Of a stretch of DNA of 64,000 nucleotides, positions 1 to 64,000 are shown one piece after another. The notes under the pieces were generated by a model. The model searched no databases. It worked only from the letters and a program-made list of their open reading frames with translations, and had not been told where the DNA came from. Numbering within the stretch: the stretch's first letter is position 1; each line of letters begins with the position of its first letter. A program made the position numbers and the translations under genes. The DNA is from Naegleria gruberi (taxonomy: Eukaryota): assembly GCA_000004985.1 (NCBI GenBank), contig GG738918.1; one strand, given 5' to 3'.

Positions 1-943
1 ATTTAATTTTACAATTCCATTTAATTCTTTAATACCATTTCTATATAATGATGGTGTATATACTTTAATTGCATAAAATAATGCAATATCACCCATCTAT
101 TAAAATTAAATAAAATTTACAAATAAAATATATTAAAACAATAATATATTAATTAAAAACATACCAATGTTAAATAAGGAGGTGCAAATATTTCATTTGT
201 ATTAAATTGATTAAATAAATTAATAGAAGTATTCCAATAATCAAGTGATTTAACATTATATGGAATGTATGCATTTGGATTTTGCCAAATAAAGGAATTA
301 CTTGTTTTATTCATTAAATATAAATTATAACCTGGCCAATTATTAACTTGTTGACCATATAATAAATCTATTTTTGAACCAGTACCTCTTTCAATATAAG
401 TATTAATAGATGAATATGGAAATGCTAAATAATATCCAATTGAAGTAGGTTTATAATTTACATATTTGGAATATAAATATTCTTTCATAAATGTTAAATT
501 AGAAAATGGTAATAAATCATTATTATATTCATCTGCTAATGTTTTACCTATTTGTTGATATGGTATTAATTGATTATCAATAAATTGAATTACTTTATAT
601 TTTGCGTCTATTAATAAAAGGTTACAATAGTTTACAATAAAAATATTACAAAAAAATAATAAAACATACTTGATAGTAATTCTCTTGTTAAATAATTAAT
701 AGCATTTGATGAACCAATAAAAGAAGCTAACCAAACCATTGAACAACAAATTAATATTAATAGAACAATTAATATTATAATAACAAGTCTTAATGATAGA
801 AATTTAGATAGAAATGATTTTCTACCATTATTATTTGATAAAAGTGTTTCATTCTCTTCATCAATTTGATTAGTTATAGTTGCATCATTCTCATTTCCAT
901 TATTATTATTATTCGTATTGGATTCATATTTCTTTAGAGTCAT
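1..943 (-). CDS. Transmembrane receptor, N-terminal part: N-rich cytosolic head, one TM helix, Cache/CHASE-like extracellular sensor domain. The 3' end of the gene lies outside the window.
   Basis: ATG at 943 is preceded by an A-run. Three exons join in frame through GTATGT...TAG introns: 670..943, 165..607, 1..96 (introns 608..669 = 62 nt, 97..164 = 68 nt). TM helix 'LVIIILIVLLILICCSMVWLA'. The ectodomain '...IFAPPYLTL|MGDIALFYAIKVYTPSLYRNGIKELNGIVKLN' resembles the core of Cache-type sensor domains and the ectodomain of the cyclase at 47206..49741. Confidence 0.6.
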
Positions 944-1669
944 TTTTTTTAATTATGAAAAAGATATTAAATGATTGCTTAAATTTCTAAATGTTCATTG
1001 AAATGTTGTAGTGGACACAATGAATGAACATCAATGTCTGTCATCTCTCTTGATTGTTTTACAATGTTGTTGTTGTAGTTTCTAACTATTACTATCAACA
1101 TCAATCAATTTATTCATTATTAATATCTCAAACTCTAAATGATAATGATATTTGAAATTTGTGTTCTAGAACTCTCCTTCTAAATATAGCAATAATAAGC
1201 TCTGCTTTATCTCTAATAATTCCCATTGCTATACAATAGCCAAACTAGCTCCATATCTGTATCCTTTGAAGAAATAATATCATTAATACTACTGTTAGAT
1301 TAATGGAAGAGAAATTGTAAATTTTCATTTATTATTTCTTACTGAAAACAGAGTGAATAGTTGCAGTGGTACTAGTAAGTTTGTGATGGTATTGTTGTGT
1401 TTGAAACTAAATCCATTCTCTGATTCCTTATTTCTCACAGAGAAGAGAGGAGAAATAATTGAAACACCTACACACATATCTTTTCTACACAATCATCAGG
1501 CCCTAGGAACCTATAAGGAGAAAGAAACAGTGTTAAAACTCATTATAATAGTTCTGGATATTAATAAATCTTGCTAAAGAATAATGCCGATTATTCTCTA
1601 AACTAATAAAATCATTTTGATTCAATATTCTGATAGTCAAGGAAATTACATCTAATAAATTTGGTTAAT

Positions 1670-2443
1670 TTACAAATAATTCTTTTCATTGATAATTTCT
1701 TCTATTAAGGCTAGTGTATTCTCTGTATTTAATTTTAATATTTGTAAATCTGATAAATTTAATTTTCTAATTTCATCTCTAGTGAGTGAAATTCTACTCA
1801 CCAACGTTGAATGTTGTAATTTTTCCAATTCTGATATTTTAGCCTTTAAAAGAACATTTTCTCTTTCCTTTTGTGATTCAAAATATGAAACTTCATCCAA
1901 ATCATGAATTAACAATTCAAGTGAATGTTTAATTTCTAATACTTTAGATCCTTTTAAATTACTTGTTATGTTATTAAGGTTAGTAGTATTATTAGTAGTA
2001 GGAGTATTGGCTGTTCTCTCTGGTATATGTAATGAATTTGTTGCTGCATTTTCCATATTGGCAAAACTTTTAGTTTTACGATCCCAAAATTTAATATTTA
2101 CATTTGATGATGTGGCTGAATTATTATTCGGAGAGGTTGATGATGAACCTAGGTGAGCACTATTACTTAATTGAGGTAATTTTGAATCAACATCTTGATT
2201 CAATATATTAGTTTTTGAGGTTTTTTCTCTTCTTTTTAAAGATGAAGATTTAATAGTATTATTATTTTCATCGTCATCATCAGAGTCATCACGTTGATTA
2301 AGGAAATCTTCAAATGTTCTTGGAATGTCCTCACCCACGAAACGTGTTGATTTACCCATACTTGATTTGCATTGTCTAATACTACTGTTGCTGGTACTCA
2401 CAGCTGATTTGGTTGGTGAGGAAGAAGAGGAGGGTATTAACAT
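1670..2443 (-). CDS. Hypothetical protein, S/N/T-rich with a C-terminal coiled-coil or heptad region
   Basis: 257-codon ORF. ATG at 2443 is preceded by an A-run. Low-complexity N-terminal two thirds, then 'LEIKHSLELLIHDLDEVSYFESQKERENVLLKAKISELEKLQ'. No family recognised. Confidence 0.55.
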   Translation of the reverse strand: MLIPSSSSSPTKSAVSTSNSSIRQCKSSMGKSTRFVGEDIPRTFEDFLNQRDDSDDDDENNNTIKSSSLKRREKTSKTNILNQDVDSKLPQLSNSAHLGSSSTSPNNNSATSSNVNIKFWDRKTKSFANMENAATNSLHIPERTANTPTTNNTTNLNNITSNLKGSKVLEIKHSLELLIHDLDEVSYFESQKERENVLLKAKISELEKLQHSTLVSRISLTRDEIRKLNLSDLQILKLNTENTLALIEEIINEKNYL

Positions 2444-2912
2444 TTTTTTTTAAAAGGTGTATAACAATTGCTTGATAAGGGAGTGAATATATTAGGAATT
2501 TCTTGAAGAGTTTAGTCCAATAGCAAAATGATTATTTCTATACAATCATACAACTGAAGTAAGGAAGAACTGAGTTCATTAAAATAATCAAATAGTTGAT
2601 CTGAATATTTCAAAACAATATTGTGAACCATTCAGAAGAGGATGAAGGAATAATTTCCATTGAAAAGCATTCATTTCATAGAGAATTTACGTAAATAAAT
2701 ACAATGTTCATGAGTGAGTCTATTTATTTGAAATGTAATTACACCCTCACGATTGAGTCACATTTGGTTTTTTATGTTCTTCCAATAACTGAACCTGTTG
2801 TTTTTTTAGAGTGTTACCCTATCAGTGTGACATCTCCCAAGGTAATCCTCATTGTTATCTTCTTCCACTTGAAAAAACTCCAATAATATTCCGAAATTAC
2901 AATCAAAAAAAA

Positions 2913-3503
2913 ATGAAACAACAAATTAATAATGTCAATTTGTTATTGATGATCATTGGTTGTTTATTGATTATGATAATGATTGCTGAACATGTCTCTT
3001 CTCAAAGAGTTATTCTCTCCATGACTTCCATCTCTCAAACACCATATCTTTACACTGGTTATTTCACACCTGATGTCAGAAATCAACATTGGAATTGGGT
3101 TGGATCTAATCTTCAAGGAATTACCAATCCATTTTATGGTGAATTATCAATTCCAATTCAAGGATTTGATCCAATCATTTATAGAGGTCATCTTTCTGCT
3201 AATACTAATTTTGTTTCTAATACTTTTCCTTTTGCATTGATGAGTGTTGCAATTACACCAAATTCTTTTAATGGAACATTCTCTATTGAAGGATCAATTC
3301 AATGTGGTGATAATGTTACTGGAGGAGGTGCACTTAGTGGTTTAAGATTTAAAGGAATTACTATAGATGGAAAAAGTGAAAATCATTCTGGAAATTGTTT
3401 TAATTATCAATGTCATTGTGCACAATGTCGTGATTCTGTTACTGTTGCCATGTCTGTTTGTTATCAATCTATTACTCCAAAACCATCATTTTTAGGAAAA
3501 TAA
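2913..3503 (+). CDS. Small secreted Cys-containing protein (signal peptide), unknown family
   Basis: The track ORF starts at a GTG (2811). The first ATG, at 2913, follows 'caatcaaaaaaaaATG' and gives 'MKQQINNVNLLLMIIGCLLIMIMIAEHVSSQ', a typical signal peptide. The C-terminus is Cys-rich ('CFNYQCHCAQCRDSVTVAMSVC'). Confidence 0.6.
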   Translation: MKQQINNVNLLLMIIGCLLIMIMIAEHVSSQRVILSMTSISQTPYLYTGYFTPDVRNQHWNWVGSNLQGITNPFYGELSIPIQGFDPIIYRGHLSANTNFVSNTFPFALMSVAITPNSFNGTFSIEGSIQCGDNVTGGGALSGLRFKGITIDGKSENHSGNCFNYQCHCAQCRDSVTVAMSVCYQSITPKPSFLGK

Positions 3504-3513
3504 ATTGTTTATT

Positions 3514-6500
3514 TTATCTATCAAAGCTTTTAATTTCCATATTTACTTTTTTATCCAAATTGGTAATTGCTTCTGATATAATTGTTTTTACTAAAAATGG
3601 TTCAAAATATCTACGCATTGTGTTACTATTATTTTTGAATATTACTGAAAAATTATTAATGATATTCTTGGCTTGATCCATTAGATTATTTGTTTTCAAA
3701 TATTGTGCTAAATGTGTACCAATTAAACTTTCCTTTTTAGGTGGTTGTAATGCCGTAATAGATGAAAAAATCAAAGCTCTATCAATCATTTCATCATCGA
3801 GTGAAAACCCACATCGTGAAGAATATCCATTCTGATCTATATAAATATTACTCTTATTTTCTTTAACTTCTAATATACATCTAATAAAATTATCATATAA
3901 AATACTATTTAGTAAATTATTCTTAAATTGTTGAGATTTTAAAAGAGTAAATTCTTGAATGGATGATATTGAAATTTCATTCAATGATTTTGGAATAGTT
4001 ATAAAACCACTTTCTATTCCAATTGGATAATATTTAATTTTACATGAATCATCTTCCATATTTGGAAAATTGTTATCAGTTGTATCATTAAATAATTTTG
4101 AAATTTCCATAAAATTATTAAATAATAATGAATTATGAACAGTTCTTTGATTTTTGTAGGTGAAAAAACGCATTATTATTTCCTCTCCATTACAAAGTTT
4201 AATTTCCAAATTTATAAAATTCACATTTCTACTAATTTGGTGAATTCCTTGTTTAATTTCTTTCATTGTAAATGGCATGAATATTTGATTTTCAATATTC
4301 AAATAATTTTGTTTCATATCATAAAAATAATCCAAAAATAAACATTGATTTCTAATAATTTCAATTTCATTCATATTCATCATTTTCACAAATTTCATTA
4401 ACACTAATTTACAAATAAGGTAATGAGATTCTGATTTGAGTAACCAAAATAATTGATTTCCAAATACTTTAGATTTTATACATCTAGTGATAAGATATTC
4501 TGATAACAATCCATTTTCATTCTCATATTTAATACATTGAATGAGAAACGGTAAAATATAAGAAAATATTTCGTCCTTAGTTTCGTCTAAATATTTGAGT
4601 AGTGTTAATTTTGAAAATATGCCAATTTTAGAAGAGAATAACGTGAATAGTTCCATCACATTATTTGGTTTCTTCCATTTTTCCATGATTTGATTAGCTC
4701 TAAATAGTACCATTGGAGTTTCGAATGAAATTCCAAGCAGAAATGGAACAAAATGTGAAGAATCATTTACATTCCACTTGTTATTTTCTAAAATAGTCTC
4801 CAATTTCAAATCATTTTCATCTTCAATTAAATTTGGTTTTCTATCTAAATAATACTTTACAATACAATCATGAGTAGGAAATTCAATTTCAAGAGAAAGT
4901 TCTGAATTTTTTGTATTTTGTAAAAGTTTAACATTTCCTTGAATTAATTCCAAATTTGAATCAAACACTGAACATTCAAAATAGTTGGGTTTCATAATCT
5001 CAATTCTTTTAAGAATTCCAGTCTCTAAATCTTCTCTATAACAAACAAGTGAAAATTTGATAGAATAGTCACATGAAAATTGTGAAATTTGAGTTTCGAA
5101 TATAATTTCTTCATTCCATTCGAGTGGTATTTCTATATTTTGGAGAGGAATGATTTTAGTGTCGTGAATTTCATTTTTCTTTTCATTTGAAATTATTGAA
5201 CATTCAATTGAAAAGGAAGTGAAATTTCCATATTCGAATAACAAATCCCTAAATGAAAGTCCATGAACTTGTTTTATCACAACACTCATTCTCTTATTAA
5301 AATCAAATGATGATGATGATACAATATTATTATCTATCAATTTTTCATTATTCATTTCAAATTTCTTTTCAAAAATTGAATCAAGAAATGAAATATTACT
5401 TTCAGTCAATTCTCTTTCATTTTCTAAAAGACAATTACAATTCACATAACTAATTTGATTATTATTGACAAGTCCACATAAAATATTTCTATCATTTCTT
5501 GATAATGTCTTGTTATATTTCATGTTTAAATATTTCAATTTAGGAAATGAACTTATAATTGGAATTACATTTCCATTTAGGTAATTATTAGATAGATCTA
5601 ATTTTGTCAAGTTATTACAATTGAATTTTGTAAATAATTGAATAAAATCTTTAGAATAAACTGAACAATCTGGAATTTCCAAATTAGTTAAACTTTCACA
5701 ATCACAAATATTCTCAATTAATTTGAATGAATTGGAAGTTTGAGATCTTAATTTTAAACTTTTCAATTTGAATGGTTTAAATTCTGTGTTGGGGTTTCTA
5801 AATTTCCAAATAGTATCACCTGAAATGGAAAGTTTTACCAAATTAGTCAATTCACATTTTAACAATTCTGAAAAGTTTTCTGTATTTCCATTTATAATAT
5901 TCAATTCTTCCAAATTATTAGAAATTCTTGAAATTTCTTTGAAATTTACAGTACTGTCTATTAGAGAAAGTGATTTCACTGTCAATGGAATTACATTACT
6001 ATTTATAGTAACTCCAACTAATTTCAGTTTTCTCAAATTAGTATAATCCAAATGATATAATTCTATTGTTGAATTGTTTTTACAGCAAATTACTAATGAA
6101 TAAATTTGATGTTTGATAGATTGACCAATTACTTCAACTGCTGAATTAAATTTTACATCAATTGCCAAATTGACCAAATTAGGTAATGTCATTCTACTAT
6201 TCATCTATTCACTATATATTTTATCATCAATACTAAACAGTGATGAAATATCCAAAGATTTCAACTTGTAAAAATATGTAATAATAATATTTAATCCATA
6301 ATAATCCAATCCACTATTTTCTTTCAATGTTAAACTTTTTAAATTTTCATAAAATTTAAAATTTTTCATAATTTCCAAATCAGCATTTGAAAATGAACCT
6401 GTTAAACTTGAAATCCTATAAAACAATCTATTATTTTGAATAGCAGTTATAAAATTATTGATTGGATCACAATGATGATCTTTACGTGATGAAAATCTTG

Positions 6501-6681
6501 AAAATAATTTGTGTTTCTTTTTAATTTCAATTTCAAGTTTGGAAAAAGTTGATGCGAATTTCCACTTCTTACAAGTGTGAGAAATTATTTGGAGAATGAA
6601 TTTGGAGTGGAGAAAGGAAAAGATTTCAACCAACATTTCTGTTGGCAGGTTATTAATAATGAGAGAAGATGTTAGTGACAT
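3514..6681 (-). CDS. F-box / leucine-rich-repeat protein fused to a Vps34-like (class III PI3K) C2-helical-kinase module with degenerate catalytic motifs. The two abutting ORFs are separated by one in-frame TAG.
   Basis: ORF 6205..6681 has an F-box ('LPTEMLVEIFSFLHSKFILQIISHTCKKWKF') plus LRRs. ORF 3514..6204 has further LRRs ('LTKLDLSNNYLNGNVIPIISSFPKLKYLNMKYN'), a C2-like stretch ('IPLEWNEEIIFETQISQFSCDYSIKFSLV'), a PI3K helical-domain signature ('ILPFLIQCIKYENENGLLSEYLITRCIKSKVFGNQLFWLLKSE') and a kinase-like core lacking DRH/DFG ('CILEVKENKSNIYIDQNGYSSRCGFS'). Both ORFs are in the same frame, interrupted only by TAG at 6205..6207. Confidence 0.7.
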
Positions 6682-7098
6682 TTTCTTTAATATTAAAACG
6701 TGATTTCATATCAATTTCAATTCCAATCATTTACCTAATAAAAATGATCAAATGGGTTTATATTACTCAAGTTAAGGTAATGAATGGCTACGAAGCCATT
6801 TATTTTCTGCGGACATAGATAATGATTACTGAGTTGTTGTCATCATTGGTACCAAATACATTGATGAAGATTTGAATGAATTGAACCTCCGGAGATTGGT
6901 TAAAGCCCTAAAGGTTATTGAATGATAATTTGATTAAAGTTAAATTATGCAATCAAGACTTTTAGTACTTGAGAAATTGATACACTCCAAAAAACTCTTG
7001 GTAGTCACCTTCTTTATTATATATTAGCTATTGGAATTGATTCGCAGTAGAGCTTCTTTTTGAAGTAGATTTATATTTCAGAAATTATGGTTGTTGAT

Positions 7099-7216
7099 GG
7101 CTACGGCCATATCACGATGAATGCACCTCATCCCGTCCGATTTGAGAAGTTAAGTATCGTCGAGCCACATCAGTACTGAGGTTGGAGACAACTTGGGAAC
7201 CTGTGGTGCTGTAGTC
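7099..7216 (+). rRNA. 5S_rRNA: 5S ribosomal RNA gene (118 nt)
   Basis: 'GGCTACGGCCATATCACGATGAATGCACCTCATCCCGTCCGATTTGAGAAGTTAAGTATCGTCGAGCCACATCAGTACTGAGGTTGGAGACAACTTGGGAACCTGTGGTGCTGTAGTC' matches the eukaryotic 5S consensus blocks (CTACGGCCATA, GAAGnTAAG, AGTACT, TGGGAA, GTGCTGTAG). The 5' GGCTACGGC pairs with the 3' GCTGTAGTC (helix I, two G-U pairs). It is followed by a T5 Pol III terminator. Confidence 0.95.
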
Positions 7217-7221
7217 TTTTT
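7217..7221 (+). terminator. Pol III terminator T-run of the 5S gene
   Basis: TTTTT lies directly after the 3' helix-I strand of the 5S rRNA. Confidence 0.8.
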
Positions 7222-7244
7222 GATTTCATCCCTTGTTAATCAAA
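7221..7244. repeat. Left core arm of an inverted repeat flanking the di-ubiquitin gene
   Basis: 'tgatttcatcccttgttaatcaaa' is the reverse complement of 8111..8135 except for one C indel. Weaker similarity extends outward (7030..7098 versus 8158..8234). Confidence 0.85.
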
Positions 7245-7481
7245 CCATTAAAACAACTTTTTTCAAAATCAATGAAGTTGCATTCATGGAGTAACATAGT
7301 TGCTCAATTATTACAAAATATGAACCAAATTTGTGTCCAGAAACAAAAATCAGGCCATGCAAGAATTTCTTTGCCGTCAAGAACTACTCTCTAAAAATAC
7401 ATACATCTTAAAACAGGTTAAAAAGAAAAGAATGTTTTGAATATAAGAAAAACAACAAGAAAAAACAAAACAACAATTATA

Positions 7482-7940
7482 ATGCAATTATTTGTCAAGA
7501 CACTCACTGGAAGAACTATCACTTTGGAAGTTGAATCTAATGATTCAATTGAAAATGTGAAAAGAAAGGTACAAGATAAGGAAGGAATTTCACCAGATCA
7601 ACAAAGACTCATCTTTGCTGGTAAACAATTGGAAGATGGCAGAACTATTAATGATTACAACATTCAAAAAGATTCAACACTTCATTTGGTATTGAGATTA
7701 AGAGGAGGAATGCAACTCTTCGTAAAAACCTTAACTGGAAAGACCATTACTATCGAAATGGAATCAAACGACACTGTTGAGAATATGAAACAAAAGATAT
7801 TTGATAAGGAAGGTATTCCTTCAGATCAACAACGTTTGATTTATGCCGGTAAACAATTAGAAGATGGCAGAACTATTAATGATTACAATCTTCAAAAGGA
7901 TTCAACTGTGCATTTAGTATTGAGATTGAGAGGAGGTTAA
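7482..7940 (+). CDS. Di-ubiquitin: two head-to-tail ubiquitin-like repeats, both markedly divergent from canonical ubiquitin
   Basis: The track ORF starts at a TTG (7437); the real ATG is at 7482. There are two 76-aa units, each ending in LRLRGG, with the stop directly after the second GG. Repeat 1 differs from canonical ubiquitin at 11 of 76 positions (including K11R) and repeat 2 at 16 of 76. Confidence 0.9.
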
Positions 7941-8110
7941 ACAACATAGTATCGTAGATTCTCTCAATTATTGTAAATAAATTATACTTTGAATAGTGAA
8001 ATATTGATGTCGTATGGATAAATTGATCACGAGGTTTGCTTGTTAATGAAACTTATTTTAATTACAACTGCAGAAGGAATTTTGAAGCTAGAAATTGATT
8101 GATTTTGGTT

Positions 8111-8135
8111 TTTGATTAACAAGGGGATGAAATCA
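8111..8135. repeat. Right core arm of the inverted repeat flanking the di-ubiquitin gene
   Basis: 'tttgattaacaaggggatgaaatca' is the reverse complement of 7221..7244 plus one extra G. Confidence 0.85.
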
Positions 8136-8469
8136 AACGTACGCAAGATGAATTCGTATCATAATTGAAATCTGCATAAATCTACATCAAGAATGAAGGA
8201 CAAATCTCAGCCAAAACATCCGATCCATTCCAATTTATTAAGCAAAAACTCCATCAACAATTGTTGAGCTCAATCAACAAGTGTCAGTAGACAATAACCA
8301 TAAAGTGGATATTTACAAATGTACTTGATTTGGCGGTCTTATTTCATTGACGGACCATTTTAAAAACAGCGTCGAACCTTTATGCATAACGTTTCAACTC
8401 AGAATATTGGCTTCATCAATAAGAAGCGCAACAATAGCGTATAATAGTCGACAATAATTATCAAACAAA

Positions 8470-10869
8470 ATGAGTCAACAAGAAACATCATCTGATATGA
8501 TTGATAATAATAATCAAACGACTGGTGGTGGAGATGAAGCAATGATTGAATCTCCAGTACTCACCTCTGAAATTAATGTTCAACAACCAACACAACAAGA
8601 AGAATCACAACAACAACAACAACAAACAAGCCTTGTTGCCGAAGATGAAGCACAAAACAATACCTCATCTTCATCTTCATCGAATACAACAAATGAAGAG
8701 AATGTTCCTTCCTCTAATAACCATACAAATACTGATAACAATGTTCAAAATGTTCAATCAACAAGTGTAAATACAAAGAAGGAACAAGAAATTGATACTA
8801 CAAAACCAAAAGGAGAATATATCATCGGAGGAGCTGATGATGATGAAGAAGAAGTTTATGTTCCTAAATATCAGAGTGATTCTCCACCTTTACAACTTGA
8901 ATGGAAAGATCTTAGTTACAAAGTTAAACAACCAATTGATGCTCCTGCTCATTTGAGTGTTCCTCAAAAGATTGGATTTAAACTGAAGAATATGTTCAAA
9001 AAGAAGGAAAAGGTTATTTTGCACGAAATGTCTGGATTTGTAAGTCCTGGAAGTACTCTTGCTATTATGGTATGTTTTTAATAGTTGAACTTTGTAATTG
9101 AAATATTGTGACAATATGAATCATAATTTTCATATGATGAATATGATCATTGTGATATAATAGGGTCCTAGTGGTGCTGGTAAAACATCTCTCTGTAAGT
9201 ATTATCATGATTTCAATCCATTCTAAACATCATATGTATTTAAGTGAATATTCTTGCTCAACGTGTTAAGGAAACATCTGGTGATATCACTGTAAATGGT
9301 GTCAAGATTAGTAGTAGTTTCCGTTCTTTGTCTGCATTCGTTCAACAAGATGACGTTCTTATGGGTAATTTGAGTGTTAGAGAAACATTACGTTATGCAG
9401 CTCTTTTACGTTTACCAAAGACAATTTCATGGAAGGAAAAGATGGAACGTGTTGAATCAATTATGGATGAATTGGGTCTCTTAAAGAGTGCTAATACTAA
9501 AGTTGGTACACCTGGTTTAACTAAGGGTATTTCAGGAGGTGAAAGAAAACGTTTGAGTATTGCCATTGAATTATTGACACAACCAAGTATTTTATTCTTG
9601 GATGAACCTACAAGTGGTTTGGATGCTGCTACAGCTTACAGTGTCATGAAAACAATTATCAAAATTTCAAAGGGTGGTAGAGCTGTCATTTTAACTATCC
9701 ATCAACCTCGTTCCAATATTTATGAACTTTTTGATAAGTTACTTCTTTTAGCTCGTGGTAAGATTGCTTATTTCGGTCCAGCTAAAGATGCCACTACATA
9801 TTTCGGAAATGTTGGTTATCCATGTCCAAAACAATATAACCCAGCTGATCACTTTATTGATCTAATTACTGAATCTACTAGTGACACTGGTGAAGGTAAA
9901 AAATTGAAACAAGAAGATAATGAACGTATTGAAAAGATTCTTACAAATTATAATCACACTGAAGTTGCTCCATCAGTTGATCACTTGAAGACTGATATTA
10001 AGAAAGCCAAGTATAATGCCAATTGGTTTACTCAATTCTTCGTTGTGATGGCAAGAGCATTTGTTAATATTTTACGTGACAAGATTTTAACATTTTCAAG
10101 ATTATTCCAGAATTTAGCGATGGCTATTCTAGTCGGTTTGATCTTTTTACAAATTGGTTATGATCAGCAATCTGTTCAAGATAGAAATGGTGTTCTCTTC
10201 TTTTGTTTAGTTAACCAATCTATGAATTCCATTTTTGGTTCATTAACAGTTTTCCTTTTAGAAGAAAAGAAAGTATTTTTAAGAGAACGAGGTTCTAAAA
10301 TGTACAAAGTGAGTGCCTATTATCTTGGTAGAAGTATCAGTGAATTGCCAAATATTATCTTCTTCCCAATCCTATTTGGTACAATTGTTTATTGGATGTG
10401 TAATTTGAATCCAGGTGCAGATCGATTCTTTGTTTTCCTTTTAATTTTAGTTTCAATGGCTTTAGCTGCTCAAGCTCTTGGTATGGTGTTAGCTGTATGT
10501 GCACCTTCAATGGAATTTGCAACTGCTATTGCACCTGTATTGTTAACAGTTTTGATGTTGTTTGGTGGTTTGTACATGAATGTTGATAATATTCCACCAT
10601 ACTTTATTTGGATTTATTGGTTATCTATTTTCCACTTTGGTTATGAAGCATTGGTATTGAATGAATTTGGTGGTGCTACTTTTGAATGTCCACCATCTCC
10701 ATCTGCATGTACCTATAGAACTGGTGAAGATGTTATTAGTAGAAATGCTATGAATAAGCCATACTCAAACATTTGGTTCAATCTTGGTTTATTGTGGGCC
10801 TTCTTTTTAGTTTATCGTTTTATGGCCTACCTCATTCTCGTATTTGTTGTCAAACCAAAGAAAGGATAA
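8470..10869 (+). CDS. ABC transporter, G subfamily (White/ABCG-type half transporter, NBD-TMD order) with a Q/N/S-rich N-terminal extension
   Basis: Three exons 8470..9069, 9164..9194 and 9245..10869 (introns GTATGT..TAG 94 nt and GTAAGT..AAG 50 nt). Splicing restores the Walker A motif 'GPSGAGKTSLLNILAQR'. ABC signature 'ISGGERKRLSIA', Walker B 'ILFLDEPTSGLD', H-loop 'TIHQPR'. The C-terminal half is multi-TM and ABC2-type. Confidence 0.9.
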
Positions 10870-11036
10870 ATCTTTCAACTCTATGTGTAAATAAAAAACC
10901 TTTTATCAAATTTTTCAATCTTATACTTTCCTTTTTAATTCTACCAATCTTAATATTAGATTCTAGTGGACTCTCACAACTCTTGCAACTGTTGAACTGG
11001 TGAACTTTTTGAATAATAATTATACAATAGAAAAAA

Positions 11037-12248
11037 ATGAGAAAACGATCGAGTAGTGGGGGCGGAAGTTCTTCTCCTCAAAGTTTTACTTTCTGTGGTG
11101 GTGGTGATATTGAGAGCAGTTGTAAAACACCATCAATTTTAAAACCACTTGAAATTAAAACAAAGATAAAATCATCATTATCATATAATTATTCACCATC
11201 ACCTACTAGTGATGAATTAAGTAAAGATATGATAAATATTAAACAATTTTCACCCGATGATATTATAATAATAGATAAAATTGCATCAGGTGGATTTGCA
11301 GAAGTTTTTAAAATTCAAATTCATTCAACTATTTATGCAGGAAAGAGAATGTTAAAAAGTAGATCACAAATACAAAGAAATGTTGATAAATTTGCTAATG
11401 AATTAGTCAAGATGAATAGGATTTTTCAATTAGGATGTTCAAGAGTATTAAAACTTGTTGGTTATTGTTTTGATAAGGAAAATCAAAATTATTGGATTGT
11501 AACTGAATTTATCAATGTTGGAGATTTATATTCAATTATTCATTGTAAAGAACAAACTTTAAAGAGTCATCATTATGGATTAGAACGTATTAGAAATGAA
11601 TATTCAAAATTAATTGAATTAATTCATAATGATATGAATGTTAAAATTAAATTAGCTCTAGATATTGCTAAATGTATTGATGAACTACATTCATTAACAC
11701 GTTATGCTCATCTAGATGTGAAATCATTGAATATTCTTGTAGATGAAAATTTACAAATAAGAGTTGGAGATTGGTGTGATGCTAAACTAGTAGATGAATC
11801 AAGAGAACATTATCTCACTCCATTTCAACCACATGGTACAATATATTGGATGGCTCCTGAAATTGTTAAACAAAATGTATTTTGTCAAAAATCAGATATT
11901 TATGCTTTATCAATAGTTTTTACTGAATTATTAATTTTAGGTAAACCTTATCCTGGATTAAATGTTTTAGATGTTAAGGAAAAATTAGAGAGACCTATCA
12001 TTTCTAATCCAGCCAATAATAATAATACTGATAATACTAATTCTGATAATCAAATCAATAATACTGATAATATACCATATCGTATGAATATTATTGAAAT
12101 ATTGGAACAAAAGGGTTGTGATATAACTAATCAATGTAGAAATTTCATATCACTCATTGAAGATATGTGGAAAGAGGATGTTTCAGAAAGACTCTCTTCT
12201 AAACAAGTTGTAGAAAGATTATCTAATTTATTAGAAAGTGATGAATGA
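11037..12248 (+). CDS. Protein kinase (TKL-like Ser/Thr/Tyr kinase fold) with non-canonical motifs
   Basis: 403-codon ORF with 'gaaaaaaATG'. Kinase subdomains: 'ASGGFAEVF' (degenerate Gly loop), 'YAGK' (VAIK Lys), 'HLDVKSLNILV' (HRD replaced by HLD), 'VGDWCDA' (DFG replaced by DWC), 'YWMAPE'. Confidence 0.8.
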   Translation: MRKRSSSGGGSSSPQSFTFCGGGDIESSCKTPSILKPLEIKTKIKSSLSYNYSPSPTSDELSKDMINIKQFSPDDIIIIDKIASGGFAEVFKIQIHSTIYAGKRMLKSRSQIQRNVDKFANELVKMNRIFQLGCSRVLKLVGYCFDKENQNYWIVTEFINVGDLYSIIHCKEQTLKSHHYGLERIRNEYSKLIELIHNDMNVKIKLALDIAKCIDELHSLTRYAHLDVKSLNILVDENLQIRVGDWCDAKLVDESREHYLTPFQPHGTIYWMAPEIVKQNVFCQKSDIYALSIVFTELLILGKPYPGLNVLDVKEKLERPIISNPANNNNTDNTNSDNQINNTDNIPYRMNIIEILEQKGCDITNQCRNFISLIEDMWKEDVSERLSSKQVVERLSNLLESDE

Positions 12249-12256
12249 ATCAAATT

Positions 12257-13075
12257 TTACAAATCCTTAACAATTGAATAGTGATATTTAAATTTCATTT
12301 GATCTTTTCTAATTGAATTAACAGCACTGTTATATGAATCAATTTCAAATGGTTCTTCAACTCCAAATTTCACTAATTCTTCAAATATTTTATCAACTAT
12401 TGCCCATTCTATCAAACATTTAATACTATATTTCTCAATATGATCTTTTTGATTTCTATTAAAACAAACCAAGTTATAGGAAAATAGTGCATGTACAATA
12501 CGAATCTGTTGTTCCTCTGATATTATATTGGATTGTTTGTATTTGAAAAGGAGATCTGAACTTAATTTGAGTGTAGTTGGATCTCCTGTAATCATACTCT
12601 ATTGTTAGTCAGTTAAATATCCCAAATATGTAAATATACTACTTACAGAAATTAACAAGTCAAAATCTTTACATGTGAAAAAGTCATTTCTAATTTCACA
12701 TTTATCACAATAACCATTCAAGAGTGAAAGACATTTTGAGAAGAGTGTTGCCTTGTTTGTCTTCCAAATAATTTCCTTAATACGACCATGTAAAAAACCA
12801 ATTGTATCATTAATACTATTGTAAACTCCATCAATATAATACTCTATAAAGTGATCAAATAAAATATTAATTATTGTTTGAAGATAATGGAAATGAACGT
12901 ATGTTTCAGAATCAGTGGTATCACAAGCTTCATCAAGAGATTGTCCAATCGAGAGTAATGTATTTTCATTAAGGAATGGTTGGATATTGTTATGTTGAGA
13001 ATCATCAAAACAATTAAAAAAATGGGTAAGAAGGATTCGAAAGTGAAAGTAGGTTGATGTAGTAGAAAATGTCAA
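12257..13075 (-). CDS. Hypothetical protein with the 5' end unresolved (two exons recognised)
   Basis: Exons 12647..13075 and 12257..12598 join in frame through a 48-nt GTAAGT...AATAG intron (12599..12646). The upstream exon is 143 codons with no in-frame ATG (the track start is a TTG), so at least one more 5' exon must exist. No family recognised. Confidence 0.5.
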
Positions 13076-13447
13076 ACTAATCTTTAATTATTCGAATTGT
13101 GTACTAGGTAGTTGCCGTAGGAGATGGTGCTGTCGGCAAAACATGTTTATTGATGGTTTATGTAGGTGTTATTGTTTTGCTTTCTTCAATGATTTTATTC
13201 GATTCTTGTGGAAACTTGTCCGAATACGCCATTTCTATGATGTTGTATTTTAATGTTCGGAATATCACACTTCATCTGTATCATCATAATTTTCCTATTT
13301 TACCAATAATATTTCATCAAAATTTTGTTTCGAATAACATAGGTAAATAATGAATTTCCAGAAGAATACATTCCAACAGTTTTTGAAAATTACGATACAA
13401 ATGTCAAACACAAGGGAAATAACATAACATTATCTGTTTGGGATACT
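13022..13447 (+). pseudogene. Rho/Rac-family small GTPase, 5' half only (start codon through the beta3 strand); likely a truncated gene or pseudogene
   Basis: 'ttaaaaaaATGg|gtaag' is at 13022. Exon 2 (13112..13161) encodes '[17 protein letters not shown]'. Exon 3 (13343..13447) encodes 'VNNEFPEEYIPTVFENYDTNVKHKGNNITLSVWDT|gtacgt'. This matches Rac '[33 protein letters not shown]...LWDT'. The expected next exon (AGQEDY..., G4, G5, CAAX) is absent before the oppositely oriented genes that start at 13526. Confidence 0.55.
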
Positions 13448-13525
13448 GTACGTAATATTGTAACAACAACATTATACGAAACATCACATTGATCTATATA
13501 TTCTAAACATTATGAATCGCACATC

Positions 13526-13756
13526 TTAACTACCTATTGTTCGATGGAATGATTGTGAAGAGATTGAGAAAAGACCAGCAAGCTTTGTAAAATTTTCTTC
13601 CTTGTTCTCCTCGACACTATAATTTCCCAACTGGCCAAATAACTTTGCTGAATTGGTGACAAACGCATTCACAATATCTCCATTACTTTCGTGCATTAGA
13701 AAGAAGGAGTCAGCCATGTTGTTGAGCAAGAGTGGATCTGTAATATTTTGAGACAT
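13526..13756 (-). CDS. Small ORF (76 codons) with a good start context, possibly the first exon of a spliced gene; function unknown
   Basis: ATG at 13756 is preceded by 'aaaaaaaaa'. The ORF ends at a plausible donor ('ata g|gtagtt', 13533). I could not find a phase-compatible join to the ORF at 12647..13075. Confidence 0.35.
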   Translation of the reverse strand: MSQNITDPLLLNNMADSFFLMHESNGDIVNAFVTNSAKLFGQLGNYSVEENKEENFTKLAGLFSISSQSFHRTIGS

Positions 13757-13814
13757 TTTTTTTTAATTTGGAAACTTCCAAAATAAGATGATTTAAAATC
13801 TTTGATTTATTGAG

Positions 13815-16246
13815 TTAGTTGTTGCGTTGCTTCTTTTCTAAAACAACCCAATCCCATTCATAATCCAAAGAATATTTTTCTCTAATAAATAAATTTAAGA
13901 AAAGGTTTCTAATATAGGTATAGTCTGGTTCTTGGCAAAATTTCAGAGCTCTAGTATAATTTAAATAAGTGGCAAATTCAACAGGGAAACCTCTACAAAG
14001 ATTTACAATCTTGATATTCTTTTTCTTTTGATAAATATTGTTATAGTGGTCTTCCTTTGTGTTACCTGTCAAACCTTGCCAAGGAAGAGTTCCTTTCAAG
14101 AAATACAATAAAACATAACCAAGAGACTCAAGATCATCTCTTCTCGATTGTTCGTATCCTTTGTGATTATTTAAACTTGCATAACGAGCAGTACCTGTCA
14201 AATGTTTGTCTTTTCTTAAAGTAATATGACCCTTGTCTGTCATGTACATTTTTGATAACCCAAAATCAATGAGATATACTATATTTTCACTACCTGGGGA
14301 AGGCAAAGAAGCATTGGTTTGATAAGGAGCATTAAGAAGGTTTAACAACCCTGTAGGGCTATTACCAGGAACCTTTCTTCCCATCAAAAAGTTATCTGGT
14401 TTAATGTCACGGTGCACGAAATTTCTTTTGTGTGTATATTCAATTCTCTGGATCATTTGATCAGCTAACATAAGAACTGTCTTTAAGCTGAATTTACGAC
14501 TACATTTTTTGAATAAGCTTTCCAAGCTTTGACCAAGTAGTTCAAGAACCATAATATTGTATACTCCCTCAGTTCCGAACCAAAACACACGAGGTATACC
14601 ATGACAAATACTCATTATCTGATTATTGGATGAATTGGTTGTGCTATTACTACTAGTAGTACTATTTGGTTGTGCATTCATAAGGTATGAAATTACTTTT
14701 GCTTCATAAATTAATTGTTGTTTTCCACTATTAGCTTGGCCATTTTGTGGAGTTGGTAGTGTTTCTAATTTGACTGCATAATATTCTTCTCGTTGTTCTA
14801 TATTTTGGCACAAGAATACTTCACCAAATGCACCATTACCAAGCTTGCTCATCAATCTATACTTACTACCAACAATCAAACCTACTGGATAATTACTGTT
14901 AGATGAAGAAGGTTGTTGTGTCGTTTGAGTTACTGGTTGTTGTGGTGGATTGTTAGTAGGTTGAACTTGTGTTACTGGTTGTTGTGGAGGAGGCATTTGG
15001 GTTTGATTATTTGGCATTGAAGAAGGATAAGCAGTATTCTGATAAGCATGTGCTTGATTTCCATTATATGCAGGTGAATAACTTCTAGTGTTAATGTTAT
15101 TTTGATATGATCTTTGTACTATTTGTTCATCTGCAACAACTATTGGACAATTAATTGTAGATCCTGGTTGTTGTGGAGGCAATAAAGAATTGCTATTTAC
15201 TCGAGATAGAGAAGTTCCTTTTCCACTGCTAGAAACATAATTTGGAATATTTGAGTAATAGTAATTATTTTGATTAACATTATTTGGATAATTATACATC
15301 AAATTTTGTTGGTGTTGAGAACTTCCTGTTGATGTTGGAATTTGATTACTTAAACTACTCGATGGTCTTTGATATTGATTTGATGAATTTACGGCTAATT
15401 GATTATTTGTTCCTGTATATAAAAGATCATAATAACTATTGGTATTATAACCTCTTTGAGTTTGTTTTGATGTTGGAGTGATGGCTTGTTGACTATCTGT
15501 TTGTCTAAATGTTGTTAATAAAGAATCAACATATGCTGAACCTGAGCCTTCTGGTGGTTGGTGTTGAGGTTGTTGAGTAATGTATGGAGTTGAATCTACA
15601 TGTTGTTGTTGTGGATTGGTTGGACTACGGCTCGTATTTGCATGATAATTTGTTGTATTATAATATGAAGGTGAAGTATAAGAAGGATTTCCTGGAGTAC
15701 CTGTAGTTGTAGTTCCAACCATTCTACGTTGATTATTAATTGAAGAAGAAGTTGGTGTAGTTGGCGTGTTGTAATTTACAGAGGGAAGATAGTTACTACC
15801 TTGTTGAAACATGATTGATGATAAACTATTATTATTGTGCATTACTGGCGAATAAGAAGACATTGAAGGCATGTTAAGAGAATTTGATGGGTTAATTGTA
15901 GAGTATGGAAGAGTATAATGTTGTTGTTTGTTTGATGTCGTCTGGTTATTATAATACTAAATAATATTCATATTATGAACAATTAATTTCTTTTTCAATA
16001 ACTAATAATACATACATTTGTGTTTGGATTTGAATAGGGATAATAGAGCAAATTAGAACGGTCTGTTGGTTGAGGTGTTATTTCTCTCAAATTATTACCA
16101 GCCTCTTCTATTTTGTTTAATACCTTTCCATCATTATGCATGAGGCCTGTAGGTGTTGAATCAATTCCTACTACTCTGGAAGGTGCTGTTTTGTTGGTGA
16201 GAGGTGTTTTATCATCCTTCGCAGGCGTTGAATAAAGATAACTCAT
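13815..16246 (-). CDS. Casein kinase 1 family protein kinase with a roughly 400-aa Q/N/P/S/T-rich N-terminal extension
   Basis: Two exons 16016..16246 and 13815..15956 join in frame through a 59-nt GTATGT...TTTAG intron (15957..16015). CK1 hallmarks: 'LGNGAFGEVF', 'YAVKLE', 'HRDIKPDNFLMG', 'LIDFGLSK', 'LTGTARYASLNNHKGYEQSRRDDLESLGYVLLYFLKGTLPWQGL'. Confidence 0.9.
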
Positions 16247-17054
16247 GATGATTAGTTGAGGTTGTTGTTATTTTGGTGGGGGTGAAGAAGGCTGAGTTGT
16301 CTTTAAATTTTGTATTTGTTTTCCAACAGTAGGAGAGAATAAGGAAGTAGTCTGGTCAGTGGTAATATTTCAAAGGTGCGTCTTGTTCTAATAATATTCC
16401 TTTTTGCCCTCTCTAATAATTATTATTAACTAGTGGTAGTAGTTGGAGAGGATTGAAGGTGGAGGATTGAAGAGAGGAAGCACAAACGATTCTTAAATGT
16501 GTGTGCTACTTCTTTGTTTTTTGTTGATGAAAAGCCAATCTTGGATGGTGATGAAGGTTGACGACTGCGCAGGCTGACTCTACACGGAAGACGCAAAAGA
16601 TTCGATGAGAGAATTTTGTGTTGTTCTAGTGGTGTGATGAGGTTATTATTATTATTCCTTTTCTCTGCAACGTGTTATGTGGTGAAAGGAGAGAGATGTT
16701 TTTTCTTTTGAGCAACCACACAATACAAAGAAGGAAGAACAAATTGCTTTTGATCTTTGAATGAAAAAATTAAATTGATATAATTTGGGTTGACTTTTTT
16801 TGTTGATCAGGATGAAATGGTGAACAATAACTCCTTTCGAGTTACGCAATGCAGTGACAAGTTGTTGGGCAGCCAATATTACGTGTTGATTCTTTGTCCA
16901 GGTTGAACTTGCACTTTCTGTGAAGGAGATGAATGAAGTCCCTGTTTTCTGAGAAAGAATCATTATTTAACTTGTTAAACTCCTAAAATGAGAATTCTTA
17001 GAATTGACTAGCTTCTAATCACCTTCGTTTTTGTACAGGTTTGAGGTAAAAGAT

Positions 17055-19949
17055 TTATTGCTTCTTTGCTCTTTGTTCGAATACTTTGCTGAGTTCATTT
17101 GTGCTTGAGACAGCTTTGACTGGTTTAAAGAGACCTGACTTCTTTTTCTTTTGTTGTTGAATAATTTGTTCTGATGAGGATAAAGCTTGTTTAAGCTTTT
17201 CAATTTCATCAACTAAAACTTGTTTCTTTTGCTTTTGTTTTTCCTTTTCTTCTTGGGTTGCACTCTTTTGAGCTCTCAAAGTATCCAATTCATTTTGAAG
17301 CTCAATAATTCTGTTATTTTGGAGTTCAATTTTCTTATTGGCTGATTGAAGTTTGGATCTTTCACTTTGAATTTGTTGTCTTGAGTGATTTGCTTCTGTT
17401 TGAAGTTTCTCCTTCTCATCTTGAATCTTTTCCAATCTGTTTCTCAATTCGAACAAATCATTTGCCCAGTTTCTTCCCAACTTTTGCTGCTGTTGGTTGG
17501 TTGGAGTGCTTGGTTTGGCGGAGCCTTTCTCCATCTCCATTTGCAATTCCGCTAATTCTTGCTTAAGATTTTCTTTTTGGAGTGTTAATTGCTTCAAGTC
17601 CTTCTCCTTTGATTTGATTTGCTCCTCGTATTCTTCTTTGATTTTTTCATAGGATTCGGTCTTGTCCTCCATTAATTCCTCTAATGCTTTCACATCTTTC
17701 TTTAATTGTTTGATTTCATCTTTGATTTTATCGGTATCTTCCTCAACATCTTGAAGTTCTCCTTCAAGCTCTTCAGTTTTATCCTTCTCAGCATCGAGAT
17801 CATCTTCGGCTCTATCAAGTTTCTTATTAAGATCTTTCTCAATAGTTGCAGAATTTTTCTTTTCTTCTTTAAGCTCTGCCTTTAATTTTTCTATTAACTT
17901 ATCCTTCTTACTTTCAACTGATGCAGCCGAGTCTTTCACCTTTTTCACTTTTGTAGTGTATTCGTCAATTATGAAATCTTCCAAATCTTCATCAATTTCT
18001 GTACTTCCCTTTTTGGTCAACTCTGCCTTCTTAACTTGAGTTTTCAACATGACAATTTCTTCCTCTAGACTAAGATTTTCTTTTTCCAACTTCTTTAATT
18101 TATCTTTCAATTCATCAACTGAGTCTTCAGCAGCATCTAATTGCCCAAGATACTCATTAAGTTCAGTTTCTATATCTACACATTCGTCTTCAAGATTGAA
18201 TACTTCTTTTTCAAGCTTCTTTACCTTCTGAGAAAGTTTCTTGTTTTCTTTTTCTAATCTTGAAATTTCTCTCTTATTAAATTCCTCTACACTTCCTAAT
18301 TCAGCTTCAACGCTTGCGGTTTTTCTTTTCTCATCTTCGTGTTTGCATTCTAAATCAAAAATTCTTTCATTGAGTTGAGTGTTCAACTTTCTGTACATCT
18401 TATTACTCTCTGTCAAACTTTCAATGGATGAAATGGTTTTGGCTCTAGCCTCACTGTCAGAGATATTTTGAGCCATTTCAATCAGCTGGATTGCATTATG
18501 TTTGGCATCTTCCTTTGCATTTTCTAATTCCTTCATCAAATCTAATCTCTTCTTTTCTTCATCAAGGATTTGATCTTTGAGTGCTTTGACTTCCAAAGAG
18601 AGTTCATCAACTTTAAACTTGCATTCATTTCTAATATCTTCTTTTTGTTTTTCTGACGATTCAATTTTTTCATTTACAATGTCAAGCTCATCTTCAAGTT
18701 TTTCATTTGTTTCTTTCAGCTTTTTGATAGAACTCTTAAGGGTAGTATTTTCATTTGTAAGTTCCTTGATGGTTTGTTTGTAAGAAGATGTTTCTTCCTT
18801 ATATTTACATTCCAATTCATCCAACTTGTGAGCCAATTCGGCTTTTGAAAGAGAGTTATCGCCATCTTTGCTTGATTTGAGTATTGCTATTTGTTCCTCA
18901 AGTTTTTTAATGATTTGCATTAATTCTGTTGGGCTTTTGTAAGTGTTTTGTTTTGCTACACACTTGATGTTCTTCATTTTCAATCCGAACTTCAGACTTG
19001 AAACAGATTCTTCTCCACACAAAGGAGTTGGTGAAAGATTACAAATAAGGGTAGCCTTAGAGTTTCCCCCAAGAGTTTCTTTCAAAATTTTTGTTAGCTT
19101 CGAATCTTCAAATGGTATATCAGACTTCTTATCGAGGATGGAATCAACACAAACTCCTAGATTTGATAAAGACAATACAAGATTCTTTTGTTCGTCCTCC
19201 ACTGTTCTCTTTTCACTTCCTGCCATATCAACGAATAACAATTGACCTACAGTCGAAGAACTATCCTTGCTAAGACTTTCAACTCTAATGATGAAGATAG
19301 AATGTGATTGAGCAGGATCTTGATTTGTTCTTGTTGACAGTGAGAGCCTATTATTGTTTCCTATTTTGATTATATCAAGCATTTCATCTTCGGTTGTGAC
19401 ATATTCTTCTGTTAATCTATCAACGTAAACTCCTCTCTTTGGGGAATCAATTATAGTTAAATCTCTCTTTTCCTTATCAAATAAATCATTGATTTTTTCA
19501 TTATAAATTTCGAGGAAGGAACAACCAATCTTATATTCAATATTCTCATCTCCACTTCTAATAATTTCAAACATTTCCTTTGCAGTTCTTGGAATTAATC
19601 CAAATAATTCTTCCTTGTCAAGTGATCCAGTCATTGTATATGTTTTTCCTGCTCCTGTCTGTCCGTATGCCATCATTGTTACATTAAAGCCTTTAATAAC
19701 ATCTTTTACAAGTGGTTTACACACGTCTTCATATAATTCCTCCTGTTTTGTATCGTTCTTAAACACTTTATCAACAATGAAGGAATTATTTCCAATGGCT
19801 TGATTATCAGTTGATACCTTAAAAGTATGGTCTCCTTCAAAATCGTATGTTAATTTGTATGAAGTTTTCTCTTGTTTTTCCTTAGTTGTTATTGGTCTAA
19901 AACGAGCAACAACTCTAACGTTTTGCACTTGCCTCAAATTCGCAGACAT
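17055..19949 (-). CDS. Kinesin-like protein with an N-terminal motor domain and a roughly 600-aa coiled-coil stalk
   Basis: The track start at 19988 is a TTG; the first ATG, at 19949, gives 'MSANLRQVQNVRVVARFRP'. P-loop 'GQTGAGKTYTM', switch II 'VDMAGSEK', 'IPFEDSKLTKILKETLGGNSKATLICNLSP'. Switch I is atypical ('DPAQSHSIF' instead of SSRSH). The remainder is E/K-rich heptad repeats. Confidence 0.9.
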   Translation of the reverse strand: MSANLRQVQNVRVVARFRPITTKEKQEKTSYKLTYDFEGDHTFKVSTDNQAIGNNSFIVDKVFKNDTKQEELYEDVCKPLVKDVIKGFNVTMMAYGQTGAGKTYTMTGSLDKEELFGLIPRTAKEMFEIIRSGDENIEYKIGCSFLEIYNEKINDLFDKEKRDLTIIDSPKRGVYVDRLTEEYVTTEDEMLDIIKIGNNNRLSLSTRTNQDPAQSHSIFIIRVESLSKDSSSTVGQLLFVDMAGSEKRTVEDEQKNLVLSLSNLGVCVDSILDKKSDIPFEDSKLTKILKETLGGNSKATLICNLSPTPLCGEESVSSLKFGLKMKNIKCVAKQNTYKSPTELMQIIKKLEEQIAILKSSKDGDNSLSKAELAHKLDELECKYKEETSSYKQTIKELTNENTTLKSSIKKLKETNEKLEDELDIVNEKIESSEKQKEDIRNECKFKVDELSLEVKALKDQILDEEKKRLDLMKELENAKEDAKHNAIQLIEMAQNISDSEARAKTISSIESLTESNKMYRKLNTQLNERIFDLECKHEDEKRKTASVEAELGSVEEFNKREISRLEKENKKLSQKVKKLEKEVFNLEDECVDIETELNEYLGQLDAAEDSVDELKDKLKKLEKENLSLEEEIVMLKTQVKKAELTKKGSTEIDEDLEDFIIDEYTTKVKKVKDSAASVESKKDKLIEKLKAELKEEKKNSATIEKDLNKKLDRAEDDLDAEKDKTEELEGELQDVEEDTDKIKDEIKQLKKDVKALEELMEDKTESYEKIKEEYEEQIKSKEKDLKQLTLQKENLKQELAELQMEMEKGSAKPSTPTNQQQQKLGRNWANDLFELRNRLEKIQDEKEKLQTEANHSRQQIQSERSKLQSANKKIELQNNRIIELQNELDTLRAQKSATQEEKEKQKQKKQVLVDEIEKLKQALSSSEQIIQQQKKKKSGLFKPVKAVSSTNELSKVFEQRAKKQ

Positions 19950-20299
19950 CCTTCCGATTAGCCTTTGATACAGTACTAAAATCCTCAATGCAACAAAATC
20001 CTCAGTAAATTTTTCGAATGATTTTTTTTAAAGGTGCTGCCCTCAATTGCCGCTGCTTTTGGATACCAACTTCCGATTCTGAAAAGTTGTATTCAAAGGT
20101 CCAAACTCTAGCATTAGTTTCTCAATCAGAATCATCAAGAATTGAAAAAGTTTGGATAATTCAATACGTTGAGAGGAGTGCTCTGAACATTAGTCACCTT
20201 AGTACGGAACTTGGAAATCAGTCTGTGATATTAAAGAAAACATGAAGAATGAACTTGGAAACAACTTGAAAAAATTAGCTACATCTACATCAATTATCT

Positions 20300-21730
20300 A
20301 TGAACCAACCTCTCCCATCATCTTTACTGGAGAATTTAAATAATCCTGATAACAAGGATGGTTTAAAAACTGTTCCCGATCATGAGAAGAGAGATTATTC
20401 ATCGGTTAAAATTCAAGACATGTTCTATAATAATTGTGTTCCTCTATTTAGGAGTCCTTATTTACATGAATTATATAGTGGACAGGCAGATGATGAATTT
20501 ATTGATTTGGATCAACAACAGGAAGCTGAGATTTCTCAACAACATCAACAAAATTATTTTCATCAATTAAATTCATTCAGAGATTATGAAATTGAATATG
20601 ATGTGATTGAACAGGCAAAGATTGCTGTTTGCATTCCTAACAGAGAGTGGAATGGTGGATTATTAATTCATTGTCATGGACATAGAGCTAAGGGAATTCC
20701 TCTTCAGGCAGATTTGAATCATGATAACATGCCAAACACTTTCAGAGAATTGATTAGCCAAGGCTGGATTGTTTCAATGACTTCATATAGAAGAGAAGGA
20801 ATAATATTGAAAGATGCAATTTTGGATGTTAATAATTTGAGAAATTATGTGGAGGAAAAACATGGACAAATTAAATGTTGTATTCTGGAAGGAAGATCAA
20901 TGGGAGGAGCAATCGTGACATTTATTAGTGAACTCCATCCACATTTATATGATGGAGCTGTTTGTATTGGTGCTGCACTGAGAGTAGACCAGAAAGAAGA
21001 ACCTCTTCCTCATCTTGTTTTACAAAACACTCCTAAATTTCCAATTATTGTAAGTGAAGTTGCAACTTTAAGGTTCTAATGTTTATAGTATTTGACAAAT
21101 ATTAGTGAATTAGGAGAACCTTCGAACTATATTGAAAGGGCAAAGAATAATTCCCTTAAAGAACAAGATATCATAACCCCTAGCTTATGGACAGTCTTTA
21201 GAGAGGGACATAATTTAGTTACAGAGCTCGAGAGAATGTCCGCATTCCAAGCCCTAATTTCTTGGATACGATTCAAAAGTAATATAACAATGAAAGTCAA
21301 TGAGGCTTGTACACTTCCAGTAGCTATTCCAAACTCTGAAGTAGAATTTACTGACTCGGACCCATCTTCAAAAGAAGGAGCTTGGGGTAAAGTCAACCAA
21401 TTATACATCTATGGATCATTTTGTATCAATTTCACAGAAAAAGACTTTGAGAAATTAGGAATTACACAAGGAAAATACTTTACTTTCAACATTTTGACAA
21501 AACAACAGGGTGTCAAGACAGTTAGTGCATCATTTGGATCTTTCCCATTTATTAAGCAAGCAACTGAAGTTGAATGGATTGCATTTGTTAATCCAGTTGA
21601 TAATTACATTGTATTGCATATTAATTCTTACAAATTTACAAACGAATCTAAAAAGATGGGAATTTCCCTTAATGATGCTATTTTTGTTGAAAAGGTCAAA
21701 CCGCTGCCTAAAAGGAAAAATAAGAATTAA
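20300..21730 (+). CDS. Alpha/beta-hydrolase-fold protein (putative serine hydrolase)
   Basis: Exons 20300..21049 and 21089..21730 join in frame through a 39-nt GTAAGT...TATAG intron that contains the stop ending the first ORF. Nucleophile elbow 'LEGRSMGGAIV' (GxSxG). Confidence 0.65.
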
Positions 21731-21885
21731 TTTTTGTACTGTAAATTTATCCAAATTATTACATGTTCTAAAAATCACTATGAGCTTTTGATTTTCTAAT
21801 GGCGGAAATGATCGGGAATGATAGATGCTTAATTGACCACCAAAACCAATCAATATTGTGATTTTTTCTCAATCACAATAAAAAA

Positions 21886-23403
21886 ATGCCAAAAGAGAAG
21901 GGGAGAGGTAATGGTGTGGAGAGTAAAGTTGCATGTTTGGCCTGTCGTCGTGCTCATAAAAAATGTGATAGAAAATTACCTTCATGTGCTAGATGTTCTT
22001 CAAAGGGATGGTCATGTAATTATGATCAAATAGATCGGAGGTTTAAACCAGTTGAGGTAATGAATGAATTGAATAATGATGTTGGAAATTCAAATGTTGA
22101 GTTTAATCATCAGGATGGAATGAATATTGTTGACAATCAGGTGGTGGAGGTGAATGAAAATTGGATTCAACATTCAATGACGGAGGAAACTATTAGAATA
22201 TATAAGGAGGTTATCTATGTGGGAGTTCCTTGCTTCTCAAATGAAGATTATGCCAACATGTTGAGGATGTCTGTGAAGGAAATGAATGAAACTAGGAAGG
22301 ATATTCTTGCATTGCTATTGTCAATTCAGTGCTTGTGTGAGAATATGTGGGGATTTCTCCCAGCTGCTCAGAGAACTGCTGAAAAATCAAGGGATGTACT
22401 AAGGATTGTTTATGAGGATTTTGGAAATCCGTTTGTTGCTTCTTCATTCCTTAATTTGTCATCGTTTTATTCTGTCATTGGAAATGTAGAGATGGCAAAA
22501 GGATACTTGGCAATAATAGAACATTTTTGCTCAAAACTAGAACAGGATTCTACCAGACACGTATTAATAGAAAAGTATAATTGTAAGGTTGATCCAATTT
22601 CTTTCAAAGCTTTTTCAGCATTAGTTGAGATCAACTGTTCTGATTCATACCCTATACCAGATATTGTTTCCCTGAAAAAGTTATATGGTGCCATTTCAGA
22701 TGTTAGCCAGTTAGTTTACAATTTAGATTCTTCACTTGAAAAGAGGATTGAGGGTATGACGTTATTTGTTGCTATGGCAATTAATGAAACATCAGAAAGA
22801 CCTAAATCAGAACTTTCAACCCATATTCTCGATATATGTCTCAAAATATTTGTTAATGGATTGAATATTGTTAGGGCAATTATTAATGGATCCAAATATT
22901 CAGAACCTAGTTTATTGGACGAGAATACCAAAATAATGGAATATTATGCCTATGAAATTACAAAGTTATGTCAAGATCCAGCGTCAGTGGTAGTGCCACC
23001 ATATGTCACTTCTTTTATAGTCACAGCCACAAAGTTAAATTTTGAAATTTTCAAATCTATTGTTAAGGGTGATAGAAAAAATAATCAAAATACGATTATT
23101 ATGAGAGAAGATGGAAGTATTGAACCTTCTATGGAAACAGTTGACTATCATAGTGTTATGATGATTGAATTGAATACTTTGAAACAATTGAGTAAGAGAT
23201 ATCCGTATGTTCACAAAATATTTGAAGAGGTGAATGATTTTATCATGAATAATGGAAAAGAATCAATGATTAGAAATACTAACAACAACAACAACGACAT
23301 TCAACATTTTATTAATCTGCTATATGAAGAACCTTCAGATATTTACAGTGAAATGAAAAAATTTATAGATAATTTGAAAAAGACAACAACCACTAATCTA
23401 TAA
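21886..23403 (+). CDS. Zn(II)2Cys6 (fungal-type binuclear zinc cluster) transcription factor
   Basis: 'ataaaaaaATG'. N-terminal 'CLACRRAHKKCDRKLPSCARCSSKGWSCNY' fits CX2CX6CX6CX2CX6C exactly. 505 codons, no intron needed. Confidence 0.8.
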   Translation: MPKEKGRGNGVESKVACLACRRAHKKCDRKLPSCARCSSKGWSCNYDQIDRRFKPVEVMNELNNDVGNSNVEFNHQDGMNIVDNQVVEVNENWIQHSMTEETIRIYKEVIYVGVPCFSNEDYANMLRMSVKEMNETRKDILALLLSIQCLCENMWGFLPAAQRTAEKSRDVLRIVYEDFGNPFVASSFLNLSSFYSVIGNVEMAKGYLAIIEHFCSKLEQDSTRHVLIEKYNCKVDPISFKAFSALVEINCSDSYPIPDIVSLKKLYGAISDVSQLVYNLDSSLEKRIEGMTLFVAMAINETSERPKSELSTHILDICLKIFVNGLNIVRAIINGSKYSEPSLLDENTKIMEYYAYEITKLCQDPASVVVPPYVTSFIVTATKLNFEIFKSIVKGDRKNNQNTIIMREDGSIEPSMETVDYHSVMMIELNTLKQLSKRYPYVHKIFEEVNDFIMNNGKESMIRNTNNNNNDIQHFINLLYEEPSDIYSEMKKFIDNLKKTTTTNL

Positions 23404-23516
23404 TAATCAAAAATTCCCATATTTTAACAACTCATTATGCCACGAAAAAGGAATTGAGTTTCATGTAAACATTCTTATGGGATAGAAAGATTACGACCCA
23501 AAAATTGCTGGCCACG

Positions 23517-25010
23517 TTATTGCAACAGATTTTGTCTCAATTCTTGGATAGAATCAATATAATACTGAGGATTAGTGACATTCACAATTAATACACCTGA
23601 ATTGTAAAATTCATCACCATCTCCTAACTTTACCATCAGTTCAGCTCTGTACTTATTCAATCCATTACCCTCCCAAATTACTGATCTTGTCCAAATATTT
23701 GAAATGTCCCCCAATGAAATACTGAACACATCAAGAAAAAGTCCTCCTCTTTCCATGATAATTATCCGCCTGTTGGTAAGAATGTAGTGAGCTACTGCTG
23801 GTAATTTAAAACTAAATGCTACAAGCATAAAAATCAACATTCCAATGGGACATAGTGTTATCAACGAAATTGTTTGAAAGACAATCCCTCCAACTAGACC
23901 AATAACTAAACCAGGAACAAATGTTATAAAAGGTATCACAAATAAAAAGATTAACCATTTTGAATATGAGGTCCCAGTAATTGTTGCTACAAAGTTATAA
24001 CTCAACAATTCATATGAAACAATCTCCTCATCGGACTGTAATACAGTTGCAAGTAATTCTCTTTCCTTTTCTCCAACCTTTCCATTAATTTCCACTTGTC
24101 CGTTCACATGTTTAAAGAGAGATTCCTGCTCTGGAGTGTATTCATGTTTTCCACCATTGGCTACATACAATTCCTGTAAAACTACTCTTTTTCTGAAAGA
24201 GTTTACAATTTCTTGATTTTGCCTTAATAGTTCAGCCTCTTCTTTAGAAAGTGCGAATCTCTTCTTCATTACAAACACAGCAATGACAAATCCAATTGCT
24301 AAGCATGGTAAAATGATAATAGAAGTAATAATTGATGCCATATTCGAGGTAAATACTGCATTATCATAATACATTGGAGAAACAAGCTTGAATTGATATT
24401 CCTGATTATCAATCATGAAAACTCTATCTCTACCAAGTGTCAAATTATTGAGAAATGGACTCTTCTCTGTTAAATAATACAATGTTCCACTAGTCCCATT
24501 ATTTGGAAATGATAATCTGAAACATTTCAATGTCATTTCCTCACTCTCTGAATAACAAAAATCATTACATGACACATTTCCATAATAGAAATTCCATGTT
24601 TCATGAGAGTATTTCGAAATTTGATGCCAATAAACACGATGAATTGTAACATTTAGCAATGGAACTGAATATCCATCTTCATATCGAACAATATTTGGCC
24701 GAATCATTACTGAACAGTTATTCATCATGCAATTTCTCATTCCCTTCACTTCATCCACTCCATAAGAATTCATCACATCCCATCGGAGTGTAACAACAAA
24801 TACCAAAGATGCAACACTCAAAATTATCAAAGTTAAAAACAAGTGAAATGATCGATCATATTTTTCTAATCTCTTAATATAGGGAGAGGGTGGAACTTGG
24901 CTTCTTGTAATTAAATTGAGAATTGGGAGTAATCCATTTGGATGTAATAATCGATGGACGATTGGAGAAGAATCTCCGTAGTAGAGATTTTCATACTGAT
25001 GTGTTTCCAT
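23517..25010 (-). CDS. Multi-pass membrane protein with a Cys/N-glycosite-rich ectodomain and a C-terminal TM-hairpin plus PH-like (YdbS/YdbT-type) module
   Basis: 497-codon ORF with an A-run before the ATG at 25010. TM segments 'FHLFLTLIILSVASLVFVVTL', 'IITSIIILPCLAIGFVIAVFVM', 'WLIFLFVIPFITFVPGLVIGLVGGIVF' and 'ITLCPIGMLIFMLVAF'. These are followed by 'HYILTNRRIIIMERGGLFLDVFSISLGDISNIWT'. Confidence 0.6.
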   Translation of the reverse strand: METHQYENLYYGDSSPIVHRLLHPNGLLPILNLITRSQVPPSPYIKRLEKYDRSFHLFLTLIILSVASLVFVVTLRWDVMNSYGVDEVKGMRNCMMNNCSVMIRPNIVRYEDGYSVPLLNVTIHRVYWHQISKYSHETWNFYYGNVSCNDFCYSESEEMTLKCFRLSFPNNGTSGTLYYLTEKSPFLNNLTLGRDRVFMIDNQEYQFKLVSPMYYDNAVFTSNMASIITSIIILPCLAIGFVIAVFVMKKRFALSKEEAELLRQNQEIVNSFRKRVVLQELYVANGGKHEYTPEQESLFKHVNGQVEINGKVGEKERELLATVLQSDEEIVSYELLSYNFVATITGTSYSKWLIFLFVIPFITFVPGLVIGLVGGIVFQTISLITLCPIGMLIFMLVAFSFKLPAVAHYILTNRRIIIMERGGLFLDVFSISLGDISNIWTRSVIWEGNGLNKYRAELMVKLGDGDEFYNSGVLIVNVTNPQYYIDSIQELRQNLLQ

Positions 25011-25397
25011 ATTTTTTTTTGAATTGATTTTGATAGTAATGTGGACAGCTGTGATGATTTATTGTAATAATTGGTTTCTAATTCACTTCCATTTTTTTTA
25101 ATTTAAAAAATAATTAAATAAAAAGAAATCCTAAAAAGGATCAATATCTGAAAATAAATAATCTAATCAATCCCAAGAATATCATTTAACAAGCTACTCT
25201 TTGAATTAAACTATTGAGTTCGTTACTATTTAATAATTTCCTTAATTGATTGATTAATACGCCAATATTAAGATTAAAATTGATTGGATGGTAATTGTAT
25301 TGTTTTTACGATCGTAAAAAACTCTAATTACTGTTCATCACATTTATTTAAATTTGAACACCCACTAAACACTACCAGGAATTGAAACTCTTAAAAA

Positions 25398-26798
25398 ATG
25401 TTTAAACCACTGAAATATGTTCATCCACTAGCAGGACTTTCGTTCAAACTCTTTCGTTCTTCTCCTTTGAAGAATAAAACCCATAATACTACTACTACTA
25501 CTAATTTGAAGAACAACCTTAATAATACTATTAAACAATTATCACAAGATCTTTATGATCTATTTGATCCTTCTAATATGAAATGTGTTAGAGATTTTGA
25601 AACTTGTGATGAGTTAGAATTTCTATTAAGTAATAAAAGTACAATCTATTTTAATAGTGAAGAATTGGATAATTATAAAACAAGTATAAAATCAGAACAA
25701 GAAAATATTCACAAACAAGAAATATTCAATTCAATTAATTTTACTAATAGGAATCCAAAATGTTTACATGAAGTTGATTATTGGTTTATTGATAATTTGT
25801 TATATTTTAATTATCGTGAATGGTCACATGAATATACTCTTTCTATTTTACCATTTAGTAGATTATTACCAGAAGTTATTGAAATTCTAAAAATAGATGG
25901 TAATATAAATGGAAATATTTTAGATTTTATTGTAAATAAATTACAATTACAAGAAGAAAAAATAATTTTAATTAGTCAAATTAAAGGATTATTACCAAAA
26001 TTATCAACTTTTGATATTGAAGTATTAATTGAATGGATTATTAGAAATTTATTTTTTAAAACAGATATTTCTAAAATTCCACAATTTTTAAAAGAAATTA
26101 AAATTAATAATCAAATAATTAAACAAGAAGATGAAATTAAAGATTATAATTTAATAATTAATGAAGAATTAAAAACATATATATTATCATGTGCAAGTGC
26201 TAGATTAATTGATCATAAATATAAAGAAGCTTATCATGAATGTCTATATTTAGAAAAAAACAATTATGATAAAAATATTATTAAAAGTATTCCTAAATTT
26301 TTAAAAGACAATTTAAAATATCATATTCCAAAAGCGGAAAATAATGATAAAATTATTACTATAAATGAAAGACCTTATAATTTTAGTCAAACTCATAAAA
26401 TGATTAATTTTACAATTAATTTTACAGATGATGAAATAACATTTTTAGATTTTGAACCCATTTATTACATGATGGCAAAAATAATTGATTATTACAATAA
26501 GAATATTAGATCTATTGAATGGCCAACTAATTTGGATAATTTAAATGATGATGAATCTAAAATTGATGCTATTTTTGATGATTTATTTTATTATAAAATT
26601 ACAGTTTCACAATTATTTAGATGGATTGAAAGTATTGAATTACAATTTAGTGAAGGAAAACAAATTTGGTTTCATTTTACAATTGTAATTAATAGTCAAT
26701 TGTTTCCTTTTATTGATATGAGTTATGGAACAATGCAAATGGTATTTTCTAGAGGACATGAAAATATGACTTGTTGTTTTACTGATGTTCAATTTTAA
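25398..26798 (+). CDS. Hypothetical protein (N/I/K-rich, no recognisable domain)
   Basis: 466-codon ORF with 'cttaaaaaATG'. Its length is far beyond chance in AT-rich DNA. Confidence 0.55.
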   Translation: MFKPLKYVHPLAGLSFKLFRSSPLKNKTHNTTTTTNLKNNLNNTIKQLSQDLYDLFDPSNMKCVRDFETCDELEFLLSNKSTIYFNSEELDNYKTSIKSEQENIHKQEIFNSINFTNRNPKCLHEVDYWFIDNLLYFNYREWSHEYTLSILPFSRLLPEVIEILKIDGNINGNILDFIVNKLQLQEEKIILISQIKGLLPKLSTFDIEVLIEWIIRNLFFKTDISKIPQFLKEIKINNQIIKQEDEIKDYNLIINEELKTYILSCASARLIDHKYKEAYHECLYLEKNNYDKNIIKSIPKFLKDNLKYHIPKAENNDKIITINERPYNFSQTHKMINFTINFTDDEITFLDFEPIYYMMAKIIDYYNKNIRSIEWPTNLDNLNDDESKIDAIFDDLFYYKITVSQLFRWIESIELQFSEGKQIWFHFTIVINSQLFPFIDMSYGTMQMVFSRGHENMTCCFTDVQF

Positions 26799-26876
26799 AT
26801 ATTTTCTAAACTCTTTAATAAAAGAAGAATTTATTGTAAAGTATTTAAATATTTGATGATCAAAATTTAAAAAAAA

Positions 26877-28238
26877 ATGGGTGAAGTGATTCATGTACAA
26901 GTTGGAGGGTGTGGCAATCATATTGGTTATCAATTTTATGAAAGAATTGCCAAACATGAACATTCAATTCTTCCCAATGGTGAAAAAAGCCTAACTCGTA
27001 ATCATGAAAATATTTACACTGATATTGATGAAGAAAATTACTATACAAATGTATTCTTTGAAGAGAGTAAGAGTGGTCGATGGTCTCCGAGGGCTGTTTT
27101 AGCAGATTTGGAGCCTTATTCCATAGATCAAATACAACAATTAGAATATGGAAGAATATTTAAGAGCGAATATAATGCAATTTATCAGTATGGTGCTGGA
27201 GGAAATTGGGCAAAAGGGCACTATACGATTGGAGCTGAATGTGTGGATAATGTTATGGAGGTAGTGAGGAAACAAGCTGAAAATTGTGGGAACTTACAAG
27301 GATTTCAATTGATGCATTCGTTGGGAGGAGGATCAGGATCAGGTTGGGGTACTCTGGTGATATCTAAACTGAGAGAGGAGTATCCTGATAAGATTGTTTC
27401 TAGTTGTTCTGTTTTTCCTTCTTTGAAAGCATCATCTACAAATCCTGTTGAGGCCTATAATTGTGTTTTGGCTTTTCACCAATTGATTGAGAATACAGAT
27501 TTCGTATCATGTTTTGATAATGAAGCTCTGATTGAAATACAATCAAAATTGAATCTAACCAATGAAGGTTTTAGTGCAATTAATAGAATAATTGCAAAGG
27601 TTATGTCTGATGTAACCTGTTCATTTCGGTTTCCTTCCCATTTAGGGTATAATTTAAGAAAGCTTGCCACCAATTTGATACCTTTTCCTAGACTCCACTT
27701 TGCAACAATTTCACACACTCCAATTAGTGCTGATAGTAATAATTCCTCAAAGAATATATCAGAACTATTCCAAAATTTGACATCTCCAAATAATGTCATG
27801 TGTGGCTGTGATCCTAGAAGTGGTCGGTATATGGCTGCCATTGCTTTATTCAGAGGCTCTATGACATTGAAAGAAGTGAATGATGTTGCTTCATCTGTTT
27901 CCAATAAGAATTCTTCTAATTGGGTTGATTGGATGCCACCCAATTTAAAATCAAATGTTTGTAAGAAGAAATCAGGTGATTTTGAGTCGGCTACTCTCAT
28001 TGCAAACTCCACATCTATTCGATTCTTGCTCACCAATATTGAAAATCGATTCGATAACTTATTCAAAAGGAAAGCGTATCTTCACAACTTGTGTTATGAA
28101 GGAATGGATGAAATGGAATTTTCAGAGGCACAACATAATCTTAATGATATCATAACTGAATACAAGTGTTACGGAGACGAAATTCTTGACGATTTCGATG
28201 ATAGTAACCTTGATCTTTCTTCTAAGGACTTGATATAA
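26877..28238 (+). CDS. Tubulin-superfamily protein, a highly divergent beta-tubulin-like paralogue
   Basis: 'aaaaaaaaATG'. 'MGEVIHVQVGGCGNHIG', 'GAGGNWAKGHYTIGAE', 'LQGFQLMHSLGGGSGSGWGTLVISKLREEYPDKI', 'FRFPSHLGYNLRKLATNLIPFPRLHF', 'RKAYLHNLCYEGMDEMEFSEAQHNLNDIITEY'. It is collinear with beta-tubulin over its whole length but roughly 40-45% identical by eye. Confidence 0.85.
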   Translation: MGEVIHVQVGGCGNHIGYQFYERIAKHEHSILPNGEKSLTRNHENIYTDIDEENYYTNVFFEESKSGRWSPRAVLADLEPYSIDQIQQLEYGRIFKSEYNAIYQYGAGGNWAKGHYTIGAECVDNVMEVVRKQAENCGNLQGFQLMHSLGGGSGSGWGTLVISKLREEYPDKIVSSCSVFPSLKASSTNPVEAYNCVLAFHQLIENTDFVSCFDNEALIEIQSKLNLTNEGFSAINRIIAKVMSDVTCSFRFPSHLGYNLRKLATNLIPFPRLHFATISHTPISADSNNSSKNISELFQNLTSPNNVMCGCDPRSGRYMAAIALFRGSMTLKEVNDVASSVSNKNSSNWVDWMPPNLKSNVCKKKSGDFESATLIANSTSIRFLLTNIENRFDNLFKRKAYLHNLCYEGMDEMEFSEAQHNLNDIITEYKCYGDEILDDFDDSNLDLSSKDLI

Positions 28239-28471
28239 GAGATGGAATATTTTAAAATTTAGTATTTGGATTATTTACATTATTCAAAAAAATTACCATG
28301 AATTCCGATTATAAGGAGGAAAGTTTGAGGGACAATTAGTCTTCCTTAAACGAGCCATTAATATGTTGAAACAGCAGAAACCTTTCTAGCTCTAATAATT
28401 ATCCGTTACAATATTTGGACCCATTCCTTAGTGATTAAACATTTTACAGGAATAATAAATATTAATTTGGT

Positions 28472-29173
28472 TTATTCGAGTTTTTGATAGGTTGGAGTTT
28501 GTTGATAATAATTGACTGGATTTTCAGTTGTGGTAATTGGTCTATTTGCTGAAGCTGCTGCACAACAAACACATCCACAAACACCAAGACAAATAAGTAC
28601 TGGAATGAGGAATGAGGCAACCAAAATCAAAAGTCCAATAATTACTGAGGCAACAATAACTCCAATAATCCAATTAGGAAGTATTGATGTAACAGAAGCT
28701 GTCAAAACATAATCATTAGTATTTGTACTCTCTCCATAAACAGTAATATAAATAGGCAAAGTAGAATTATCAATTGTTTGAGAAGAATATTGAGATGCAA
28801 TTTTGTAATCGTAATGATAAGGTGTTGGCATTGATCCTTCTTTAGCATAAACAGTTACAGAGGATGATGAGGAAGGAAGTTTGAATGAAAGAATCAATGT
28901 ACTGTAAGGTGGCATTGTAATTGAATATAGATCAAATGATCCATATGAAACAGAGCCAGAAACTACCTGTCCTTCAGGAGAAAGTATTACTGTACCCGAT
29001 TGTTGAATACTTCTACTAGAATCGGAATGAATCAATCGATCAACTTGACTCAATAATTTAGTGACGATATTATTATTAGCCAACGTTCCTTGTATTGCAA
29101 TAAATAATACAGCAACCAATACAACCAAAACTTTCAAGCTTGAAAGAAAACCTTCGTTAATTCTTCTTTTCAT
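28472..29173 (-). CDS. Type I membrane protein: signal peptide, beta-rich ectodomain, TM helix with a Cys-cluster at its cytosolic end
   Basis: 233-codon ORF with an A-run before the ATG at 29173. Signal/anchor 'LKVLVVLVAVLFIAIQG'. C-terminal TM 'WIIGVIVASVIIGLLILVASFLIPVLICLGVCGCVCCAAA'. Confidence 0.6.
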   Translation of the reverse strand: MKRRINEGFLSSLKVLVVLVAVLFIAIQGTLANNNIVTKLLSQVDRLIHSDSSRSIQQSGTVILSPEGQVVSGSVSYGSFDLYSITMPPYSTLILSFKLPSSSSSVTVYAKEGSMPTPYHYDYKIASQYSSQTIDNSTLPIYITVYGESTNTNDYVLTASVTSILPNWIIGVIVASVIIGLLILVASFLIPVLICLGVCGCVCCAAASANRPITTTENPVNYYQQTPTYQKLE

Positions 29174-29582
29174 TTTTTTGTAAATTGAAATGATCTAAAA
29201 CTAATTTGGAACTTAAGCTCGAAGAAATCAACAAAAAATCTGAAACCAACATTGGGTCTTTACCCATCCAGGCATGAGTGTTTCATCATTCCAATTGAAT
29301 AGGGACATTAGGTATTTTTTCTAATTATTTTTGGCATTGCAATTTAGGTTTGACTTGTTCATGGGGACCACAAACAATTTTGTAACAAATTGGTCAAAAA
29401 AGGCGTAAAAAAAATCATGTTGTGTTTGCTCTTGAATACAATTAAGGATGGTTGATTGATCGGAAGGCTTTGGAGTGTCGAAGCCTTGAATTTAAAATAA
29501 TTCATGAAATGCGTAACATACATCATCTCTACCTCCTCTGCTATTGATCATCAGCCTTCAATCAAAATATATTATCGCTTCG

Positions 29583-29597
29583 TTTTGGCGCGATTTT
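29583..29597. promoter_or_regulatory. E2F-like motif (TTTTGGCGCGATTTT) in the divergent promoter between 29173 and 29832
   Basis: Contains TTTGGCGC, which matches the TTTSSCGC consensus, in a GC-poor spacer. This is a motif match only. Confidence 0.2.
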
Positions 29598-29831
29598 GCT
29601 TGTTTTTTAAAATTTAATACGAAAAACAATTTGATGAAGAAAAACAAAATTGTTTTACACTGCAAAGCTTACTGTAAATCAATTTAATGTTTTTATCTGC
29701 AAACATGTTTATTTAATTCGTTATTGAATCTGTACTATCTGGTTGACTTGAAGAATATTTGAACAAACAAGAAGAACAGCAACGCGGGAGTTTAAAATTA
29801 GAAGAAAAAAAATATCATCACGTCCAACACC

Positions 29832-31031
29832 ATGATGAACAAGAGAAACGCTGGCGGAATTGAAAAGCAAGTGGTGTGGAGGAAGAGATTCAAGATCGAG
29901 AAGGAGCAGATTAATAATATTTGCAATTATCTGACCGATGGAAAATTCACTGATATTTCAAATTCTTCAAAACGTAGAACGCAGAAAAAGAAGAAGAGAA
30001 TTGATGAAGAGGAAATAGTTGAAACTAAAAATCCATCATCACCAGGTGGATTAGATGTCTATGAAAACACAAAATACTATGAATCGATAAGTAACTTTGC
30101 TTCACAATGGATAATTTCGCAAGAGGAATTAAATCACTTGGCTGAACAAGTCCAAGCTGAAGACAAGGAGCAACGACTAAAAGATCGCCTTTCTGAGGAG
30201 TATGAAATACAACAACGTCTAAAAGAAAAGGAAGTTAATCATCTTTCCTCTTTACTTCAGTCCTCTAGGAAAACATTATCATCTTTGGCGGAATTGTTAG
30301 AGCAAACAAAACCTACAATGATCAAACCAGAAGTTGATCCATTGCCTCTTCAACCAACAACAGCAACAGCTGTTTCTACACCACCTCCTCGTCAAACAAG
30401 TTCAACTGCTACCAATGCTAATGCTAATAATATTACAACAACAGCGATGGAACAAAGGGAGTTACCTAATAATTCAACAACAACAAATAGTAATATTCCT
30501 TCACCATTCGCTGCTAAACCTCCTCCAATGGCTAATAATCAATCAGCTATGAATACTAATCCTCCTATTATTGGCACTAGTAACATGACAACAAATCATC
30601 AACCACCACTTATTTCACCAGATTCTGCTTCAAATTCTACAACGAATAGTGTTCAACCAACTCAACCACCACCTTCACATCAACAAGGAAGTACAACCCC
30701 ATCCTCCTCTCTAAGTAATCAATCTAGTCTTCAAATCAAAGAAATACCCGACCATTCTCCACCACCTCCATACTATCCACCTTCATCTAGTTTACCATCT
30801 CACAGTCCTCACGTTAATGCATCAAATAGTATGATGATGAATAATTCACAACAAAGGCATTCATATCACAATCATTCTAGGTACCAACAACCTCCTCCAC
30901 CTCCACATCATCCACCTAATATGTGTGCACCTCCAATAGTACCTCCTTATATGCCACCACATCACTATCACAATCCATATCCTCAATATCCATACATTAA
31001 TCATAATGATAGACAAAGAAGAAAGAGGTGA
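29832..31031 (+). CDS. Hypothetical low-complexity protein with an N-terminal coiled coil and a P/Q/S/T/N-rich C-terminal half
   Basis: 399-codon ORF. 'EDKEQRLKDRLSEEYEIQQRLKEKEVNHLSSLLQ' is followed by a proline-rich tail ('PPPPYYPPSS', 'QQPPPPPHHPP'). Confidence 0.55.
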   Translation: MMNKRNAGGIEKQVVWRKRFKIEKEQINNICNYLTDGKFTDISNSSKRRTQKKKKRIDEEEIVETKNPSSPGGLDVYENTKYYESISNFASQWIISQEELNHLAEQVQAEDKEQRLKDRLSEEYEIQQRLKEKEVNHLSSLLQSSRKTLSSLAELLEQTKPTMIKPEVDPLPLQPTTATAVSTPPPRQTSSTATNANANNITTTAMEQRELPNNSTTTNSNIPSPFAAKPPPMANNQSAMNTNPPIIGTSNMTTNHQPPLISPDSASNSTTNSVQPTQPPPSHQQGSTTPSSSLSNQSSLQIKEIPDHSPPPPYYPPSSSLPSHSPHVNASNSMMMNNSQQRHSYHNHSRYQQPPPPPHHPPNMCAPPIVPPYMPPHHYHNPYPQYPYINHNDRQRRKR

Positions 31032-31049
31032 GATTTGTAAATAAACCAT

Positions 31050-33503
31050 TTATTTAAAGAGTTTTAATACCGTTTTGAATGTTCTTGTTTGATTCTCATT
31101 AAATATTTTGAGGTTTTGTTTCTTTTTCAGCATGTCATTAATAACGTTTGAATCTTTGTAAACTTTGTGAGGTTTTACAACTTCAGTTTGAACTTTGATA
31201 TTTTTCAGTAGATGGTTAGGACGGTTAGGATTGAGGAAACTATAATTTGGAAGAATGTCCTTGGCAGGTAGTGAATTTAATTGATTTTGAGGGAATTTGG
31301 TAAGAGTCATTTTGGTGGTTTCTTGATGTTGGAGGAAGAAGGAATAATCATCCTTATTTGGAACTGCTTCCAATTTTTCTGAAATAGCAGAACGAATCCT
31401 TTTCAATGTATCTTCTTTTAACCAGTTTGAAAGAACATGAATAAAATCTTCACGATGATCAAATAAGTGTTGAACTGGAGAATTTTCAAATACTTGTCTA
31501 ACCTCAGGTATTGGAACAATATACTTGTGTCTATGTGAAATAGATGATGAAATCTAATATTGACAATCTACTTACTTTGCAGAAACACATGAAGATACAC
31601 AAAATTCTAGTGGATTCAAAATGAAATTATCAGAAGCTGGCACATTAATTGTCAAGAATGAATCTGGTTTACCTTCCACTTCCTTCTCACAATATAAAAC
31701 TAATTCATCAATTGATGGAATTGATTTAGGTTTGTAATATTGTGAATATCCCAAATTCTTTCCCTGAATATAACTCATAAACCAGGCACACATCACCAAA
31801 TAATCCTTCACAATTGGTTGATAGGATACTTCTGCAATCTTTTGTTGGAGTTTCCTTATTGAATTTGCATACTTTTCAATTTGTTCCTGATAGAAAAATG
31901 ATAAAAACTCATTAAATTGTTCTCTAGTCTCAAAAAGTCCAGTTTTAACTTTGGCTTCTCTGTGAAGTTCTCCATAATCAAAATTTAAGAAAATATTCTT
32001 GAATGCATTATTGAAAGCATCCTTCTTTGATTTACCTCTTGCTGTTGTAATGTAGGATTCTCCAATTTTGACCACGACTTGGAAATGTGGTTTTGGTTCT
32101 GCATCAATAATTTCATATTCCTCACATAGAAATTCTCTCTTTCCAAGATTTAATAAGGTAATAAGAAATACCATTGCTTCCTTTGTTGGAATATTATCAA
32201 TGTTAATCTTTGGAAATCCATTTTCCATTTCAGCTTTCTTCTTTGAATTGGATGTTTCAGTATCTTCATTTTCACCTTGCTTGAAATCCTTAATATAATC
32301 AGAATATAATGAAGATAGGAACTTGACATTGATTTTCATTTCACTTGGCTGTTTCAAATCATAATGTATTAAATACTCTCTATTTTCTGAATACTTTTGG
32401 TGAGCAATATATCTATCCATAAATAATTTAATATCAAATCTTCTCGGTTTAGAAATATAATCATTTCCACATAGAATAAATAAAAAGGTCATATCTGTAA
32501 TAATTCTCGATAAATCTTCATCTGATTTAGTTCTACATCGACGAGCAATTTGTTCCTTTAGTTTGGTAACATCATATAATTGATAAAAACCAGGCATATC
32601 TTTCACAAGAGTAATATGTCTATTGCGTGGTAAATTGAGAGCATATAAAACAAAATCTGAATCTCCAGAAACAATCAAATCTCTCTTCTCCTCCTTTTTG
32701 TGATTGTTTTTCTCTGATGAATAAATATGTTCAAGGATTTTAAACTCTCCCTCACCTTCTCTCCCAGCAGGTGAATGATAGAATGCAAGATTATTATTAA
32801 AAGTAGGATTTGTTAGCACCAATGCACCCAATTGCCAAATAACTAGTGAAACTTCTTGCATTAAATTTGTTCCTGGAACAAACCAAACAGAACTAATTGC
32901 CTTCTTTTCATTTCTTTCATTAATTACATTTTTCTGAATGAGTTTCAGGTAAATCTTTTGCACTTCAGTGAGAACAATCTCTTCATCCATATCTGATAAA
33001 TTAATAAATGAAACAAACGTATTTCCAGTATTTGTCATTGCACTATTCAAATATCTTCTAACTTTTTGTGTAATTAATTTACTTCTAGGTGCAGGACCAT
33101 CCACAGAAAAGAATAAACTTTCTCTAGCATCAAAATGATTCAAATATCTCATTACTCCCTCCAAAACAACAGAATGAAAAACCATTCTAGTATCTTGTGG
33201 AATTTCTTCATCTTCTCCTTCTATCTTTGTACCATTATCCTTTTCTGTTGTTGAATCTTGTTCCAAAATTGATTCCTTTCCTTGATTCATTACATTTTGA
33301 TGGTATTTCATCCTATTCATTATCTTTCTAGAACCATGTGTTGATTTATACAGCAGAGTATTAAAATCAAAATAAATATTATCATAAACATCCTCTGGTT
33401 TAATTGAATTATTCCTCCTCGTATTATTTAATTCATCTTTTGTGATGATGAAAGATTCTCCGAAGAGAATTGATAAAGTTTTGTAGAATGAATTAATTCC
33501 CAT
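31050..33503 (-). CDS. XRN-family 5'-3' exoribonuclease homologue with a C-terminal double-stranded-RNA-binding motif
   Basis: Exons 31576..33503 and 31050..31530 join in frame through a 45-nt intron (31531..31575, 'gtaagtagattg...tttcacatag'). XRN N-terminal motifs: 'MGINSFYKTL', 'NIYFDFNTLLYKSTH', 'LFFSVDGPAPRSKLITQKVRR', 'REGEGEFKILEHI', 'LIVSGDSDFVLYAL', 'FILCGNDYISK'. dsRBM: 'PKPHFQVVVKIGESYITTARGKSKKDAFNNAFKNIFL'. Confidence 0.75.
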
Positions 33504-33715
33504 TGTTGTTTGTTTTTCAAAAATTTATTCTCAAAAGATTCAAATTGTTTCTACAGTAGAATCGGAAATTGATTGGATTTTAAAAACAATCAATTTCTTC
33601 AATGTGTTTGAATTAAAACAATTTTTTTTAAAATTTAAAATTTTACAAATTAATTTAATAAATACAGAGTGTGGTGTGATTGTTGTACAGCAAAGAAATA
33701 TAATGGTGTGTTAAA

Positions 33716-35071
33716 TTAATCGTTGAATTGAACAATAATATTAACACCACGATCGGCAATAACTTCAGTATCAGTAGCATAAAGTTCAGTTCCTGTATGG
33801 AATAATTCCTTGACCTTCTTCTTCAAGTTTGGTTCAGTCATTTGTCTGAGAGTTGCAGGTTTAGTCAAATACAAAGTTTGGTCACTAGTCAAATTACGTA
33901 ATGAAGCATTGTTGAATTGAATTGACTTGTCGGTTCTCAAAATATCTCTAAATTCATCCAAAGTAATATCTGATGAACAAGTAATTGTCTTTGAAACACC
34001 AGCAGGACCACATTGCAAACAATCTGGCTTTCTTTCATTCTTATAAGTGAATGTATAAATACCTTCACTTCCGTTAAACATCATGTAATCATCCAAGAAT
34101 GGAGTACAGAAAGTAGCCAATTTGAATGCTTCATTTGTACATGATGAAGCAATAATAGCATTGGTGGAGGCAATAGCAGGAATGATACCCTTGATGACAC
34201 CTTGTGTTAAACGGAATGTAACACCAGCAATACCAAAGTTCTTGGCACGTTCCAAAGACTTTTCATAGATCCATTGAACGTGTCTTGGATTATCACCATC
34301 AACTTGTTCATCATCAGGAATACCTTCCTTTCCTTTACAATTACGCCATTCTTCAATATAACAATATTGAATACAATGTTCAGGAAGACGTGGAGTTGTC
34401 TTTAAAGTACACATTGGATAATTTGTTTCATCAGTAGGGAATAAATCCAAAGTACATTCATAACAAGATGTAACACCTGGCAAGATAACTCTAGATTGTC
34501 CTTTAAAGCCTTCAGTACCACCATCAACCAAGGAAATCATGGAACTCATATCAACTTCAGTCTTTTCATCATCAACATATTGAATCAAAGAGAGGAGAGT
34601 ACTATTGATCCAACGACGAGCTGGAATAGAATCCAAACCAGCAATAATAATTCCAAATGATCTATAGAAATCAACAGACTTTTCTTGGATTGCACAAATG
34701 TGTGCTGTAACTTTAACACCTGGCACTCTTTCATTGACAAATCGAGCAGCAACTTCAGCCTTCATCTTACCAACATCACCATCACGGAACAAAAATTGTC
34801 TATTCAAATTACTTGTACTGATGGTATCCATATCAATGATATCAATATTACGGAAGCCACTCATTGCCAAATTCTTCACCAAATCGCAACCAAGACCACC
34901 AGCTCCAATAATTAAAACTTTGCAAGAATCTTGTAAAAATTGTTTAGTTTCATCACCAGCTTGGAAATCTGCTGGAGCAAATGGACCTGATCTCTTCAAA
35001 ATATAATCAAGATCTTTCCATCTTTCTGCTTCAATTTCAGGAGGGAATGATGTATCTACAACGCTGGCCAT
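33716..35071 (-). CDS. UBA3: NEDD8-activating enzyme E1 catalytic subunit (UBA3/UBE1C)
   Basis: 'CKVLIIGAGGLGCDLVKNLAMSGFRNIDIIDMDTISTSNLNRQFLFR' (ThiF/E1 adenylation fold). Catalytic-Cys region 'YPMCTLKTTPRLPEHCIQY' matches the UBA3 sequence 'PMCTIASMPRLPEHCIEY'. The start at 35071 ('aaaaaaaaATGgcc') is preferred over the upstream in-frame ATG at 35173. Confidence 0.9.
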   Translation of the reverse strand: MASVVDTSFPPEIEAERWKDLDYILKRSGPFAPADFQAGDETKQFLQDSCKVLIIGAGGLGCDLVKNLAMSGFRNIDIIDMDTISTSNLNRQFLFRDGDVGKMKAEVAARFVNERVPGVKVTAHICAIQEKSVDFYRSFGIIIAGLDSIPARRWINSTLLSLIQYVDDEKTEVDMSSMISLVDGGTEGFKGQSRVILPGVTSCYECTLDLFPTDETNYPMCTLKTTPRLPEHCIQYCYIEEWRNCKGKEGIPDDEQVDGDNPRHVQWIYEKSLERAKNFGIAGVTFRLTQGVIKGIIPAIASTNAIIASSCTNEAFKLATFCTPFLDDYMMFNGSEGIYTFTYKNERKPDCLQCGPAGVSKTITCSSDITLDEFRDILRTDKSIQFNNASLRNLTSDQTLYLTKPATLRQMTEPNLKKKVKELFHTGTELYATDTEVIADRGVNIIVQFND

Positions 35072-36444
35072 TTTTTTTCTATGTATTGAATTGATCAAAC
35101 TTGCAGAGAACTTGAGTTTATTTTTAAATCCAAAGTTGCTGCTTTGAAAGGCTTGGGATGAACTCAACAACATTGAGAAATATTGTTGAACACAAGTGAA
35201 ACAATTTACAATGAATGATAGAGAGAGTTGGGGTTTTGAATTTGAATTTGTAATGGTGTGAATTTTTAAAAGAGATGATCAACTTTTGAAGTTATTGCCA
35301 ACAACATATTGTAGTTTTCCAGAAACCATGACATAAATTTTTTCACCTCAACACCGATCATTTTTCCATCTCATCCATGTTGATCGATTAAAATCCATCT
35401 ATTCAATCTGTTTTTTGATCAATCTATCAAACAATCGATCATGATTAATCAACAATTTCAATCATATTGAATAAAGACTTGATGTTATTTGAAAAGGCTC
35501 AATTTTCAACTAATTATCAAAAGATGTTGTTTGATTTCTTGTGATGTTTCAAAATAAAGAACTTTAAAACACAAAAAGTTGTTTTTCCAAGTTGCTTAAA
35601 ATCATGTTAGAAGCCAATCTCCTCCGATGTGGCATTTGAATATAAATTTCTTATAATCCTTTCTGAGCTCAATGACAGAGGGTTGCTCCCTTTTTCCAAG
35701 AATATGTCAAGTGCTCACTCTTGATTTTAATTTGGGATATGGATATTGCAATATTACATAAGAGTGTTGGTTCTTGGTTAATGATTGCTTACACAAGTTT
35801 GGACGTTGTTGCTCCTGAACATGTGGTTTTGTTCAAAGAACACCTTATCAAATTTGCTTTCATTCTCTCCCTTTGTCATTAATTAAGGCAGTGAATACTG
35901 GAAACCTTTTTTCAAGTGTTGTATTTATCATGTCAAGTTCTTGAGAAACTCGATTGATGTAGTAGAAGATCCACTAGTAATTCAGTAAGATACAAATCTA
36001 TCTAAGTTGTAACCCAGCATTTCTTCGAAAATGTCGAATTCATTGTAAAGAAATTAAAACATTCAAACTTAATGAATCGTTCACGATACCACCCCCACTT
36101 GATATGGAATTAAGTAATACCAATAAGGTGATTTTCAAGACACTCTATACTGACATCCAACCAAGGGTTGATTTAAAATGAAAAAAGGAGCAATTTGGAG
36201 AAGCCATTTCCAAGCTTAGTGATATAATTTAATTAAGGGAGAATGAAATCTGTGACTCTAAAAATAATTGAAAAACCAAAAAACAACTCTCAAAAAGGCA
36301 AGAAAAAAATCAAACCTGAACTGGAAGAACAAAAGAAATCATCAAAATCAAAGTCTCAAGCTCAGTTCAATGAGGATTTCGAGATATCTGATGAAAACAT
36401 TGATAGATCGATCGATTGATCGATCAATTAATTGATAAAATTCT

Positions 36445-38961
36445 ATGTTTCATCCATTCAATCGATCATTTTCCATCTCGATCAATCATCGATGGGTAAA
36501 AAAAATCCATCTAAAAATTTATGTCATGGTTTCTCCAAGATCAAAAAAAATGCCAAGATCATCCACTCCAACCAAAAGGAAAACCATTCAACAGCCATTA
36601 ATATTTCAACCCACTTTGAAGAAAACTAAATCATCCGAAACAACGTTGAATTCTCCTATTACTATTAGTGATGATGGTGAGAATGAGGATTTATTGTTAT
36701 CAGCTGATGGAGATCAAGCACATGATGATGATATTGAAATATCAACAGAGACTGTTTCGGATTCATCAAGCAAATATTCAATTATTAGAACACCTATTAA
36801 TGATTCATCGACAGTGGATGAATTGGGATTGGAAAGTGTTGAAGCTCATGAACTTCAACAATATTTCAATGCTGAGAAATATTTAGCTAAAGAAAAAGGT
36901 AAATGTAAAAAGATTTATTGCATAGATAGAGGATCTTCATTTACAAAGGGTAACAAGTTTGATATTTTAGAAAAGAGAGTCAAACCAACTATATTAAAAT
37001 TTGGACATAAGGAAAAGACACAATTTTTACCTTCTCAAACATTTTACAATTTACAAAAAGGTCAAGTGAAGATGGGTAAATTTGAGGTTAGTAATGAATG
37101 GGAAGAATTGGAAAATTTGAAAAAGATATTCATGGTGAGTGAGTTATTGGAAATTGGATTAAAATCTGAGAAGAAGAAACTTAGAGTATCTCACATTATT
37201 TATTTAATGATTAGAGATTTAATATCTCAATTATTAACAACTAAAAAACAAGATTCTAATTATTTGGAAGGTATTGGTGCATGGATATTTACATGTCCAT
37301 CAGGAACAAGTGTATTTACTAAATTAATATTTAGAAATTGTATATTTAAAGCATATAATAGTTTAAACATTAATGAAAATAATCCATTACAAATAGATGA
37401 CATATATGTTATTGAGGAATGTACATTATTGAAATATTTTGCCAACAATCAAGAAAAAACATCTACAATGTTTGTTGATTTGGGTCATTTAACACTTGAT
37501 GTCGTTGTGATGGATTTAATTGATGGTGAATATATTGTAACATTTAAAAATGGTGAATCTAGTGGAATGTCACTCATACATCAATTATTAAAAGATAATG
37601 GATTAGATTCAATTAAGGAAATGGAAAATTTATTTGATAATTATCATGATTCTAATGAATTACCACCATCTTTATTACCTCTTAAAAATCAAATTGATGA
37701 AACATTGAAAACTATTACAAAACCTCTATGTATGATGATATTACAAAAGCAAGTAGATTCTATTCACTTTTCAGGTGCTATTACACGAGTTGCTTATTTT
37801 CAAAGAAAATTACAAGAAAATATTAGTTATGTACGTTTACAAAATATTAAGAATGAGCTACTTCCATATTTAAAAGAAGAATTCAAGAATAGAGATATAC
37901 CTATTATTGAATTTTTATGTGAAACTACAGGTGAAAGTGCTTTACTATCAGGTGCAGAAGAAATGATTAATTGTTCTTTAATGAAAATTTCACAAAATGA
38001 ACTCGATTGTAATGTTCCAATTATATTTAAGGAGAAATCTATTAGTGAACAAGTACTTAGTGAACCCTCAATATCATCAATACCAGAAATGAATGAACAA
38101 ACACTACCAACTACTATTGATTGTTTATTATCATCTATTAGTTATAATGACAGTAATAATATTGAGCAGTATGTACCTGCCATGCTATTTGACCATTGCA
38201 ATAGTGGAAGGGTCGAAAAAAAAATGTTATTGGGAAATGTTTTACTAGACATGAATATTAAACAAGATACTGAAATATTTTTAATCAAGTTTAGTCCACT
38301 CATTGATACTAAATTAATATCAACTATTGATTATGAAAATTTTGAAAAAGTGGGAATTATTGAATTCATTAGATTTACCAATTTAATCATTTGTTTTGAT
38401 TGTAATCACATTAAAACTACTACCAATTTACACTTTTATATGAAGTTGGATTTGGAAGATGATTTCTTATTAGTTAGAATTTATTATACTAAAGGTAAAT
38501 CCTTTTTTAAAACTATTACACGAATTGAAAGAAAAGGAAGAAATGAAAGAATTTCCATTAATGATTCTGCTCAACTAATTTTTAAAACAAAAGAAGATGA
38601 AGTAAGAACATGGTATGGTGTATATTATGATACTTTGAGTATTGTATCCAGTTTTTCAAGTATTTCCATTAAATATGCAGAATTAGAAAACGAAATTGGA
38701 GTTGAAAAAGCAAAGGGATTACATGTTGGTAGCAAGCAGCTATCTATTCCAAGTATTGGATCAAAAGATAAGGAATTTGTAAGAAAACACCTTTCTAAAT
38801 GTTCTGTTTGTCAATGCGAAATTAAGAAGGTGCATGCTTGTATTTCTTATAACAAACTACCAATATTTAGAAAAGTATTTGATGATAATTCCATTAATCT
38901 TGGAAATTGTTGTAGTCCTTGTTATAGAATCTATAATGATTTAAAAAAGGAAGAAAAATAG
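36445..38961 (+). CDS. Hsp70/actin-fold (ASKHA) ATPase-like protein with degenerate nucleotide-binding motifs and a C-terminal Cys cluster
   Basis: 838-codon ORF with alternative ATGs at 36526 and 36550; the last has the A-run context. Collinear Hsp70-like blocks: 'IYCIDRGSSFTKG' (phosphate 1), 'GAWIFTCPSGTSVFTKLIFRNCIFKA', 'IYVIEECTLLKYF', 'MFVDLGHLTLDVVVMDLIDGEYIV' (phosphate 2), 'IHFSGAITRVAYFQRKLQE'. C-terminus: 'CSVCQCEIKKVHAC...NCCSPCYRIY'. Confidence 0.6.
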   Translation: MFHPFNRSFSISINHRWVKKIHLKIYVMVSPRSKKMPRSSTPTKRKTIQQPLIFQPTLKKTKSSETTLNSPITISDDGENEDLLLSADGDQAHDDDIEISTETVSDSSSKYSIIRTPINDSSTVDELGLESVEAHELQQYFNAEKYLAKEKGKCKKIYCIDRGSSFTKGNKFDILEKRVKPTILKFGHKEKTQFLPSQTFYNLQKGQVKMGKFEVSNEWEELENLKKIFMVSELLEIGLKSEKKKLRVSHIIYLMIRDLISQLLTTKKQDSNYLEGIGAWIFTCPSGTSVFTKLIFRNCIFKAYNSLNINENNPLQIDDIYVIEECTLLKYFANNQEKTSTMFVDLGHLTLDVVVMDLIDGEYIVTFKNGESSGMSLIHQLLKDNGLDSIKEMENLFDNYHDSNELPPSLLPLKNQIDETLKTITKPLCMMILQKQVDSIHFSGAITRVAYFQRKLQENISYVRLQNIKNELLPYLKEEFKNRDIPIIEFLCETTGESALLSGAEEMINCSLMKISQNELDCNVPIIFKEKSISEQVLSEPSISSIPEMNEQTLPTTIDCLLSSISYNDSNNIEQYVPAMLFDHCNSGRVEKKMLLGNVLLDMNIKQDTEIFLIKFSPLIDTKLISTIDYENFEKVGIIEFIRFTNLIICFDCNHIKTTTNLHFYMKLDLEDDFLLVRIYYTKGKSFFKTITRIERKGRNERISINDSAQLIFKTKEDEVRTWYGVYYDTLSIVSSFSSISIKYAELENEIGVEKAKGLHVGSKQLSIPSIGSKDKEFVRKHLSKCSVCQCEIKKVHACISYNKLPIFRKVFDDNSINLGNCCSPCYRIYNDLKKEEK

Positions 38962-39074
38962 TAAATGAATTTATTTCTTTTTCACTTTCTAATAACTTCA
39001 TAGTGTGGATGATTTCAGAATTAAAAATCAATATCAGACTTGGCATTAAGAATGGTTTTGACAAAAAACAATTC

Positions 39075-41525
39075 TCAATTTCCAGACAGGTTGTTAATGT
39101 GATTCTTATAGATAGAGATTAGTTCTAAAACTTGTCTAACTTCTTGGAAGTTGATAGTGTTGTGAGTAGTTGATGGATTTTCACGATTACTAAATGAGAG
39201 ATTTCTCCAATAATTTGCAACATTAACATCTGCACAATTTTGTTCCTTTCTAAACTTTTTCAAATTATAGAAGAGTCCAACAAGATTCCCTCTAAGGTAT
39301 TTCTTTGCAGTCTCATTGAATTGTTTGATATCTTGTTCAATAGATAAAAGTTGCTCATTGTAAAAAATGTTGATGGATTGGCAGAGTTCTATGTATATAT
39401 TTTTGAATTGTGAAAATGGTTTGGTGAAGAGGGGATTGAGATTGTTCACTAAATGATCTTCATTCACTTGATTAGAGAATTTACTTTGCATGATGGATGA
39501 AACTATTCTTGTATCATTATATTTTGATGAGGTCAACTCGTATGGAGGATTTTCTAGAACATACTTGTCCAGTTTTGAGACTAAATAATTGACATTACAC
39601 AATCTGAGAGAGGGAATATTTGAGTGAAGAGATGACTTCAATATAAAACATTTGTATGGTTGTTTGAAATTGACAAACTCTAGTCCTTCATATTCGAGGG
39701 GTGAGAACTTTTCAAAATCATTCACAAAATCCTGAAGGTCCAAAAATCCTATATCTGAATATGATTTAACAAAGTCGTTCCAATTATATTTTGTAGAAAA
39801 ATCAATCCAATTTTCATATTCCATCATAGATTCTAGATTTCTACTCCCACAATAAATAATTCTATTACTATTTTTCTGATAAATGAAGAAAAAGTTCAAC
39901 ATTTGATCTTCATGGGATGGATACTTCATTCCAATTCTTTCAAACAGATTTTCAAATTCCTGTTCAGTTTGACTCATATCAAAATTCTTGAGAATCCATT
40001 TGGAAATCCAATTGTCCTTTTCATCATCAAAGACAAACCTCCACTCACCAGAATAAAAGAAAAGCGAACACCTTATCCCAACTGGCCTTTCTAGAATTTG
40101 AATTGAGCTCATGTCAATATCTGAAAAATAGTCACTACCAACTTTTTCTAGTATGAAATTATAATCCATAGCATAGAATCTAGGAACACATACAGGAGTG
40201 TAAACTATCTTTCCATTATCATCAATATTATAAGATAGTACTGTTCCATTACATTCCAAGTAGGACCTACATTCTAAGAAAAGTTTACACAATTCTAAGG
40301 AAATATATTCCATATCACAATCTATCTTGAATAGTTGAGAACTATTAGGATTAAGATGCTCCTCTTTGGATCTAATAATTGGTGTCACATTCACTGAAAG
40401 TAATCTCATCAAGCTGTATGGACCGTATTTGTAGTGGTGTGAAAAGTCTAGTTCATAATTATGCTCTACAACCATTATTAATTCACTAAACAGTGGATTA
40501 TCCTTTTCAAAGCCTGAAGAATATGTATTCAGGAAGTTTTGAATACCCAATGAACTATTGCTTTCTGAGTTTTTACATTTGAAAAGGGCATCTTTGATAA
40601 TATTCTTCAGATCATCTTTTAATTGTTCCTTCCATGTCTTATAGAGTGCATCACTAATTTGTTTATACTCATTCCAAGAACTAAATGAATCAGTATGAAA
40701 TACAATGCTGTCATAGAGTTTGTTAGTTTCGGTATAATCATATATAATACCTGAATTAACAAATTGATAAGCATATTTCGAGTATCTAATACCATGAGCT
40801 AGGTTTTTCTTCACCTTCTTTAGAGTACTTTTCCTTTCACTTTCATCCTTGCAAAGTTTGTTCTCCAAAACATTCCAAAATCTAAATGCCTTATTAAAGC
40901 AATGATGAAGCTCGTGAAGGAATGAATTTTTAGTTCTAGAAATTCTCAAAAACCACAAACTCCAATGATGCCTCCATAATTTCATCTTTTCATCCTCAAA
41001 CAGAACAAATGATGAATTTGGTTGCAGAACAGATAGCATGAATATTGGCAATTGTAAATAAACATGGTCCACAAAGAATGAAGTTTCCATAATGTGCACT
41101 TCCATATCGTATTCCTTCTCTTCTAATTTACCCTCCTCATCATCACAATTACACTTAATAGAGCTTTTCAATAAATATTGTAAATTATTAGAATATCTCG
41201 TTTCATAATCAATACAATGAGAGTAAAAATCATCAACAATCATTATTAAATCAAAATCAGAATCGTTTACATTGGTTTTTGAAACTCTTGATCCGAACAC
41301 GTAAATTCCTCTAATCGAATCATCACGATATAAAACCTTGTCCTTCAACAAGCCTTCTTCAGAAATTGTAATAAAATTGCGAATATGATAAATTAATTCA
41401 TCACTTGAGAAGGGAAATTTAAATTGATTTTCATGGAAATGATGTGATTGCCAATATTGACTCGGTCCAGTACTCTCTTTATCATAACGGAAATTATTAA
41501 TGGTGCATTTTGGAAATTGTTGCAT
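39075..41525 (-). CDS. Pol-beta-superfamily nucleotidyltransferase-domain protein with a large C-terminal region containing ligase-like motifs
   Basis: 816-codon ORF with an A-run before the ATG at 41525. NTase signature 'VFGSRVSKTNVNDSDFDLIMIV' (GS-x9-SDxD). The C-terminal half has 'ILERPVGIRCSLFFYSGEWRF', 'RIIYCGSRN' and 'YEGLEFVNFKQPYKCFILKS', which resemble covalent nucleotidyltransferase motifs I, IIIa and IV/V. Confidence 0.6.
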   Translation of the reverse strand: MQQFPKCTINNFRYDKESTGPSQYWQSHHFHENQFKFPFSSDELIYHIRNFITISEEGLLKDKVLYRDDSIRGIYVFGSRVSKTNVNDSDFDLIMIVDDFYSHCIDYETRYSNNLQYLLKSSIKCNCDDEEGKLEEKEYDMEVHIMETSFFVDHVYLQLPIFMLSVLQPNSSFVLFEDEKMKLWRHHWSLWFLRISRTKNSFLHELHHCFNKAFRFWNVLENKLCKDESERKSTLKKVKKNLAHGIRYSKYAYQFVNSGIIYDYTETNKLYDSIVFHTDSFSSWNEYKQISDALYKTWKEQLKDDLKNIIKDALFKCKNSESNSSLGIQNFLNTYSSGFEKDNPLFSELIMVVEHNYELDFSHHYKYGPYSLMRLLSVNVTPIIRSKEEHLNPNSSQLFKIDCDMEYISLELCKLFLECRSYLECNGTVLSYNIDDNGKIVYTPVCVPRFYAMDYNFILEKVGSDYFSDIDMSSIQILERPVGIRCSLFFYSGEWRFVFDDEKDNWISKWILKNFDMSQTEQEFENLFERIGMKYPSHEDQMLNFFFIYQKNSNRIIYCGSRNLESMMEYENWIDFSTKYNWNDFVKSYSDIGFLDLQDFVNDFEKFSPLEYEGLEFVNFKQPYKCFILKSSLHSNIPSLRLCNVNYLVSKLDKYVLENPPYELTSSKYNDTRIVSSIMQSKFSNQVNEDHLVNNLNPLFTKPFSQFKNIYIELCQSINIFYNEQLLSIEQDIKQFNETAKKYLRGNLVGLFYNLKKFRKEQNCADVNVANYWRNLSFSNRENPSTTHNTINFQEVRQVLELISIYKNHINNLSGN

Positions 41526-41688
41526 TTTTTTTTAATAATTAATTTCAATATTTTATTTAAGGAAAGATTACAACAAGTATTATACGATATTATTTAGAGA
41601 TGATAATTATTCTGTAAGGAATATTTAGGGGAGTGTTTTCAATAGTGAATTTTTCTTTTTAGAGGCGGAAATTAAAGACTTGAAAAAT

Positions 41689-41698
41689 GGCGGGAAAA
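41689..41698. promoter_or_regulatory. E2F-like motif (GGCGGGAAAA, reverse complement TTTTCCCGCC) in the divergent promoter between 41525 and 41830
   Basis: Matches the TTTSSCGC E2F consensus. A related 'ggcggaaa' lies 25 nt upstream (41664..41671). This is a motif match only. Confidence 0.2.
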
Positions 41699-41829
41699 CT
41701 ATTAAGGATTAGTTTTTGTGCAAATTATCCAAAAATAAGAAATGATTGACAAATTACTTCGATATTTATCATGTGATCTATATCTTAGCTAGCTGTATCT
41801 CTCACAGGATATCATCTCTCGACCCGTCA

Positions 41830-43440
41830 ATGTCCATTAGTATCATTAGAAAAAAAAACGAATCTTATATCATGAACGAAACCTTTCTCTACAACAATAC
41901 AGCCTTCTCTTCATGTCCCAGTTGGTTTCCTTATCACCTCGTCGACCCATCCACTCTATCTAATAACAATACACTCGATATGGAATGTCCTGATACAATT
42001 CTCGTTCCAATAACAAGTGGAATTTTATATGGATCTTATTTAATATTATTTTTAATTTGTTTAATTTTTCTAATTTGGAAGAGGAAGGCATCTACTATCA
42101 AGGCCAGATCGCCCGTCATTTTATCTTTTGGATTAGTTGCAAATTTTACCTTAGTTTCCCTAGCATTAATTCGGTGCATTGTTGGAAAAACTGATTTTCC
42201 ATGTTTTTTATTTTCGATATTTTACTTTATTTTAGGACCGTGTTTTGTGGTGCCGTCAATTATTAGAGGAATTGAACTGATTATTCAATATAAGGTCAAT
42301 TTATTGAGAGCTAAGAGTATTTCTAGATGTAATCTTTCGAATAATTATTCGACACAGGTGCAGGATGTTAAGAGTGATGTTGTGAGTGAGAAGACTGAAA
42401 CTCAATCAGAATGTGGAACTTCATATAAGGAAACTAGATCAGTACGAGTATTGACAACTTTGAATAGAATACTGCAGAGTGCTATATTTCATTTGTGTTT
42501 TACTTTATTCTTGTTGATATTTCATTTGGGCATTTGGTTATGTTCTGGGTTGATTGAAGATGGTTTCTATTCGAAACACAGATTTTTCATGACTAATGCC
42601 AGTATTTTGAGTGTTGGAGGATGTTATTCATCTACTGGAAGTTCGATTGCCATGGCTGTGTTTGTTGGATTATATTTTATCATTGACTTGATAATTAATA
42701 TTATATGTTTGACAATTGACAATGACACATTCAACATCAAGATTGGAAATCTAGGCATGACAGTAGTAAGAATACTATGTGGTATATTTTACCTTGTATT
42801 TTCACAAGTTCCAGTTTTAAGATCTACTGGCAGAATCATTCCTTCTATTTATGTATTTATCCTAAACTGTATTGTTGAACTAATTGTCACAATTCTCATT
42901 CCATCCATTAAAGATTGTATAGATAAGATGAAATACCAATCAAAATACAACCAATCAGAAATTGAATGTGTTTTAAATGACCAAAAACTTTTCAATATTT
43001 TAATTGATTTTTCAAGAAGAAGTTACAGCCCTGAAAGTGTTTTATTTTACAAAGATATTCAACATTACAAACAATTGGTGGCAAAGCTTGAAATGATGGA
43101 AAATGGAGCTTTTCAACATGTTGAGTCAATTAAGAATTTACGTGTGAAAATTACACGTTTCGTTCAGAATATTGTTCATGTTTATTTATGTGAAGGAAGT
43201 GTTAATGAATTGAATATTCCTAATTTGAAAATGAAGAAATTGGAATTGACCAACAAGATTGCTGCATGTATAGAATTTGAATCTAATAGATTTACCAGGG
43301 ATTTATTCGATTCAATCTTGGTAGAATCAATGCTCACTCTGATGGAAGTGTATCATCGATTGAAACAACAAAACCCCACCATACGACAATTCTCCCTACA
43401 TTGGAAAAATGATCAAGACAAGCTCAACAATTCACTGTAA
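41830..43440 (+). CDS. Seven-transmembrane RGS protein (7TM-RGS, AtRGS1-like architecture), paralogue 1
   Basis: The track start is a TTG; the first ATG is at 41830. Cys-containing N-terminal ectodomain 'CPSWFPYHLVDPSTLSNNNTLDMECPDTILVP'. Seven hydrophobic helices. C-terminal RGS-like domain 'LFNILIDFSRRSYSPESVLFYKDIQHYKQL ... YLCEGSVNELNIPN'. Confidence 0.7.
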   Translation: MSISIIRKKNESYIMNETFLYNNTAFSSCPSWFPYHLVDPSTLSNNNTLDMECPDTILVPITSGILYGSYLILFLICLIFLIWKRKASTIKARSPVILSFGLVANFTLVSLALIRCIVGKTDFPCFLFSIFYFILGPCFVVPSIIRGIELIIQYKVNLLRAKSISRCNLSNNYSTQVQDVKSDVVSEKTETQSECGTSYKETRSVRVLTTLNRILQSAIFHLCFTLFLLIFHLGIWLCSGLIEDGFYSKHRFFMTNASILSVGGCYSSTGSSIAMAVFVGLYFIIDLIINIICLTIDNDTFNIKIGNLGMTVVRILCGIFYLVFSQVPVLRSTGRIIPSIYVFILNCIVELIVTILIPSIKDCIDKMKYQSKYNQSEIECVLNDQKLFNILIDFSRRSYSPESVLFYKDIQHYKQLVAKLEMMENGAFQHVESIKNLRVKITRFVQNIVHVYLCEGSVNELNIPNLKMKKLELTNKIAACIEFESNRFTRDLFDSILVESMLTLMEVYHRLKQQNPTIRQFSLHWKNDQDKLNNSL

Positions 43441-43591
43441 TTAAGCGTAACAGGATTCGAAGAGATTGGAAACAAAAAACCTTGTTAAAAAAAGTAAAAA
43501 AAACCCTTAAATACTAACCATTCTCTAAGGAGCAAATTGAAGTTGTAAAGGAAGAAGTTATATTTGACAACATTTTCCAATTTCTTGATCC

Positions 43592-43686
43592 GAATCTAAT
43601 TGAACCGTGCAAGAAATCTAGCCATGACCGACAGCGAATTTTATAAAAAGATACTGGTTGAGATTCAAGACGGTTCAATTAGATTC
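43592..43686. repeat. Perfect 17-bp inverted repeat (hairpin with a 61-nt loop) between two convergent genes
   Basis: 'gaatctaattgaaccgt' (43592..43608) and 'acggttcaattagattc' (43670..43686). It sits between the stop codons at 43440 (+) and 43827 (-). Confidence 0.8.
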
Positions 43687-43826
43687 AAGTCGTGCGATAG
43701 AAAAAGAAATTTTGGAATAGTTAAAGTTGAGGAAGAAGATGATTGTTCTCCACAACACAAAAAGACTAAATTGTGAGGGATATCAAGTTGAATGAAGATA
43801 TCTCATCCAAATAATAATTTAATAAT

Positions 43827-46800
43827 TTATTCTAAAAGTCTTCTTCTTCTATCGATATCATCATCCTCATCATCACTTGTAAAATTGCTAACATCATCCT
43901 CATCTTCCTCTTCATCCTCATCAGCTATTGCTGGTATTGACACTTCCTCAATATCTGCCAATAATTTAGCTTTAGTGAAAACTGTACCAATACCACGTCC
44001 AAAATATTCACAAACCAGAGAATAACCATCCAACTTCTTGGTATTAAGTTGCTTAAAGAAGGATTCGTGTTGTTCACTCGACTCTTCGAATTTTCTCTTT
44101 CTTTGGAGAATATCTCTGTGCTTATCAGAACAAACTCTACATTCACCTTCATTACCAACAAGGAGACATCTTTGATGGTATGAGTGATTACACATGAAAT
44201 GTACAGCAGGCAAGTCCAATTGAGCATTACAGAAAGTACAAGTGGTAGCTTGGAAAGTTTTGGCACTGGTTTGTAAATCGTAAATTTCCTTTCTCATTTG
44301 AGCAGTTTCAGTTTGGAATTCCTTGATCTTTTCTACATCTTCTCTTATCATTTCTTGTTCTTTTTGAATTTTAGAAATCAGATAGTCCTTTACAGAATAG
44401 AGTTTGGTCTTTTCATTCTTACCAAGAATTTGAACAACCAGTAATGGAGGTAAAATTTCATCCTTTTCAATCTTTTCTAATACAATAGCTAATTCTTCTT
44501 CAACATTATCATCCAATGTGGCAAAATATGTGAGAACTTGAACCCACAAATTTGGATCCTTGTCACCATATTGATTAACAGAGGCGATTACATTCTTGTA
44601 ATCACGTTGCTCCATATAATATTGGATAATATAATAGTGAAGACCCAAAGTATCATAAATCTTGAGTACACCTTCTTTAAAGTTTTGTGATTGGACAAGA
44701 ACAAGAACGTGCTCCTTATCATAGTTAGATTGTGGATGGTCGAGTGTATAAAGCAATCTATCTTTAAAGCTCAAATTGGCAATATCTGTGCTTGGTGGCT
44801 GAATTTCATATCTATCAGAAATGCCTTGAGTTTGCTCAAGTTCTGGTCTTTTCTTAGAATCAGTATCCAAATATTTAAGATAAAGTTCAATGAGCGTATT
44901 GTACACAACCTTGGAATGTGATGTATCTGGTCGAAGAGTTCTCCAAATAACATTTTCCAAAAATATCATTAACCAGTATTGATCCTTACTTGGGAAGCAA
45001 TGAATATATGACTCTGGTTTTGGTTTAGCATGTTCAATGTGTTGATTATTATACATATCTTCATATCCGGTAGTTTTAACAATTTGAGATTCAAGATTAG
45101 CAGATGATTGTTTCAAACCTAGAAGTACATTCAGAATACCCCCTTCTTTCTTCTTTTCTGCTTGGTTGCTTGAATCATTGGAGTTTGGTATAATTCTAAG
45201 CTTGTAATTATCAATGATTCTCTTTTGAGTTAACTTGATATCACTATCCAAAACTCTATTTGTTTCAGCAGGGTGAATTGGGAAATATTCTGTACACAAT
45301 CTTATGAGAGCGTTAGTAGTCTCTTTTGGTAAATGTGAAATGAGTGTTTTACCATAGGTTTTCAGATAACTTTCAGCTTCAGGTAAGGCAAGAGATTCAA
45401 TATATTTGAGCGCTCTTCTAAAGTTCTCTTTAGAATCAACCTTCTCGCCATTATCCTTGTCCAAATTATCTGTATCAAAGTCCTCCAAGTGAATCTTAAT
45501 GTACCAATCGTGTTGTTTGTGTTTCATGGCCAAAATGAGGGCATGTTCCTTGTAGCCGGCTTTTCTACAAACTCTAATAGCTGTCTCTACATCGTACATA
45601 AGCTTATCTTGCATACTGATAAACTTGTCGAGTTTTTCCTTTCTTTCATCCTTCAATTTGGTGTAACAGTTTAACAAGAGGGTTGTGTGATCAGAGGTGG
45701 CAAGACGTTTTTCGTGAAGGGTTTCAAGATATTCTGTAAGGTTACGAATTCTGTTTGCATCCAAGAATTTTCTGATAACATAGGATGGTTCCAATCTACC
45801 AATAGTTCTACAAAATTGTTTCATAGCTCCATCATAATCTTTCTTTGAATACAAGTGATCACCATATTGTTTTGAAATTTCAAACAAGTAATTACTGTCA
45901 AGTTGTTCACTATCAACTAAACTGATGGCAATCGAATAAAAGTTCTTTTGTAAAAGCAATTCCAACTTGGATTGGGTATCTTTTTCTTCCAAAAGGAACA
46001 TTTGTTGTTCAGATTTGTTTTCATCAATATTCGACAATAAAAAGACATTACCCCATTCTTGAAGAATATGTGTAATGTGTAATTTGTCACTCGAATATCT
46101 AAAGGCAATATACTTGTTTTTCAAATCATAAATAGTAATAACTTGTTGAGATTTGCTACTGGTTGTGTTAATATCTGAACTAATAACAATTAAATAATTT
46201 CTGAACCAATGTGACAAGATCTTTTTACCTTCAAAAGCAAAACAAGATCCTTTTCCTTCAGGTTTAAAGAACCAAACAGCAGATTTAGAAGAAACCACAA
46301 AATCTCCATCATTACTCAAAGTACTACATCCAACTTCACATCCAATAGTGTCATCTAAAATTACTTTTGATTGTTCAAGTGCTCTTTGTGATGTACTGCT
46401 ATTAGTATTAATAGAATATTTAAAAACTTGAGTAAGTGAACAACAGAATAAAGTATAATCATTAGGTGAATTACCATATCTCTTAAATCCTAATCCTGTT
46501 ATTCTCTCATTTGGAGCACCATCCAATAAAAACACTTTGTGTGATGACTTTCCTCCTTGTTTTGTAAAATCACCTTCAAATATAATAATTTTACCATTTC
46601 CTAAACCAAGTGCAATACAATTAAAATCTTGATTTGCTTCAAAACAACACACCGGATAAGGTTCCATATCTTTGATCTGACTAAATATCTTGATATCTCT
46701 TACTAATTGATATTGACCAAAACTTGTGTGACCTTCCTTTGTGTGTTCTTTATACTTGTCAAGAGAATAAATTTTCAATACATCCTGATAGGCTTCTCCA

Positions 46801-47051
46801 CCATCATCACCAACAACAACTAAACAATTAGATTTAGCAATATGTTTGATGTGATTAACTCTTGCTTCAAAGGCTTTACATTGACGTGTATTTAAATTTT
46901 TATCCATAACATGAAAAGTACCACGATTATCTCCGAATATAATATTACTTCTTCCGCTAGTACAACAAGTTACATTGGTCTGAGAGAAAAATTTTGATGA
47001 TTTCTCATCACTCACTGTATGCTTGTCAAAGAAGTTGAATTTCTTCCACAT
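43827..47051 (-). CDS. VPS11: VPS11, the HOPS/CORVET core subunit (beta-propeller, alpha-solenoid, C-terminal RING-H2)
   Basis: The start at 47051 ('caaaaaaaaATGtgg') gives 'MWKKFNFFDKH', compared with human 'WRRFVFFDKE'. C-terminus 'CTFCNAQLDLPAVHFMCNHSYHQRCL...ECRVCSDKH...VCEYFGRGIGTVF' matches VPS11 '[26 protein letters not shown]...DCPTC...IADYFGRGVFNK'. Acidic tail. Confidence 0.85.
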   Translation of the reverse strand: MWKKFNFFDKHTVSDEKSSKFFSQTNVTCCTSGRSNIIFGDNRGTFHVMDKNLNTRQCKAFEARVNHIKHIAKSNCLVVVGDDGGEAYQDVLKIYSLDKYKEHTKEGHTSFGQYQLVRDIKIFSQIKDMEPYPVCCFEANQDFNCIALGLGNGKIIIFEGDFTKQGGKSSHKVFLLDGAPNERITGLGFKRYGNSPNDYTLFCCSLTQVFKYSINTNSSTSQRALEQSKVILDDTIGCEVGCSTLSNDGDFVVSSKSAVWFFKPEGKGSCFAFEGKKILSHWFRNYLIVISSDINTTSSKSQQVITIYDLKNKYIAFRYSSDKLHITHILQEWGNVFLLSNIDENKSEQQMFLLEEKDTQSKLELLLQKNFYSIAISLVDSEQLDSNYLFEISKQYGDHLYSKKDYDGAMKQFCRTIGRLEPSYVIRKFLDANRIRNLTEYLETLHEKRLATSDHTTLLLNCYTKLKDERKEKLDKFISMQDKLMYDVETAIRVCRKAGYKEHALILAMKHKQHDWYIKIHLEDFDTDNLDKDNGEKVDSKENFRRALKYIESLALPEAESYLKTYGKTLISHLPKETTNALIRLCTEYFPIHPAETNRVLDSDIKLTQKRIIDNYKLRIIPNSNDSSNQAEKKKEGGILNVLLGLKQSSANLESQIVKTTGYEDMYNNQHIEHAKPKPESYIHCFPSKDQYWLMIFLENVIWRTLRPDTSHSKVVYNTLIELYLKYLDTDSKKRPELEQTQGISDRYEIQPPSTDIANLSFKDRLLYTLDHPQSNYDKEHVLVLVQSQNFKEGVLKIYDTLGLHYYIIQYYMEQRDYKNVIASVNQYGDKDPNLWVQVLTYFATLDDNVEEELAIVLEKIEKDEILPPLLVVQILGKNEKTKLYSVKDYLISKIQKEQEMIREDVEKIKEFQTETAQMRKEIYDLQTSAKTFQATTCTFCNAQLDLPAVHFMCNHSYHQRCLLVGNEGECRVCSDKHRDILQRKRKFEESSEQHESFFKQLNTKKLDGYSLVCEYFGRGIGTVFTKAKLLADIEEVSIPAIADEDEEEDEDDVSNFTSDDEDDDIDRRRRLLE

Positions 47052-47205
47052 TTTTTTTTGATGAAAAGATTTTTTAGTTTTTAAAAATTGATGATCCCGA
47101 ATAGAATATGCAATTCTGTCGTTCATGAAACTGTGATGATTAGTAATGGATTAACAAAATGTTTAAAGTCAAGCTATTGAGAATGCAAAGATGACAGTGA
47201 AGGGT

Positions 47206-49741
47206 TTATTTTGCATCTATTTTTCGTTTGGATTTTCGAAGTAAATTGCTAACAATTTTACATGGAGTGATGAGCGATAATCTTTCACAAATGTCATACA
47301 TGGCTCTGTAATTGTTTTGAAACATGTAATCTTGAGCCAGTTCCAAATCTTTAGAAACTTTGATTTGTAAATCAGTTGCATCAGTTCTTGCACTTTCTAA
47401 ACTGTATATTCTTGTTGGTGTTTCTTTTCCCTTTAGTAAAATGTAATCAGCAAAATAGCAAACAAATTCATTCTTCACATGTTGATAGGTATTCTCACTG
47501 ATTAGAATATTGGAACCATAATATCTATTCAAAGATTGAAGCTTGGATCCAATATTAACATCATCTCCAATAGCTGTGAAATTCAATCGATTCTCACTTC
47601 CCATACTGCCATACATCATATTTCCACTGCTGACACTAACGTAAATTGAGAGATCAATATCAATTTGTCTTTCATTCCTCCACATTATATTTAATTCATC
47701 GATAATCTCCAAAGCTTCCATTGCAGCTTTGCAAGCTCTCACTTCATGCTCCTCAACTGGCATTGACGAATCATTCCAAACAGCTTGTAATCTATCTCCA
47801 TTTATCATATCAATTAATCCTCTATGATCTTCCATTGCCTTTGTTAAACTTCCAAAATAATCAGTCATCACAGATACAAATATTGATGTTTCAGTTAACT
47901 CTGCCAATTGAGTAAAATCCTTAATACTAGAAACAAGAATTGTCATATTTTGAAGTGTCAATCCAACATCTAAATAATGTTCGTCACTAATCACTTTTTT
48001 CATTATTGTAGGTGAAACAAATTTAGAAAATGCTGAAACTCCTCTCTTTAGAGAATTAATTCCATTCTCCATCTCTCCAATATCATAGAATATTTGACCA
48101 GCAGTTGTGATTTTGGTATTATCACTTTCGCTCGCAAGACTCTTATCACTCAATATCTTGGAGAGTTTCTTGTGAACATGATTTAAGGGTTGTGTGAAAA
48201 GTTGAACAATTACAAAAAGACACAACGTTCCAGCAACGAGAATAACAATGAATACCACTACAGATGTCATACCACTTGAGAGAATTTCTGCAAATATATC
48301 TGCATCTACTGATCCAATAACCAATGCCAAACTCAATCCATATGGATCAACTACTGGAGTTATCACAACATTCTTTCCACGATATTTCAAACTGATTGGT
48401 ACGTTAGAGGTAATGTTTTTCAGTAACTCCTTATCTTGTATATAATTAGCAATTTCAAAAATTTCACCATCTCCAGTATGGACAGTGAACTTGGTTGTGT
48501 TATATCTACTTGAGGCAATAACATTTCCATTCGTTTCCATGATGAAACTATAGCTAATGAAATTGTAAGATCTTGAAGTAGAATTCAGGAAGGAATTCAA
48601 TCCTTTCAGTGCAAACACCTCAGCAACAGCTCCAAATAAATGATCCTTATGTTTAAAATTCGTTATGCTTATATCAATAGAATCAATGCTCTTTCCTGTC
48701 TTACAAGCTTGTGTGATATTCTCTTTTACATAGATAGGATAAGCAATACTAATGGATGGCTCACCAATAGTTGAAATGTAAAGCTCAGTCCATCTCTGCC
48801 CAGTTGCTAATCCTTCCTTGAAAGGATAGTACCACGGTCTTAAATGTAAATCAAAGGCTACTCTCATTTAATATACTCAATTAGTATTGGGAATACTTAC
48901 TAAAAGGCTCAACAAACAAAAAGAGGTTGTCTTTGAGTGGATTCTCAAATGGATTTTCTGAAATATGGTAATAGTACATCGCAGTTCCTGTTCCATTTAT
49001 CAGTAGAACATATGGTGTAGAAATATCCAGTGTTCCAGCATAATTCCTCAAATAATTTCCGTATTGAATTGTTGTGAGTGGTGATTTGTGAATATAGACT
49101 GATCTGAGATATTTGAGAAAAATTGCCCACTCGGTAATATTTTTCAATGGAAATCCATTCTCTACTTCCATTTTTACCTGTTGGATTATCAGATTTGAAG
49201 TGTTGATGATTTTTCCAATTTCAAATGTTACATAACTTTGAGTTTGTTGAGCTTGAAATCTCGAAACTCGCAAAAGAACACTATTTCCAGACGTGTACAT
49301 TAGTATGAAAGAAGGAATCAATCCAATGAGTCCCTGAATAATGAAGAGAACCAACAGGACATGACTAATTCTCAATCCTCTCGAACAATTATACATTCTT
49401 GGTTTTTTGTTTTCTTGTGTTTCTGGCATGTGACGTAAATGTTCTTCCCCATGACGTGACTCCTCGAATGTGAAAACAGTATTTCTCCTTCCATAGATTG
49501 GATCTGGTTTGGTGGTTGGATGAATAATGGATGAGGTGGTACTGTTACCATGGGAAGGTCTTCTATGCAGAGGGGGTGGTGTGTTTCTTTCGACATGTAT
49601 TGTTCTCTCAAATGGATCTTCATCAACAATTTCGATGGGTGTAGATGTTTTCGACTCCTCAATTGTGATTTCCTCTTGAATTGATGATGAGGGAGGTACC
49701 TTCCTAGAAACCAAAAGATCCTCACTATTGTTTGGAATCAT
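47206..49741 (-). CDS. Receptor-type class III nucleotidyl cyclase homologue: 2 TM, a Cache/CHASE-like ectodomain, and a cytosolic cyclase-homology domain with substituted catalytic residues
   Basis: Exons 48901..49741 and 47206..48860 join in frame through a 40-nt GTAAGT...GAGAG intron (48861..48900; an alternative acceptor lies 3 nt downstream). TM1 'VLLVLFIIQGLIGLIPSFILMY', TM2 'VVVFIVILVAGTLCLFVIVQLF'. Cyclase domain: 'MTILVSSIKDFTQLAE', 'GLIDMINGDRLQAVWN', 'NFTAIGDDVNIGSKLQSL', 'LLKGKETPTRIYSL'. Confidence 0.75.
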
Positions 49742-49931
49742 TTTTTGTTAGTCGGTTAGTGGGATTAATAAACTTAATTGGATGCAAGCACCGGCTAGTT
49801 CAGTTTTGGTAAATTGCTAAAAAAGACTTAAATCCCTATCCAACTCTTAGAATGGCAAGTAGATGTTGTTTCAATATAAAAATTGATTGTTTTTAATGGT
49901 TGTTACTTGCTGATTGGAAAATCTTAATAAT

Positions 49932-51191
49932 TTAATAGAGTCCATGTGTAGTTAATAGATTTCTTAAACGAGAACACATTTTGAAAGCATTGGTGAGATG
50001 ATCCAAACCAGATGAGAAACTGGCAACAGTAATTTTTGAAATATACTCCTCACTAAAATATCCAATTTCATTATCTTCAGTGATAAAATGTCTATGTCGA
50101 GAGTCGCTACTTAAATTTGAGTTCTTTAGTTGTGTTACAGAGGATGTAGCAATAGAAGTATAACTCAAACCATAAACTCCTACATGAAGTTGAGCATTTG
50201 TAATTGAAAATTCAATTAATGTTTCCTTAGGTAAACGAGGATGGAATGATTGTTGAAGAAGTTCAATATTAGCTTTTTCGGATATTGAGCTTGATAGTCT
50301 ATATTCATCAGTCAAAAATCTCAATCCACCATATGTTGTCAATTGTTCTCTTCCTTGTTGCACCAATATCATTACACGTTCCAAAATTGTTAAAATAGTA
50401 GTGACATCTCGTTCAATTTTAGATGTTGTTTTCGATAAATATGTACTGTTCATAAGATCAACTTCATCATCTCCTTCCAACACAATATTTGAATTTTCAG
50501 AATATTTCTCAATGTCAATGTTTTTCATCTTATTTAAAGCATAATCAGCCATGTGGTGAGCCCTTTGAATTTGGCTTAAAGTATACGGATCATTTGGTCT
50601 GATTTCGGCTTCACATGATTGTTTCATTTTGTGAAGCTTAAAATTAATTTTACCTCCCAAGATACGATATCCGTCCACTAGTAAATATCCTTTTAAAATA
50701 GCGTGATTTTGGTCATTAATATGTAATTGTATACGTTCGGCATTGTTTTTTGCTCTAAAACTATTAGTAGCATTAAATTTAGTTGGGGTAGCGGGTATTC
50801 CTGGTGTTGAAGGTGTTTGAGGTTCGTCTTTTGGATTATCTTGTTGTTGATCCGATGATGAGGCTATTGTACTTGTTGGTTGTTGATTATTATTATTGGA
50901 ATTATTATTACTATTATTTTCCATAGATTGAAGGTGTTTAACTTCACCTCCTAAAAGACCAACAGCTTGTTGAATTTCATTGATAATTTTACTCCATTGT
51001 TGTGGAACAATATCGTAGAGAAGGTGTCGAAGCTCCTTCATCATTGTTTCTTGTTCTAAAGAAGCGATCTCCTCCTCTTTCATGTTCTTTACATCTTTCA
51101 ACATACTATTCGATGTTGTTGAAGATGTGTTGATATTACTCGTGTTGATACTAATATTGTTGCTTCCCGTCGATGGCGATGATGACCACAT
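49932..51191 (-). CDS. ROGDI/Rav2-like protein (putative RAVE/rabconnectin complex subunit)
   Basis: 419-codon ORF. 'EEIASLEQETMMKELRHLLYDIV' compares with human ROGDI 'ERAVLEEEFRWLLHDEV'. 'ILKGYLLVDGYRILGGKINFKLHKM...YTLSQIQRAHHMADYAL' compares with '[21 protein letters not shown]...WKLQQIQDARNHVSQAI'. Alignment is from memory. Confidence 0.5.
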   Translation of the reverse strand: MWSSSPSTGSNNISINTSNINTSSTTSNSMLKDVKNMKEEEIASLEQETMMKELRHLLYDIVPQQWSKIINEIQQAVGLLGGEVKHLQSMENNSNNNSNNNNQQPTSTIASSSDQQQDNPKDEPQTPSTPGIPATPTKFNATNSFRAKNNAERIQLHINDQNHAILKGYLLVDGYRILGGKINFKLHKMKQSCEAEIRPNDPYTLSQIQRAHHMADYALNKMKNIDIEKYSENSNIVLEGDDEVDLMNSTYLSKTTSKIERDVTTILTILERVMILVQQGREQLTTYGGLRFLTDEYRLSSSISEKANIELLQQSFHPRLPKETLIEFSITNAQLHVGVYGLSYTSIATSSVTQLKNSNLSSDSRHRHFITEDNEIGYFSEEYISKITVASFSSGLDHLTNAFKMCSRLRNLLTTHGLY

Positions 51192-51297
51192 CTTGGGTAT
51201 TTTTATTTTAATTTAAAATTAAAATTTCCAAGTCCGAATTTGGTTCTGATGATAGACAACCAACACAACAGCAAGATTTTAAAATTCTATTAGATAT

Positions 51298-53980
51298 TTA
51301 TTGTTTGAAATACGAACCAACGTAACCTCTTCCCGATCTTGAGGCTGGCACTCCTCTCTCTGTTGATTTAGCTCTGTGGCCAGGTGCAGTAGCTTTAGAG
51401 GAAAGAATTGATTTGGATTCATTGTTGGCAACTTGACTATTTGCAACCATTGACTTTAACTGACTTCTTTCTTCAATTAATCGTTTAAGGCTTTCTTTAC
51501 ATTGGTTATATTCTTTTTGAAGGTTATTTACATATTCAACAGCTTGTTGCAAAAGGGTTTCTTTTTCTTCTAATCTAGTTGACATCTTTCTGTTAAATTC
51601 TACTGAAATGTTGAGTTGAATTCTAGTATCTAGGAGTTTAGTCTTAGCATCCATAGCAAGAGCAATATCATGCAATTGTTTCAATACTTCTTGACTTGAT
51701 TCCATATCTTCGCTCTTCAGTAGTTCCAAAACTCTGTCTAATCCCATATGAATTTCAGAAAGTTCATTTCTTGTGGATCCTAGCTCTCTTTGCATTTCTT
51801 TTACAACCTCGTTGTGCAATGCAATTCTAGAAGAGGCTTGTTTAATCTCTTTTTCAATACCTGTTTGTGGGTTTGGTTCGATGAGGTCCTTTCTTTCCTC
51901 TAACAATAATTCAATTTCTTTCTTCATCTCTTCAATTACTGCAATGTGTTCAGATCTTTCCTTATTGATGGCATCTTGGAGCTCTTTCTTATGAGCCATG
52001 TTTGAATCGTTCAAGTTTTGTTGTGTAGCTTCTAATTTCTTTTCAAGTGCATCAATTAATTCTTGCTTCTTTGCAACTAGTTGTCTCAAGTTGGAATCGA
52101 GTTCAAGCTCCTCAATTCTTTCCTTGAATAAAGAATTTTCTTCTTTCAACACCTCAACTTCCATTTCCAAGTTTGAAATCTTTTCTTTGAGTAACCTCTC
52201 AGATCCAGCCTTGCTTAACTTGGCAGATTCCTCTTCTTCGTACTTTTTCTTAAGCTTTGCAACAAGCTCGTCAGCTTGGTCTTGCAATTGGAGATTCATA
52301 TTCTTTAATTCGTCATTTTCATTTTGAAGTAATTTTACCTCTTCTTCGTCAACCCCTGATGATGGATCTTGCAATAATTTCGCATACTTTTCTGAAACCA
52401 ATTTGTGTGCTTCTTTTTCAGTATCAAAATCCCTTGCCAAGTCTTCCGTCTTTTCCAAGAGTTGGTTGTAATCGGTGGTGAGAGTATTGAGCTCGTATTG
52501 GTACATTTCACATTGGTTTTGAATATCAGTCTTTTCCTTTTCTAACTTTTCAATCATTTCGTTAACTGGAGAGGAGTCGGCTTGAGAGGATTTAAATTCC
52601 TCTATTTGCAGATTCAAGTCGAGAATTTTACTCTCTAACTCTTGAATTTGCTCCTCCTTCTCGTTGAGTTGTTCCTTATTTACCTTAAATTCTTCCTCTA
52701 AAAATTGAGTATTCTCAGATAATTTCTTTAATCTTGACACTTCATCTTGTAATATTCTTAACTTATCATCAGTATCGATAGAAACTCTTGGTGTTCTGAC
52801 AGACTTCTTCAGTTCGTCATTTTCTGCCAATAGTGATTCTATTTGTTGCTGTTGTGAGTTAAGCAATGTGAGATACTCTTCTTCGTTAGAGTTTTCCTTG
52901 AGGTGCTCTTGAATGATTGAAACAGTCTTGTTCACATTATCTGCATTAGTCAACAGTTGACTGAGATTTGTACTATTTTCAACAATTGGTTCTCTTTCTT
53001 TTTCGGCTTCCTTTGCATAGAAAGCTGATAATTCTGCTGTTAGGTTGTGATTTTCTTCCTCAATTTGTCTCTTTTCGACTTCTCTAGCATTCAACAAGTC
53101 TTGCTTTTCAAGTAATTGTCTCTTGATTTCTGCAAATGCTTGATTAGTTTCTTCCATTTCTAGAATGGTCTTGGAGTATAAATCTCTCAATTCCTTGTTT
53201 TCTCTCAAGAGTGCAGCTTCATCCCTTCCTTCATTCTTAGGTTTTGATTTTTCATTATCATATTGAGAAAGAAGATCATCATACTTGGATCTGAGTGATG
53301 TTAATTCGTCCATTAATTCTTGTCGTTTCAAAGTTGCAATCTCTGCCTCCTTTCTGTATTTCTCCTTCTTTTCTTGCAGTACCTTGAATTCATCTTCCAT
53401 ATCTTTTACATTGAGTTGGAGTTTTTCAATTTCTGCTTGTCTTTGTTCTCTTTCCTTTTCTTGAACTGATATAATATTCCTGATTAATGTAAATTAGAAG
53501 AGTGATGATATTTACATACCTTTGATTGACGAGTTCCTTCTCAGAAATGTCCAAAACCTTTGAAATTTCAACAACTTGACCTCTCAGGGTTTCATTCTCT
53601 TCTCCTACAAGGTTCATATGCTCCTCTATGGTTTTATTCCTATCAGAGAGAATTTTAATTTCCTTATTATATTCTAACTTAATTTGATTAATATCAGAGA
53701 GTTGAGATTCATTATTAGAGAGTCTTGATATTGATTCCTTTTGTTTTTGTATTTCCTCCTTCAACTTTTTAATATCATTTTCTCTTCTAGAATTGATGGT
53801 TCTTAAGGCTTCGGCCTTTAATGATGATCAGCATTAAATTGTATTTGCCTTAATACCTACCTCCTTCTCTGCAAAAAGTACCTCTTCTACTAAGACCGAT
53901 AGATCCTTCTTCCTGCTGATTAACTCTCCTTCCAACTCTTGGATTCGGTAGTTTGCCTCTTCTAAGGATTTAACTGGCAT
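51298..53980 (-). CDS. Long coiled-coil protein (about 865 aa), family unknown
   Basis: Three exons 53861..53980, 53520..53815 and 51298..53479 join in frame through 45-nt (GTAGGT..TTAAAG) and 40-nt (GTATGT..AATCAG) introns. Almost entirely E/K/L/Q heptad sequence. Confidence 0.75.
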
Positions 53981-54095
53981 ATTATTGTTGGCGCTTTTTT
54001 TAAAATGATAAAAATTTTATGCGTAACGGTCTGTAACAACAACATGTTCGGTTCAATGAATAAGTTAGTGATAGTTGATGGTGCATTGGCTTGTC

Positions 54096-55157
54096 CTATT
54101 GATTAGTAGTATCAAAGGAGCCAGGACTAGCTAGGCAAACCAAATGCATCGAGGAGTAATCAGAAAAGAGTAATCTTCCTCCCTTATTGTCTATATGAAT
54201 ACCAATTGGATTAATTATTGAGCCATGAGTAATTTTCTTGACGAGTTCTCCTGTTGGGGTGAACACTTGAATGGCATTGGCAAAATCAGATGCATATATA
54301 TAATCATTAGAGTAGTCGATTGACAAGCCATAAATATCCTTAAATGTTCCAAACGAATTCACTACTGTGTAAGAGTCACCATCTTGTCTCAACACAAATA
54401 TCTTTCTTTTATCACAATCTCCAATAATTAAATCTCCCAAGCTATTGAATGATATTGACCAAGGACCAAGTAAATCCGAGGCAAGGCTTATGCTTCTCAA
54501 AACTGAACCAGTATTCGAATCCAAAAATTGAATTTGTTTCTCAGTCTTCTCACAAACCAATATCAGATTCTGATTGTATGGTCTATATTTTATGGTTAAT
54601 CCCTGTGGATCAGTTACTTTTCTTGTCCATTCCTTTATATCTGGAACTGCAAATTTATCTTTCGAATCACACAACAATGTAGACAATTTACATTTTACAA
54701 CTCCAAATTTTGTGTTGGTAAAATACAAGTACAATTCTCTAGAATCAATAATCTCAATGGCCATATATCTTGGTCGAACAGAATCAGAATGCCAATCAAT
54801 TACTTTCTTTTGTTTTAAGGTATTATAATCAAATACAACAATTCTATTCTTCAATTGATCACAAACCAAAATACACTGATAATCAGTTGAAATTTTAACA
54901 TCCAATGGATAGGACATGTTGTCTCCATTCAATTTTCCAACATTTGCATCAAAACGTTGATAATCAAATCCAACATATTTTGCATATTTTCTCATCTTTG
55001 ATTGAAGAAATCTAAATAATGGTCGTGTGTGCTCTAAATCCTGCTCCGAATCGTCAATTTTTGAAACGTGATCAAGAAGATACATCCGATCAGAAGTAAC
55101 AAAATCGACAAGTTGCACCACAACACATCCAAGGTTAGTTATCAAGTTTGTCGACAT
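54096..55157 (-). CDS. NHL-repeat (six-bladed beta-propeller) protein
   Basis: 353-codon ORF with an A-run before the ATG at 55157. Repeated blades such as 'GPWSISFNSLGDLIIGDCDKRKIFVL', 'IYGLSIDYSNDYIYASDFANAIQVFTPTGELV' and 'PIGIHIDNKGGRLLFSDYSSMHLV'. Confidence 0.65.
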   Translation of the reverse strand: MSTNLITNLGCVVVQLVDFVTSDRMYLLDHVSKIDDSEQDLEHTRPLFRFLQSKMRKYAKYVGFDYQRFDANVGKLNGDNMSYPLDVKISTDYQCILVCDQLKNRIVVFDYNTLKQKKVIDWHSDSVRPRYMAIEIIDSRELYLYFTNTKFGVVKCKLSTLLCDSKDKFAVPDIKEWTRKVTDPQGLTIKYRPYNQNLILVCEKTEKQIQFLDSNTGSVLRSISLASDLLGPWSISFNSLGDLIIGDCDKRKIFVLRQDGDSYTVVNSFGTFKDIYGLSIDYSNDYIYASDFANAIQVFTPTGELVKKITHGSIINPIGIHIDNKGGRLLFSDYSSMHLVCLASPGSFDTTNQ

Positions 55158-55363
55158 TTTTTTTTCTATTTTTAAATTTCATTATTTCTTAATAAAAACT
55201 GGGAGAGAACAAGGAAATTGAGAGAAAAAGGTTGAATTGAAGAAAAGTTATTCGAAAAATATAAGGAAATTATAGGACAAATAGATGGAATGGTTCGCAA
55301 TTATTTTAACTAAATATCTCTCAATCAAGGCTTATCATTTTTGGTCAACTAATATTGAAAACA

Positions 55364-56959
55364 ATGTCTCTACGACTATTCGAAAGCAAAATGATCTACC
55401 ACTCTGTAGATCAATCATCAAATTCTTCATCAAATTCAACAACGATCAATAGCTACAGTGCATGTCCCGATTGGTTTCCTTATCATTTAGCACTGAATTT
55501 AAATTCAAGTAATTCTTTGAATATGGAATGTCCTGATACTATAGTTGTTCCTATATTTGCTGGAGTTGTTTTATTCTGTTTTATTATATTCACTGTAACT
55601 GGTTTAATTTGTTTATTTTGGAAGAGAAATTCTGCCTACATTAGAGCTAGGTCATTCTCTTCATTGCTAATGACCATTTTGTCAAACACGTTGATTTATG
55701 GCATGGTTTCAATGAGATGCTTGATTGGAAAGGATGATTTTCCTTGTTTTTTAATGTCATTGTCGACCTTCCTTATTGGACCTTTATTTTCCATTCCTTC
55801 AATTGTCAGAGGAATTCGATTAATTATATTATACAGGACTACATTGGAAAGAACAAAGACTTTCAATAACACGGACACCTCTTCCATGAATAAGGTTGAG
55901 AATTTTAATTGTGGAGAAACAACAGTTACTAATTGGTCAGACGAAGTGGAAAAGAGAGATTCCAAGCAACTGAAATATCTTAATCTTGCCAATCGATTAT
56001 TACAAAGCCATTTGTTTACAATAGTATTTACAACCTTGATGCTTTTTTTGCATATTCTTATTTGGATGACTATTGGACTGATTGAGGATCAATACTATTC
56101 CTCTAATAGATTCATCACCACAAATAGTAGTATGTTTAATTATAAGGGGTGTTACTCAAGTGGACCTTCTGGAATTATAATCACTTCCTTTGTTGCGTTT
56201 TATCTGGCAATTGATTTGATTGTAATTATTGTCTTATTCTTTACAACAGAAAAAGATACATTTAGAATCAAATCAGAGTTGATCATCCTGTCAGTTTCGA
56301 GATTGTTTCTTGTTGTGATTTATTTCATAGCTACCCAAGTTCAGTTTTTCAAATATCTGGCAAGAATTATTCCAAACAATCACATTTTTCTTTCGTATGC
56401 TTTCGTTGAGATTATTATTTCAATTCTGTGGCCTGTTTTCAGAGAATCAATGCAGAAACGAGGTGAGCATAAAGTGTTGGAAAGTGAAATTGAATCCGTG
56501 CTCAACAACAAGGAAACTTTGAAGGTTTTGTTGGATTTTGCAAGGAGAAGTTTTTGTCCTGAAGGAATTCTATTTTACAAAGATGTGCAACATTACAAAA
56601 AATTGGTAATCAAGTATCAAGATCATGAATTCAATACAGCATTTCATAACACAGAAACAATCAAGAAACATCGATCAAATGTGCAAAAGTTAGTTTCGAA
56701 TATTGTGAAAAGCTACTTGGCTGAAGGAAGTGTCAATGAATTGAATTTGCCAAATGTCAAAATATTGAGGAATGACATTAATGCTAAACTAGCAGAATTG
56801 GAACATAACCATTCACCTTATCCCGTCGATTTATTTGATTCTGCTCAAGTGGAAACATTACTTACAATTCTTGGATTATACGAAAGATTGAAATATTCCA
56901 ACAAGTCAATTCTAGACTATTCTACACATTGGAGATCAAAAACAACTCCTCACATCTGA
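55364..56959 (+). CDS. Seven-transmembrane RGS protein (7TM-RGS), paralogue 2
   Basis: The track start is a TTG; the first ATG is at 55364. It is collinear with the 41830..43440 protein: 'CPDWFPYHLALNLNSSNSLNMECPDTIVVP', seven hydrophobic helices, and an RGS-like 'LKVLLDFARRSFCPEGILFYKDVQHYKKL ... YLAEGSVNELNLPN'. Confidence 0.7.
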   Translation: MSLRLFESKMIYHSVDQSSNSSSNSTTINSYSACPDWFPYHLALNLNSSNSLNMECPDTIVVPIFAGVVLFCFIIFTVTGLICLFWKRNSAYIRARSFSSLLMTILSNTLIYGMVSMRCLIGKDDFPCFLMSLSTFLIGPLFSIPSIVRGIRLIILYRTTLERTKTFNNTDTSSMNKVENFNCGETTVTNWSDEVEKRDSKQLKYLNLANRLLQSHLFTIVFTTLMLFLHILIWMTIGLIEDQYYSSNRFITTNSSMFNYKGCYSSGPSGIIITSFVAFYLAIDLIVIIVLFFTTEKDTFRIKSELIILSVSRLFLVVIYFIATQVQFFKYLARIIPNNHIFLSYAFVEIIISILWPVFRESMQKRGEHKVLESEIESVLNNKETLKVLLDFARRSFCPEGILFYKDVQHYKKLVIKYQDHEFNTAFHNTETIKKHRSNVQKLVSNIVKSYLAEGSVNELNLPNVKILRNDINAKLAELEHNHSPYPVDLFDSAQVETLLTILGLYERLKYSNKSILDYSTHWRSKTTPHI

Positions 56960-57117
56960 TCATGATTCAAATAATTGCATCATTCTCATATGCTTCCTTT
57001 TAACTTTCAACTTTGAATTTTAACAAGTTGTTCAAAGTTCATCCTTAAACTATTTTCAAATTTCTATTTCAGAATTGAAATAGTTTACTTCAATTTCCCT
57101 CCCACCTATCTAAAAAA

Positions 57118-57417
57118 ATGGTCAACTGCCCCAAGACGATCAATGCCTATTGTGTCAAGTGTAAAACACATAAAGAACACAAAGTTTCACAATACAAGGC
57201 AGGTAAAACAAGACGTACAGCTAAAGGTCAAAGATTTTATGTCATTAAACAGAAAGGATATGGTGGACAGACAATGCCAATCTTTCACAAGAAGGCAAAA
57301 ACCACCAAAAAGATTGTTTTGAAATTGTATTGTAAAGATTGTAAAAGATGTAATCAGAGATGTTTGAAAAGATGTAAACATTTTGAGATTGGTGGAAGAA
57401 AGAAGAGTGAAATGTAA
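57118..57417 (+). CDS. RPL36A: Ribosomal protein eL42 (L44e/L36a family), unusually divergent and C-terminally short
   Basis: 'ctaaaaaaATGgtc'. 'MVNCPKT...[20 protein letters not shown]...[32 protein letters not shown]...[10 protein letters not shown]' compares with the canonical '[27 protein letters not shown]...[26 protein letters not shown]...KRCKHFELGG'. Confidence 0.85.
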
Positions 57418-57708
57418 AATGTGGAATTGGAGAAATATAATGGAGATTTTAGAGTGCTTTGGATATGAAATTGTGTTATTCGAAATAGTGGAAATTGCAT
57501 TCGAATGCAATTTAATATTTGGAGAAAATGATTCATCAGAATTAGGATCATTGAAATTAGTAAACACTAATTGAATCAATTTCAAAAACTTATAATTCCT
57601 CTTCTAAGCCTAATCCAAATTTGTTAATTCTACATTTTTAACACTTTAATACTTTAGAATATTTCCAACCGAATCATTCTAAACTCAGAAATTAAACTCA
57701 AAAAGAAA

Positions 57709-59338
57709 ATGAAGATCCCCATCGAATCAATTTGGAAACAATCTTTCAAACAGTCTCAAACTCAATTTCCCAAACTCAGTGGATTAGGTCCAGAGGTGGT
57801 AAATTTCATTCATTTTAAATTATTCGAAATAATGTTTTTTGTTATTTAAGGATGTTTGTGTTGTGGGAGGAGGTGTATTTGGCTTACAAACAGCATTGAA
57901 ATTAGTGGAGAAGGGTAAGAAGGTTGCAATTGTTGAAAGTGGACAAGTTGGTTCTGGAGTTTCGAATAACACAACAGCTAAGGTTTCTGCACTTCATTCC
58001 ATTATTTATTCGAAAATTGAAAAGAAATTTAATAGAAGTGTTTCCTCCCAATATGCCCAAATGAACATGGCAGGCGTGAGAGAAATGGGAAATACTATCA
58101 AGAAGTATGGTATCGAATGTGATTGGACTAAATCAGATTCGTATACTGTTGCCCTTTCAGATAGCGAATTGAGAATTGTTCAAGATGAAATTGACGCTGC
58201 CAATCATGCTGGTCTATACGGAGTAGATTACATCTATCCAGATCATTTAAAAGAAATACCATTTCCAAATAAGGGAGCCATTCGTCTAAAAGATCAATAT
58301 GTCTTCAACTCATTTGCCTATTGCCAAGGTTTAGCCAAAGCATTAGAAAAGAGTGGTGTCTTTATTTATGAGAATTCTCGTGTGCATGGTGTAGAATATG
58401 CCTCTCCGCACATTATTTCAACCAATGAAGGAAATGTAATGGCAGATAAAGTTGTCATTGCAACACATTTACCAATTTTAGATAGATCTGGACACTTCTC
58501 AGTGATTGAAGCACAATCTTCCTATTGTGTTGCATTCAAAATGAAAGAAGGAGTCAAAGCACCTATTGGAAACTATATAACTATTGGAAAGTGCGACGAA
58601 TTTGGAATCAAGTCAATCAGAAGTGCAGAAAATGGTAAAATCCTCATTATTGCTGGTAATAGCAACAAGTGTGGTGAATTCCATCCAACAGGAAACAGCC
58701 AAGATATTTACGATAATTTAATCGAATTTGGTTTTAATAATTTCAAAGTTGAAAAGGCAATTTGTGGTTGGTCAGCTCTTGATTACTTTACTGCAGATAC
58801 GATTCCATACTTTGGATTATTGCATCATGGTATTAATACTGTTTATACGGCAACTGGTTGTAGAAAGTGGGGTTTCTCCAATTTGAGTGCTGCCTCATTA
58901 ATCGTTTCAGATATGATATGCGAAACTCTTGATCCAGACACAACTGGCCTGTGGTCTCAAACATTCGATGCCAGAAGATGGGATCTCACCAAATCAACCC
59001 TCTCAATGGTCAAATTCCAATCCAATGTTGCCAAACATTTCGTCGCCACCAGAATTCGTGATGTTATTAAGGCAAGAACAATAGATGAATTGGGAATTGA
59101 AGATGGTGGAATTTGTAAACAAGGATTAGAAACAATAGCTGCATATAGAGATGGTAAGGGTGAATATCATCTCTTCCATCCAACATGTACTCATTTGGGA
59201 TGTCATTTGGATTATAATAATGCTGAAAAGACATTTGACTGTAGTTGTCATGGAAGTAGATTTAAGGCAACTGATGGAGAAGTAATTCATGGACCAGCTG
59301 TGAAGCCATTAACTCCATTACCTTTGAATAAATTGTAA
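57709..59338 (+). CDS. FAD-dependent oxidoreductase (DAO-type) fused to a C-terminal Rieske [2Fe-2S] domain
   Basis: Exon 1 (57709..57798) joins exon 2 (57851..59338) in frame through a 52-nt GTAAAT...TTTAAG intron. FAD-binding '[30 protein letters not shown]'. Rieske motif 'CTHLGCHLD...CSCHGSRF'. Confidence 0.8.
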
Positions 59339-59764
59339 TTCATAGTATTAAATATAATATTTAATAGAGTTTACAATTTATTGCAATGACAATTTAGATG
59401 TTAAAAATTTGAATAGTTTTAGATATTGAACCTATCTCGGGATGATTATCAATTTAATTCTTCTTCAATAACTTTCTTCTCAATTACATTAGAAACTTAA
59501 CTTAACTAAACGAATTGACCAATATCCACATTCTTATCAAATAAATCAACAATTAATGCACTCATACGACTGTTAATGGTCGTAATTTGAAAATAACAAA
59601 ATCGGTGATGTGAATATGTCATCATCCAACATCACAAACGTCAAGAGCAATAAAAAAAAAGCTGTCACTCATCAATTTTAATTAAAAATTACACTGAAAA
59701 GATATTGTATTTAAAACACATAACACAGTGAGCATCTACACAATAGAAAACGAACCTTTTCAAA

Positions 59765-62700
59765 ATGGATCCAAAGAAGAAGGGTGAATTATTAGCCCCA
59801 ACTTTTGACAAACTTCAAAAGTTTTCTGAAATGATTACAGCTGCCCTATTCACAGCTCCAATTCATTGTCAGATATATAAACAAAAACTTAGACAAGCTG
59901 CTGAGGTGGAGAGAACAGTCGAGTCTGAGAATCAGGTACAATTGGTTTCTGCCTCCTCACCAACACCAACCACTAATCTTTTATCGACACCATCAGGTTT
60001 ATCAGGTGGAAGTGTGAGTTCTCCAGTGTTGGCTGGTACCTCTCCATTGATTGTTGGTGTTTCCACGTTGAATATTACTAGTGGTGATGATGGTGCTTCT
60101 TCTAATAATAATTCGGCAACATCACCTTCATCTTCATCTTCTACAACAACAACAAATAATTTGCAACCTTCTACAACAACAACATCAGCATCAGCATCAA
60201 CAACAACAGAAGTTGTAGCAAATAGTGATGAAAAGTTAGTTGAGAATAGTTTGAATGGTGGTACCACCACAGTAGAGGCCTCTGCAACAACAACTCCTTC
60301 TATTACTACTACAACAACAACAACAACAACAGCAGCAAATATTGTTGAAGAAGAAGAAGATAAATTTGAGGCTAGAAAAATTGAGGTCGAAGTTGATTGG
60401 GAGAGTTTTAACGAATTGTTTAATACATTGTTTAATGAGGGAGCTCCTGAGGTGATTGATACAATTTTGAATTCATTCCTTTCAAAGTCTTGTGCTGCCT
60501 CTCTGATTGGTACTTTAATATCACAATACTGTAAACCACCACAAAATCGTAAGTTATTTTCTAATAATTGGTTCATGTGATGTATATAATAATAATTATA
60601 TGTTTAATTAATTAACAATATTGTATATGAATACAAAACGACAAAACGACCACTATTGATCTCGTATATATTATTAAATTGTATTCATCCACATACTAAT
60701 TGTATCTCTCGTTAATCATGATAATACAACAATAATATCAAAATGACAATATTAAATTAATACTAATAATATTGTGAATAATAATAATAATAACAACAAA
60801 TAACAACAAATTATAATAGATAATGAAAAATCAAAACACGTATATATTAGAGATTTTCTTCAACAAAACTTGAAAAAGTACGTGATTAAATACAGTGATG
60901 ATCCACGTGATGTTGGATATTATAAAGATGGTGTTATTGTTGATGTGGTTGAAATTGAAGTTACTCAAGATGAAACTATTCAATGGATATTTAGAGATAT
61001 AACTAAAAACCTTGACAGATGTACAGATATTCAACAATTTATCATTGAAAAGTATTATATTCCAGAGTTTGAGAGAAGAATTTTGAATGAATTTTTGCAT
61101 CCACTCAAATTACAAGTGAATTGGGATCACATGAAATATGCTGCCTTTGATTATCCACGTGCAGTTGAGAGAATTTACAAGGAACAATCACAATGTGTTC
61201 TAGAACAAGTTTATTTAGCAATGAGTGATATTTGTGCATATGAGGAGGATGATCTAGTTGATGCTCTTTCACTTGGTTTAACAACAATTGCTATTACTCT
61301 TCAACCAAGTCCACACTCTGGCACAGGAGAAAGACCAAAGAAGGATTTTGACATTCATGAAGCAACTAGAACACTTACATTACGTTTGGTTTTAGAAGGA
61401 CATGATATGAATGGCATGTTCTTTAGAGATGAATTAAAGCCAATTATCAAATTGGCTGGTTTGTACAGTACAGATATTACACCACTTTTCAAATTTGAAA
61501 TTTTAGCTTCTGCAGCTCAATTGTATAAAGTACGCGAATATGCTGATTTGAGTGGTATGAAGAGATTACTTTCTAGACCAGATTTGAATTGGTGGACTCC
61601 AACTGAAGTTGAAAAATCAATCATTGATAAGGCACGTGTCTTTATCAATGAAAATATTCGTAGACGTGACTCAAAGAAGAGTGGTTCACAACATTCCAAC
61701 GATGAAAATATCATGAATAATTATGAAGATGATGGTATGGGAGAGGATGAAGGTTATGATGACGATGAAAATATGAATAATCCATATCATGAAGAAATTA
61801 TTAAGGGATGGCATGTTATCAAAGTTAACAAACATCAAATCAATCAAGATCGTTATTTAATTTTGACTGACAAGGCATATTGGACATTAAAATATGATGC
61901 CAAGACAGGTTTTGATCCAAAACACTTCAAGAGACACGATATTTGCAATTTCTATTTCACAGAACAAGGTGATATTGAAAATACAAAGAATGGTGCCATT
62001 CAAGCTCTTAAAGTTTACTTGCATGAAAAGAGAAAGAAGGGCATGATTTCTGCTGAAGAATCTGCTGCCATTGTAGGCAATGGAAGAAAGGGTTCTATCA
62101 GTGTTCGTGCCTCTATGAAGTTTACAACCTCTGCTGCAGGTCAACAATTTGCCTTCTTGCAAACATTGAGTTATCAATTATTGCAGGACAGTGGCATTCC
62201 TAGAACTCGTGTGAAAAAGAAGAAGGCCGAAAGAGCACGACCAGAAAGAAATAAGGATGTAACTGAATATGCTAGTTTATTCTTACCTCACAGTGAGGAA
62301 AAGGAGTTTGATGTTGAGGATATTAAGAGTATTCTGACGGAAATTTCTTGGTGTTTGTTTGCTGTTGCCAATGCAAACTCTAAGAGAATTCACCCTAACT
62401 ATAAGGTCATCGAGCCATTCTTCTCAATCAAAGATTTTACAGTTCCAAAATCAAAGTGGTTCTCTCCATTTGTTAACATGTTTAAGAGTCCTAAGAAAAC
62501 ATCAACAACAACTACCACCAAGGAGAAGAAGATTGCCCGTAAGGATCACGGAAAATCTGGACATACTGATCCAACAAAAGAAGATGAAGAAGAAGGACAA
62601 ACTTCAACAACTTCTGGAGAATTCGTCACAAAGAAACAACCACTTCCAGTTGACAAACAACAACATACCAAACCAATTCTTAAAATCAGACAAGAAGAAC

Positions 62701-62924
62701 AAAGAATTAGTTTCAATCCAAACTTTAGAGCACCAGCAACTACAGGTTACACACCGACTGGTGTCATTATCACTAAGGAGGATGAGGAAAAAGGTCAAAG
62801 CCGAAGAATTACCTTCAAGGCAACAGCTAGAGTATTCTACACTGGTAATGAAGAAGATCAAAATACTGGTTTCTATGCTGTAGAGGAAGATTTAATTGAC
62901 GAAGAAGTAGATGAGGTTCAATAA
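59765..62924 (+). CDS. Hypothetical protein with an S/T-rich N-terminal exon and a large C-terminal exon, family unknown
   Basis: ORF 59765..60580 contains a consensus donor 'c|gtaagt' at 60549. ORF 60870..62924 has no ATG for about 88 codons and stays open upstream to 60804. Joining 60548 to 60853 (acceptor 'tattagag') is phase-compatible and implies a 304-nt, extremely AT-rich intron. The join is inferred, not proven. Confidence 0.45.
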
Positions 62925-63330
62925 TCATTTTGTAATTATTAAATTTTAGGACAAATTCAAATCCAAATATATTGAATATAGCACTCATTGTACGTGCCAT
63001 TATTGTTGTCTACTGTAATAGATGACACACCTTGTGAGTGCACGTTGTAAAGTATGATCCCAACAGACAACCCTCCTCTACAAAAATTAAAAAGAATTCC
63101 AATCAAGTTATGATTCAAATAAAATACAAATTATTTAAAATTGTTGTGAAAATTTGTAAAAATTCAATTTATTACACGTTCAATGAAAATTGAAAACAAA
63201 CCATTGAAGCCAAACAAAACTTTTCATTGTAAAATTTTCAGTTCTCTTTGTCGCTTATTTAAATTAATTTAAGCGCTAGCTATTTTAATTCATTTCATCC
63301 AATTTTAGAATCATTTCCAAGACAAAAAAA

Positions 63331-64000
63331 ATGGTTGCACAAAACTTGATTCTCATTGTTGGTGATTATGGTGAGTGTTCATTCCTTGCTGATGATGATG
63401 ATTTATTAAATTTTAATATTATTTATTATTGAATAAATTTAATGGATGAATTGACAATTAATTCATTATCGGATTAATCAATTAATTTAATTAATGATGA
63501 TGATGATCGGATCAAATAGTTGAGGACTATGAAGCTATGGTTCCTTATCAAGCCTTGACCATGGTTGGTCACTCTGTTAGTGTCATTTCTCCAGGAAAGA
63601 AGAAGGGTGATAAGGTTGTCACTGCAATTCATGATTTCTTACCTGGTGAACAAACTTACACTGAATTGAAGGGACATAATTTTGCTATTACTGCTGATTT
63701 TGATGATGTTCTCTCAAATTTGGATAATTTTGGAGGGTTGATTCTTCCTGGAGGTAGATGTTCTGAATATTTGAGATTGCATGATAATGTTTTGACAATT
63801 GTCAAGCATTTCCTTGAAAAGAAAAAGCCAATTGCTGCCATTTGTCATGGACCTTTGATTTTGACACCATTCCCAGAACATTTGAAGGGAAAGAGAATTA
63901 GTGCCTATTTTGCTTGTAAACATGATATTCAAAATACTGGTGCTGAATATGTTCAATGTGGAGCTGAAGATGCCGTAGTTAGTGATAATATTGTCACTGG
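63331..64000 (+). CDS. DJ-1/PfpI-family (class I glutamine-amidotransferase-like) protein; the 3' end is outside the window
   Basis: 'gacaaaaaaaATGgtt'. Exon 1 (63331..63370) joins exon 2 (63520..64000 and beyond) through a 149-nt GTGAGT...AATAG intron. 'LILIVGDYVEDYEAMVPYQAL', 'LILPGGRCSEYLR', and the nucleophile elbow 'IAAICHGPLIL'. Confidence 0.8.

What the first reader, a model, noticed from the sequence alone, without database searches (positions are those of the whole stretch)
39075..41525. Pol-beta nucleotidyltransferase fused to a ligase-like domain that lacks the motif I lysine
Seen in sequence: the N-terminal minimal NTase motif is 'FGSRVSKTNVNDSDFDLIMIV' (GS...DxD). The C-terminal half contains, in the right order and spacing for covalent nucleotidyltransferases (RNA/DNA ligases), several motif-like stretches. 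'ILERPVGIRCSLFF' resembles motif I 'xKxDG/KxNG' but reads R-P-V-G. 'RIIYCGSRN' is IIIa-like. 'YEGLEFV' matches motif IV (EGhhh). 'YKCFILKS' is motif V-like. Established knowledge, recalled from memory: a family of Pol-beta NTases is typically associated with RNA ligases in RNA-repair gene neighbourhoods. Inference: this is a fused RNA-repair or RNA-modification enzyme in which the ligase-like domain, if real, cannot form the lysyl-AMP intermediate. It may therefore act as an RNA-end-binding module for the NTase.
Basis: partly seen in the sequence, partly recalled or inferred. Interest (0 to 1): 0.55.

Follow-up and report, generated by a model that had tools for sequence, protein, structure and literature searches.

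The report
RlaP-like nucleotidyltransferase fused to dead RNA ligase
This gene from a Naegleria-like amoeba joins an apparently working RNA-tailing enzyme to a T4-type RNA ligase domain that has lost its catalytic lysine, so the ligase part probably now only holds broken RNA rather than sealing it.

Summary

- **Gene and genome.** Window 39075-41525 (-) is one intact 816-aa ORF in a heterolobosean nuclear genome.
- **N-terminal module (residues ~63-320).** This is a Pol-beta nucleotidyltransferase with an intact catalytic set (G78 S79, D90, D92, E142). Its helical extension is collinear with phage RlaP (T4 NrdC.11).
- **C-terminal module (residues ~410-650, plus a helical tail).** This is a true homologue of T4 Rnl1/Trl1-type RNA ligases.
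  - A profile built from orthologues alone finds PF09511 proteins.
  - hhalign gives 99.5% probability, E 5e-23.
  - The AlphaFold model has pLDDT 86.6.
- **Catalytic residues.**
  - The motif I lysine slot holds Arg480.
  - The Arg of the ECRG motif is Asn426.
  - Motif III has no Glu.
  - The first motif V lysine is Ile628.
  - No lysine is conserved in the ligase core across seven orthologues.
- **Selection.** The domain is nevertheless under purifying selection.
- **Family.** The two-module architecture recurs in Naegleria, Willaertia, Balamuthia and uncultured protists, with graded loss of ligase motifs.
- **Most likely function.** It is a 3'-terminal RNA nucleotidyltransferase that uses a pseudo-ligase as its RNA-recognition module. 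This last step is inference.
- **Novelty.** A new variant of a known kind, of moderate interest.

The parts
39075..41525 (-). Complete CDS, 816 aa plus stop; two-module protein
   Evidence: Single ORF. It aligns end to end with 817-aa N. fowleri and 828/951-aa orthologues. dN/dS is 0.14 against a near-identical metagenomic copy.
41076..41339 (-). Pol-beta nucleotidyltransferase core, residues ~63-150
   Evidence: Pfam PF18765 at 29.3 bits against a cut-off of 26.9; also PF01909 at 21.1 against 21. 13 of 14 family members match both.
41235..41297 (-). hG[GS]...DxD motif FGSRVSKTNVNDSDFDLIMIV (residues 77-97; G78 S79 D90 D92)
   Evidence: G78, S79, D90 and D92 are invariant in the 14-sequence family alignment A5.
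41100..41102 (-). E142, the predicted third metal-binding carboxylate of the NTase
   Evidence: This column is D or E in 12 of 14 family members. It aligns with the D/E of T4 NrdC.11 'NIDHELY' in hhalign.
40566..41078 (-). Helical extension of the NTase, residues ~150-320, collinear with RlaP
   Evidence: hhalign of residues 76-216 against six phage RlaP sequences: 95% probability, E 3.4e-8, 113 columns. Reversed and shuffled controls give P 0.6-0.95. The region after the core, taken alone, gives P 0.0024.
40740..40808 (-). Family signature helix KNLAHGIRYSKYAYQFVNSGIIY (residues 240-262)
   Evidence: K240, R247 and Q254 are invariant; H244 and G259 are nearly invariant across the fused family. 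The best hhalign match is T4 NrdC.11 243-265 KALSHACRGGLQLLEIYKTGDLV, P 0.0035, in collinear order.
39576..40298 (-). Rnl1-type ligase (adenylyltransferase-fold) domain, residues ~410-650, catalytically degenerate
40245..40256 (-). E424-C-N426-G, counterpart of the Rnl1 'ECRG' motif (T4 R54 replaced by N426)
   Evidence: Invariant ECNG in seven orthologues. It aligns to ECRG of canonical members and of T4 Rnl1.
40176..40187 (-). V447-P-R449-F, counterpart of Rnl1 'EKFFN' (T4 K75 replaced by R449)
   Evidence: V447, P448 and R449 are invariant in seven orthologues; position 450 varies. Alignments.
40077..40097 (-). Motif I remnant ILERPVG (residues 477-483); R480, codon AGG at 40086-40088, sits in the nucleophile lysine column
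   Evidence: alignment; codon. P481 and G483 are invariant. Column 480 reads R/K/N/N/K/N/K across the seven orthologues.
39876..39893 (-). Motif III remnant FFFIYQ (residues 545-550), with no glutamate; followed by a ~10-residue deletion relative to canonical Rnl1-like proteins
   Evidence: hhalign pairs the motif III Glu with I548; hmmalign pairs it with Q550. F545, F547 and Q550 are invariant.
39837..39863 (-). Motif IIIa RIIYCGSRN (residues 555-563)
   Evidence: Aligns to IVLHGxRN/D of canonical members. I557, G560 and R562 are invariant.
39669..39695 (-). Motif IV EYEGLEFVN (residues 611-619); E613-G614 retained here
   Evidence: Aligns to EGFVVxD. EG is present in 5 of 7 orthologues.
39633..39656 (-). 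Motif V remnant YKCFILKS (residues 624-631): first lysine replaced by I628, second lysine K630 kept
   Evidence: Aligns to NRVKIKS. The columns read I/S/Q/Q/E/Q/H and K/L/Q/K/K/R/K in the orthologues.
39078..39575 (-). C-terminal all-helical domain, residues ~651-816
   Evidence: The AF2 model is helical from model residue 255 to 363, which is protein residues 654-762. The conserved NPLF..Y motif is shared with canonical relatives. The position matches the helical C-domain of T4 Rnl1, but homology of this part is not shown: the second HMMER stretch is not significant.

Best explanation
The gene encodes a two-module RNA-end-processing protein of a heterolobosean amoeba.

**Module 1 (shown by sequence).** Residues ~63-320 form a Pol-beta-superfamily nucleotidyltransferase of the RlaP type. 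All catalytic residues are present: G78 S79, D90, D92, E142.

**Module 2 (shown by profile and fold).** Residues ~410-816 descend from a T4 Rnl1/Trl1-type ATP-dependent RNA ligase. Residues ~410-650 form the ligase core and ~651-816 a helical tail. The fold and a remodelled, conserved pocket are kept, but the residues for lysine adenylylation are lost:
- motif I Lys is R480
- ECRG Arg is N426
- motif III has no Glu
- the first motif V Lys is I628

The protein therefore cannot follow the classic ligase-AMP pathway.

**Inferred mechanism.** The pseudo-ligase module recognises and holds a broken or processed RNA, for example a tRNA-like stem-loop with free ends, as Rnl1 does. It presents the 3'-OH to the attached nucleotidyltransferase. 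The NTase then adds one or a few nucleotides, as bacterial RlaP does in vitro. Sealing, if it happens, would be done by one of the separate canonical ligases that these organisms carry in large numbers.
For: **Architecture and homology.**
- Pfam Polbeta match above threshold.
- The orthologue-only profile retrieves 69 relatives, of which 34 of 61 are PF09511.
- hhalign 99.5%, E 5e-23.
- A mixed profile hits T4 Rnl1 2c5u at E 3e-10 across residues 49-259.
- AF2 model pLDDT 86.6, pTM 0.81.

**Loss of covalent chemistry.**
- Motif table and codon AGG.
- No lysine is conserved in residues 410-650 among seven orthologues.
- In NgrRnl, changing the motif I lysine to A, M, Q or H abolishes adenylylation (PMC4408790).

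**Still functional.**
- 33 invariant core residues across orthologues that share only 33-45% identity.
- dN/dS 0.18 for the C-terminal half (codons 355-815, which contain the ligase domain) and 0.10 for the NTase half.

**NTase likely active and RlaP-like.**
- Invariant GS/DxD and an acidic third residue.
- hhalign to phage RlaP at 95%, E 3e-8, with clean controls.
- RlaP adds 1-2 NMP to RNA 3'-OH and is genomically linked to RNA ligases (PMC12776372).

**Conserved partnership.** The same N-terminal and C-terminal modules co-occur in Naegleria, Willaertia and Balamuthia paralogues and in protist metagenome contigs.

Against: - No biochemical data exist for any member.
- RNA binding by the pseudo-ligase module, and RNA as the NTase substrate, are both inferred from homology.
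- The query itself does not reach Pfam thresholds for PF10127 or PF09511. Both assignments rest on profile-profile or transitive evidence and on a predicted structure.
- Sister orthologues keep a lysine in the motif I column, so some family members might retain partial ligase chemistry. The function of the clade may not be uniform.
- The N-terminal half could not be modelled with confidence (pLDDT 30-60).
- The model coordinates could not be inspected, so pocket geometry was not checked.
Confidence: 0.55

Rival explanations
1. The ligase-like module is still an enzyme but uses non-canonical chemistry. For example, it may perform only the final sealing step on an RNA 5' end that was activated by some other means, possibly by the fused Pol-beta domain. 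The fusion as a whole would then be a lysine-independent RNA ligase.
For: - The pocket is conserved rather than eroded: E424, N426, R449, G483, Q550, R562 and E613-G614 are kept in this protein.
- The two modules are always fused across the family.
- Established knowledge: classic ligases mutated at the motif I lysine can still seal pre-adenylylated ends. The NgrRnl paper reports phosphodiester synthesis at a pre-adenylylated nick by a truncated form.
Against: - Motif III Glu and the first motif V Lys, which classic ligases also need for the later steps, are missing.
- EG and the second motif V Lys vary among orthologues.
- From my own knowledge, Pol-beta NTases are known to transfer NMP to hydroxyl groups and I know of none that transfers to a 5'-phosphate.
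- There is no direct evidence.
Confidence: 0.1
2. The NTase does not act on RNA. It nucleotidylylates a protein or a small molecule, as MntA-type antitoxins and aminoglycoside nucleotidyltransferases do. The ligase-fold module would be a nucleotide-binding or regulatory domain.
For: The best sequence matches of the NTase core in PDB and NCBIfam are minimal MNT/MntA and ANT enzymes:
- 9xbd at E 8e-6, 5yep at 4e-4 and ANT(3'')(9) at 1.5e-3
- MntA at E 1e-4, below its cut-off
Against: - Those matches cover only the universal GS/DxD core of about 50-80 residues.
- The extension beyond the core matches RlaP collinearly.
- The fused partner descends from an RNA ligase, and Rnl1's known substrates are RNA ends.
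- No HEPN or toxin partner is present, and this is a eukaryotic nuclear gene.
Confidence: 0.15
3. The ligase-like half is an evolutionary relic with no function of its own. It would be a decaying domain carried along by a functional NTase, or the whole gene would be drifting.
For: - Catalytic residues are lost in a patchwork among orthologues: K/R/N at motif I, EG lost in two, motif V variable.
- The family is an expanded, fast-evolving paralogue set.
Against: - Full-length conservation of the domain in species that share only 33-45% identity.
- 33 invariant residues in the core.
- dN/dS 0.18 over codons 355-815, with a synonymous change at codon 480 itself.
- A confident compact fold.
- An intact ORF.
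Confidence: 0.1
4. The ligase motifs are a chance resemblance and the C-terminal half belongs to another fold, for example the PDK N-terminal helical bundle or a 2H phosphoesterase.
For: Weak single hits only: PDK2 N-terminal region at E 0.11 and PH0099 LigT at E 0.49. No orthologue matches PF09511 directly in hmmscan.
Against: - all identify the ligase fold at high significance.
- The stretch that matched PDK is beta-strand motif IV-V in the model.
Confidence: 0.01

Closest known systems
T4 RNA ligase 1 / fungal-plant Trl1 ligase domain (Rnl1 family, Pfam PF09511 RNA_lig_T4_1)
   Same: - Same order of motifs, including the Rnl1-specific upstream ECRG and KFFN elements.
- Motifs IIIa and IV are recognisable.
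- A helical domain follows the NTase core.
   Different: - The nucleophile lysine is replaced by R480.
- The ECRG arginine is N426.
- There is no motif III glutamate, and a ~10-residue deletion follows it.
- The first motif V lysine is I628.
- The protein does not reach the Pfam threshold.
- It is fused to an N-terminal Pol-beta NTase instead of standing alone (T4) or preceding kinase/CPD domains (Trl1).
- It is not among the seven N. gruberi Rnl1-family accessions listed by Unciuleac and Shuman 2015 (compared with the accessions).
[quoted passage not shown]
   Same: - Pol-beta catalytic motifs.
- A collinear helical extension (hhalign 95%, E 3e-8) and a shared K-x-L-x-H-x-x-R...G helix.
- Partnership with an RNA ligase-family protein.
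   Different: - The partnership here is a covalent fusion in a eukaryotic gene, not an operon neighbour.
- The partner ligase is catalytically degenerate.
- The query does not match PF10127 in hmmscan; 5 of 14 family members match only below threshold.
- An N-terminal ~60-residue leader and inserts are present.
Non-catalytic members of the ligase/capping-enzyme fold (snurportin-1 m3G-cap-binding domain; poxvirus A22 processivity factor)
   Different: These derive from capping-enzyme or DNA-ligase branches, not from Rnl1. Neither is fused to a Pol-beta NTase. They are only distant structural relatives of this domain.
Paralogous fused proteins in Heterolobosea and Amoebozoa (N. gruberi D2VHR9 and D2VWB6, N. 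lovaniensis C9374_003489, Willaertia ABK040_007007, Balamuthia KAL6056841 and KAL6062794)
   Same: The same N-terminal module (E 1e-63 to 1e-11 against the N-terminal profile) and the same ligase-like module.
   Different: - Different states of decay. Most keep K in K-P-x-G or K-x-x-G, and some keep the motif III Glu.
- Balamuthia KAL6056841 (P0065) reads ERLDG.
- In several Naegleria paralogues the GS part of the NTase motif could not be aligned, or it is separated from DxD by a 24-residue insert.

Membership tests
Pol-beta nucleotidyltransferase superfamily (Pfam PF18765 / PF01909) | Score above the Pfam gathering threshold | tested here: met
   PF18765 29.3 bits against 26.9; PF01909 21.1 against 21. 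The N-terminal half alone scores 31.1 bits.
Pol-beta nucleotidyltransferase superfamily (Pfam PF18765 / PF01909) | hG[GS] ... [DE]h[DE]h motif plus a third acidic residue on a later strand | tested here: met
   G78 S79, D90 and D92 are invariant. E142 lies in a D/E column.
RlaP (PF10127) | Score above the Pfam gathering threshold (23 bits) | tested here: not met
   No PF10127 match for the query at E<=10. 5 of 14 family members match; the best E is 2e-4. The one match listed individually (P0013) scores 16.9 bits against the 23-bit cut-off and covers only the core motif.
RlaP (PF10127) | Similarity extending beyond the NTase core into the RlaP helical region | tested here: met
   hhalign of query-family residues 76-216 against NrdC.11 8-128: 95%, E 3.4e-8. 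The post-core region alone gives P 0.0024. The second collinear helix gives P 0.0035. Controls give 0.6-0.95. The RlaP profile was small, only six phage sequences.
RlaP (PF10127) | Genomic association with an RNA ligase | tested here: met
   Fused in one polypeptide to an Rnl1-derived domain.
RlaP (PF10127) | Adds one or two NMP to RNA 3'-OH | not testable with these tools
   The activity is known only for Pseudomonas RlaP (PMC12776372).
Rnl1-family ATP-dependent RNA ligase (PF09511) | Score above the Pfam gathering threshold | tested here: not met
   None of the five orthologues matches PF09511 at E<=10.
Rnl1-family ATP-dependent RNA ligase (PF09511) | Homology to bona fide members by profile methods | tested here: met
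   34 of 61 hits are PF09511; 99.5%, E 5e-23; T4 Rnl1 at E 3e-10 with the mixed profile.
Rnl1-family ATP-dependent RNA ligase (PF09511) | Covalent-nucleotidyltransferase fold, closest to Rnl1/Trl1 | tested here: met
   [not shown]
Rnl1-family ATP-dependent RNA ligase (PF09511) | Motif I lysine nucleophile (KxDG) | tested here: not met
   R480 in ERPVG; codon AGG. No alternative conserved lysine in residues 410-650.
Rnl1-family ATP-dependent RNA ligase (PF09511) | Motif III glutamate | tested here: not met
   FFFIYQ. The aligned residue is I548 or Q550, and the query has no acidic residue in this segment.
Rnl1-family ATP-dependent RNA ligase (PF09511) | Motif IV EG | tested here: met
   E613-G614 are present here. 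They are lost in 2 of 7 orthologues.
Rnl1-family ATP-dependent RNA ligase (PF09511) | Motif V KxK | tested here: not met
   I628-L-K630: only the second lysine is kept.
Rnl1-family ATP-dependent RNA ligase (PF09511) | Forms ligase-AMP and seals 5'-P/3'-OH RNA | not testable with these tools
   Predicted negative from the residues above. An enzyme assay is needed.

The most novel reading that the evidence does not exclude
The fusion is a lysine-independent, two-active-site RNA repair enzyme. The Pol-beta module supplies the nucleotidyl-transfer chemistry: it either refills lost 3' nucleotides or activates an RNA end. The remodelled Rnl1 pocket (E424, N426, R449, Q550, R562, E613) then binds the two ends and catalyses or templates their joining without a ligase-AMP intermediate. 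That would be a new route to RNA ligation, evolved in free-living amoebae.
Probability: 0.07. Interest if true: 0.85.

Novelty: new variant of a known kind. Interest (0 to 1): 0.45.

Why it matters
- **A fused, testable pairing.** RlaP-type nucleotidyltransferases and RNA ligases are known as operon partners in bacterial and phage RNA repair. Here the partnership is hard-wired into one eukaryotic polypeptide, which gives a direct handle on how the two activities cooperate.
- **A possible first Rnl1 pseudo-ligase.** If it is confirmed to have no ligase activity, this would be the first example I could find of a catalytically dead member of the Rnl1 branch of RNA ligases kept under selection. 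It would extend the pseudo-enzyme theme (snurportin, poxvirus A22) to RNA ligases. It also suggests the Rnl1 fold can serve purely as a sensor of broken RNA ends.
- **A natural mutational series.** Orthologues and paralogues show graded motif loss (K, R or N at the nucleophile position). This could help separate RNA recognition from catalysis in Rnl1-type ligases.
- **Naegleria RNA repair.** It adds unrecognised members to the unusually large RNA-repair repertoire of Naegleria and its relatives. That group includes the pathogen N. fowleri, which has orthologues.

Tried and rejected
- **Single-sequence searches of the whole protein.** PDB sequences gave only PH0099/LigT at E 0.49. Pfam gave Hfx_Cass5 at E 0.08. 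I treat both as noise.
- **Orthologue profile against PDB sequences.** This gave the PDK2 N-terminal domain at E 0.11-0.8. I rejected it because that stretch forms the motif IV-V beta strands in a confident model whose fold matches ligases.
- **Full-length AlphaFold run with five sequences.** The result was poor: pLDDT 51, with the N-terminal half at 30-60. I did not use it for fold search, so there is no structural test of the RlaP assignment.
- **hhalign against T4 NrdC.11 alone.** Only the 18-residue core motif was found, and BLASTP found likewise. A six-sequence RlaP alignment was needed.
- **The search for homologous proteins with the N-terminal family alignment.** It returned only five close relatives, none of them RlaP, so it was uninformative.
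- **PDB search for an RlaP structure.** Searches with NrdC.11 and with the family profile found no RlaP structure.
- **PHROGs, NCBIfam and the query.** PHROGs gave no match and NCBIfam only sub-threshold core-motif matches (MntA_antitoxin, ANT_9). phrog_388 'nucleotidyltransferase' matches only the more distant fused relatives.
- **Burroughs and Aravind 2016 (NAR 44:8525).** This is the paper that defined RlaP. It is not in the held library, so I could not check whether this fusion is already catalogued there.
- **Model coordinates.** Distances from other lysines to the pocket could not be measured, so I used conservation of lysines instead.
Full report
**What is there.** Window 39075-41525 on the minus strand is a single uninterrupted ORF of 816 codons. 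The surrounding window has 23-35% G+C. It carries ordinary eukaryotic genes:
- VPS11 at 43827-47126 and an RGS-domain membrane protein at 41746-43440
- tubulin, an XRN-type exonuclease, a ThiF/E2-binding E1 enzyme, an adenylate cyclase and Rogdi

Full-length homologues of the ORF are found only in heteroloboseans and in metagenomes:
- Naegleria fowleri (43% identity)
- N. gruberi
- Willaertia magna
- a 99%-identical metagenome copy

This is therefore a nuclear gene of a Naegleria-like amoeba, not a prokaryotic operon gene.

**N-terminal module.** Residues 63-114 match Pfam Polbeta (PF18765) above the curated cut-off, and NTP_transf_2 at its cut-off. In a 14-sequence alignment of the N-terminal halves of the wider family, G78, S79, D90 and D92 are invariant. 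E142 sits in a column that is D or E in 12 of 14 sequences, which is where the third metal ligand of Pol-beta enzymes lies. The catalytic set is therefore intact.

The module is about 320 residues long, far longer than a minimal NTase. An N-terminal profile built from four orthologues detects the same whole module in paralogues from the following sources, at E 1e-63 to 1e-11:
- N. gruberi
- N. lovaniensis
- Willaertia
- Balamuthia
- protist metagenome contigs

*Test against RlaP.* The query does not match Pfam PF10127, and 5 of 14 relatives match only below threshold. A profile-profile comparison used six phage RlaP proteins (T4 NrdC.11 and relatives):
- It aligns query residues 76-216 with NrdC.11 8-128 at 95% probability and E 3.4e-8. 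Reversed and shuffled controls give P 0.6-0.95.
- The region after the core motif, taken alone, still matches the collinear RlaP region at P 0.0024.
- The family's signature helix KNLAHGIRYSKYAYQFVNSGIIY finds NrdC.11 243-265 KALSHACRGGLQLLEIYKTGDLV as its best match, further downstream and in the right order.

I read this as a divergent RlaP-like enzyme. Formal Pfam membership is not met. A structural test was not possible, because the full-length model was poor in this half and no RlaP structure was found in the PDB copy.

**C-terminal module.** Single-sequence searches see nothing. A profile built from the five orthologues only (residues 355-816) found 69 proteins at E<=1e-3 among 1.84 billion representatives. 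Of the 61 distant hits, 34 are Pfam RNA_lig_T4_1 and 7 are RNA_ligase.

Further support:
- hhalign of the orthologue profile against 29 canonical hits gives 99.5% probability and E 5e-23 over 225 columns. The reversed control gives P 0.2.
- A mixed profile hits the T4 Rnl1 crystal-structure sequences at E 3e-10, spanning Rnl1 residues 49-259.
- An AlphaFold model of residues 400-770, built with a 27-sequence alignment, is confident: pLDDT 86.6, pTM 0.81.
- Foldseek against the PDB puts three T4 Rnl1 entries first (E 1.7e-8 to 1.7e-7). Rnl3, Trl1, NgrRnl and DNA ligases follow.

**State of the active site.** The table shows how the query aligns with canonical members and with T4 Rnl1.

| Canonical motif (T4 Rnl1 residue) | Query |
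|---|---|
| ECRG (R54) | ECNG, N426; invariant in seven orthologues |
| EKFFN (K75) | VPRF, R449 |
| Motif I KxDG (K99) | ERPVG, R480 in the lysine column |
| Motif III FE (E159) | FFFIYQ, no acidic residue, followed by a ~10-residue deletion |
| Motif IIIa | IIYCGSRN, retained |
| Motif IV EG | E613-G614, retained |
| Motif V KxK | I628-L-K630, first lysine lost |

Codon 480 is AGG. The 99%-identical metagenomic copy has AGA. That is a synonymous difference at the key codon, so it argues against a sequencing error. Across seven orthologues the nucleophile column reads R/K/N/N/K/N/K, and no other lysine is conserved anywhere in residues 410-650.

A neighbour-joining tree places the query next to the N. 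fowleri protein that keeps K. More distant paralogues also keep K, within a K-P-x-G motif. The lysine is therefore ancestral and was lost at least twice.

Replacing the motif I lysine abolishes adenylylation in the Naegleria ligase NgrRnl (PMC4408790). From my own recollection of the T4 Rnl1 mutagenesis literature, R54, K75, K99, E159, E227, G228, K240 and K242 are essential. I did not check that list here.

I conclude that this protein cannot carry out the classic ligase-AMP pathway.

**The domain is not decaying.** The orthologues share only 33-45% identity, yet they keep 33 invariant residues in the core. These include polar pocket residues: E424, N426, R449, Q550, R562 and E569. Against the near-identical metagenomic copy, dN/dS is 0.14 overall, 0.10 for the NTase half and 0.18 for the C-terminal half (codons 355-815, which contain the ligase domain). 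These figures rest on only 29 differences, so they are indicative rather than firm.

**Mechanism.**
- *Shown:* an apparently competent RlaP-like Pol-beta NTase is covalently joined to an Rnl1-derived domain that lacks the residues for covalent catalysis.
- *From the literature:* RlaP genes sit next to RNA ligase genes in repair operons. Pseudomonas RlaP adds one or two nucleotides to RNA 3'-OH ends, preferring damaged RNAs (PMC12776372). According to the Naegleria ligase paper, Rnl1-type ligases are tailored to seal breaks in the loops of RNA stem-loops (PMC4408790).
- *Inferred:* the pseudo-ligase keeps the RNA-recognition role and hands a 3' end to the NTase, while a separate ligase seals the break. 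N. gruberi alone is reported to encode 13 classic RNA ligases and two RtcB.

Rival readings are given separately with probabilities. They are:
- a non-canonical ligase
- a non-RNA substrate
- a relic domain

**Comparison and novelty.** The parts are known kinds: RlaP-like NTases and Rnl1-type ligases. Their functional association is also known. The variant features are:
- fusion of the two into one eukaryotic polypeptide
- loss of the ligase nucleophile and other catalytic residues while the domain stays under selection
- a protist family showing graded loss

The N. gruberi paralogues that carry GenBank accessions (EFC43642, EFC38870) are absent from the published list of seven Rnl1-family ligases in that organism. 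I could not read Burroughs and Aravind 2016, which may already catalogue the fusion. I rate this as a new variant of a known kind, with moderate interest.

Noticed in passing
window 36445-38961 (+): An 838-aa ORF lies next to the gene, convergently oriented (its 3' end faces the gene's 3' end), and has no Pfam match at E<=1. By eye it contains a DLGHLTLDVVV stretch reminiscent of actin/Hsp70-type ATPases, and it has a Cys-rich C-terminus. Its function is unknown.
   Followed up: no
P0004 (N. gruberi orthologue, 631 aa) compared with window 41235-41297: The N. gruberi orthologue lacks the whole GS/DxD region that all other orthologues have. This is probably a truncated gene model in the public annotation rather than a real loss.
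   Followed up: partly
Paralogues P0008 (N. gruberi D2VHR9), P0010 (N. lovaniensis), P0023/P0076 (N. gruberi D2VWB6): In these paralogues of the same two-module family, the NTase motif is altered or only partly alignable. P0008 has a 24-residue insert between GS and DxD, and in P0010 and P0023 the GS part could not be aligned. All still keep the lysine in a K-P-x-G motif I. In this respect the pattern is the reverse of the query protein.
   Followed up: partly
P0065 (Balamuthia mandrillaris KAL6056841, annotated 'Npa1 domain-containing protein'): This amoebozoan member of the fused family has otherwise canonical ligase motifs (FMFE, LHGARN). Its motif I reads ERLDG, so Arg again replaces the nucleophile Lys. 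This looks like an independent K-to-R change.
   Followed up: no
L007 (ENA ERZ929261, metagenome contig k127_58208), gene at 483-2933: An environmental metagenome contains a copy of this gene that differs at 29 of 2451 nucleotides. The source organism, or a very close relative, is therefore present in that sample.
   Followed up: partly
window 31572-33503 (-): A 643-aa ORF with an XRN 5'-3' exonuclease N-terminal domain (E 4e-32) lies about 6 kb away. It is another RNA-end enzyme, but there is no evidence of any functional link in this eukaryotic genome.
   Followed up: no
window 43792-44025 (+): A 77-aa ORF rich in Ser runs antisense to the acidic C-terminal tail of VPS11. It is almost certainly a by-product of the low-complexity coding sequence on the other strand.
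   Followed up: no
query residues 588-672 (window ~39510-39764): The orthologue profile repeatedly gave a weak match (E 0.1-0.8) to the N-terminal helical domain of pyruvate dehydrogenase kinase 2. I judge it spurious, because this stretch forms ligase motifs IV-V in the confident model.
   Followed up: yes

What the first reader, a model, noticed from the sequence alone, without database searches (positions are those of the whole stretch)
41830..43440. Plant-type 7TM-RGS protein (receptor-like GTPase-accelerating protein)
The protein combines a Cys-containing N-terminal ectodomain, seven predicted TM helices (for example 'ILYGSYLILFLICLIFLIW', 'VILSFGLVANFTLVSLALIRCIV', 'AIFHLCFTLFLLIFHLGIWLCSGLI', 'IIPSIYVFILNCIVELIVTILIPSI') and a C-terminal RGS-like box. 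In that box 'SPESVLFYKDIQHYKQL' corresponds to 'SxENxxFWxxxxxYK', and 'SVNELNIP' retains the conserved Asn. This is the AtRGS1 architecture, associated with self-activating G-alpha signalling, and it is rare outside plants and a few protists. It would imply a receptor-GAP mode of G-protein regulation in this organism.
Basis: partly seen in the sequence, partly recalled or inferred. Interest (0 to 1): 0.55.

Follow-up and report, generated by a model that had tools for sequence, protein, structure and literature searches.

The report
Naegleria seven-helix membrane RGS protein
This Naegleria gruberi gene encodes a receptor-shaped membrane protein with a built-in G-protein off-switch (RGS) domain.

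Summary
Window 41830-43440 (+) is one intact 536-codon ORF. It equals the Naegleria gruberi 'predicted protein' P0001, whose public model starts at Met15.

The protein has a 60-residue extracellular N-terminus with Cys residues and glycosylation sequons. Seven TM helices follow, then a C-terminal RGS domain:
- Pfam RGS scores 26.1 bits against a cut-off of 23.9.
- The family profile matches RGS10 at E 1.4e-23.
- The AlphaFold2 model has pLDDT 88.5.
- RGS4 Gα-contact residues E87, N128 and R167 are kept as E402, N462 and R510.

The interpretation (AtRGS1-like 7TM-RGS, a receptor-GAP) is supported, but it is not rare or new. Bosch et al. 2022 reported 28 7TM-RGS proteins in N. fowleri whose RGS domains accelerate GTP hydrolysis on Gα subunits, including self-activating ones.

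Three things were added here:
- The 7TM core is class C (7tm_3)-like, as published for AtRGS1.
- A second paralog lies at 55364-56956, and its public gene model is truncated.
- This copy lacks three family-conserved residues on the cytoplasmic face: R149E, E306G and Y361K.

Verdict: a new member of a known kind, low interest.

The parts
41830..43440 (+). Whole single-exon gene: 536 aa 7TM-RGS protein plus stop codon. The public model P0001 starts at Met15, nt 41872.
   Evidence: ORF and translation. 100% identity to the N. gruberi predicted protein. tblastn places P0001 at 41872-43437.
41830..42009 (+). Extracellular N-terminus, aa 1-60. It has four N-x-S/T sequons and two family-conserved Cys (C29, and C53 in the 'CPDT' motif). 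There is no Venus-flytrap or other known domain.
   Evidence: C29 is conserved in 39/43 and C53 in 39/48 aligned family members; sequon counts. No Pfam domain. pLDDT is below 50 for aa 1-20.
42010..42078 (+). TM1 (aa 61-83), followed by the basic 'WKRKASTIKARS' ICL1.
   Evidence: Hydropathy, AF2 helix 58-83, K+R = 5 in ICL1.
42112..42180 (+). TM2 (aa 95-117).
42205..42273 (+). TM3 (aa 126-148). It is preceded by the near-invariant Pro124-Cys125, the partner of Cys265 in the canonical GPCR TM3-ECL2 disulfide.
   Evidence: P124 in 66/69 and C125 in 67/68 family members. AF2 helix 125-177.
42274..42477 (+). Long ICL2 (aa 149-216). It forms helical extensions of TM3 and TM4 with a low-confidence Ser/Thr-rich tip. 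Its position matches the T4-lysozyme insertion site in the mGlu5 crystal constructs.
   Evidence: AF2 pLDDT 52-66 for aa 170-200. HMM alignment to the mGlu5-T4L chimera.
42478..42546 (+). TM4 (aa 217-239).
42547..42636 (+). ECL2 (aa 240-269) with the invariant Cys265.
   Evidence: C265 is invariant in 81/81 family members.
42637..42705 (+). TM5 (aa 270-292), followed by the family motif 'D-T-[WF]-x-I-K'.
42742..42810 (+). TM6 (aa 305-327). Position 306 is Gly here, but Glu in 73/79 relatives. In the HMM alignment that Glu aligns with the Glu of mGlu5 'NFNEAK', which I identify from memory as the class C ionic-lock E6.35.
42841..42909 (+). TM7 (aa 338-360), ending in the near-invariant Pro358. 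The family 'PxxY' motif resembles the class C 'PKxY' motif; in this copy the Tyr is replaced by Lys361.
   Evidence: P358 in 74/76; Y361 in 35/76, K here. Alignment to mGlu5.
42958..43434 (+). RGS domain (aa 377-535). It carries E402, S403, N462, E506 and R510 at the positions of RGS4 E87, N88, N128, D163 and R167. A roughly 25-residue insertion (about aa 417-443) is shared with the window paralog.
55364..56959 (+). Closest paralog, same strand, about 12 kb downstream: an intact 531-aa 7TM-RGS ORF, 41% identical over 504 aa. It belongs to the same family but is not part of the flagged gene.

Best explanation
The gene encodes a plasma-membrane, receptor-like GTPase-accelerating protein of the Naegleria 7TM-RGS family.

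Structure. A class C-GPCR-like seven-helix bundle has a short, glycosylated, Cys-containing N-terminus outside the cell. The bundle holds a canonical RGS box against the inner face of the membrane.

Mechanism. The RGS box binds the switch regions of GTP-bound G-alpha subunits and speeds GTP hydrolysis, which keeps local G-protein signalling off. An extracellular or membrane cue acting on the 7TM bundle presumably changes the RGS box's access to G-alpha, through conformation, clustering or internalisation. That would release signalling, as in Arabidopsis AtRGS1.

Shown here: the ORF, the topology, the RGS fold and its contact residues, the class C-like 7TM, and family membership.

Inferred from the sister species: GAP activity.

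Inferred by analogy only: regulation by a cue, and that the protein sits in the plasma membrane.
For: - Intact ORF identical to an N. gruberi protein.
- Seven TM helices with an N-out, C-in charge bias.
- RGS by Pfam above the curated cut-off, and by family profile against RGS10 at E 1.4e-23.
- Confident AF2 model, pLDDT 88.5, pTM 0.80.
- Contact residues are kept and near-invariant in the family: E402 in 74/74, N462 in 71/74, R510 in 70/74.
- E402 aligns with AtRGS1 E320.
- The family is large: 149 representative clusters in Naegleria, Willaertia, Acrasis, Basidiobolus and uncultured eukaryotes. 72 of 81 aligned members hit Pfam RGS.
- In N. fowleri, RGS boxes of 7TM-RGS proteins are selective GAPs for Nf G-alpha 2, 3, 5 and 7. 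They bind the transition-state form, and Nf G-alpha 5 and 7 are self-activating (PMC9283941).
Against: - No experiment exists on this protein or on any N. gruberi member.
- The protein's own Pfam RGS score is only just above threshold and covers profile positions 4-90 of 117. A single-sequence search of PDB with the RGS region finds nothing.
- RGS4 N88 is Ser and D163 is Glu.
- An insertion of about 25 residues sits inside the RGS box.
- This copy lacks three family-conserved cytoplasmic-face residues: R149E, E306G and Y361K. The 7TM part may therefore not switch conformation in the usual way.
- The protein ends right after the last RGS helix. It therefore has no counterpart of the AtRGS1 phosphorylated C-tail that drives endocytosis.
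- The four N. fowleri proteins tested have large EGF/lectin/GPS ectodomains, unlike this one.
Confidence: 0.8

Rival explanations
1. It is a bifunctional receptor. The class C-like 7TM bundle acts as a true GPCR (an exchange factor) on slow-exchanging Naegleria G-alpha subunits. The fused RGS box supplies fast, local turn-off. This would be a fused version of the animal class C orphan GPR158 with its bound RGS7.
For: The 7TM bundle is homologous to class C GPCRs. GPR158 in complex with RGS7-Gbeta5 is among the best structural matches. Naegleria has slow-exchanging G-alpha subunits that also engage 7TM-RGS proteins, and very few recognisable conventional GPCRs.
Against: No 7TM-RGS protein has been shown to have exchange-factor activity in the papers read here. 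This copy lacks the family's conserved TM6 Glu and the TM7 Tyr on the G-protein-facing side.
Confidence: 0.12
2. It is a degenerate or scaffold family member. The RGS box binds G-alpha or another partner without GAP activity, like the GRK or axin RGS-homology domains. Alternatively, the 7TM part is a passive membrane anchor that senses nothing.
For: The Pfam score is marginal. N88 is Ser, D163 is Glu, and there is an insertion in the RGS box. R149, E306 and Y361 are lost from the 7TM cytoplasmic face. The closest relatives are only 36-41% identical, so the gene evolves fast.
Against: The three residues most diagnostic of a working RGS/G-alpha interface are kept (E402, N462, R510). Plant RGS1, a characterised GAP, also has Ser or Thr at the N88 position. 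The insertion is shared with the paralog, which scores 37.5 bits on Pfam RGS. The ORF is intact and folds with high confidence.
Confidence: 0.07
3. It is not a real gene: a chance ORF or a pseudogene.
For: No expression data were available here.
Against: The 1.6-kb ORF lies in a genome of about 31% G+C. It scores 414 bits against the family HMM over its full length. The AF2 model is confident, and NCBI annotates the gene.
Confidence: 0.01

Closest known systems
Naegleria fowleri 7TM RGS proteins (28 genes; Nf 7TM RGS1-4 studied; Bosch, Jeck and Siderovski, J Biol Chem 2022, PMC9283941)
   Same: Same genus and same architecture: 7TM followed by a C-terminal RGS. Both belong to a large lineage-specific expansion. 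The N. fowleri RGS boxes are canonical GAPs, sensitive to the switch-1 Gly-to-Ser mutation. The closest hits of this protein are paralogs in N. gruberi, N. lovaniensis and Willaertia.
   Different: The four proteins studied have large ectodomains with EGF repeats, lectin domains and GPS motifs, whereas this one has only about 60 residues. No orthology to a named Nf protein was established here. That paper does not mention the class C affinity of the 7TM core.
Arabidopsis thaliana AtRGS1 and plant RGS1 orthologs
   Same: - 7TM plus RGS, with a short N-terminus that contains Cys.
- Profile-profile match of 98.1% from ECL2 to the end of the RGS box.
- The catalytic Glu matches (E320 = E402), and the 'ESVxFY' motif has Ser or Thr at the RGS4 N88 position.
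- The 7TM is weakly 7tm_3-like: Carya RGS1 scores 27.6 bits over the full length.
- The 7TM is structurally closest to mGlu1 4OR2, which is also the best Foldseek hit for this protein.
   Different: - The 7TM regions alone are not significantly similar (hhalign E 0.079; HMM best E 0.007 among 120 sequences).
- This protein has a 68-residue ICL2.
- It has no phosphorylatable C-terminal tail.
- Plants have one gene or a few; Naegleria has dozens.
Class C GPCR seven-transmembrane domain (Pfam 7tm_3, PF00003: mGlu, GABA-B, GPR156/158, TAS1R)
   Same: - The TM-only family profile hits the mGlu5 7TM at E 1.4e-4 across all seven helices.
- Relatives P0112 and P0117 pass the 7tm_3 curated cut-off (44.0 and 41.1 bits against 33.5) and also carry RGS. 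They match this protein's TM region at BLASTP E 1e-5 and 1e-6.
- The TM3-ECL2 Cys pair, the TM6 Glu and the TM7 PxxY motif are shared at family level.
   Different: - There is no Venus-flytrap or Cys-rich ectodomain.
- The protein itself gives no 7tm_3 hit even at E 10.
- It lacks the TM6 Glu and the TM7 Tyr.
- It carries an RGS domain in cis.
GPR158-RGS7-Gbeta5 complex (PDB 7EWP, 7SHF)
   Different: The RGS is a separate polypeptide recruited in trans, and the complex is specific to animals. The resemblance is functional; common descent of the pairing is untested.
Fungal class VI / GprK-like 7TM-RGS receptors, and 7TM-RGS proteins of early-diverging fungi
   Same: 7TM plus RGS architecture. 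Basidiobolus meristosporus proteins of 428 aa are significant hits over aa 74-420, that is TM1 through to the start of the RGS box.
   Different: Identity is about 22%. The relationship to Aspergillus GprK itself was not tested.

Membership tests
RGS domain (Pfam PF00615) | Score at or above Pfam's curated gathering threshold | tested here: met
   26.1 bits against 23.9, aa 380-494. The family profile matches RGS10 at E 1.4e-23. 72 of 81 relatives hit RGS.
RGS domain (Pfam PF00615) | All-helical RGS fold | tested here: met
   [not shown]
RGS domain (Pfam PF00615) | G-alpha switch-contact residues (RGS4 E87, N88, N128, D163, R167) | tested here: inconclusive
   E402, N462 and R510 are kept. N88 is Ser403 and D163 is Glu506. 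RGS4 numbering was checked against 1AGR. Plant RGS1, a characterised GAP, also has Ser or Thr at the N88 position.
RGS domain (Pfam PF00615) | GTPase-accelerating activity on a G-alpha subunit | not testable with these tools
   Shown only for N. fowleri relatives (PMC9283941).
7TM-RGS receptor-GAPs (AtRGS1 / Naegleria 7TM RGS type) | Seven TM helices, N-terminus outside, C-terminus inside | tested here: met
   Hydropathy, AF2, positive-inside rule and sequon distribution.
7TM-RGS receptor-GAPs (AtRGS1 / Naegleria 7TM RGS type) | RGS box directly C-terminal to TM7 on the same polypeptide | tested here: met
   TM7 ends near aa 360-373 and the RGS helices start at aa 377.
7TM-RGS receptor-GAPs (AtRGS1 / Naegleria 7TM RGS type) | Sequence homology of the 7TM region to the AtRGS1 7TM region | tested here: inconclusive
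   The full-length profile-profile match of 98.1% runs from ECL2 through TM5-7 and the RGS box, but is driven by the RGS part. TM-only comparison gives E 0.079. The best HMM hit is E 0.007 among 120 sequences, in collinear register over TM4-7. Both 7TM regions link independently to 7tm_3.
7TM-RGS receptor-GAPs (AtRGS1 / Naegleria 7TM RGS type) | Phosphorylated C-terminal tail after the RGS box that triggers endocytosis (AtRGS1-specific) | tested here: not met
   The last RGS helix spans aa 516-535 of 536, so no tail exists. The AtRGS1 tail is A421-G459.
7TM-RGS receptor-GAPs (AtRGS1 / Naegleria 7TM RGS type) | Partner G-alpha is self-activating | not tested
   No G-alpha gene was found among the 19 largest other ORFs of the window scanned with Pfam. 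N. gruberi is reported to have about 44 G-alpha subunits, and N. fowleri G-alpha 5 and 7 self-activate.
Class C GPCR 7TM (Pfam 7tm_3, PF00003) | Pfam 7tm_3 hit on the protein itself | tested here: not met
   No hit even at E 10.
Class C GPCR 7TM (Pfam 7tm_3, PF00003) | Homology to 7tm_3 through relatives, profile and fold | tested here: met
   [not shown]
Class C GPCR 7TM (Pfam 7tm_3, PF00003) | Large extracellular ligand-binding domain (Venus flytrap, with or without a Cys-rich domain) | tested here: not met
   Only about 60 residues precede TM1, with no Pfam domain. Some class C members (GPRC5D, GPR156) also lack one (my own knowledge).

The most novel reading that the evidence does not exclude
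The 7TM-RGS proteins of Heterolobosea, land plants and early-diverging fungi may be one ancient clade whose membrane part is a class C-type (7tm_3) receptor. On that reading, the ancestral eukaryotic 'receptor-GAP' proposed by Bradford et al. was a class C-like receptor fused to RGS, and the animal GPR158/RGS7 pairing is a split descendant or a re-invention of it. Within that frame, this copy is a natural variant whose 7TM bundle no longer uses the conserved cytoplasmic lock, because it has lost the conserved TM3 Arg (R149E), TM6 Glu (E306G) and TM7 Tyr (Y361K).
Probability: 0.25. Interest if true: 0.45.

Novelty: new member of a known kind. Interest (0 to 1): 0.2.

Why it matters
The gene adds one uncharacterised N. 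gruberi member, plus a neighbouring paralog whose public model is truncated, to a receptor-GAP family that is already documented and assayed in N. fowleri. It does not change the picture of G-protein regulation in this organism.

There are two modest points of value:
- The 7TM core of the Naegleria family can be tied to class C GPCRs by sequence, profile and fold. This is the same affinity recently noted for AtRGS1, and it makes the common origin of plant and protist 7TM-RGS proteins testable by phylogeny.
- Gene catalogues that rely on the public N. gruberi models will under-count 7TM-RGS proteins.

Tried and rejected
- The word-indexed homolog search with the protein returned only itself. 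The same search with the TM-only profile returned only itself and one known relative. The exhaustive HMMER search was needed to find the family.
- A single-sequence search of PDB with the RGS region found nothing meaningful. Only the family profile did.
- The AlphaFold-database fold library was unavailable, so AtRGS1 could not be retrieved as a structural neighbour. The database sequences it retrieved were used for all comparisons. They include an A. thaliana fragment 100% identical to the bait over 66% of its length, and a Camelina representative at 93%.
It was then checked against PDB 1AGR, with full-length alignment and the same numbering.
- hhalign of the TM-only alignment A3 against P0112 is circular, because the P0112 TM region is a row of A3. 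It is not used as evidence. Pairwise BLASTP of the query TM region against P0112 and P0117 replaces it.
- Bradford et al. 2013 and Anantharaman et al. 2011 are not held in the library. What I say of them rests on citing papers or on my own memory.
- I looked for a functional link to the flanking genes: VPS11, a Pol-beta-type nucleotidyltransferase-like ORF and a membrane cyclase. I rejected it, because this is a eukaryotic genome with no operon logic, and cyclases number about 80 in Naegleria.
- I looked for a G-alpha gene in the window and found none among the 19 largest other ORFs scanned.
Full report
**What is there**

Window 41830-43440 (+) is a single uninterrupted ORF of 536 codons plus a stop. 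The window has about 31% G+C and long intron-poor ORFs. The protein is 100% identical to a 'predicted protein' of Naegleria gruberi, whose public model starts at Met15 (P0001, 522 aa).

**Topology**

A Kyte-Doolittle scan gives seven hydrophobic peaks. An AlphaFold2 model built on an alignment of 81 relatives is confident (mean pLDDT 88.5, pTM 0.80). It shows seven long membrane helices, at 58-83, 95-118, 125-177, 199-246, 269-293, 303-326 and 340-373, followed by a helical C-terminal domain at 377-535.

Basic residues cluster on the predicted cytoplasmic segments (K+R 5, 10, 1 and 25, against 3, 1, 2 and 2 outside). Four of the ten N-x-S/T sequons lie in the 60-residue N-terminus and one in ECL2. 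The protein is therefore N-out, C-in, with the C-terminal domain in the cytosol.

Cys125 (with Pro124) at the top of TM3 and Cys265 in ECL2 are near-invariant and invariant in the family. This is the canonical GPCR disulfide pair.

**The RGS box**

- The protein alone passes Pfam's curated threshold for PF00615 (26.1 against 23.9 bits, aa 380-494).
- A single-sequence search of PDB finds nothing, so the domain is divergent.
- The profile of 81 relatives hits human RGS10, RGS18, RGS12, RGS14, RGS16 and RGS4 at E 1e-23 to 1e-17.
- 72 of the 81 relatives hit Pfam RGS individually.

In an alignment with RGS4 and plant RGS1, the Gα-contact residues map as follows. RGS4 numbering was verified against PDB 1AGR.

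| RGS4 residue | This protein | Family conservation |
|---|---|---|
| E87 | E402 | 74/74 |
| N128 | N462 | 71/74 |
| R167 | R510 | 70/74 |
| N88 | S403 | Ser 26/74, Asn 20/74 |
| D163 | E506 | Asp 60/73, Glu 8/73 |

E402 aligns with the invariant E320 of plant RGS1. From my own knowledge, this is the residue whose E320K change abolishes AtRGS1 GAP activity. Plant RGS1 also has Ser or Thr at the N88 position, so that substitution does not argue against activity. The conserved Asn is therefore the second Asn of 'SVNELNIP'.

An insertion of about 25 residues (about aa 417-443) sits inside the RGS box. It is shared with the closest paralog.

**The family**

An exhaustive HMMER search of 1.84 billion representatives gives 149 clusters at E ≤ 1e-3.

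- The best hits are paralogs at only 30-36% identity in N. gruberi, N. lovaniensis and Willaertia magna.
- Weaker hits come from Acrasis kona, uncultured eukaryotes and the early-diverging fungus Basidiobolus meristosporus. The Basidiobolus match covers aa 74-420, that is TM1 through to the start of the RGS box.
- Scanning the window with the family HMM finds a second full-length member at 55364-56956 (+). It is 531 aa, 41% identical over 504 aa, and shares the N-terminal 'CPxWFPYHL...MECPDTI' motif and the RGS insertion.

**What kind of 7TM it is**

The protein itself gives no Pfam 7TM hit. Four lines of evidence tie the bundle to class C GPCRs:

1. Six of the 81 relatives hit Pfam 7tm_3. Two of them, P0112 and P0117, exceed its curated cut-off over the whole bundle (44.0 and 41.1 bits against 33.5) and also carry RGS.
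2. The query's TM region alone matches these two proteins by BLASTP at E 1e-5 (collinear over TM1-TM7) and 1e-6.
3. A TM-only profile of 28 relatives hits the mGlu5 7TM crystal construct at E 1.4e-4 across all seven helices. The family's long ICL2 falls where T4 lysozyme was inserted. The full profile also touches TM1-3 of GABA-B2.

At family level, a near-invariant Glu at the cytoplasmic start of TM6 aligns with the Glu of mGlu5 'NFNEAK'. I identify that residue from memory as the class C ionic-lock E6.35. A TM7 'PxxY' motif aligns with the class C 'PKxY' motif.

**Relation to plant RGS1**

Genuine plant RGS1 sequences were retrieved with a remembered AtRGS1 sequence used only as bait. Profile-profile comparison with the Naegleria family gives 98.1% probability, E 1.1e-13. 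The alignment is collinear from the ECL2 Cys through TM5-7 and the RGS box.

The TM regions alone are not significantly similar: hhalign gives E 0.079, and the best HMM hit is E 0.007 among 120 sequences, although in a consistent TM4-7 register.

Plant RGS1 proteins themselves show sub-threshold but full-length 7tm_3 matches. Carya RGS1 scores 27.6 bits, E 2.8e-6, and several carry precomputed PF00003. Lou et al. 2024 reported that the AtRGS1 AlphaFold 7TM is most similar to mGlu1 4OR2 (PMC11580166), which is also the best Foldseek hit here.

'Plant-type' is therefore right for architecture, for the RGS box and for class C affinity. Direct homology of the 7TM to the plant 7TM remains unproven.

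**What is already known**

- de Mendoza et al. 2014 state that many bikonts, and also chytrids, filastereans and ichthyosporeans, have 7TM-RGS proteins (PMC3971589). Fungi have a GprK-like class.
- Bosch, Jeck and Siderovski 2022 (PMC9283941) report 28 7TM-RGS proteins in N. fowleri.
- They show that their RGS boxes are selective GAPs for Nf Gα2, 3, 5 and 7, bind the transition-state form, and are blocked by the switch-1 Gly-to-Ser mutation.
- They also show that Nf Gα5 and Gα7 are self-activating.
- N. gruberi is credited with about 44 Gα subunits.

The 'receptor-GAP mode in this organism' is thus published for the genus. The architecture is neither rare nor new.

**Most likely mechanism**

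The protein is a membrane-anchored GAP. The RGS box, held at the inner face by a class C-like bundle, deactivates GTP-bound Gα. A cue acting on the bundle probably relieves this.

- Shown here: architecture, fold, contact residues, family.
- Inferred from N. fowleri: GAP activity.
- Inferred by analogy with AtRGS1: cue-dependent relief.

Two points caution against simple transfer of the plant mechanism. First, the protein ends one residue after the last RGS helix, so it has no counterpart of the phosphorylated AtRGS1 tail. The Ser/Thr-rich 68-residue ICL2 is the only obvious regulatory loop. Second, this copy has lost three family-conserved cytoplasmic-face residues: R149E (family Arg 56/71), E306G (family Glu 73/79) and Y361K (family Tyr 35/76). 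The window paralog keeps the first two.

The rivals are a bifunctional GPCR-plus-RGS, a GAP-dead scaffold or passive anchor, and a non-gene. They are listed with their tests.

**Verdict**

This is a new, uncharacterised member of a known and already assayed family, of low interest.

The most novel reading not excluded is that plant, heterolobosean and fungal 7TM-RGS proteins form one ancient class C-derived receptor-GAP clade. That needs a dedicated 7TM phylogeny.

Noticed in passing
window 55364-56959 (+): A second intact 7TM-RGS ORF (531 aa, 41% identical to the flagged protein) lies about 12 kb downstream on the same strand. The public N. gruberi model for it (EFC37411.1 / NAEGRDRAFT_53698, 169 aa) is exactly its last 169 residues, which is the RGS box only. 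The public annotation therefore appears to miss the whole 7TM part.
   Followed up: yes
window 42274-42276 (aa 149), 42745-42747 (aa 306), 42910-42912 (aa 361): The flagged protein departs from conserved family residues on the cytoplasmic face of the bundle. R149 is Glu (family Arg 56/71). E306 is Gly (family Glu 73/79; it aligns with the mGlu5 TM6 Glu that I take to be the class C ionic-lock residue). Y361 is Lys (family Tyr 35/76, in the PxxY motif). R149 and E306 could be a salt-bridge pair lost together; this was not tested.
   Followed up: partly
window about 43078-43158 (aa ~417-443): An insertion of about 25 residues lies inside the RGS box, relative to most family members, plant RGS1 and RGS4. 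It is shared with the window paralog and, in a different form, with N. lovaniensis P0003.
   Followed up: partly
window 47209-48867 (-): An ORF of 553 aa has an adenylate/guanylate cyclase catalytic domain (E 4.4e-12) and a weak Cache-like N-terminal match. It lies between the two 7TM-RGS genes. This is probably coincidence, given the very large cyclase family in Naegleria.
   Followed up: no
window 39075-41525 (-): The upstream neighbour is an 816-aa ORF. Its only hit is a short Pol-beta-type nucleotidyltransferase match near the N-terminus (29.3 bits); the rest is unassigned.
   Followed up: no
window 21862-23400 (+): An ORF of 513 aa has an N-terminal Zn(2)-Cys(6) binuclear cluster domain (E 4.6e-9), a DNA-binding domain usually regarded as fungal.
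   Followed up: no
window 43827-47126 (-): The downstream neighbour is a clear VPS11/PEP5 homolog (1099 aa; N-terminal propeller, clathrin-type repeats, C-terminal zinc finger). It has an acidic, Ser-rich C-terminus. The opposite strand carries a spurious poly-Ser ORF (43792-44025).
   Followed up: no
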